A stretch of DNA of 40,107 nt, taken from NCBI RefSeq assembly GCF_001194135.2, contig NC_068994.1, forward strand, positions 41,807,732-41,847,838. Direction: 5' to 3'. The stretch is from Octopus bimaculoides. Lineage: Eukaryota. The notes under the pieces were generated by a model, which was not told the origin of the DNA, did no database searches, and saw nothing but the letters and a program-made list of their open reading frames with translations. Both the position numbers and the translations under genes were made by a program. Shown one piece after another: positions 1 through 40,107 of the stretch. How positions within the stretch are numbered: the stretch's first letter is position 1; each line of letters opens with the position of its first letter.

Positions 1-102
1 TATATATATATATATATATTTACACATATATATGTATATATTTATACATATATATATATATATATTTATTTATATATATATGTATGTATATATATATAAA
101 TA

Positions 103-252
103 TGTTAGGAAGGGCATCCAGCTGTAGAAACTCTGCCAAATTAGATTGGAGCCTGGTGTTGCCATCCGGTTTCACCAGTCCTCAGTCAAATCGTCCAACC
201 CATGCTAGCATGGAAAGCGGACATTAAACGATGATGATGATGATGATGATGA
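103..252 (+). mobile_element. Family C element, 5'-truncated, (GAT)n tail
   Basis: 124/128 nt identical to the inverted copy at the window end. Confidence 0.9.
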
Positions 253-281
253 TATATATATATATATATATATATGTGCAA

Positions 282-588
282 CAGGCATAGCTGTGTAGTA
301 AGAAGCTTGCTTCCCAACCATATGGTTTTGGTTCCGGGTTCAGTCCCACAGTGTGGCACCTTGAGCAGGTGCCTTTTGTTATATCCTCAAGCTATCATGG
401 CTTCACATCTGGTGTTGGTGTGTTTACATCCCTGTAACTTAGCGATTTGGCAAAAGAGACGAATACACTAAGTACTAGGCTTAAAAAGTAAGTCCAGGGT
501 CCAATTTGTTTGACTAAAATCCTTCAAAGTGGTGCCCCAGCGTGGCCACAGTAAATTGACCGAAACTAATAAAAGACTAAAAGAATAT
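282..588 (+). mobile_element. tRNA-derived SINE, family A (CORE-like), internally deleted
   Basis: Head tgtgtagtaag...ggttcagtccc and 3' part shared with the copies at 7187, 21847 and 37412. Confidence 0.85.
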
Positions 589-589
589 A

Positions 590-712
590 CATATATATGG
601 ATGTGTGTGTCTATGTGTGTATTTTCACTTATATCTATATATACATACACATGTATGTATATATATATGTATACATATATATATACACATATATACATAT
701 ACATATATACAT

Positions 713-772
<60 letters not shown>

Positions 773-880
773 GTGTGTGTGTGTGTGTGTGTGTGTGCAT
801 GTGTATATATATATTTATATATATGCATGTATATATACATACATACATACATACACACATATATGTTTACAGATCTATAC
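590..880. repeat. Compound (TA)n/(TG)n/(CATA)n microsatellite; representative of dozens in the window
   Basis: Directly visible. Similar tracts at about 1-100, 2357-2720, 6250-6550, 7595-7745, 7915-8065, 13905-14650, 20190-20440, 21050-21200, 30850-30985 and 33240-33800. Confidence 0.99.
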
Positions 881-1672
881 TCACACACGAAACACATGCT
901 ACCATTTATAAGCACATTACATTATTGCATTTGAGTCCAGATGGAAAAAAATTTTTGTCTATCTCAGTGTTTTTATTTATATTTCAGAAACAGTATATAT
1001 GAAGGGGAGTGGTTGGAGGGGAGAAAAAAATACAAACAAAAGTATTGAAGCAGAGGATTATATAATCAAACGTATAGATGCATGTGCAGGTATGTGGAGA
1101 TGCGAGTGTATAGATAATATTGAACTTAGGGCATCTATTGGTTGATACAGTTTAACAGAAGATAGAATCTGAGATTCTTGCCCTCAATTCCACTAATGAT
1201 TAATGTATTATAGGTTTTCGTCCTGTGTGGTTGTGTGCCAGTCACAATTAAGACACAACGTACACACAGACACATGCCCACTCACACATTCACTCACTCA
1301 CTCACTCACTCACTCACTCACACACTCACTCACTTACTCACTCACACACACACAAACTAATTTCTCTTTGATTCACTTTCTTTCTTTACATTTTACCTTT
1401 TGCTCTCTACTTTCACTTTCCTTTTACAGCTATTTCTTTCACACGGTCTCTTATAAACACATATGTACAGAAATACAAGCATACACACACACACACACAC
1501 ACACACATACATGCATGCATGTGCATACTCACACATGTGTATAGAAAGAGAAAGACGTGGTAAGAGAAAAAGACAGAGAAGAGACGCTGTTAGTGTGCTC
1601 TTGGTTGTGATGTCTAAAACCAACTTAAATATTAAAGAACTATATACATATATATTATGCTTTATATATATA

Positions 1673-2356
1673 NNNNNNNNNNNNNNNNNNNNNNNNNNNN
1701 NNNNNNNNNNNNNNNNNNNNNNNNNNNNNNNNNNNNNNNNNNNNNNNNNNNNNNNNNNNNNNNNNNNNNNNNNNNNNNNNNNNNNNNNNNNNNNNNNNNN
1801 NNNNNNNNNNNNNNNNNNNNNNNNNNNNNNNNNNNNNNNNNNNNNNNNNNNNNNNNNNNNNNNNNNNNNNNNNNNNNNNNNNNNNNNNNNNNNNNNNNNN
1901 NNNNNNNNNNNNNNNNNNNNNNNNNNNNNNNNNNNNNNNNNNNNNNNNNNNNNNNNNNNNNNNNNNNNNNNNNNNNNNNNNNNNNNNNNNNNNNNNNNNN
2001 NNNNNNNNNNNNNNNNNNNNNNNNNNNNNNNNNNNNNNNNNNNNNNNNNNNNNNNNNNNNNNNNNNNNNNNNNNNNNNNNNNNNNNNNNNNNNNNNNNNN
2101 NNNNNNNNNNNNNNNNNNNNNNNNNNNNNNNNNNNNNNNNNNNNNNNNNNNNNNNNNNNNNNNNNNNNNNNNNNNNNNNNNNNNNNNNNNNNNNNNNNNN
2201 NNNNNNNNNNNNNNNNNNNNNNNNNNNNNNNNNNNNNNNNNNNNNNNNNNNNNNNNNNNNNNNNNNNNNNNNNNNNNNNNNNNNNNNNNNNNNNNNNNNN
2301 NNNNNNNNNNNNNNNNNNNNNNNNNNNNNNNNNNNNNNNNNNNNNNNNNNNNNNNN
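1673..2356. other. Assembly gap (largest of 15)
   Basis: Other large gaps: 4888-5437, 8514-8979, 14077-14472, 29222-29729, 31661-32304, 33323-33770, 36688-37066. Nearly all are bounded by microsatellites. Confidence 1.
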
Positions 2357-2556
2357 ATATATATATATATATATATACATATATATACATATTTTATGCA
2401 TATGTATTTTATTGTCATGTGTACGAAAGCACAGGTAGTTAATTACTGTGCAGGTATCTTTATTGATGTATCGCTAATAGTACATGCAGACACACAGACA
2501 CACACATACACAAATACAAACAAATATACAAACAAACATATGTACGTCTGTGTATA

Positions 2557-2627
<71 letters not shown>

Positions 2628-3185
2628 TAATGTATATACACATACACACACATATATATATATATATGCATGTATACATGTATATTTGTGTGTGCATGTA
2701 TAAATGTGTCTGCATATATGCATGTGTATTTACACACTTAGGGAAGTGTTTATGTGCATGAATATCTCTGCGTCTCTATGCATGTGTGTGTTTATATTCG
2801 AGCATGTGTCTATTTATGTTTTGATAAAGCCATGTATCCTTCCCCTACAATTTCTCAGTGTTTCTCCCTCTTTTCTTCTGTCTGTCTCTCTGTCTCTTCC
2901 TCTCGCCCTTTCTCTCTTTCATTCATTATTTCCGTGTCCTACTCTGCCTATCCCTATCTATCTATCTATCTCTCTATCTATCTATCTATCTATCTATCTA
3001 NNNNNNNNNNATATATATCTGTCCGTCCATCTGTCTGATTGTCTCTCTCTCTCTCTGTCTACCAAACATTTTATGTATTCCTCCTTCTCTACATCTACCT
3101 GTCAATCATCTATTCCTCTCTTTCTTTCTCTCTCTCTCTCTACCTATATATATATATACATATATATACATACATATATATGAAT

Positions 3186-3216
<31 letters not shown>

Positions 3217-3754
3217 CACCTATTTGTCAATTTCTCTCTCCTTGTCTCTCTCTCTCTTTCTCTCTCTTTATCCATCCATCCATCCATCCTTCCATCCATC
3301 TGTAAACATATACATGTACCTATCTTTGTATCACTAATGAAATCCCTTTTTTCGTTTTTTCTTATCCCTAATGGGAAGCAGATATCAATCTAAAAATAAC
3401 TATGAATATAGATTAACACTAAAATCCAATTGCTATTTAGGTATAGAATCACAGAGCAGATACACACTTTTTTGCTTATTTATTCATTTATTTATTGCTT
3501 CTTGGTGCTACTAAGTCCTCTAAGCATTGGTCAATTGTAGTGCAATATCATAGAAAACGAGGAATCTGGGTTATGTGTTGCCGTGTGCTCCTTCGTTGAG
3601 TCGTGCTTCTTTATTAAACATTGTAAAAGCTCTTAACTCCTTAAAATTTCTTTGAAATATCAATAAATTGGAGGCTACATTGATTTTCTTTTTTTTTTTT
3701 TTTTACAGCTGTTTTGTTTTGGTGTGTTCTTTATAGCAAAGGGGTAGGAAATTA

Positions 3755-4070
3755 TCATCACCGTCATCATCATCATCGTCATCATCACCATCATCATCAT
3801 CGTCGTCGCAGTCGTCGTCGTCATTGTTGTTGTCGTCATCATCGTTGTTGTTGTTGTTTTTAATATTATTGTTCTCATTATTATTTTATTTTTTATGTTA
3901 TTAAAATTGATTGTTTTCTTTTTGTTGAGGTTTCTTTTTGTGTAGTTATTTATATATTTTTCTGACTTCTTATTTTAATTCATTGTTTTTGTTGCTGCTC
4001 TTATCATCATCATCATCATCATTGTCGTCGTCAATGTCATCACCGTCATCATCTTCGTCATCACCACCAC

Positions 4071-4120
<50 letters not shown>

Positions 4121-4310
4121 ACATCATATATATTGTTATGATTTTGAATTGTATTGTTGGCGATATTGTACAGCGTTGTTGCTTCCAGTGCTGCTGCTGC
4201 TGCTACTTGTGTTGTTGTTGTTATTGTTGCTGCTGCTGTTGTTGCTGCTACTACTGTTGCTGCTACTATTCTTCTTCTTGTTGCTGCTACTGTGCTAGGG
4301 TGCTACTGTG
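3755..4310. repeat. Cluster of trinucleotide repeats (CAT/CGT/TGT, TCA, TGC/TGT)
   Basis: Directly visible. Other tracts: (CAT)n 9460-9514, (GTA)n 15008-15066, (TAT)n 18580-18647, (ATA)n 27580-27642. Confidence 0.97.
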
Positions 4311-5437
4311 GCTCCTAATAATGATGTTGCTATTAACTATGATTTTTCTTTGTTTTGTTTTGTTGTTATTTCATTTTTGTTTTTCCATTTTTTTTTGCTT
4401 ACTACTCGTATTTTGTATTTATTTTCATCAAATGTTTCCATATTTTGAGCCTGAATTGTGTTTAGTTTAGAGTGTTCAAAAGAAGAAAAAAAAAAAGAAA
4501 ACACTAAAGGTAAAAGGATGCTGATATCTTCTGAGATGTCATACAATTCTTCACCGATTTCTTTTTTCTTTTTCTCTCTCTTCGTCTTCTCATAAATATA
4601 GTTTTGTTGCAGAGAAAGAGAGAAAGTGAAAGCGAAAGTGAAAGAAATAGAAAGAGAGAGAGAGAAAGACAAACAGAGAGAGAGAGATAGAGTGCAAGAG
4701 AGTTAGACCTAAATTAAAATCTTATTAAGCATATTTTCTTTCATTAATTTATGCATATGTATGAGTGCGTATCTGCAAAGGTGTTTGCTTTGGTGAGTAT
4801 CCGTGTATTTACGTGAATGTATGTTGATTTTAGTGGTGAAAATAAATGAAATCTCGTCCATTAAACCAATATATATATATATATATANNNNNNNNNNNNN
4901 NNNNNNNNNNNNNNNNNNNNNNNNNNNNNNNNNNNNNNNNNNNNNNNNNNNNNNNNNNNNNNNNNNNNNNNNNNNNNNNNNNNNNNNNNNNNNNNNNNNN
5001 NNNNNNNNNNNNNNNNNNNNNNNNNNNNNNNNNNNNNNNNNNNNNNNNNNNNNNNNNNNNNNNNNNNNNNNNNNNNNNNNNNNNNNNNNNNNNNNNNNNN
5101 NNNNNNNNNNNNNNNNNNNNNNNNNNNNNNNNNNNNNNNNNNNNNNNNNNNNNNNNNNNNNNNNNNNNNNNNNNNNNNNNNNNNNNNNNNNNNNNNNNNN
5201 NNNNNNNNNNNNNNNNNNNNNNNNNNNNNNNNNNNNNNNNNNNNNNNNNNNNNNNNNNNNNNNNNNNNNNNNNNNNNNNNNNNNNNNNNNNNNNNNNNNN
5301 NNNNNNNNNNNNNNNNNNNNNNNNNNNNNNNNNNNNNNNNNNNNNNNNNNNNNNNNNNNNNNNNNNNNNNNNNNNNNNNNNNNNNNNNNNNNNNNNNNNN
5401 NNNNNNNNNNNNNNNNNNNNNNNNNNNNNNNNNNNNN

Positions 5438-5470
<33 letters not shown>

Positions 5471-6549
5471 ATATTGCATGTAAGCATTCTTGTGTGTGTA
5501 ATTTTAGATCTAAACAAGAAAGTTTTTATACAACTGTTTCAAAAAGAAAAGTAAAAATGAAAAGAAGGGAGGTATTAATTTTTTTATTTTGATTTAATAG
5601 CATATAAATAGTTTTGAAAAGAACCAGATGATAAAATGAAGAAAAAAATTATAAAAAGAAACAAATTTATATAAAACATAAAAATGAAAAAAAAAATGTA
5701 ATGTCTTTGTACAGCTGATAAATATGATGAATGAATAGTTAAATCAATGAGAAAATGACTTGGTAGAACATTTACCAATAATTTTTACCGCTTTTGAAAA
5801 GTTGCACTTATGAACAAGTGGATGACTATTTAAAATCCAGGTGCATGTCTTTAAAAAAGTTATGATTATTCATATAATAATGTCTCACAATAATATTGTA
5901 CAGTGCCTTATTTATGGCAGAGAGTAATAACAACAGTTGAAAAAAGAGACCAAAAAAAAAAAGAAGAGACACAGTGAGTTTCAGGTAGAGTGCTGATTAA
6001 AAAGTAAATTACAATGGCAATTAATAGGTAGCTTGGTAAGTTTTAAAGTGCCATGATTGTATCTTGTGATGCTTGCTATATATATATATATAATGTTACC
6101 TTGTTAAATTGAATAAAAAATGTTCAAAATTTTTTAGTATTGGTTCTAAGGGTTGCAATTCTTTCAAGACATTTGTTTGTTGGATTCAACAGATATCCAT
6201 TAACTTCTTATGAACACTCATACACACCCTGTCAAATTGACACATATTTATATATGCACATATATATACACACGAATATATATTGATACATGCATATATA
6301 TATCTACCTATATATTTATATATTTATATATATATATACATGTACATACACATACATATATATATGCATATAAATGCATATACATATATATGTCCATAAA
6401 CTCACATATACAAATACACACATATGCACACACATGTGCATACATGAACACACTCACACTTACATACATACATATATACATACATAGATAATACATATTG
6501 AAAAAAATATATATATATACATACATGCATGCATATATACACATATATA

Positions 6550-6794
6550 CAGGGTTGGTCAAAATTTGACCGACAGTGAATCAAAATTGCCTAAATACTT
6601 AATATTCAATTTTATTTATTTATTCCAGTTATGAATGTTTAATAAGTGAATGTTAAAAATCACCGTTTTTTGTTTTGTTTTTTTTTTCAACATTTATCTA
6701 TTTATTAGCAAAGTCTCATATAAAATATTTTTTTGTTTTAATCTTGGAATTAAATAGTTTTGATTTACTGTCAGGTGACTTTTGGCCAACCTTG
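6550..6794. mobile_element. 245-bp Tc1/mariner-type MITE
   Basis: TA on both sides (6548-6549, 6795-6796). ~37-bp imperfect TIRs cagggttggtcaaaatttgaccgacagtgaatcaaaa / reverse complement caaggttggccaaaagtcacctgacagtaaatcaaaa. AT-rich non-coding interior. Confidence 0.8.
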
Positions 6795-7186
6795 TATGTA
6801 TGTATGTAATTATTCAGTTTATTTCAAGTTTTCTTGCCAATGGAGAAAGAACCAGTTTCTAACATGGATCCAAGGTTCCTCCAATAGAATTTCAACATCA
6901 ACAACAGGGTATTTTTATTTGTATGCATGTATGTATGTATGTATGTATGTATGTATGTATGTATGTATGTATGTGCATATTTGTATGTTTTATGTATGTA
7001 TTCTCATGCATATAGTTACATATCTAGACATGCTCATATATATTTAAATTATAAACTTCTGGAAAGTTTTACAGATTTTTACAGTTCCAGTGATGGATTG
7101 GATCTGTAGTCTTCAAATTAACTTTCTCCTCTGGTTTTGAGAAACCTAATTTCTCTGTGTGTGTATGTATGTATGTATGTATGTAT

Positions 7187-7594
7187 GACATGGCTCTGTG
7201 GTTAAGAAACTAGCCTCCCGACCATGTGGTCTTGGATTCGGTGCCACCTATGCATGGAAACTTAGATAAGTGTCTTCTATTATAGCCTCAGGCTGACCAA
7301 AGTTTTATCAGTGGATTTGAATGACAGAAACTGAAAGACACCCATTGTGCATGTATGTGTGTATCTTTGTGTGTTACATGCCTTTCTTTTTGTACTTGGC
7401 CCCATTTATTGATGGTTGGTGCTGGTTTGTTTCATCCCCATAATTTAGCAATGCAGCAAAAAGAAAAAAAAGGCTGATAATTAAGTACCAAGATTAAAAA
7501 TAATATATGTATCGTGGTTGATTTGTTCAATTAAACCCTTCATGGTAGTGCCTTGCATGGCCACAGTTCAATGACTGTAACAAGTAAAAGCTAG
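7187..7594 (+). mobile_element. tRNA-derived SINE, family A
   Basis: Full head-core-tail alignment to the 37412 copy by eye. Confidence 0.85.
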
Positions 7595-7722
<128 letters not shown>

Positions 7723-8458
7723 ACACATACACACACACATACGCACAAGTAAGCAGATAAATGGAAAACAAGGTGGAAAAAATAGTACTACAGTATTATC
7801 ACAACTGTACAATGAGTAATCACGTGAAACTCTGAGTAACAGTTCGTCTGCTGAACAGTCACGGGAAACTCTAAGTAACTGTTTGTGAAGATTTTATTTG
7901 ACTTTAATAAATAGAATACATACATGCATGTATGCATACGTACATACATACATACATACATACATACATGCATACATGCTTACATACATACATACATACA
8001 TGCATACATACATACATACATACATACATACATACATACAAACATACAAACATACATACATACATATATGTTCTTTGAATAACTTATGAGTTTTTTCTTT
8101 CATCAGTAGTCAACGGAGTGGAGAGATGAATTCAATTACTTACCTTGATTTTGTTGAGAATCTTTTAAATGTGTCGGAAAAGATGTGAAGTCTAGTGTGT
8201 CAGGCTAGGGGTATGTCAAGAGTCACATGTTAAAAATCAGTCAGCTGTGCCAAGATAACTGACTGACTTCTTTAAGTTGGTGTGAACTTTATTTACAGCT
8301 GATTAGGCAAATATTTATATCTCCTCGCCTTGTGATATATTTCTAGGCTCCAAAGAGAGTCAGACACACATACATACACAATATCTTAAATACTCACATA
8401 AATAAATCCATGTACGGACATACAGATAAGCCTATATGATACATACATGCAAACATAT

Positions 8459-8513
<55 letters not shown>

Positions 8514-8979
8514 NNNNNNNNNNNNNNNNNNNNNNNNNNNNNNNNNNNNNNNNNNNNNNNNNNNNNNNNNNNNNNNNNNNNNNNNNNNNNNNNNNNNNNN
8601 NNNNNNNNNNNNNNNNNNNNNNNNNNNNNNNNNNNNNNNNNNNNNNNNNNNNNNNNNNNNNNNNNNNNNNNNNNNNNNNNNNNNNNNNNNNNNNNNNNNN
8701 NNNNNNNNNNNNNNNNNNNNNNNNNNNNNNNNNNNNNNNNNNNNNNNNNNNNNNNNNNNNNNNNNNNNNNNNNNNNNNNNNNNNNNNNNNNNNNNNNNNN
8801 NNNNNNNNNNNNNNNNNNNNNNNNNNNNNNNNNNNNNNNNNNNNNNNNNNNNNNNNNNNNNNNNNNNNNNNNNNNNNNNNNNNNNNNNNNNNNNNNNNNN
8901 NNNNNNNNNNNNNNNNNNNNNNNNNNNNNNNNNNNNNNNNNNNNNNNNNNNNNNNNNNNNNNNNNNNNNNNNNNNNNNN

Positions 8980-9020
<41 letters not shown>

Positions 9021-9021
<1 letters not shown>

Positions 9022-9160
9022 TCCCCGACTACTTTGCTGCTCATGATCAGAGATGCACATATCATCAGTCAGTAAGGGACATGCTCAACTGGTTAGGGTC
9101 AAATAACTGACAAGCACATATTTGGTGTTGAGCAAAGTCTTTGCTGTAACCCATCTTTTA
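9021..9160 (-). repeat. Probable interspersed repeat fragment
   Basis: Higher-GC block between (TA)n and (ATT)n that I recall as recurrent in octopus DNA. Not verifiable inside this window. Confidence 0.35.
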
Positions 9161-9457
9161 TTATTATTATCATTATTATTATTATTATTTGCTCTGGTTA
9201 ATTTTGTAAGATTGAACAACAATCTGTTGTCAAAGGTCTCACAGGGTCTTTTTCTATGATAATTAATACACAAGTAACCAGCCTCAAAATCCTCACTGTC
9301 CTCAATAGTGCAGTTTTTTTAACAAGCTCTACTCTCATGTCAGTACTAATTTCCAAACGTCAGGCATTCTTTTTCTACATCTTATGGATTTCCTTTCATG
9401 ATCAACAGATCTACATGAAAAATAACAGATCTACATGACTATTATTATTATTGTTTG

Positions 9458-9514
<57 letters not shown>

Positions 9515-9515
<1 letters not shown>

Positions 9516-9740
9516 TAAAGCAATGAGCTAGCAGAATCATTAACACATTGGACAAAATGCTTAGCGGTATTTCTTCCATTTGTTTGTGTTCTAAGTTCAA
9601 ATTCCACCAAGGTCACTTTTGCTTTTCGTCTTTTGGGGGTCAATAAAATAAGTACCAGTCAAGTACTGAGGTCAATATAATCAAATAGTTAACCCCCCCT
9701 AAAATTTGTGCCAATAGTAGAAAGGATTATTATTATTATT
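9515..9740 (+). mobile_element. tRNA-derived SINE, family B, (ATT)n tail
   Basis: A-box-like tagcagaatc, B-box-like aagttcaaattcc and agtaccagtcaagtact core. Shared with seven other copies in the window. Confidence 0.85.
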
Positions 9741-10160
9741 AATCATGTTGAAACTTCAGTAATCTTGCTTGAGTAGTGGGGTTACTACCTGCAGCCTGTG
9801 GTACAGAGTTGGATTAACCATTAAGCAAAATAAGCACATGTTTAGGGCATCAAGAGAAGTGGGGGCACCCCATAAATGGTAAGTGGTTTACAAACACAAA
9901 AGAAATCACTTTAAACTTGCTAAAATAATATTCAAAGTGGTTTATATGATTGGAAATATAATTTCAATGCGTTCATGATGTTATAGTGATGATCTGATCA
10001 AAGGTTTTGCAATTAAAAAATGTAGGAGAAAGCTTTTCAAATATAAATAAAGTGGAAGTATACAAAATTAAACTTTATTTTCCTTCTTACTGTTAGTTTT
10101 GCTTCATTTTGAAAAGTAATTCATTCTGTGGTTTATTATTATTTATATTTTAAAATATTG

Positions 10161-10610
10161 GACTGACTCCTGTGAAGAAAACATTGGGCTGACTCCTGTG
10201 CAGGTGACACATTGTTGTGTCGACGCCCCCAAGCGAAGAAGTAGGATCGCTCAAGACATATAAATAGAGGTAGTCTAGCTGTGGTAGAGGAGTTGAGTAG
10301 CTGACGAGTAGTAGTTGAGTAGAGATCATCCGAAGGTACTAGATAGCAGTAACTTGAGACATAACACACATAAAAAACACCATTTGAGCATGGCTGTTAC
10401 CAGTACTGCTGGACTGGCCCTCAAGCCGGTGGCACGTAAAAAGCACCCACTACACTCTCGGAGTGGTTGGCGTTAGGAAGGACATCCAGTTGTAGAAACT
10501 CTGCCAGATCAGATTGGAGTCTGGTGTAGCCATCTGGTTCACTAGTCCCCAGTCAAATCGTCCAACCCATGCTAGCATGGAAAACAGACCTTAAATGATG
10601 ATGATGATGA
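10161..10610 (+). mobile_element. SINE-like element / non-LTR 3' end ending in (GAT)n (family C), interrupted by the solo LTR
   Basis: Shares acaccatttgagc, aaaagcacccactacactctc and catgctagcatggaaa...aaatgatgatg with the copies at 103-252 and 39888-40107. The 5' boundary is approximate. Confidence 0.85.
10213..10366 (+). mobile_element. 154-bp solo LTR (BEL/Pao-like or Ty3/gypsy)
   Basis: Termini TGTTGTGTC...GACATAACA (8/9 inverted match). Perfect 5-bp TSD CACAT at 10208-10212 and 10367-10371. TATAAATA at 10259-10266. Superfamily is inferred from the TGTT...AACA ends and TSD length. Confidence 0.8.
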
Positions 10611-10854
10611 TTTACGTAAGTATGGGGGCACCAAAATCTTGTGCTTAGGGCCTCTATGGATTTTAATCCAGCCCTGCTGTGGTATCATGCTATTTCTTTG
10701 CTACAGCTTTCTAATACTTTCCTGATGATTCTGGCTATGCTAAGGAGATAGACTTTTTGTAACAGCTCTACCAAACACTCTATTTGCATTTCCTTTATAT
10801 TCCTCTCAATATCTTTTGATATTGTCCCCAAGGTGACAACAATTATTATTATTA

Positions 10855-11035
10855 GTGTCATTTCATTAGTTTTCACATTCTGAGTTCAAATTTTGTCAAC
10901 ATTGACTTTGCCTTTCATCCTTTCGAGATCAATAAAATAAAACACCAGTTAAACCCTGAGGTCAATGTGAACAACTTACCCTCTCCTCTGAAACTGCTGG
11001 CCTTGGGACAAAATTTGAAACCATTGATATTATTA
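10855..11035 (+). mobile_element. SINE family B, 5'-truncated
   Basis: ttctgagttcaaatt...gactttgcctttcatcctttcg..gtcaatgt. Confidence 0.8.
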
Positions 11036-12592
11036 ATATTAACTGTCATATCAAAAACTACAATATTTAACATGCATAAATTTATTGTTAATAATATAAG
11101 TCAGCTATTGAAGTTTATCCTGTCTGAAGAATTTCTCAGTTCCATCAATATCAAGGGAGATTACTACTTTTAGTTTAATCTTTTATAAAAAGAGGAAGAA
11201 AGACGCATTTTCAGATTTGTTAATAACCATGAAATCTAAGTTGGTGTTTGTATGTAGTTAAGTTAACAAGGTTTCCTCAGTGGTTTTTGAATGTAACTTA
11301 AGAAAACATTATATGCATTAGTATGGATATAATTTTAGAGATAAATGTTTAGTAAATTGATAAGCTAAATCAATAATACTTTGTGACAATGCTTAGTTTT
11401 TCAGAATATATATATATGTATTTATACATTTATGAAGATACTGTTTGTCTGTAAATGTTTGACCTCTAATCATTTCTCTCACCCTTGGAATATTGATTGA
11501 TCCAATTTTCAAGAGGCAGTTGCAGTTTTTTCATATATATATATATATATGCATTTATGTATACACACACAAAGAAAACAAAGGTAGATAAACTCAGAAA
11601 TACAAACCTGTTAAATTAAAATTGGGTAGCAGAGTCTCTGCAGGCTGTTTGGTTTGTAACAGAAAAATTTCTCATAATTTTATATAGGAAACCATTCTTT
11701 ATATGTGTACATGTGTGTGTGTGTGTGTGTGTGATTTTCTTTATTTTCTCATTTAACCTTAGAGTTCTAAATGAAAACATATCTATGTGTAGGTATCTTC
11801 TAAGTACTTGGCATGTAATTGTTTTGTTTTGTTTTTTTGTTGCTGTTATCCTTCTTTTCATCCTCCTCCTGATTGTTGCCATCATAGCCATCATCACTAC
11901 ATATTTTGGCTCAATATGGCCAGTTTAAATGCTAAAGGTCTAAATTTAAAAGAGAAAAGAACATACATGTATGTGTATGTATATACAGATACTACACGTA
12001 TATAGAGACCAAGCTAATTTCACATATCAAAGAAAAGTATAACCAGTATATGAAATACAGAGAGTAGTTTATATATTTCTGCTAATTATATTAATAATTA
12101 AGATAGTATAATAGCATCAGTGCTAAGCAGTGATTAGGAATAAATGAACTTTAGGTTAGTTAAAATATGTTTGACATATTTTAATTTCTAAAGGCAAATT
12201 TACTGCAGTTACGATGAAGGAAAAATTTTCTCTTATGGTAAAAGGTGTAAAAACATCATATCTGCCTTGCACTTGCTCCTATCAGATTCCCAGATGCATG
12301 TTTCTGGCTCTTTAGCCTTTCTCAATGGGAAATACTTAAAGAGAGATAACCCTGGGCAGATTCAGATGAATCATATTCTGTCTAACAATGTATTATCTCA
12401 ATGTTAGTAATAGTTCAACAATCTTAGAAGAAAATACAAAACTGCAAAATACTCTGGTAATGTTGTTACTGGTGATGGTGGTGCTGTTGTCGTTGTTGCT
12501 GAGGTGTTACTGGTGTTATGCAGCTGATCTAAAGCCAAAGCCATAAGGCATTCCAACCATGACCATGTCATTTCCATAAGGTTATTCAGAAC

Positions 12593-12899
12593 TGTATTAA
12601 TTGGCTCATTGGTTAGAGCATCAGGCTTACAATCGTGAGGTAGTGAGTTCAATTCTCAGACTGAGCTATTTGTTGTGTTCTTGACTAAGACACTTTATTT
12701 CATGTTGCTCAAGTTTACTCAGCTGTAGAAATGAGTTGTGACAGCATTTGCCTTTCCCTTGCATAACATCGATGTCATGGAGAGGGGAGGCTGGTATGTT
12801 GGTCTTCCATAAACATCTTTGACTGAACTTGTGCCTCGGAGGGTAACTTTCTGGATGCAATCCCACGGTCATTCATGGCCGAAGGGGGTGGGTCTTTAT
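12593..12899 (+). mobile_element. tRNA-derived SINE, third family (F); related fragments at about 37925-38005 and 38262-38368
   Basis: A box tggctcattgg and B box gagttcaattc, followed by ttgtgttcttgactaagacactttatttcatgttgctc, which recurs in the two other fragments. Confidence 0.75.
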
Positions 12900-14015
12900 A
12901 TTTTTTTACATTTCTTAAAATGACAGATATCAATCATCTCTAAAAAACATTTAATTAATCAGTAAATTAGTAAGATTTTTTTTGGCCCTCTTTTTAATGA
13001 AAAAATAAAACACAGTTTGTAACCATATAATTCTTTTGTTGTCATGTTTCTTGGTTCTACCCCATGATCCAATTTTTGTTATAATGTTGTGGCTTGTGAG
13101 TTTCAATCATCCAGAGATCTATGCCAGCTTAGCACAAGCTCCTTGTAAAGCCTTGGGATAACTTGGGGGTCTCAAAGCAAAACCAGTTTTCTCTATATGT
13201 TCTTTTATTAGTTATCAATGAATCATTTAACAGGGTGTGCATTCTTCTCTTTGTGTTTTTAACCAAACACCAGTAAAAATGAGGACAGGTGTACTACAAA
13301 TGTAGATTTAGCTCTTCAAAGATTCTGACCAAGAACTCAGTTCTCATTCCATTTGCAATGACATACTGACATGAATCTGGGTTCTGTTATCTTTTGTCAA
13401 TCAAAACAAAATCTAGAAATCACCTGAATTCACAGATAGATCTACGGATCATAAGCAGCAAGAAAAAAACCATGTTTTGATAAAAGTGATGAATGAGAAA
13501 CAGGATCATTGAATTTTATGTTCACAATGGTATTTGATTTCATTGTTTGGTTATTTCTATTTCGTTGATCTACATTTAATTTGCACATTACCTACTGAAT
13601 CAGAAGCATGTGTGTTTTTCTTTTTTTTTTTTTTTNNNNNNNNNNTTTTTTTTTTTTTTTTTTTCTGTATTCAATTTGTTCACACATACAACAATGAGTT
13701 GGTGAGTGGTTCAAATAACAACAGAAGACAGAGGAGGGAGGAAAGTAATCAGCTATTAGAAAATTACGTTTTTCATTTTTATATGTGATATTACTTTAGT
13801 AGGGGGTGGTGTCAAAATTTATCAAATATGCCTTTTATAGTATAGATTTGTAGGAGTGTAGGGCACAGAAAAGTTTGGGACCTATAATTAAAAGACTGTG
13901 TGTGTCTATGTATGTGTGTGTGTGTGTGTATTTGAGCATGTATAAGTATATATATAAATGTGTATATATATATATATGTGTGTGTGTGTGTATACATATA
14001 TGTATGTGTCTGTAT

Positions 14016-14076
<61 letters not shown>

Positions 14077-14511
14077 NNNNNNNNNNNNNNNNNNNNNNNN
14101 NNNNNNNNNNNNNNNNNNNNNNNNNNNNNNNNNNNNNNNNNNNNNNNNNNNNNNNNNNNNNNNNNNNNNNNNNNNNNNNNNNNNNNNNNNNNNNNNNNNN
14201 NNNNNNNNNNNNNNNNNNNNNNNNNNNNNNNNNNNNNNNNNNNNNNNNNNNNNNNNNNNNNNNNNNNNNNNNNNNNNNNNNNNNNNNNNNNNNNNNNNNN
14301 NNNNNNNNNNNNNNNNNNNNNNNNNNNNNNNNNNNNNNNNNNNNNNNNNNNNNNNNNNNNNNNNNNNNNNNNNNNNNNNNNNNNNNNNNNNNNNNNNNNN
14401 NNNNNNNNNNNNNNNNNNNNNNNNNNNNNNNNNNNNNNNNNNNNNNNNNNNNNNNNNNNNNNNNNNNNNNNNGTGTGTGTGTGTGTGTGTGTGTACATAT
14501 ATGTATATGTA

Positions 14512-14542
<31 letters not shown>

Positions 14543-15008
14543 GTGTGTGTGTGTGTTTGTATATGTGTATATATATATATATGTATTATTACATATATAT
14601 ATATACATACACATATATATATAGAGAGAGATACATACTTAAAGATATATATACATACGTATATATTGTTTTATATTTTAATCAACTTTTCTAGCATTGG
14701 TTAAAAGATTTTACAAATTTCATTAAGAAAATCCCATTACTATAAATATATTTTTCTCACTTTTGAAAAGATGAAGAAGGTCACCTTTTTTGGCCTCTTG
14801 GTGTGATGTTTTTAGTTTTACTTTAAGGTAATGCAGAGTAGTCTACCTTGCATGGAGGGTGGGATGGCAGGTACAGAAAAATTGTTGTCGGAAGTGTCAG
14901 ACTCACAAAATTGCAGTCGATACTCAATGCACTTTATTCGTGCCAACATCCTTCTTTAATTAAAAACTAAAGCCATACTCCAGCCCTAGTAATATTAGCA
15001 TCGGTATC

Positions 15009-15067
<59 letters not shown>

Positions 15068-15501
15068 CAAAAGCAGCAGCAACGGCGGCAGTGGTAGCAA
15101 CAGCATGAGCTACAGCTGCAGCAATAGTAGCAGCAATGTGACCTATTTTTTTTTTCAATATATCAGAATAAGGCAAGCAGAGTAATGTACCTTGCATAAA
15201 TGCTCAACGAGACTGATTGGAGCTATAATATTCTTTGGCAATATATTGATTTGTTCTGACTATACACACAAAGCCAATTGTTATAAAGGAATGTATTTAT
15301 GTTCAATTGAAATGTTTCCAGTGTATTTCTGGTATTCATTCTATCACTCTGCTCCTGAAGGGTTTTAATTTAAGCTTTGGCAAGTAAATGAATGTGCATG
15401 GAGTAATGTTTCTATACTAACGAATGATGATACACACACCCATCTATATCTAACACACACACACACACATGCACACATATACACACATGCACATACATAT
15501 C

Positions 15502-15936
15502 AGAAAGAATTGAGATGTTGTGGGCAATCCGTGTGTGTGTGGATGGATAATCGTATACTTTCACTTAGAGACTCTGAAAAGAAAGTGGTATGGAAGTGCT
15601 ACTATGAAAAGCTATTAAATGTGGAGCCAACATAGGGACCAACTATTCTGGTTGACAGCAGCATGATGGATAAAGCAATTAAGGAAATGAAAGCAGGGTG
15701 AAGCCCCCTGATCCATCAGGAGTCAACTCTGAAATGCTTAAAATACCTGGCTGAGTAGGATACAGTTATCTGCATAGTAAAACAGATTATACAGGAAATT
15801 GTTATACACAATAACTGGCATAGAAGAATTATAGTCAAGAGTAAAGGAGATGCTTTAGTTAGAAGTATTTACAGAGATATCACATTGCTGAACCAAGTCT
15901 GAAAGATGGAGGAAGCGTCATAGCCCAACTAATTAT
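15502..15936 (+). mobile_element. RTE-clade LINE fragment (region leading into the reverse transcriptase), pseudogenised
   Basis: Frameshifted translation LSLRDSEKKVVWKCYYEKLLNVE...DKAIKEMKAG..PSGVNSEMLK...W..IIV..KGDAL...YRDITLL matches the KAPGPSG/KGKGDAL/NYRGIKLL pattern of RTE ORFs. Confidence 0.85.
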
Positions 15937-16378
15937 TGACGGCTTTGCCCTGTCTTTGTCCTTCTCACATATAACCACCCTTACACACCTTTCACATCCA
16001 TCCCTGTCTCTGCCAATCCTTCTCTATTTCTCTCTGTCTATCTCTCTCTTTCTGTCCCAACTCTCCTACCACATACATAATCTCCTTATTTCCTAATCTA
16101 TCAACAGATTTATTATACTACTGCTATCCACTCTTCCTGTACTGTCACCTATAAACCTCTTCCTTCCTGAGACATTTTTTTTTTCACCTTCCCCTTTCAG
16201 ACTGATATTTAGAGGCGACCACTTGTTAACCTTTCTTCACCATTCACTAATGTCACCTACACTCCCACTTCTAACCATCTATCACTCTCCTCTTGCACAT
16301 TTAGGAAATTACCACCCATCTTTCATGATCTACTGTCCATATTCTCTCATATACTTACCTTCTTGTATCCTGAAAGTA

Positions 16379-17258
16379 TGAGGTGGCATCAAGAAGTTTG
16401 CAGACTTGTTCTGTAGCACGCCAATGGTTGTGTATGCAGTGAGAGATAGTAACCTTCATGGGGCAGTGTGCCAAGTGACATTGCTGTGTTTTCTTTGCAA
16501 GATGTGAAATTTGTACATTTGTGATCATGCATATACTGTAGTCTGCGATTTTGTCATGGACAAGAACAAAGAGCCAACATGAAATCTTGCGTTAAACTTA
16601 AGAAGTCTGCTAGAAAGACATTGAGCATGCTTCAGCAAGCTTACAGCAATGAAACAATGGGTCATATGCAATGTTTAGAGTGGCACAAGCACTTCAAAAG
16701 CAGAAGAAGGTCCATGTAAGATGATAAGCAATCTGGAAGACCTGCCACAAGTGCCACATCAAAAATGTAGTATTGTGCATCAAGAATTCATCCCCCAGGG
16801 CCAGACTGTTCTACTGCAATGCTTTGAAGCCTTTGAGGTCAGACATTCAGCAAAAGTGACTGGATCCGTGGGGCACGAAGAATTGGATTCTTTACAACGA
16901 CAATGCACCCTTTCACCAAGCTGTCCTCACTCATTTCTCAACATGGTATCACTTCTGCACCCGCCCTATTCACCAAATTTAGCACCTGCAGACATCCATC
17001 TTTTCCTCAAGACGAAAATGCGGCTCAAAAGTCACCATCTTAACACCACTGTCAAGATTCAGAGTCAGTCGCAGAAGGTCCTCAACTCACTTACAGAAAA
17101 TGAGTTGCAAGCTCAATTCCAAAACTGGCAGGAATGCTGGGACCGGTGTAGTGCTGAGCAAGGTGACTATTTCACAGGAAATGATGTTAAGACTTAAGTA
17201 AATAAGTAATATTTTAATTAAACATAACTAGTCTTGGAAATTTTTTGATACCATCTTG
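16379..17258 (+). mobile_element. Mariner (Tc1/mariner) DNA transposon, decayed, with internal deletion
   Basis: TA at 16377-16378 and degenerate ~29-bp TIRs (tgaggtggcatcaagaagtttgcagact / reverse complement caagatggtatcaaaaaatttccaagact). N-terminal HTH remnant EQRANMKSCVKL...EWHKHFK...DDKQSGRP. C-terminal remnant IVHQEFIPQGQTV...NDNAP...HPPYSPNLAPAD...WDRC...GDYF, with stops and frameshifts. Confidence 0.92.
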
Positions 17259-17260
17259 TG

Positions 17261-17303
<43 letters not shown>

Positions 17304-17313
17304 NNNNNNNNNN

Positions 17314-17347
<34 letters not shown>

Positions 17348-17689
17348 CACACACGCACACACATATATATACACACACCCACACATACATATGGGTCTTT
17401 TTTGCCCATTCCGTAAACCTAATAAATTTGTGTCATATTTAAACGTCTCATCAAATCATCCAAGATCTACAATAGATAGTATTGTTACGGGCATTTCGAT
17501 TAGAATATCAAATGATGATGATGACCTTGGGTGAGTTTTTGAGACACATTTCACAAATACAAGCATCTTATATGTCATTAAAATAGTATATGTCTAGAAA
17601 TGGTTCTCTTATAGCAATTAAGTGTAAAACAGGTAAACATGTAGTGAATAGATGTAAGGAAAATCTGTTGAAATGTCAAATATTTGTAC

Positions 17690-17810
17690 ATAGGTGTGGT
17701 TTTTAGCTGTGGTTCTTAGTATTCTGGGCTCAAGTCATTTTGCTAAGTTTGCGTTTTCCATCCTTGTAAGGTTGATAAAACGAAATACCAGTGAAGTACT
17801 CTTGATTAAT
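17690..17810 (+). mobile_element. SINE family B, degenerate
   Basis: ttctgggctcaagt...ttttccatcctt..gttgataaaa..aataccagt. Confidence 0.5.
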
Positions 17811-18266
17811 TTTTTGTGAATGTGTTTCTTAACCAAAATGTCTGACCTTGCATCTAAGCTAGAAATCATTATCATCATCATCAAAAACAAAATGACAGCA
17901 AAGTTCCATCACATTTACACAAGACATTTTGACTGAGGGTTTTATTTCCTGTTTTTTTTTGTTTTTTTTTCCTTCTTCTTTTCTCTTTACCTTTGTTACC
18001 AGTTGTGAAAAAGTGAAAATTGATGACTTTTCTTTGTCTAAAAAGGAACCCTGGATATTCCAGTTCAAAGTTTGAATTTCTGTATTTCTGCACATTTTTC
18101 AGTTTTCATTATGAAGTCAAAGAAGACAGACATGCAGTTGAAATATTGTTCAATTCAATAAACAGTCAATCTTTATTATTACAAATCATATTGTACTCTT
18201 CTCATTGTGTATTATTATTATCATTGTTATTATTCTGACTTTTCAATTTTCTTCAAAGTAGAAAAG

Positions 18267-18579
18267 ATTATTATTATTGCCTTTGCACAGCTTCTAATGC
18301 TGGACATGTACTATGGTATCAGCTGTTCACTACCAGTGAACTAAGTTAACACCTCTTATTTTTCAAGCATCTTCCAGAGTATTCAAGCGGTTCCAAGTAG
18401 TGCTGTTTTCTGCAAGTGCTCCTCCCTTATTGCAGCCCTTATATGTTCCATGTACGTCTCAAGATTTTTACTCACTGTTCACAGGGCTCCGACAATTATT
18501 GGTACCACTACCACCTTTTTCATCAACCACAACTGCTTTACCTCCCAAGCTAACTTGTCATACCTGTCAACTTTTCAGC
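18267..18579 (-). mobile_element. 5'-truncated RLE-type (R4/Dong-like) LINE: ORF end, 3'UTR and (AAT)n tail
   Basis: Translation KVDRYDKLAWEVKQLWLMKKVVVVPIIVGAL*TVSKNLETYMEHI...LQKTALLGTA*ILWKMLEK* (stop 18358-18356). Tail at 18267-18278. The 5' junction abuts (TAT)n at 18580-18647. Confidence 0.8.
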
Positions 18580-18591
18580 TATTATTATTAC

Positions 18592-18624
<33 letters not shown>

Positions 18625-18644
18625 CATTATTATTATTATTATTA

Positions 18645-18848
18645 TTAAGGTGGACAAAACACTTAGTGATATTTTGTCCATCTTTTATGTTTTATGTTCA
18701 AATTCCATTGTGGTCAACTTTGTCTTTCATCCTTTTAGCATTGATAAATCAAGTACCAGTGAAGCACTGAAATTGATATAACCAAATAACTCCCTCCAAC
18801 TAAATTTCAGGCCTTGTACCTATAGCAGAAGGTATTTTTATTATTATT
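18645..18848 (+). mobile_element. SINE family B
   Basis: gttcaaattcc...ctttcatcc...agtaccagtgaagcactg...aaatttcaggccttgt; (ATT)n on both sides. Confidence 0.85.
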
Positions 18849-19534
18849 GGTTGAGCAGTAGTTTGAAAGTGTTAGTAAGGTTAGGGACAAAATATTTGGC
18901 TGCATTTGTATGTTGATGTCTCTTTTATCTTTTGGTAGTCATTATAATGAAGCATCACTTAAGACTTAGGTTAATATAACAGTCTGCACAACTATGCTAC
19001 ATCCCTATAAACATCTGTGCTGTCATGGCTAATTTAGAAATAATTATTAATAATCAAGCAAAATAAAATTAATCATCAGTCATCCTTATATTAACATTGC
19101 ATTAACTCAAAAGTTACATTTCAATATTCTCTTAATTACTGTTGTATTACACATTCATAAACATTTTGAAATATTTATTTGTAATAGTTTAGTCCCCAAA
19201 TAATGGACTGTGTTTCATTCTTCCTTTTTTTGCTTTTTTTCTCCTGGAAGTTGTATACCTTCTGTTCAGTCTCAGCTATTGAGAAACATAACAACTTTAA
19301 GAATATTGCATAATATATTTAATGAATGTGCAACCAAAGCATTCTTTTCAATTGCATATTTCTGATCTCCATCACTAAAAAGATATCTACCCTGTAACTG
19401 GCTGTTTTACACAAACAAAACCTTTTATGCTCTTCATGTAAATAAGGAAGGAAGGAAAAGTATAGGCATGGTTCTTGGGTTAAGTTCATCTTGCAACCAG
19501 GATGTCTGAGTATGATCACTCTACAAGGTATAAA

Positions 19535-19625
19535 AGGCAAATGTCTTCTATTATAGCACCTTGCTGTTCGTTATTTTGTGAATGAAGATTGGTAGGCAGA
19601 AACTGTGCAGAAGCCTTTCGTATAC
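19535..19625 (+). mobile_element. SINE family A core fragment
   Basis: ggcaaatgtcttctattatagc...gattggtaggcagaaactgtgcagaagcc matches the family core. Confidence 0.6.
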
Positions 19626-20205
19626 ATCTACCTATTTGCCCTAAACATGTGTGTGTGNNNNNNNNNNNNNNNNNNAAAAAAAAAAAAAAAAAAAAACTAT
19701 AGATGTATGTTAGCCATTGTATAGATAGCTGCAATGAATTGAGAAAACAACTATGTGCTGAGGTTGACATAAATAACTAAAGAAGTATTCCCTTTAGGAA
19801 GTTGAATTTCATGACTCCACAGTGATAACCAATGAAAGAATTATTTTTATATTTGGTAAATATTAATTAACTGCATTTGGTAGATGAATAGCTTTTATAT
19901 GAACAATATTTTACCTGTTTCCTACAGAATAAGTGTCAAAATATACTTCCATGTATCAATGTTTGTTTATATATATATCTACTTATATATAAAATCAAGT
20001 CAATCATTAAACTCAAGGATCACTCAATATTTCTGAGCAGATTATCATATATATTTTATTATAAAAAAACAAAAAAACAACAGAAAGCAAAAAACAAAAT
20101 AAGAGAAAGTTTGTCTAGTGAAGGCTATGAAACCAATACTTTGAAATAACATTCAATCTTGTGTTTGTAAAAAATAACATATATGCATGTACATAAATAT
20201 ATATA

Positions 20206-20256
<51 letters not shown>

Positions 20257-20888
20257 TACATATATGCATACATACATACATACATATATATNNNNNNNNN
20301 NNNNNNNNNNNNNNNNNNNNNNNNNNNNNNNNNNNNNNNNNNNNNNNNNNNNNNNNNNNNNNNNNNNNNNNNNNNNNNNNNNNNNNNNNNNNNNNNNNNN
20401 NNNNNNNNNNNNNNNNNNATATATATATATATATATATATAGTGAGTTCATAGGGTTATTGAATCCAGGTAGGTACCGTTTAAGCACTCTAGTATAATCC
20501 AGGTTCTGGCTAACCATATCAAATGATATAGATAACTGGGGATTATTTAAGGTAAACAATCACATGGTATTTCACCCGATGAGTAAATCCTGAGTTTGCT
20601 TCATTGGATTATAAACAGTTTACAGAGTGTATATTCAAGACATTAAAATAAAGATGGAGAATCTATACATTTTTTTAAAATTATTATTTCAGCCTTTTAT
20701 ACAGTATATTCTCTTTAAACATCCAACTGACATATGTTTCTGTTGTGTGAATATCTTGTTAGGTATATATATATATATATACATATATATACATATTTTT
20801 TTAATTAGTAAAGCATATTCTCTACCTCTGGTATTTGAGTACTATTTTTTCCACCTTTGTTTCACATTTATGTGCTTACTCTGGTGTG

Positions 20889-20921
<33 letters not shown>

Positions 20922-21048
20922 GTTAATTCTCTAAATGAAGTATTAACAGTAACTGCACGATAAAGCTGGAGGAGATGTCCTCCTGGGGCTAAAAGCAACA
21001 GTAACATCCACCCCTAGGGGTCAGCCACACTTAAGTGGCAATATACTA

Positions 21049-21122
<74 letters not shown>

Positions 21123-21580
21123 TTGTATATATATTTATGTATATATATATATATATAATGTATACATGTATACACACACAAATACACTCACACACATTTA
21201 TATAAATTAGAAGTAAAATAGCCTACATCTGGCCTATGATAATTTGAATGAGTTGATGTATTAATGCTCACTATGATCTTGTTTTTTTTTTTCTACCTTG
21301 GAATTGAATTTTACAGCAAGAGAACAATCATTATTGTCACAAGAAATATCTTCCAATTTCTAGGCAGGTAAGCTGAGGCAAGTAGAGTTATATGTCATGC
21401 CCCGAACACAAGGGTAATCAATGTCCAGAGTAAGATCTCAATATAAGGGCCAGGGGTCTCACAGTTAAGATCTGCTGCTATAATTCCCCTTTGATTAGAC
21501 AAAAATATAAAGAAAAATCAAAGACAATTTTTCTATTGAAGTGAAAATATTTATTGTACACTTTTCTGACAATGAACATC

Positions 21581-21748
21581 TTAGAGCATACCTGCTATCT
21601 CTTCATACAGTCCGGTTTGTCCATCGCTCCATTTATGATGAGAGCCTAGATGAGTTGCGATTCTGTCACTCTGCTTGTGTGGAACCATACAAGTGCTCTC
21701 TTGAACTCCTTTCCCTCCAGCTGTCACAGCTACTTGCTGTACATATAT
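21581..21748 (-). CDS. PCDH: Protocadherin cytoplasmic exon 2 (IYVQQVAVTAGGKGVQESTCMVPHKQSDRIATHLGSHHKWSDGQTGLYEEIAGML*)
   Basis: Acceptor gttattacctAG|ATA at 21749/21748. Open in phase 0, matching the exon-1 donor. Ends either at donor CAG|GTATGC (21592, phase 1) or reads through to TAA at 21583-21581, with AATAAA at 21555-21550. Non-repetitive, higher-GC island. Not confirmed by transcript data. Confidence 0.7.
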   Translation of the reverse strand: MYVQQVAVTAGGKGVQESTCMVPHKQSDRIATHLGSHHKWSDGQTGLYEEIAGML

Positions 21749-21846
21749 CTAGGTAATAACATTATACAGAATAATGCTAGGTTTCAGGTAAGCAGAAAGA
21801 TAAATTCAACTACACTGCTGTAGCAGAAGTATGGTAAATTATCAAA

Positions 21847-22008
21847 GACAATGTGGTTGTGTGGTAAGAAGTTTGCTTCCCAACCACATGGTTCTGGGTT
21901 CAGTCGCAATGTGTGGCACCTTGGGCAAGTGTCTTGTACTATAGCTTCTGGCTGACCAAAGCCTTGTGAGTGGATTTGGTAGACAGAAAATGAAAGAAGC
22001 CCATCGTT

Positions 22009-22044
<36 letters not shown>

Positions 22045-22352
22045 CAGACACACACACATATATACACACACACACACACACATACACACATACACACACA
22101 TGTATGTATGTATTTATCTATGTGTGTGTGTGTCTTTGTGTCTGTATTTGTCCACTCATCACTGCTTGACAGCCAGTGTTGGTGTGTTTACGTCCCCATA
22201 ACCTAGCAGTTCGACAAAAGAGTCTGATAGAATAAGTACTAGGCTTTAAAAACAAATAAGTCCTGGGGTCGATTTGTTCAACTAAAACCCTTCAGCATGA
22301 CTGCAGTCAAATGACTGAAACATTTAAAAGAATTAAAACAATAAAAGAATAA
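21847..22352 (+). mobile_element. tRNA-derived SINE, family A, with expanded internal microsatellite
   Basis: Pol III A/B-box-like head, ccttgggcaagtgtct core and conserved 3' part. Lies about 100 bp from the exon-2 acceptor. Confidence 0.9.
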
Positions 22353-23859
22353 CTAAATATGACCTTCTGACATGGTAACAATGTTAATAAAATTTTGCAG
22401 CAATATTCATTTATCATAAATTCTATTGTTCATAATTTTTACATCATTTTGATATTTTAATGGAACTAAATCAAACAGATTATCAAGGACATATTAGTTT
22501 TGTATGTATGTGTGTATACATGTTTGTATGTGAGTGCATATAATTGTGCATGTTTGTTTGTTGAATTTGTGTATGAGTGCATTTGTATGTGTATGTATGC
22601 ATTCATATTGAGATTAGTTAAAAAATTATCTCCTCCCAATAGATAATATGTGAAAAAATTAAATACAATGATAGTGGAAAAATGAATTGTAAAATAATTA
22701 ATTAACTGTGATAACACTGGAAGATAGGACATGTTTTAGTTTCCATTGAAGCAGAGGAAATAAATACAACTCGGATATACATTGGCAGTTTCATTTGAAA
22801 TATTTTTGTCTGAATTCAATACAGCAGACCATGGCCACCAAGTCAGCCTACAAAACCAATGGCTCTAGTTTGAGGATGTTTACTGGAGCCAGAGAGGATG
22901 TTTTTGGCTAGAATGATCCTGAAGATGTTACATGCAGATTCACTCTAGAAAATGGTTTTGGAAACCAGGCCTTAACCCTATCCATGGCATGTTACAGGGT
23001 TCCTGAGTTAGGTTGGCCCCACTTGCAAGATCAAAAATACAAATTGATTTGTAGATTGAGATATAGAAACAAGAAAAAGGGGGAATGAGGAAGAGGGGGT
23101 GATTATGAGTCCTTTACAATTAAAAATTTCATCATCTTTATGAGAAATTATCTCATCCATCTGTTCTTTTTATGATAATTTTGTACATCATTAAAACTGA
23201 CCAACCCATTTCACTTGATTCCACTACCTTATCCTCTTCTATCTTATTGAGTGGGTATCCTTTCTCTATATTGCAGTTTAACGAGTGCCACCAACTCTGT
23301 GAGAAAGTACTTAAGGGTTTGATATTTTTCTTTTTTCATTCCCTTTCTCTTTTTAAAGTATTTTCTGTAAGTGCTATGGCCATCTTCATTCTTCAAGTCT
23401 ATTGCATACAGGCATGTGCTTCCCTTGGCTGTGGAACATAAAAAAAAAAAAAGTTCTAAGAATAATTTTCAAAGCAGATAAACTATAATAGCGGTAATTT
23501 ATAAGGTCAATTTAGTATAGAAAAAAATAACAAAGTATTTATCTCAGAAATCAATATATTTTGAAGAATATTCTGAAAAAATTTATATGTGTAAAGTAAT
23601 TGATTTACAATAAGTATAGTTAGTGGAAAAGCTAATTAATAATATTTCATTTCTGTATTTGATTTTGTAAACTCATGTGTTGGAATATATTTTATTTATC
23701 TCAAAAAGGTTTTTGGCTAATAATAAACACACACGCTGATTCTATTTCACTTCCCTATTATTCATCAGTTGGTTAATTATTTAACCAATTAATATTGATT
23801 ATTTGATTAACCATTTTTTCAGTCAGTTCATTCGCTAGGTTTGTCAAAGTTCTTTGACC

Positions 23860-23949
23860 ACCATTTGCAATCTCATCAATGACATGCCTTCTCTACTCTG
23901 GTTTGCTTCAGGAGAGAGACCATGTCATCAATGAGATTGAGCAAATGGT
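23860..23949 (-). other. 90-nt stem-loop within a ~270-bp imperfect palindrome (about 23765-24035)
   Basis: Outer stem of 9+8+8 Watson-Crick pairs, one 2-nt bulge, and a 2x2 position that is G-U/U-G on the minus strand. Confidence 0.8.
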
Positions 23950-24424
23950 AACTGACAAGCTTAACTGGTTGATTGATTGACTGAATGATTAATCAAACAA
24001 TCATTTAGTTAACTGGTTGATTAGTTAGCAATTGACAAATAAACAATAAAGAAATGAACTAGAACTAGTGCATGCATTCATTATTTGCAAAATTACTCTC
24101 CCAAGATTCAACAAAATAATTAGTAGTTATGATATCATTAATATTTACTGATTTCTTTTTAACTAAACTGCCAAAGCAATTTTAGCAAGGGATCATTGCA
24201 AACAACTAAATGGGTCAAAGTATATTGTTGGTGCTTTATCAACCACTCCAAAGCAAAGAAGGTAAATCTAATCTAGCCATGATCTCAAGTTGGAACCGTT
24301 CAGCTTCTAACTTTGTAACCATCATCACGGCTGGCTCACTCAGATCTATGTTAGTATGTTACATTAAATGCTTAAATAATAATTTGTAATATGGTTGCAA
24401 GCCCACAGAATCTTTGAGAAAGAA

Positions 24425-24590
24425 GAACGAATTAAATCAAGTCCACTAATTAAGTGGAAATGATTTCATAGAACACAGATGTATGAAAGGCATAGTTTGT
24501 TTCCAGCAGGACTTGAAATTCAGAATGTAAAAGAGTAAAATTATAGACCACAAAGCATTTCACATATTCTGTCTGTCATAATACTTTAAT
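24425..24590 (-). mobile_element. SINE family B, degenerate, inverted
   Basis: gacttgaaattcagaatgtaaa...accacaaagcattt corresponds to the inverted B-box region. Confidence 0.5.
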
Positions 24591-24684
24591 TGATTAAATA
24601 AAACTAAGTGTTTAATGGTCATAAATTAGTTCCTTTTAGGGGAAAAAAATGTAGTACATTAAATCAACTAAATATATTAGTTTA

Positions 24685-24893
24685 AAGTTTTGGTACACGA
24701 CCAGTAATTTCAGGGGAGAAGGTAAGCCAATTATATCGATTCCAGTGCTTAACTGGTACATATTTCTTCAACTCTGAAAGGATGAAAGCCAAAGTCAACC
24801 ACAGCAAAATTTGTACTCAGAATGTAAACACAAACAAAATTTTGCTAAAACTCTTTCCCAGTGTACTAAAGATTCTGCCAGCTTACTGCTTCA
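24685..24893 (-). mobile_element. SINE family B, inverted
   Basis: ccagtgcttaactggtac...aggatgaaagccaaagtcaac...tactcagaatgt...gattctgccagct. Confidence 0.85.
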
Positions 24894-25666
24894 CTCAACT
24901 TAGTATTTTGCTGGTACTTATATCTTATCAATACTGGGAAGCAAATATATCTAATCCAAGTGTATTCTGATATGTGAACAATCAGATACTATATTCTGAC
25001 ATGATTGTGATACAAGCAGTTTCAACAAAGATAGGTTGGATGAGTATATCCATTGTGATTTGTGGTAAGTTAACAAACCACTGCAGCCTTGGAATGACAA
25101 ATGAGAATTTGTTAGAAGCAAACTTTACAAGGCCTATTTCGTGTGTATGTAGACATAAGCACATGCATATATATATATTATGTATTTATATACGTGCACA
25201 CATACACATATATGTATGTGTATATTTCAGTATCTTTATAATCTAAAACTGTTGCACATAATGATAACACATCTCTGATGCTTTGACAATAAGTTGTGAT
25301 TTTGTAATTTCCATTATGCAGCTAATAATCATTCTTTGTTAATGAAATGTCAGTAAGATGATGTAATTAAAAACCTTATAAACAGTCTCCCACATTTTTT
25401 TTTCTGCAAGTAGTCTGTTAAACACCCAGTCTCTGGATTCATAATAAATGATACAAACACAGCAACAAGAATAGAAATACTCATAAATTTGTTGATACTA
25501 GTTATTGAATTGCACTAGAGGTGTGTATGTATGTATGTATGTATGTATGTATGTATGTATGTATGTATGTATNNNNNNNNNNNNNNNNNNNNNNNNNNNN
25601 NNNNNNNNNNNNNNNNNNNNNNNNNNNNNNNNNNNNNNNNNNNNNNNNNNNNNNNNNNNNNNNNNN

Positions 25667-25705
<39 letters not shown>

Positions 25706-26671
25706 CTGTATTTATGTCATGTTGCAAATATAAACAATTTAACCTTAAACTGAAGAGTTACATTGCACATTATTTTTAATCAAGTAGATATATATTAACT
25801 CTTACAAGGAAAATGTTGACAATGACTTCAAAGTTACAGTCAACCTTTCCCGTATAAAATTTATCATGCACACACATATATATATGTAAACATACATACA
25901 GGCACAGATACCGCCGTACACACACACACTTACATACATACATGCATACGTATAGATAGAGAGACAACACACATACATACATTCACAGATACATACATTC
26001 ACACATACATATATAATATATATAAATATATTATGTATATAGGTAAATCAGAAGTTATGGGCATATAACTAATGGGAGATAACTCATGTTGTTTGTTAGA
26101 ATCTTCAATGTCTTTACAAATTTATTTTGTCACTCCAATCGTTTACAAATATCTTCTTCCAGCACACTCATATTTAAGATTTTTTTGTTCTCAGACTCTT
26201 TTCCTGTTATCTACTTTACTCTAGCTTAACAGATAAGCACCTCATCCCTCCACTCACTTTCATTTTATTTCTTCTATTAATATTTGCTCGCTGTTGATCC
26301 TTTGACAATCTTTCACATTATCTCCTTATTTTAACTGCTAATAAATGCACATACATGTCTCATAATTATATGTGGATTTATGTTAATTATTCTCAAACTC
26401 AATACAAAGAATACAAAGAAGTTAAAACACATTATCATTTTGTTAAATATAATACAGTAGTCACTGTCATTATTATTATATTTCTCTTACAAAATTTTGA
26501 TATCAAAATGATTATCAGATAACTGAAATATATTTCTACCCTTTCTGAATTGTAAAATTCTGTTAATAATAAAAAGTCAGAAAATCTTATCGTGGGGAAA
26601 AGATGGGGCTGTAGAAAATATATGATGCACATTTGAGAGGGTTTGAACTATAATTTGGTCTTTACTGACAA

Positions 26672-26892
26672 TTAATACTTGTTTCTAATTTTGACAAAAG
26701 GATAGCAATTTTAATGGGAAGAGGTTAGCCAGTACCACCAGTCACAGTACTTGACTGGTACTTTGTTTTATCAGCCCATAAGAATGGGAGGCAGTGAATT
26801 TGACCTTTGCAGGATTTGAACTCAGAATGTGTGGAGTTGAAACAAGCACTGTAAGGTATTTTCTCCTACACTTTAATGATTCTGCTAATCTA
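26672..26892 (-). mobile_element. SINE family B, inverted
   Basis: cagtacttgactggtac...ggatttgaactcagaatgt...aatgattctgcta. Confidence 0.8.
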
Positions 26893-27597
26893 ATACACTG
26901 ATATTACCAGCAAATTGATAATGTTATGTGTATGTGTGTGTATGTGTGTGTGTGTGTGTGTGTGACTTAGATCTCATAATTAAAAAGAATAATTAATTAT
27001 AATTTCTGGAATCAAAATTACCTTTTGTTTTGAGCAATTTTATGAAATAACATTAAATACATATCAGCAAGCTGCTTCTTCGTTATCCTGGTTTCTTAAT
27101 GAGCTTAGATAACATTATAGCTACAGGAAGCATGTTTCTAAAGAGATATTTCACGCATAGCATGATACCATGTTTTGTTCTCTGCCATATTTATTTCTGA
27201 TAAGTACGGTTTACCAAAAGTGCCACAGCAGCTGGCCACATTGATAGGCGCCCCTGTGAAACATTCATGTTGTTATTGGAAGAGATGGAAGCTTAACAAT
27301 CATCTGCTTATTGAATCAGAAACTAAAGAGAAACTCCCTGCTTACATAGTCAATGAAGAAATTTTATTTTTATTTCAAATTCAAGCTAGATGTCTAATTT
27401 GAAAACACCTGAAACCATGTGTAAAACAGTTCAACTTGATATTGATTACAGTTCTAATTAGTCTAATTAGTGATAAATAAATACAATAATAATAATAATT
27501 AGTTACATTGATAACGTTTCACTTGGTATGATTTTTAATATTTCCTCTATCTCCTTACCTAATCACAATAAGGATGGTGAGTATAATAATAATAATG

Positions 27598-27641
<44 letters not shown>

Positions 27642-27642
<1 letters not shown>

Positions 27643-27757
27643 TTGACCCAGAAGGGATGAAAAGCAAAGTTAACCTCGGTGAAATTTGAACTCAGAATAT
27701 AAAGACAGATTAAATGCCACAAGGCATCCTACAATTCTCCCAGCTCACCACCTTAAT
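27642..27757 (-). mobile_element. SINE family B, inverted, shortened, with long (ATT)n at 27580-27642
   Basis: ggatgaaaagcaaagttaacctcggtgaaatttgaactcagaat...ccagctcaccacctta. Confidence 0.8.
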
Positions 27758-27801
27758 CCTGAAAAATACCAAAACTCGTTTCTAACAAGTACTATTAATA
27801 A

Positions 27802-28011
27802 TTAAAGCCAATGCATGAGCTGCTATGTGATCATTTGACATGTTAGAAATAACAGCGAAATCTCCCTCAAAATACTTCCCACCATATTAGTAAAGGATAA
27901 TTAGGTATTGGGTTTTAGGTTTCCTGCACAGGTGTAAAAAAAGAGGATAGTCATAAGCGGAACATCTTGATCAACAGCACTGACTTGGGGCTAAACAACA
28001 ACAAAAACAAC
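27802..28011 (+). repeat. Probable interspersed repeat ending in ggggctaaa(CAA)n
   Basis: Retroposon-like simple-repeat tail, with a similar tail remnant near 20976-21005. Otherwise single-copy in the window. Confidence 0.45.
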
Positions 28012-28296
28012 CAGTAATAGCAAGGAGTCGTATGGCAAGTATTGAAAATATAATTCAGGAAAGAAGACAGTTATAATTAGCAGTTAGATGTATCATTGTA
28101 TTTGGCTAGAAGTTTTTCGGGTGTTTTTTTTTTTTACCCCAGGAGGATGAAACCATGTGAGGATGAACTTGAAACATTAAAAAGATGTATCTAAATATCC
28201 TCAAAATATTTTGTCTGATAATACACTGAATCAACCAATCAATCATGAATAATACAGTAGTATGAAATATATATATGCGTGTGTATACACATATGC

Positions 28297-28341
<45 letters not shown>

Positions 28342-29099
28342 TGTGTGTATACATAGTTTTTGTTATGGGAAAATGTTTGGTTTGATAAGTTGTAAGGTGG
28401 GTTACACCAAATTACCTTCTTTTACTGTTTTCAGTTTTAAAGTTTTTCAATGTATTTGATCTGGTCTTTTTTGGAGATGGTAGGGTATGAAGTAATTTAA
28501 GGGCATTATGGCATATCTGTATATTTCTATTGAAGAAAGCTTTGTTGCACGTAAGGAATGATTTCAGAAAAGATTTTGATTATGTTGGATATGATTACTG
28601 CAGGATGTATTCATGAATTGGGTATTTTTTTGCTTTTCATTTAATTTAAAATTTTACTTCCTCTGCAAGACAGAAAAATTAGCAATTTTCTTCAACACAC
28701 AAAACACTCTTATCTTCACAGTGTTTTTGTTTCCATGCAGACACAAAGCTACTTTTAACTGATACATACACTCAGTCTTCCACACAACATCCTATAACAA
28801 CCGTACTACCCCTATTATTCACTTCTTGACCCATCAAAATATCAATAAATATAAGCACCAAAATGTGTATGTGTGATATGCATGTGTGTGTCTGTAAGGA
28901 CTTCTTGTCTGCATTTAAGTATAAATATATATATATATATTTGTTTTGCAAGATTTTTGATGTGAAATCGTGTGTTGAAACAGATGTTGTTGTACTTGGG
29001 GATGGTCATATTGCCAGTTTAGCCAATAAAAACACACGCACTGTATATTTGGTGTTAATTTGCTTCAGCTTTATATTACATTAATCTTAATCTTATTTC

Positions 29100-29144
29100 G
29101 GCCAGAGTTCTTTCGTCACACTTCTGTGACCTCATCAGTGGTCC
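29100..29144 (-). ncRNA. Minimal type I hammerhead ribozyme motif (Penelope-like-element type)
   Basis: Minus strand reads GGACCA-CUGAUGA-G-GUCACA(GAAG)UGUGAC-GAAA-GAAC-UC-UGGCC. Catalytic core intact, 6-bp stem II, 5-bp stem I with one bulge, vestigial stem III. Confidence 0.65.
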
Positions 29145-29181
29145 TTTGTTTCCTTCCTTCTTATGTGTGTCTCACCTTGCT

Positions 29182-29221
29182 AAATATCAGCCATTTTGTA
29201 TTTACAAAATGGCTGATATTT
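29182..29221. repeat. Perfect 19-bp inverted repeat with 2-nt spacer, ending at a gap edge
   Basis: aaatatcagccattttgta-tt-tacaaaatggctgatattt, then N. Confidence 0.95.
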
Positions 29222-29729
29222 NNNNNNNNNNNNNNNNNNNNNNNNNNNNNNNNNNNNNNNNNNNNNNNNNNNNNNNNNNNNNNNNNNNNNNNNNNNNNNN
29301 NNNNNNNNNNNNNNNNNNNNNNNNNNNNNNNNNNNNNNNNNNNNNNNNNNNNNNNNNNNNNNNNNNNNNNNNNNNNNNNNNNNNNNNNNNNNNNNNNNNN
29401 NNNNNNNNNNNNNNNNNNNNNNNNNNNNNNNNNNNNNNNNNNNNNNNNNNNNNNNNNNNNNNNNNNNNNNNNNNNNNNNNNNNNNNNNNNNNNNNNNNNN
29501 NNNNNNNNNNNNNNNNNNNNNNNNNNNNNNNNNNNNNNNNNNNNNNNNNNNNNNNNNNNNNNNNNNNNNNNNNNNNNNNNNNNNNNNNNNNNNNNNNNNN
29601 NNNNNNNNNNNNNNNNNNNNNNNNNNNNNNNNNNNNNNNNNNNNNNNNNNNNNNNNNNNNNNNNNNNNNNNNNNNNNNNNNNNNNNNNNNNNNNNNNNNN
29701 NNNNNNNNNNNNNNNNNNNNNNNNNNNNN

Positions 29730-29772
<43 letters not shown>

Positions 29773-30943
29773 TATGGATGCTTATGCACTCTTATCTACC
29801 TGTGTACCTGCATTTAGAAATAATTATGCTAACACATTCCTGCATAAGAAGAGAGTGTCTGCAGAAATTGTGAAGAATAATTACTCCAAGTTATTTTTGT
29901 GCACCTGCACCAAATTATTGGGTTTGTTATCAATATACATCAACAACTTAATATACATACATACATACATACGCACTCACATATATACATACATACATGT
30001 ATATATGTATGCATATATGTATATATATATGTAGACATGCATACAAATATATTCATATATATATATTTGTATGTATGCACACATCAATATATTTCTTTGC
30101 CTATTAGTTGTAAAAAAGAAATGTGTGTAAGGTCTATTTTCAAATTGAGTTCTATTTCTCCTCTTTCTAACACTGTGTTTGGACATGCAAGTGTGTGTAC
30201 ATACACATGTGTGCATGCATGAGTGCATACATGTGTATTGGTGAGTATGTGAGTATTTGTAACATCTACTTGCAATGTGCATCCACACGGTTTCTGTCTA
30301 GCAAATACCACTTACACAGCATTAATCAACTCATAGCTATTGTAGAGAACTCTTGTTCCAAGGAACCAAGCAGTGGGATTGACCACGTGGTTGAATATGA
30401 ATATCTTAACTACACAGATAGCCATGTTTTAAAGTTTTAAAGAAGTAAAATAGTACAATTAGTCATTCAAAGAAATGTTTGATAAATGGCAGCATGTAAA
30501 TATCAATACAAATTCTTGCCTAAATGAGCTTTAAACACAATTTAAATTCCAGCAATATTTATTTTCCTTACACTTTGAAATTTTACTGATTCAATGATGT
30601 TTATTCCGGCAGAATAAAAGAACTAACGATTCATTTATAAATGTAATTATATTTCATTTTCCATTTGTTTTAAAAATTGGACTGTGGCTATGTAGGAACA
30701 ATGCCTTTAAGACTTTTAGTTGACCGAAATGACCCATGTGCCTATTTTAAAGTTTAGTGCTCATGCTATTGATGCCTTTTGTTAAGTTACAGGAACATAG
30801 ACAAAACGTTTGAGATTCTCAAAAGATGGGTGACGCAACCACAAACACACACACTCACACTTATATATATATATATATATATTTACGTATGTAAGTATCT
30901 ATCTATCTATATATATACACACATTTATATATATATATATATG

Positions 30944-30982
<39 letters not shown>

Positions 30983-30984
30983 GA

Positions 30985-31148
30985 TGGGCTTTATGGGCTT
31001 CCACGCAGTTTCTGTCTATTAAATACATACACAAGGCATTAATAGGCCTGGGGCTAGAATAGAAGGTATTTTCTCAAACAACTGCCTTGCAGTGGGACTG
31101 AACCTGAAAACATATGTTTGTAAAGCAAGCTACTTTACCACACAACCA
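30985..31148 (-). mobile_element. SINE family A, 5' half, inverted
   Basis: Reverse complement reads gacatggttgtgtggtaaagtagcttgc...ggttcagtcccactgc...gacagaaactgcgtggaagccc. Confidence 0.8.
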
Positions 31149-31324
31149 TGTCTGAAAAAAAGTCATGAATAGCTGATTAACTAATACTAAACATAAAGGA
31201 AAGTATTTTGATTAACAAAGTAAGTTTAAATAACTGAATCATAATTTGTCATTCAATTTAATTAAAAATTAGAAATTAGAAAATTAAGCACTTAATTATT
31301 TTGTTGATTACTTTAATAATTACT

Positions 31325-31545
31325 TTCTTCTTTTTACTTGTCTTAGTCATTGGACTGCAGGCATGCTGGAGCATCATCTTGAAGGGTTTTAGTCAATCAG
31401 ATTAACTTTGGTACTTTTTTTTTTTGTTTTTTGCCTGGTACATATCTTAACAATTTCACCTGCCAAATAACTATGTTGTGTGGATATAAACAAACCAACA
31501 CCTGTTGTCAAGTGCTGGTGGAGGACAAACACAAAGACACACATA
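31325..31545 (-). mobile_element. SINE family A, 3' half, inverted; continues into microsatellite and gap
   Basis: Reverse complement reads gtgtctttgtgtttgtcc...cttgacaac..gtgttggtttgttta...gactaaaacccttcaag...ccagcatg..tgcagt..aatgact. Confidence 0.8.
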
Positions 31546-32372
31546 TATATATATATATAAATATATATATATATATGTATATATATGTATATTGCATATA
31601 TGTATATGTATATATATACATACATACATATATATATATATATAAATATACATACATACANNNNNNNNNNNNNNNNNNNNNNNNNNNNNNNNNNNNNNNN
31701 NNNNNNNNNNNNNNNNNNNNNNNNNNNNNNNNNNNNNNNNNNNNNNNNNNNNNNNNNNNNNNNNNNNNNNNNNNNNNNNNNNNNNNNNNNNNNNNNNNNN
31801 NNNNNNNNNNNNNNNNNNNNNNNNNNNNNNNNNNNNNNNNNNNNNNNNNNNNNNNNNNNNNNNNNNNNNNNNNNNNNNNNNNNNNNNNNNNNNNNNNNNN
31901 NNNNNNNNNNNNNNNNNNNNNNNNNNNNNNNNNNNNNNNNNNNNNNNNNNNNNNNNNNNNNNNNNNNNNNNNNNNNNNNNNNNNNNNNNNNNNNNNNNNN
32001 NNNNNNNNNNNNNNNNNNNNNNNNNNNNNNNNNNNNNNNNNNNNNNNNNNNNNNNNNNNNNNNNNNNNNNNNNNNNNNNNNNNNNNNNNNNNNNNNNNNN
32101 NNNNNNNNNNNNNNNNNNNNNNNNNNNNNNNNNNNNNNNNNNNNNNNNNNNNNNNNNNNNNNNNNNNNNNNNNNNNNNNNNNNNNNNNNNNNNNNNNNNN
32201 NNNNNNNNNNNNNNNNNNNNNNNNNNNNNNNNNNNNNNNNNNNNNNNNNNNNNNNNNNNNNNNNNNNNNNNNNNNNNNNNNNNNNNNNNNNNNNNNNNNN
32301 NNNNATACATACACACACAGAGATATATACATACATTAAAAACATAGTTTCAATGTTATGTATGTGTATGTG

Positions 32373-32412
<40 letters not shown>

Positions 32413-33962
32413 TATATATTTCTATATATGTATATATGTATGTATGAGATCATATGTATATGTTTTTTACTTCATCAGTATACAGTAACTAATTCTTATC
32501 TTCATATACCCCAAAATGTGTGTGCAAATGTGTGTATCTGTATGTGTGTATTTTAGCGGTGTTTGTGACTAAATCTTGTTTGTGTGTTTTTGCAAGAAGG
32601 TTTGTTCAATAATTTAGTATTTATTAGAGTAATTTCAGTTTTCGATTATGCATGTACTAGCTATATATGTATCATGCAAAATACATGCCATGCTAACCAA
32701 TGAATGATATAATATCTTGAATAACTAATACATATATTCAACTATAAGTATTTTAAACTTTAAATCTTGTCACAATGTATTAGTTAATAAAGAGAGATAC
32801 CACACTTCCATTTGAATGCTACTGCAGTACACATTTTTAAACAATTCTAATTGATTAAAAAGTACTTAACCAATTATATCATTTCCTTAATCCTTAATTC
32901 AAATAATAATATTTCCATAAATCATATTTTAAAATTTTTTAATGATTTTATTGATAAAAATATTAGAAATGGGGTGAAAAATGGGGTTGGTCGTTATGCA
33001 TTTTCTAAAAATGGCAGACCGTTGTAGACAATAATGTTTTTAGGTAGTGATTGATGGTTTTACTAAGTCGCTCTTTCATCTTTCAAAAGCTGAGATCAAT
33101 GACTTATGTTTCATGGTATGTGTTTGGTTGATGAATAATATTGAAATAAATTAGTTTTTTGCAGGAGACATTGTGTCTTAATCCCATCTTCTCTGCATTA
33201 TTAGATGATTCACACTTATATTTTTAACTTTCTTTCATTCACACACACACACACACACACACATACATATATACATATATATGTGTATGTGTGTGTGTGT
33301 GCATGTGTGTATGTATATATATNNNNNNNNNNNNNNNNNNNNNNNNNNNNNNNNNNNNNNNNNNNNNNNNNNNNNNNNNNNNNNNNNNNNNNNNNNNNNN
33401 NNNNNNNNNNNNNNNNNNNNNNNNNNNNNNNNNNNNNNNNNNNNNNNNNNNNNNNNNNNNNNNNNNNNNNNNNNNNNNNNNNNNNNNNNNNNNNNNNNNN
33501 NNNNNNNNNNNNNNNNNNNNNNNNNNNNNNNNNNNNNNNNNNNNNNNNNNNNNNNNNNNNNNNNNNNNNNNNNNNNNNNNNNNNNNNNNNNNNNNNNNNN
33601 NNNNNNNNNNNNNNNNNNNNNNNNNNNNNNNNNNNNNNNNNNNNNNNNNNNNNNNNNNNNNNNNNNNNNNNNNNNNNNNNNNNNNNNNNNNNNNNNNNNN
33701 NNNNNNNNNNNNNNNNNNNNNNNNNNNNNNNNNNNNNNNNNNNNNNNNNNNNNNNNNNNNNNNNNNNNNNNATATATATATATATATACATACATATATA
33801 TATATTATGTTTTTTTAAATTTTTACCCATAATATTGTTTGTTCTAGTGTTTTGTTAAAAAGAAAAGTACCAGCCAGATACTGAGTTTTGTCACCACCAT
33901 CCCCCACACCAAAATAGTTATTCAAGATCATAAGGATATAAGTGTGCATTATTTGTTGTTAC

Positions 33963-36356
33963 CTGCTTGGTACTTGGTAGCTTTGTGGCTAAGGTCGAAG
34001 TTTTCCAGTCATTCTGAGAGACATCATCAGAATAGAGTTGACTCCTTAATCCTACCAACTGAATATTCCTGTTTCTCATTTCACTGGGACTTTTGGGAAT
34101 GACAACAGAACTATCCGTTTGGTTGATCAATTGTCTTCTTTCACTGCGAGAGTTCAATGAGGGATTCATTACTTCAACTCCTCCTCCTTGTGCTGCATTT
34201 CTCGCTCTATTACATCGTATTATGCATGTTGCTATAGACACCACTACAGCTATAGATACAATCATGGCCACTAACACTATTACTATTGCAAAATCTACTT
34301 CAACCATTTCATTCAAATTTTTGTTTATGGCAGGCATAATCCTAGAAGTCTTATTGCTGACAGTCAGCGTCAAAGTCACTGTTGTCATTGCAGATAAGAC
34401 TGGTGTTCCACTATCTTTGACAATAAATTCTAAATTATAAGATCCAACATCATCTTGGTAAACTGGACGAGAAAAAGATAAAACTCCAGTGTAAGGATTC
34501 ACACTAAACAAATGTTTGTCATTGCCTCTGAGTATTTCATATTTGAGAAAAGCATTTGTCCGGCTGTCTCTGTCAAAGGCTTTCAGAACTGTGATATTAG
34601 TTTTTTTGTTGGGATAATAATGGACATCAAGACTAAAAGGGTTAACACTGGGAAAAGAAAAGTACGGGGCATTGTCATTCTCGTCCATTACTTCGATGAA
34701 AACATTTGCTGTGTTATTAAAAGAAGGTTTACCATTGTCTTTGACAAAAACTTGGAATTTGTAAATGTTTTTAATTTCATGATCCAATGGTTTTCTTGTA
34801 GAAATAAATCCATAATTTGTGATCTGGAAAGGAAAATTATATTTATTATTGGTCAAAAGGGAATAGGTCAGTTGACCTCCTTGTCCTAAATCGGGATCAG
34901 TAGCATTGATAAAACCAATGGGAAAATTAGCTTTTTTATTTTCATAAGTCAAAAACTTGAATGTTGATTTCGTGAATTTTGGTTGTACATCATTGACATC
35001 CATGACTTGGATAGAGAATTTTCTTTTAGTTTGTAATGAAGGAGAACCTTGATCCTCACAGGAAATAGTTATATCGTAGTGGTCCTGAACTTCCCTATCA
35101 ACTGGATCCTTTAAATTTACTTTGTATTCTTTTGATTCCAACATTAAAAGCTGAAATTTATCATGGTGAAGTTCACAGGTTACCTCACCATTAAGTCCAA
35201 TGTCATTATCAGTGACCATGACATATGCAATGAAGCTACCAACATCAGTATCTTCTGAGATAGTTGCTGAGCTCTCACTAACGGGAGACACAAAATTGAC
35301 ATCAATACTTGGATAATTGTTTTGTTGGTTGATAATATTTACAAGAACCAGAGCAGCTGAGCTCAATGGTGGTTTTCCTTTGTCAGTTGCTCGCACATAT
35401 AATTCATTGAGGAGTTTATTTCTTAGTGGGAAAATTTGCTGCAAGTAGATCTCACCAGTTCTTTCATTTAGCATGAAATGACTTTTAGTTGATGCAGCAG
35501 TCTTTGAACTGAAATGATAAGAAACCTTACCATTATCACCTGAGTCTAAATCAGTTGCTGTTAATGTAATAATTGGCATCATTCTGCTTGCTTTGTTCTT
35601 GGTGGTAATGTTATAAACCTTTCGTAAAAAAACTGGAGTATTGTCATTAACATCAGTAACTGTTACTTTGACAATTAAAACACTTTCTTTGGGTGGTAAA
35701 CCACCATCTTTAGCTACAATCTCAAGAACATATTTATCTTGCTTTTCTCTGTCTAATTTTTCTTTTAAGAAAATTGAAAGTTCTGATATTCCATCGACAC
35801 TTTTGGAAGTCGATAATGCAAATGGATTATCTATATTATTTCCAAGGTGGTAGCTTATTTGAGAATTCTGGAGCCCAACATCTCTGTCAATTGCATTTGG
35901 GATTGATCGTCGCACTCCAATGCTAGCATCTTCTGAAAACTGAATGTTAATCTCTTCATCTTTAAATTTTGGTTGGTGATCATTGATGTCTTGAATAACA
36001 ACACGCACTTTTAAAATCTTTATAAATGCTTTTGCTTGTTGAATGGCAATTTTTATGGTTTTGAAACATTCTTGATTATATGAACAAAGTGTATCACTAT
36101 CAAGTGTCTGAGCAGTATATATTTTTCCTGATTTTGTGACATTGAATAATTGAGAATTTTGAGTGACACTGCGTTGAAATTGACTGAAAGTTACCTTACT
36201 TCGGTCAGTCAGTAAATTGCTATCATATAAATGCATATCTACAGCAATATCCCCAAGGTAAGTCCCTTCTTCTTCTCCTTCTTTCACATAATATGTAAAG
36301 TCTATACACAGGCAGTAGTGTAAGTATAACAAGCAAATGCCAAAATTTAGCTGCAT
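33963..36356 (-). CDS. PCDH: Protocadherin, large ectodomain exon (signal peptide, EC1-EC6, TM, proximal cytoplasmic tail; aa 1-798)
   Basis: 812-codon ORF. Signal peptide MQLNFGICLLYLHYCLC. EC1 has the protocadherin Cys-X5-Cys (CSYNQEC). Cadherin motifs include DINDHQP, LDRE, DVNDNTP, DVNDVQP, LDHE, DENDNAP and repeated DxD/KDxG. TM at about aa 689-713. An in-frame stop lies 15 nt before the ATG. A phase-0 donor CAG|GTAACA follows Q798; unspliced, the ORF runs to a stop at 33918. The symbol is family-level only, no orthologue assigned. Confidence 0.96.
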
Positions 36357-36412
36357 ATTTCCTCTGTGTTATAAAGGAATATCCTGAAAATGGAAAACAA
36401 AGAAAAGATTTT
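36357..36412 (-). promoter_or_regulatory. Splice acceptor and 27-nt 5'UTR segment before the protocadherin ATG
   Basis: Minus strand reads tcttttctttgttttccattttcAG|gatattcc..., a long polypyrimidine tract. The exon starts at 36383, implying at least one upstream non-coding exon. Confidence 0.75.
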
Positions 36413-37066
36413 ATTCAGTGCATGAAAATATTTCAAAAGAAATAATTTTGAGTTATGAGGTTTAAGGCCAGATTAATAATAAAAGAACTGAAATCTAGAG
36501 GGAGATGTCTTTTCATTATGGCAAGTAAAATTAATGTAAAAAAATATTATTTTAATGTTGTTAAAAATTGGATGGAAAAGAAATTATATTTGTTTATGAA
36601 ATATCTTCTTTTAATTATTTGAATTTCAAACGTGGAGACCTGATGAAGTCAATCAAAGAATAACTGATATATATATATATATATATANNNNNNNNNNNNN
36701 NNNNNNNNNNNNNNNNNNNNNNNNNNNNNNNNNNNNNNNNNNNNNNNNNNNNNNNNNNNNNNNNNNNNNNNNNNNNNNNNNNNNNNNNNNNNNNNNNNNN
36801 NNNNNNNNNNNNNNNNNNNNNNNNNNNNNNNNNNNNNNNNNNNNNNNNNNNNNNNNNNNNNNNNNNNNNNNNNNNNNNNNNNNNNNNNNNNNNNNNNNNN
36901 NNNNNNNNNNNNNNNNNNNNNNNNNNNNNNNNNNNNNNNNNNNNNNNNNNNNNNNNNNNNNNNNNNNNNNNNNNNNNNNNNNNNNNNNNNNNNNNNNNNN
37001 NNNNNNNNNNNNNNNNNNNNNNNNNNNNNNNNNNNNNNNNNNNNNNNNNNNNNNNNNNNNNNNNNN

Positions 37067-37152
37067 GCTTCTCCAACATACTGAATCAGTAGTTCTTTGA
37101 CTGCTATTTCTAAATTTCAGTATGTTGGAGAAGCAACTCCTGCTAATCCCTG
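37067..37152. mobile_element. Probable small hairpin MITE with its left end hidden in the gap
   Basis: Perfect 19-bp inverted repeat (37067-37085 / 37116-37134). The right side continues to ...taatccctg|TA, i.e. a TA-CAGGG-type end. Confidence 0.5.
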
Positions 37153-37162
37153 TATATTTATG

Positions 37163-37194
<32 letters not shown>

Positions 37195-37196
<2 letters not shown>

Positions 37197-37413
37197 AAAA
37201 CCTTTGGCAATTTGTTGTGCGTGAGAAGACACATCAAGCCAAGTGAAATCGTAATTGTGGCCAGTGCCAATGAAGCATAAAAAGCACCCATGGTGGTAAC
37301 ACACAAAAGGCAACCATAGAAACCAAGGCAAACCAGACCAGAGCTTGGTACAGCTCTCTGGCTTACCAGCTCCAGTCAAACCATCTAATCCATGCCAGCA
37401 TGGAAATGGACGT
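37195..37413 (+). mobile_element. Diverged family C-related 3' end
   Basis: Contains taaaaagcaccca and ccagtcaaaccatctaatccatgccagcatggaaatggacgt. Lacks the tail because it is fused to a SINE head. Confidence 0.65.
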
Positions 37414-37817
37414 GGTGAGTAGCTTGCTTACCAACCACATGGTTCTGGGTTCAGTCCCACTGCGTGGCACCTTGGGCAAGTGTCTTCTACTATAGCCTCG
37501 GGCCGACTAAAGCCTTGTGAGTGGATTTGGTAGACGGAAACTGAAAGAAGCCCGTCGTATATGTGTGTATATATATATATATGTATATATGTGTGAGTAT
37601 GCTTGTGTATCTGTGTTCTTCCCCCTAACATCGCTTGACAATCGATGCTGGTGTGTTTACGTCCCCGTAACTTAGCAGTTCGGCAAAAGATATCGATAGA
37701 ATAAGTTCTAGGCTTCCAAAGAATAAGTCCTGGGGTCGATTTGCTCGACTAAAGGCGGTGCTCCAGCATGGCCGCAGTCAAATGACTGAAACAAGTAAAA
37801 GAGTAAAAGGGTAAAAG
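37412..37817 (+). mobile_element. tRNA-derived SINE, family A, well-preserved CpG-rich copy
   Basis: Complete core and tail, with many CpGs retained relative to other copies. Confidence 0.9.
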
Positions 37818-38372
37818 AGTATATATATATATATATGTATATATGTGTGAGTATGCTTGTGTATCTGTGTTCTTCNNNNNNNNNNATATATATACATACA
37901 TGGACAAACACACACACACACATATAAACCGTGTGTTCAATTCCCAGATCAGGCAATGCATTGTGTTCTTGAGAAAAGCACTTCATTTCATGTTGCTCTG
38001 CTACTACTACCACCACCACCACCAACAACAACAGCAGGAAACATTTTACGTATCGCTCCCTTTTGATAACAAATACTTATGGAATCTCTTTTTGAATGAT
38101 AACTCAGCAAAGGGTGGTAACAACTATTGTCCAAATGGAGAGAGTACAACACTCAGGGATGGGTGTTAATCCTTGAAACAAAGCATATAACTTACTTACA
38201 TGTCAAGATATTTACTATTTAGAAATGTCTATGAGTACTGGATTCATGTAACCTAGTACTAATGGTATTGGACTTTCAATCATAAGGTCAACAATTTGAT
38301 TCCTAGACTGGGCAGTATGATGTACCATAGAACAAGCTACTTCCTTTCACATTGCTCAACTCTACTTAACTA

Positions 38373-38401
38373 TGAGGTGGTATCAAAACGTTCTCAGACT
38401 T
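38373..38401 (+). mobile_element. Lone mariner TIR remnant
   Basis: Preceded by TA. 24/29 identical to the left TIR at 16379-16407. Immediately followed by a SINE. Confidence 0.7.
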
Positions 38402-38556
38402 AGGCGCAGGAGTGGTTGTGTGGTAAGTAGCTTGCTTACCAACCATATGGTTCCGGGTTCAGTCTCATTGTGTGGCACCTTGGGCAAGTGTCTTCTACTA
38501 TGGCCTTGGGCCGACCAAAGCCTTGTGAGTGAAAATGAACATTAAATGATGATGAC
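38402..38556 (+). mobile_element. SINE family A head/core joined to a family C-like tail
   Basis: Matches family A to ccttgtgagtg, then reads gaaaatgaacattaaatgatgatga. Confidence 0.75.
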
Positions 38557-38708
38557 AGCCAATCTATTCAGTGTCCATTCCAGAAGGCTTTTTTTCTAAA
38601 TTATAAACATAGCTGTTGGTTGTGTTTTAATGGTTACAAACTGCAAATGAAAAAATAGCTAAGAAATTAATTTCACAACACTTCAACAATAAAGCAATCT
38701 TTCTTTAC

Positions 38709-38858
38709 CACACCTCAAAGGTATATAATTGATTGTTTCCATGTAGAGTTTGCATAGAGCTCAAGATTTACTGATAATCCACTGTTGGTTCAATAATGGG
38801 CTTTCTTCCATCTGAAGCAGTGTAATTGAGTATGGGGTCATAAACACAGCTGATTATT
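38709..38858 (-). other. Candidate non-coding 5'UTR exon of the protocadherin
   Basis: Strong acceptor attttctctcttttatttccAG|aat at 38859/38858 and donor-like GTG|GTAAAG at 38709. Unique sequence. Splice signals only. Confidence 0.3.
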
Positions 38859-38968
38859 CTGGAAATAAAAGAGAGAAAATATGTGAAAATATATCAAACA
38901 TTCCAGTACAATATAAATTTCTGAAAGTATTCAATACATTTTTAGAAATAATACATTTCTAAATCTCT

Positions 38969-39041
38969 CATGTTTCTGAGTCTTTGATTGTCATCAGCCA
39001 TGCTAGTCCACACTGATGATGAGCAAAGATACAGAAACATG
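38969..39041 (+). other. 73-nt stem-loop
   Basis: 24 Watson-Crick and 3 G-U pairs over 29 positions on the plus strand, with a 15-nt loop. Confidence 0.8.
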
Positions 39042-39399
39042 TATCTGGATGCAGGCTTAGCTGGGTGGAGGTGCTTGTCTTCCCTTTGTAAACATAAGGA
39101 CACAGGAAATGTGTCAAGGACGACAGGAAGCGGAGCAGCTTCCTAGGTCTAACCAACAGTAGTATTATTCCTCTCAGGGGACTGTCACATTAAGTTGACA
39201 GTATTCAATACAATTAGTTTAGAATGGGTTAATAATCCTGCTTCACTTCTCAGGTAGTGTTAGTATTAAAAGGGAAGCATTTATCCAAAAGGAAAGACAT
39301 CCAAAATTTCTGAAAAATTACAGAAACGATCGGTGTTTATTTTAAATAACAAAAATAAAGTAACATAGCTGTATTCAAAGATATATCATCAGTGTCATA

Positions 39400-39490
39400 A
39401 GTGCAGGCATGGCTATGTGGTTAATAATCTCACTTTGCAGCCATGTGGTTTCAAGTTCAGTCCCAATGTGAGGCACCTTGGGCAAGTGTT
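39400..39490 (+). mobile_element. SINE family A head fragment
   Basis: gcaggcatggctatgtggt...caagttcagtccc..ggcaccttgggcaagtgt. Confidence 0.75.
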
Positions 39491-39590
39491 TCCTCAAGTC
39501 CTCTGCATTCAAGGCCCATGTTTCTGCTTGGAGCATTACCGTTCTAAAATAGGCATCCAACAATCTGCATTTTACTCTTTTTTCCAAGCA
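39489..39590 (-). mobile_element. RTE-clade LINE fragment (post-RT region)
   Basis: Translation KRVKCRLLDAYFRTVMLQAETWALNAEDLRK resembles the RTE K.RLY...VR..ML.GSETW motif. Cut off by a SINE at 39400-39490. Confidence 0.7.
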
Positions 39591-39887
39591 GTCATAGTAA
39601 CTCTATGAACTTATTCCAACCTATTTTCACCTTGGTTTCTATACTTTTAGGGTAACCATTTCCCTTGCTAATCACATCTCTTAGTAACAGAAGGTATCAG
39701 CTACTTCTAGTGAGGCATTTAAGAGAATCCATTTCTGGTGTGTTCAAAGTATGTACTTGCTCCCCTGCAGCTTTCTCTCTCCCTTTCCCCCTTCTCTCTT
39801 TTCTTCCTCCCCTTCACTCTCTCTTTCTATCTCTCTCACTCTCTCTCTGTGTGAGTGTTTATGTGTGTGTGTGTATATATATATATA

Positions 39888-40107
39888 TCATCATCATCAT
39901 CATCATCGTTTAACGTCCGCTTTCCATGCTAGCATGGGTTGGAAGATTTAACTGAGGACTGGTGAAACCGGATGGCAGCACCAGGCTCCAATCTAATTTG
40001 GCAGAGTTTCTACAGCTGGATGCCCTTCCTAACACCAACCACTCAGAGAGTGTAGTGGGTGCTTTTACGTGTCACCCACACAAAAACGACCACGCTCGAA
40101 ATGGTGT
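39888..40107 (-). mobile_element. Family C element running off the window end
   Basis: Reverse complement matches 103-230 and 10377-10600. (CAT)n tail at 39888-39907. Confidence 0.9.

What the first reader, a model, noticed from the sequence alone, without database searches (positions are those of the whole stretch)
29100..29144. Hammerhead ribozyme motif on the sense strand of the protocadherin intron
Seen (minus): stem I 5' GGACCA; core CUGAUGA (29138-29132); one extra G; stem II GUCACA-GAAG-UGUGAC; GAAA (29114-29111); GAAC; UC; stem I 3' UGGCC. Predicted cleavage is 3' of C29105 (CUC triplet). Established: Penelope-like elements and metazoan retrozymes carry minimal type I hammerheads that lack a stable stem III and typically cleave as dimers through a palindromic loop III. 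Here AGAACU is one change from the palindrome AGAUCU. Inference: a PLE-derived self-cleaving motif is co-transcribed with a neural recognition gene. If active, it could cut the pre-mRNA between exons 1 and 2 and bias isoform choice. It may equally be an inert TE relic.
Basis: partly seen in the sequence, partly recalled or inferred. Interest (0 to 1): 0.8.

Follow-up and report, generated by a model that had tools for sequence, protein, structure and literature searches.

The report
Transposon-derived hammerhead relic in intron
A complete minimal hammerhead-ribozyme motif, of the kind carried by Penelope-like retrotransposons, lies on the sense strand of an Octopus bimaculoides protocadherin intron, but it sits in a non-conserved repeat fragment, is probably nearly inactive, and shows no sign of a host function.

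Summary
It has every invariant hammerhead core base, a 5-bp helix I with one bulge, a 6-bp helix II, and a one-pair helix III. A structural descriptor finds it once in the window; 1 of 1000 composition-matched simulations gives any hit.

Its extra G after A9, its G10.1-C11.1 pair, its long helix II and its short helix I match the published signature of Penelope-like-element (PLE) minimal hammerheads. No Rfam hammerhead model detects it.

The window is Octopus bimaculoides chromosome CM046614.1. The motif lies in the ~12-kb intron of a protocadherin gene, on the sense strand, upstream of both alternative 3' exons.

The 281-bp block that carries it is flanked by (TA)n and by an assembly gap. It is absent from the orthologous intron of O. 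sinensis and O. vulgaris. Partial copies occur elsewhere in the genome. Loop III is not palindromic, so the dimer helix these ribozymes need is weak (-2.0 versus -6.4 kcal/mol). No partner copy is assembled.

Verdict: an ordinary, probably inert transposon relic. The proposed regulation of protocadherin isoforms is unsupported.

The parts
29100..29144 (-). Minimal type-I hammerhead motif. Helix I 5' strand 29144-29139 (A29142 bulged); core CUGAUGA 29138-29132; extra G 29131; helix II 29130-29125 / 29120-29115 with loop GAAG 29124-29121; GAAA 29114-29111; loop III GAAC 29110-29107; U16.1 C17 29106-29105; helix I 3' strand 29104-29100. Predicted cut between 29105 and 29104.
   Evidence: Direct reading. 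Only descriptor hit in the window, against 0.001 expected. Helices I and II are kept in the ensemble.
28941..29221 (-). Assembled part (281 bp) of the repeat-derived block that carries the hammerhead. The 3' end abuts (TA)n; the 5' end runs into the assembly gap.
   Evidence: The flanks align to O. sinensis (L001) and O. vulgaris (L005), but this block has no counterpart there. Partial copies exist elsewhere in O. bimaculoides: L007:32905-32949, 85% over 46 nt, and the first 22 residues of gene model P0128.
29182..29221 (.). Perfect inverted repeat with 19-nt arms (29182-29200 / 29203-29221) and a 2-nt spacer. The outer arm begins at the contig edge. It may be the junction of a head-to-head inverted second copy hidden in the gap.
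   Evidence: the repeat finder I1, 100% complementary; self-BLAST. The head-to-head reading is inference, based on PLE architecture described in PMC8557442 and PMC4209133.
29222..29729 (.). Assembly gap (508 N) immediately 5' of the block on the minus strand. It hides the element's 5' end and any partner copy.
   Evidence: The same gap is present in GCA_001194135.2.
28925..28940 (.). (TA)n microsatellite at the 3' junction of the block. The far side of the gap (29730-~29770) is also TA-rich microsatellite.
   Evidence: The orthologous microsatellite in O. vulgaris and O. sinensis holds different insertions.
33963..36356 (-). Protocadherin exon 1 (799 codons). Donor CAG|GTAACA, with GT at 33962-33961.
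   Evidence: tblastn with P0001, and the splice-site read-out. Cadherin Pfam domains are recorded on the homologues.
23399..23428 (-). Alternative terminal coding exon of isoform X2 (PREAHACMQ*), downstream of the hammerhead.
   Evidence: The P0125 tail located in the window.
21581..21748 (-). Terminal coding exon of isoform X1 (55 codons + stop), acceptor ...CCTAG|ATA, downstream of the hammerhead.
   Evidence: tblastn 100% identity. The gene range in L003 maps to window 36356..21581.

Best explanation
The motif is the ribozyme of a short fragment of a Penelope-like retroelement, or of a non-autonomous, retrozyme-like derivative of one. The fragment lies in a (TA)n microsatellite inside the protocadherin intron of Octopus bimaculoides.

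In its native setting, such a minimal type-I hammerhead is thought to process multimeric element transcripts. Two copies pair through the palindromic 15.x/16.x/loop-III segment to build the missing helix III. Cleavage then follows 3' of C17, leaving a 2',3'-cyclic phosphate and a 5'-OH.

Here the copy is solo in the assembled sequence and its loop III has lost the palindrome. It may also be paired with an inverted copy hidden in the gap, which would lock it into a long duplex. It is therefore transcribed passively with the intron, cleaves very slowly or not at all, and is discarded with the lariat. It has no role in protocadherin expression.

Shown: the motif, its architecture, its intronic sense location, its absence from two sister species, and partial copies elsewhere. 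Inferred: PLE parentage, lack of activity, and the inverted partner.
For: 1. Motif and core are complete and far beyond chance.

2. It carries features that Cervera & de la Pena (PMC4209133) report as emergent hallmarks of PLE minimal hammerheads:
- a nucleotide between A9 and 10.1 (G29131);
- a G10.1-C11.1 pair (G29130-C29115);
- a long helix II (6 bp);
- complementary 15.2/16.2 (G29110/C29107).

3. The same paper says most such motifs are solo copies from truncated PLEs. It also says pairs 100-700 bp apart on opposite strands occur. The 19-nt perfect inverted repeat at the contig edge fits that pattern.

4. The block sits in a microsatellite. A microsatellite insertion bias is documented for several PLE clades (PMC8557442).

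5. The block is absent from the collinear introns of O. sinensis and O. vulgaris. In those species the same microsatellite holds other insertions.

6. The block is repetitive: L007:32905-32949 and the P0128 N-terminus.

7. A second hammerhead of the same architecture lies in another O. bimaculoides protocadherin intron. It reads CUGAUGA-A-GAGC-GUAG-GCUC-GAAACGUC, is antisense to the gene, and sits between (CT)n and (GT)n (L007:33170..33125). That makes 2 hits in ~180 kb, against ~0.005 expected.

8. PLEs are a recognised, partly young component of octopus genomes (PMC13282606).

9. The dimer helix III is predicted at -2.0 kcal/mol, against -6.4 for the palindromic form. Single PLE min-hammerheads showed no detectable cleavage in vitro.
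Against: - No PLE reverse-transcriptase or GIY-YIG reading frame was found next to the motif, or anywhere in ~290 kb of non-gap octopod sequence. This was judged by eye from ORF listings, not by a profile search.
- The element's 5' part is hidden in the gap, so PLE parentage rests on ribozyme architecture and insertion context only.
- No full-length second copy of the 281-bp block was recovered, so there is no family consensus and no covariation test.
- No Rfam hammerhead model scores the motif.
- Activity was not measured. PLE hammerheads might be helped by host factors in vivo (PMC4209133 discussion). The gap could hide a direct rather than an inverted partner.
- With only two octopus lineages alignable, gain in O. 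bimaculoides cannot be distinguished from loss in the vulgaris/sinensis lineage.
Confidence: 0.72

Rival explanations
1. An active, host-relevant intronic ribozyme. The motif cleaves the nascent protocadherin pre-mRNA, alone or with a partner copy hidden in the gap. This lowers spliced X1/X2 mRNA in favour of the unspliced 812-aa read-through form, as a species-specific regulatory novelty.
For: The core is intact and on the sense strand of the intron. Helices I and II are favoured in context. Domesticated intronic hammerheads exist in amniotes (PMC6155905). The 508-nt gap could hide a second copy.
Against: - The motif is not conserved in two congeners.
- Loop III is non-palindromic, so the dimer helix is weak.
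- The contig-edge palindrome points to an inverted partner, not a direct one. That would give antisense RNA rather than a second ribozyme.
- PLE min-hammerheads are very slow in vitro.
- Slow intronic hammerheads do not block splicing.
- Both alternative 3' exons are downstream.
- A second such motif lies antisense in another protocadherin intron, as expected for random TE debris.
- Retrozymes are reported as depleted from introns, implying selection against genic insertion rather than co-option (bioRxiv 10.64898/2026.07.22.740005 abstract).
Confidence: 0.05
2. A chance hammerhead look-alike in ordinary intronic or microsatellite-associated DNA, with no ribozyme ancestry.
For: No Rfam hit. Folding stability is not exceptional (z = -0.98). 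No PLE ORF is nearby. A genome of more than 2 Gb would hold some tens of chance hits to a relaxed descriptor, by extrapolation.
Against: - Expected 0.001 hits per window, and none of 1000 simulations with a 6-bp helix II.
- The motif also has the G10.1-C11.1 pair and complementary 15.2/16.2, neither of which the descriptor required. It has the optional extra nucleotide after A9 as well.
- It lies in a repeat-derived, lineage-specific block.
- A second motif of the same architecture was found in 180 kb.
Confidence: 0.08
3. A unit of a non-LTR retrozyme, meaning a tandem ~170-400-bp repeat expressed as small circular RNA, rather than a truncated autonomous PLE. The neighbouring units would be collapsed into the assembly gap.
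For: A type-I hammerhead with a one-pair helix III capped by a tetraloop is the architecture of newt/axolotl retrozyme ribozymes (PMC7229834). Tandem repeats commonly break short-read assemblies, and a gap abuts the element. Retrozymes are proposed to be PLE derivatives anyway.
Against: - No direct repeat of the block is present in the assembled sequence.
- What is seen at the gap edge is an inverted repeat, not a direct one.
- The 3' end joins (TA)n, not another unit.
- The extra nucleotide after A9 and the long helix II are described for PLE min-hammerheads, not for canonical retrozyme ribozymes with a 4-bp helix II and loop-loop contacts.
Confidence: 0.12

Closest known systems
Minimal hammerheads (min-HHRs) of metazoan Penelope-like elements (Cervera & de la Pena 2014, PMC4209133)
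   Same: - Type-I topology and a complete catalytic core.
- An unpaired nucleotide between A9 and 10.1, and a G10.1-C11.1 pair.
[quoted passage not shown]
- Essentially no helix III, and complementary 15.2/16.2.
- Occurrence as a solo motif in a truncated repeat, possibly with an inverted neighbour.
   Different: Loop III (GAAC) is not palindromic. Helix II is 6 bp rather than the 7-8 bp of the Schistosoma families (6 bp in D. virilis). No pLTR or RT-EN frame could be shown next to it. The host (a cephalopod) did not turn up in the papers found here.
Newt/axolotl satellite hammerheads (HHR_Amex1) of non-LTR retrozymes (PMC7229834)
   Same: Helix III is a single base pair capped by a tetraloop. 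The ribozyme is expected to need a dimer for efficient cleavage.
   Different: Those have a palindromic tetraloop, a 4-bp helix II with conserved loop 1-loop 2 contacts, and sit in long tandem arrays. None of these is seen here.
Conserved intronic hammerheads of amniotes (RECK, CTCL, DTNB introns; Rfam HH9/HH10; de la Pena & Garcia-Robles 2010, cited in PMC6155905)
   Same: A type-I hammerhead on the sense strand of an intron of a protein-coding gene, thought to derive from retroelement ribozymes.
   Different: Those are canonical and conserved across classes of vertebrates, and Rfam has models for them (HH9/HH10). This one is absent from congeners, lacks helix III and scores with no Rfam model.
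Hammerheads with an extra nucleotide between A9 and G10.1 (De la Pena & Flores 2001, cited in PMC4209133; I recall it as the CChMVd plus-strand ribozyme)
   Same: An extra residue at the same core position is tolerated in a natural, active hammerhead.
   Different: That is a viroid type-III ribozyme with stable helices. The identity of the extra base and its kinetic effect are recalled from memory, not tested here.

Membership tests
Hammerhead ribozyme (general) | Invariant core: C3 U4 G5 A6 N7 G8 A9 / G12 A13 A14 / A15.1-U16.1 / H17 | tested here: met
   CUGAUGA 29138-29132; GAA 29114-29112; A29111; U29106; C29105.
Hammerhead ribozyme (general) | Three helices around the core | tested here: inconclusive
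   Helix I (5 bp + bulge) and helix II (6 bp) form, with pair probabilities 0.6 and 0.9. Helix III is a single A-U pair in the monomer. An intermolecular AGAACU x AGAACU helix is worth only -2.0 kcal/mol.
Hammerhead ribozyme (general) | Mg2+-dependent self-cleavage 3' of H17 | not testable with these tools
   Needs in vitro transcription or end-mapping.
Rfam hammerhead families (RF00163 Hammerhead_1, RF00008, RF02275-7) | Covariance-model score at or above the gathering threshold | tested here: not met
   No hammerhead family was listed at gathering threshold, nor at E<=10 on 423 nt or 76 nt.
PLE minimal hammerhead (Cervera & de la Pena 2014) | Unpaired nucleotide between A9 and 10.1 | tested here: met
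   G29131; feature listed in PMC4209133.
PLE minimal hammerhead (Cervera & de la Pena 2014) | G10.1-C11.1 closing pair, long helix II (6-8 bp), short helix I (about 4-5 bp; 2 bp in D. virilis) | tested here: met
   G29130-C29115; helix II 6 bp; helix I 3+2 bp.
PLE minimal hammerhead (Cervera & de la Pena 2014) | Palindromic 15.2-16.2 and loop III, allowing a dimeric helix III | tested here: not met
   G15.2/C16.2 are complementary, but the central AA is not. AGAACU gives two A-A mismatches in the homodimer.
PLE minimal hammerhead (Cervera & de la Pena 2014) | Location in the pseudo-LTR of an element encoding RT and a GIY-YIG endonuclease, or in a truncated copy of one | tested here: inconclusive
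   No RT/EN frame was recognised by eye in ORF listings of the window or of ~290 kb of non-gap octopod sequence. The element's 5' part is in a gap. The repeat status, microsatellite context and edge palindrome fit a truncated or inverted PLE copy.
Non-LTR retrozyme | Head-to-tail tandem repeats (~170-400 bp), each with a type-I hammerhead | tested here: not met
   No direct repeat of the block is present in the assembled sequence. The gap leaves a loophole.
Domesticated intronic hammerhead (amniote HH9/HH10 type) | Conservation at the orthologous intronic position across species | tested here: not met
   Absent from the collinear introns of O. sinensis L001 and O. vulgaris L005.

The most novel reading that the evidence does not exclude
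A young transposon-borne hammerhead, present only in O. bimaculoides, is catalytically competent in vivo. It would be helped by a partner copy in the unsequenced gap or by host factors. It would sever the nascent transcript of one protocadherin gene upstream of both 3' exons, giving a species-specific change in the output of a neural recognition gene. That would be an early stage of the domestication seen for the amniote intronic hammerheads.
Probability: 0.04. Interest if true: 0.55.

Novelty: new member of a known kind. Interest (0 to 1): 0.15.

Why it matters
If the motif were active, it would be an example of a retroelement ribozyme caught while being co-opted into a cephalopod neural gene. 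As it stands, it mainly shows two things. First, PLE-type minimal hammerheads occur in octopus genomes and escape all Rfam models. Second, they land in microsatellites within protocadherin introns in either orientation, like any other repeat. This is useful for annotation, but it does not change what is known about hammerheads, PLEs or protocadherin regulation.

Tried and rejected
- **Rfam searches.** Gathering and permissive thresholds on the window, on 423 nt and on 76 nt gave no hammerhead hit.
- **Other copies in the window or loci.** Self-BLAST of the element against the window found no other copy, only the edge palindrome. BLAST against ~290 kb of non-gap octopod loci found only a 46-nt partial copy in L007.
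- **Translated copies in the protein collection.** A chimeric six-frame peptide of the element found one hit, P0128. Its locus is not on record. Its relatives are SAP-domain repeat proteins whose normal N-terminus is different, so P0128 is a chimeric gene model. The idea that the hammerhead sits upstream of that ORF family was dropped. Pfam gave nothing for P0128.
- **Metagenome scan.** An exact-pattern scan of metagenome contigs for the ribozyme gave 0 hits.
- **Filling the gap.** The window is the current O. bimaculoides assembly itself, with the same gaps, so this failed.
- **Lost look-ups.** Four look-ups returned no locus: three found no gene on record (P0128, P0126, P0121) and one gene range was too long (P0012).
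- **PLE reading frames.** ORF listings of all loci showed LINE-like and mariner-like remnants but nothing recognisable as PLE RT/EN.
- **Supplements.** The supplementary files of the two key PLE papers are not held.
- **Fold stability as evidence.** z = -0.98, which is uninformative for so small a motif.

Full report
**1. The observation**

On the minus strand the window reads GGACCA-CUGAUGA-G-GUCACA-GAAG-UGUGAC-GAAA-GAAC-UC-UGGCC from 29144 down to 29100. In hammerhead numbering:
- C3-A9 are 29138-29132.
- G12 A13 A14 are 29114-29112.
- A15.1 is 29111, U16.1 is 29106 and C17 is 29105.

The scissile bond would therefore be 29105|29104.

Helix I is A-U, C-G and C-G, then a bulged A29142, then two G-C pairs. 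Helix II is six Watson-Crick pairs closed by GAAG. Helix III is a lone A-U pair around GAAC.

I wrote a descriptor for this architecture. It found only this site on either strand of the window. It hit one of 1000 first-order-Markov simulations of equal size, and none with a helix II of six pairs. In the 281 nt of assembled context the ensemble keeps helix II (pair probability ~0.9) and helix I (~0.6). The 45-mer is not unusually stable overall (z = -0.98), which says little for so small a motif. No Rfam hammerhead model registers, at the gathering threshold or at E<=10 on 423 or 76 nt.

**2. Where it is**

The 812-codon frame at 33918-36356 (minus strand) is a protocadherin. Its best relative is O. 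sinensis protocadherin-17 X1, at 98% identity. The cluster of that protein contains O. bimaculoides XP_014777315.1. That protein's locus in GCA_001194135.2 (CM046614.1) is 100% identical to the window, assembly gaps included. The window is therefore O. bimaculoides.

Gene structure:
- Exon 1 ends at 33963 (CAG|GTAACA).
- The X1 terminal exon is 21748-21581.
- The X2 alternative terminal exon (PREAHACMQ*) is 23428-23399.

The motif therefore lies in the ~12-kb intron, on the sense strand, 4.8 kb from the donor. It is upstream of both alternative 3' exons. A cut there could not favour one annotated isoform over the other. At most it would reduce both.

**3. What carries it**

The orthologous loci of O. 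sinensis (L001) and O. vulgaris (L005, gapless) are collinear with the window at 82-97% identity. Window 30309-29745 and 28940-28164 align on either side. The block 29221-28941 that holds the motif has no counterpart in either species. In those species the interval is a (TA/CA)n microsatellite with other insertions, including a tRNA-derived SINE-like sequence in O. vulgaris.

In the window the block's 3' end abuts (TA)n. Its 5' end runs into a 508-N gap, beyond which TA repeats resume.

The last 40 nt before the gap are a perfect inverted repeat with 19-nt arms, and the outer arm starts at the contig edge.

The block is repetitive:
- A 46-nt stretch of its 3' part recurs at 85% identity in L007:32905-32949.
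- Its translation matches 22 of 24 residues at the start of the O. bimaculoides gene model P0128.
- P0128's relatives have a different, SAP-domain N-terminus. P0128 is therefore a chimeric model whose first exon comes from another copy of this repeat.

With only two alignable lineages, I cannot say whether O. bimaculoides gained the block or the vulgaris/sinensis lineage lost it. Either way it is not conserved.

**4. What kind of hammerhead**

Cervera & de la Pena (PMC4209133) described minimal hammerheads in the pseudo-LTRs of Penelope-like elements and, massively, as solo motifs from truncated copies. Their features, none demanded by the authors' own descriptor, were:
- a nucleotide between A9 and 10.1;
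- a conserved G10.1-C11.1 pair;
- palindromic 15.2-16.2 and loop III.

The octopus motif has the extra G29131, G29130-C29115, a 6-bp helix II, a 5-bp helix I and complementary G15.2/C16.2. Only the two central As of AGAACU break the palindrome.

The same paper reports pairs of such motifs 100-700 bp apart on opposite strands. Craig et al. (PMC8557442) describe inverted 5'-truncated copies next to PLE insertions, a microsatellite insertion bias, and the assembly problems these cause. The edge palindrome, the gap and the (TA)n context all fit. The mirrored copy is an inference: it would lie around 29259-29303 on the plus strand.

PLEs, including young ones, are annotated in octopus genomes (PMC13282606).

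A second motif of the same build lies at L007:33170-33125. It reads CUGAUGA-A-GAGC-GUAG-GCUC-GAAACGUC-AAAG, with the extra nucleotide, the G-C closing pair and a palindromic ACGU. It sits between (CT)n and (GT)n, antisense in the intron of another O. bimaculoides protocadherin gene. That is two hits in ~180 kb of O. bimaculoides sequence, against about 0.005 expected.

Still missing is a reverse-transcriptase or GIY-YIG frame next to either motif, or anywhere in the loci fetched, and a family consensus.

**5. How it most likely behaves**

These ribozymes lack helix III and are thought to act as dimers. Single Schistosoma PLE motifs showed no detectable cleavage, and dimers cleaved only weakly. 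One-pair-helix-III amphibian ribozymes also need dimers (PMC7229834).

Here the intermolecular helix III is predicted at -2.0 kcal/mol, against -6.4 (AGAUCU) or -6.2 (AGUACU) for the palindromic forms. No second sense copy is assembled. If the gap does hold an inverted copy, the intron RNA would fold into a long perfect hairpin that buries the ribozyme strand.

Even a slow cut should matter little. Transcripts whose intron is cleaved by a slow hammerhead are still spliced, through exon tethering (Dye et al. and Bentley and co-workers, as summarised in PMC2995048).

A recent preprint finds animal retrozymes to be PLE derivatives that are depleted from introns, which points to selection against genic insertion rather than to co-option.

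The best-supported reading is therefore a passively transcribed transposon relic that is inactive or nearly so.

**6. Comparison, novelty and verdict**

The closest known thing is the PLE minimal hammerhead. The motif meets the core and three of the four signature features. It fails loop-III palindromy, and the pseudo-LTR location test is inconclusive. It is not a member of any Rfam hammerhead family by score. It is not a tandem retrozyme in the assembled sequence. It fails the conservation test that defines the domesticated amniote intronic hammerheads (PMC6155905).

My literature searches found hammerheads reported in a cephalopod only as 235 Rfam Hammerhead_1 hits in the giant squid (PMC6962438), and no description of PLE-type minimal motifs in octopus. 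It is therefore a new member of a known kind.

Interest is low (0.15). The residual novel reading, a young and active species-specific intronic ribozyme affecting a protocadherin, gets about 4%.

Noticed in passing
L007:33125-33170 (minus strand), O. bimaculoides CM046614.1: A second PLE-type minimal hammerhead: CUGAUGA-A-GAGC-GUAG-GCUC-GAAACGUC-AAAG. It has an extra nucleotide after A9, a G-C closing pair and a palindromic ACGU. It sits between (CT)n and (GT)n, antisense in the intron of another protocadherin gene. A 46-nt partial copy of the target element's tail lies ~220 nt away on the other strand (32905-32949).
   Followed up: partly
L001:32830-33090 (minus strand); window 38973-39204; L005:29228-29488: A ~260-bp repeat family. 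Its O. sinensis copy fits a canonical type-I hammerhead descriptor: helix I 6 bp, helix II 4 bp (U-A at 10.1/11.1), helix III 2 bp + tetraloop. None of 600 simulations gave a hit of this quality. That copy is an insertion with an ~11-bp target duplication, absent from the O. bimaculoides orthologous site (window 19176-19186). The O. vulgaris orthologue has helix II broken. The window holds a 75%-identical degenerate copy plus an adjacent inverted fragment.
   Followed up: partly
L005:17975-18370 (O. vulgaris) and L001:18950-20390 (O. sinensis): The same intronic microsatellite that holds the hammerhead block in O. bimaculoides carries different insertions in the other two species. O. vulgaris has a tRNA-derived SINE-like element. 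O. sinensis has an element bounded by a ~45-bp direct repeat. The site looks like an insertion hot spot.
   Followed up: partly
L001:28203-29262 and 29353-30359 (O. sinensis): The ~1.1-kb segment containing the last coding exon of the protocadherin gene is tandemly duplicated in O. sinensis; the exon is found twice at 100% protein identity. It is single in O. bimaculoides (window 22109-21048).
   Followed up: no
window 16568-17197 (plus strand): Remnant of a mariner/Tc1-like transposase frame (...HPPYSPNLAPADIHLF...). It is shared with O. sinensis (L001:34904-35480). Pfam gave no hit for the 158-aa ORF.
   Followed up: partly
P0128 (UniRef A0A0L8I3J7, O. bimaculoides): A gene model whose first 22 residues derive from another copy of the hammerhead-bearing repeat. 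They are fused to a multi-copy SAP-domain / CNC-motif protein family, probably itself transposon-encoded, that is abundant in O. bimaculoides.
   Followed up: partly
window, 15 runs of N (e.g. 1673-2356, 8514-8979, 29222-29729, 31661-32304): Nearly all assembly gaps are bordered by TA or CA microsatellites. Repeat insertions in such microsatellites, like the one studied here, are systematically under-assembled in this genome.
   Followed up: no
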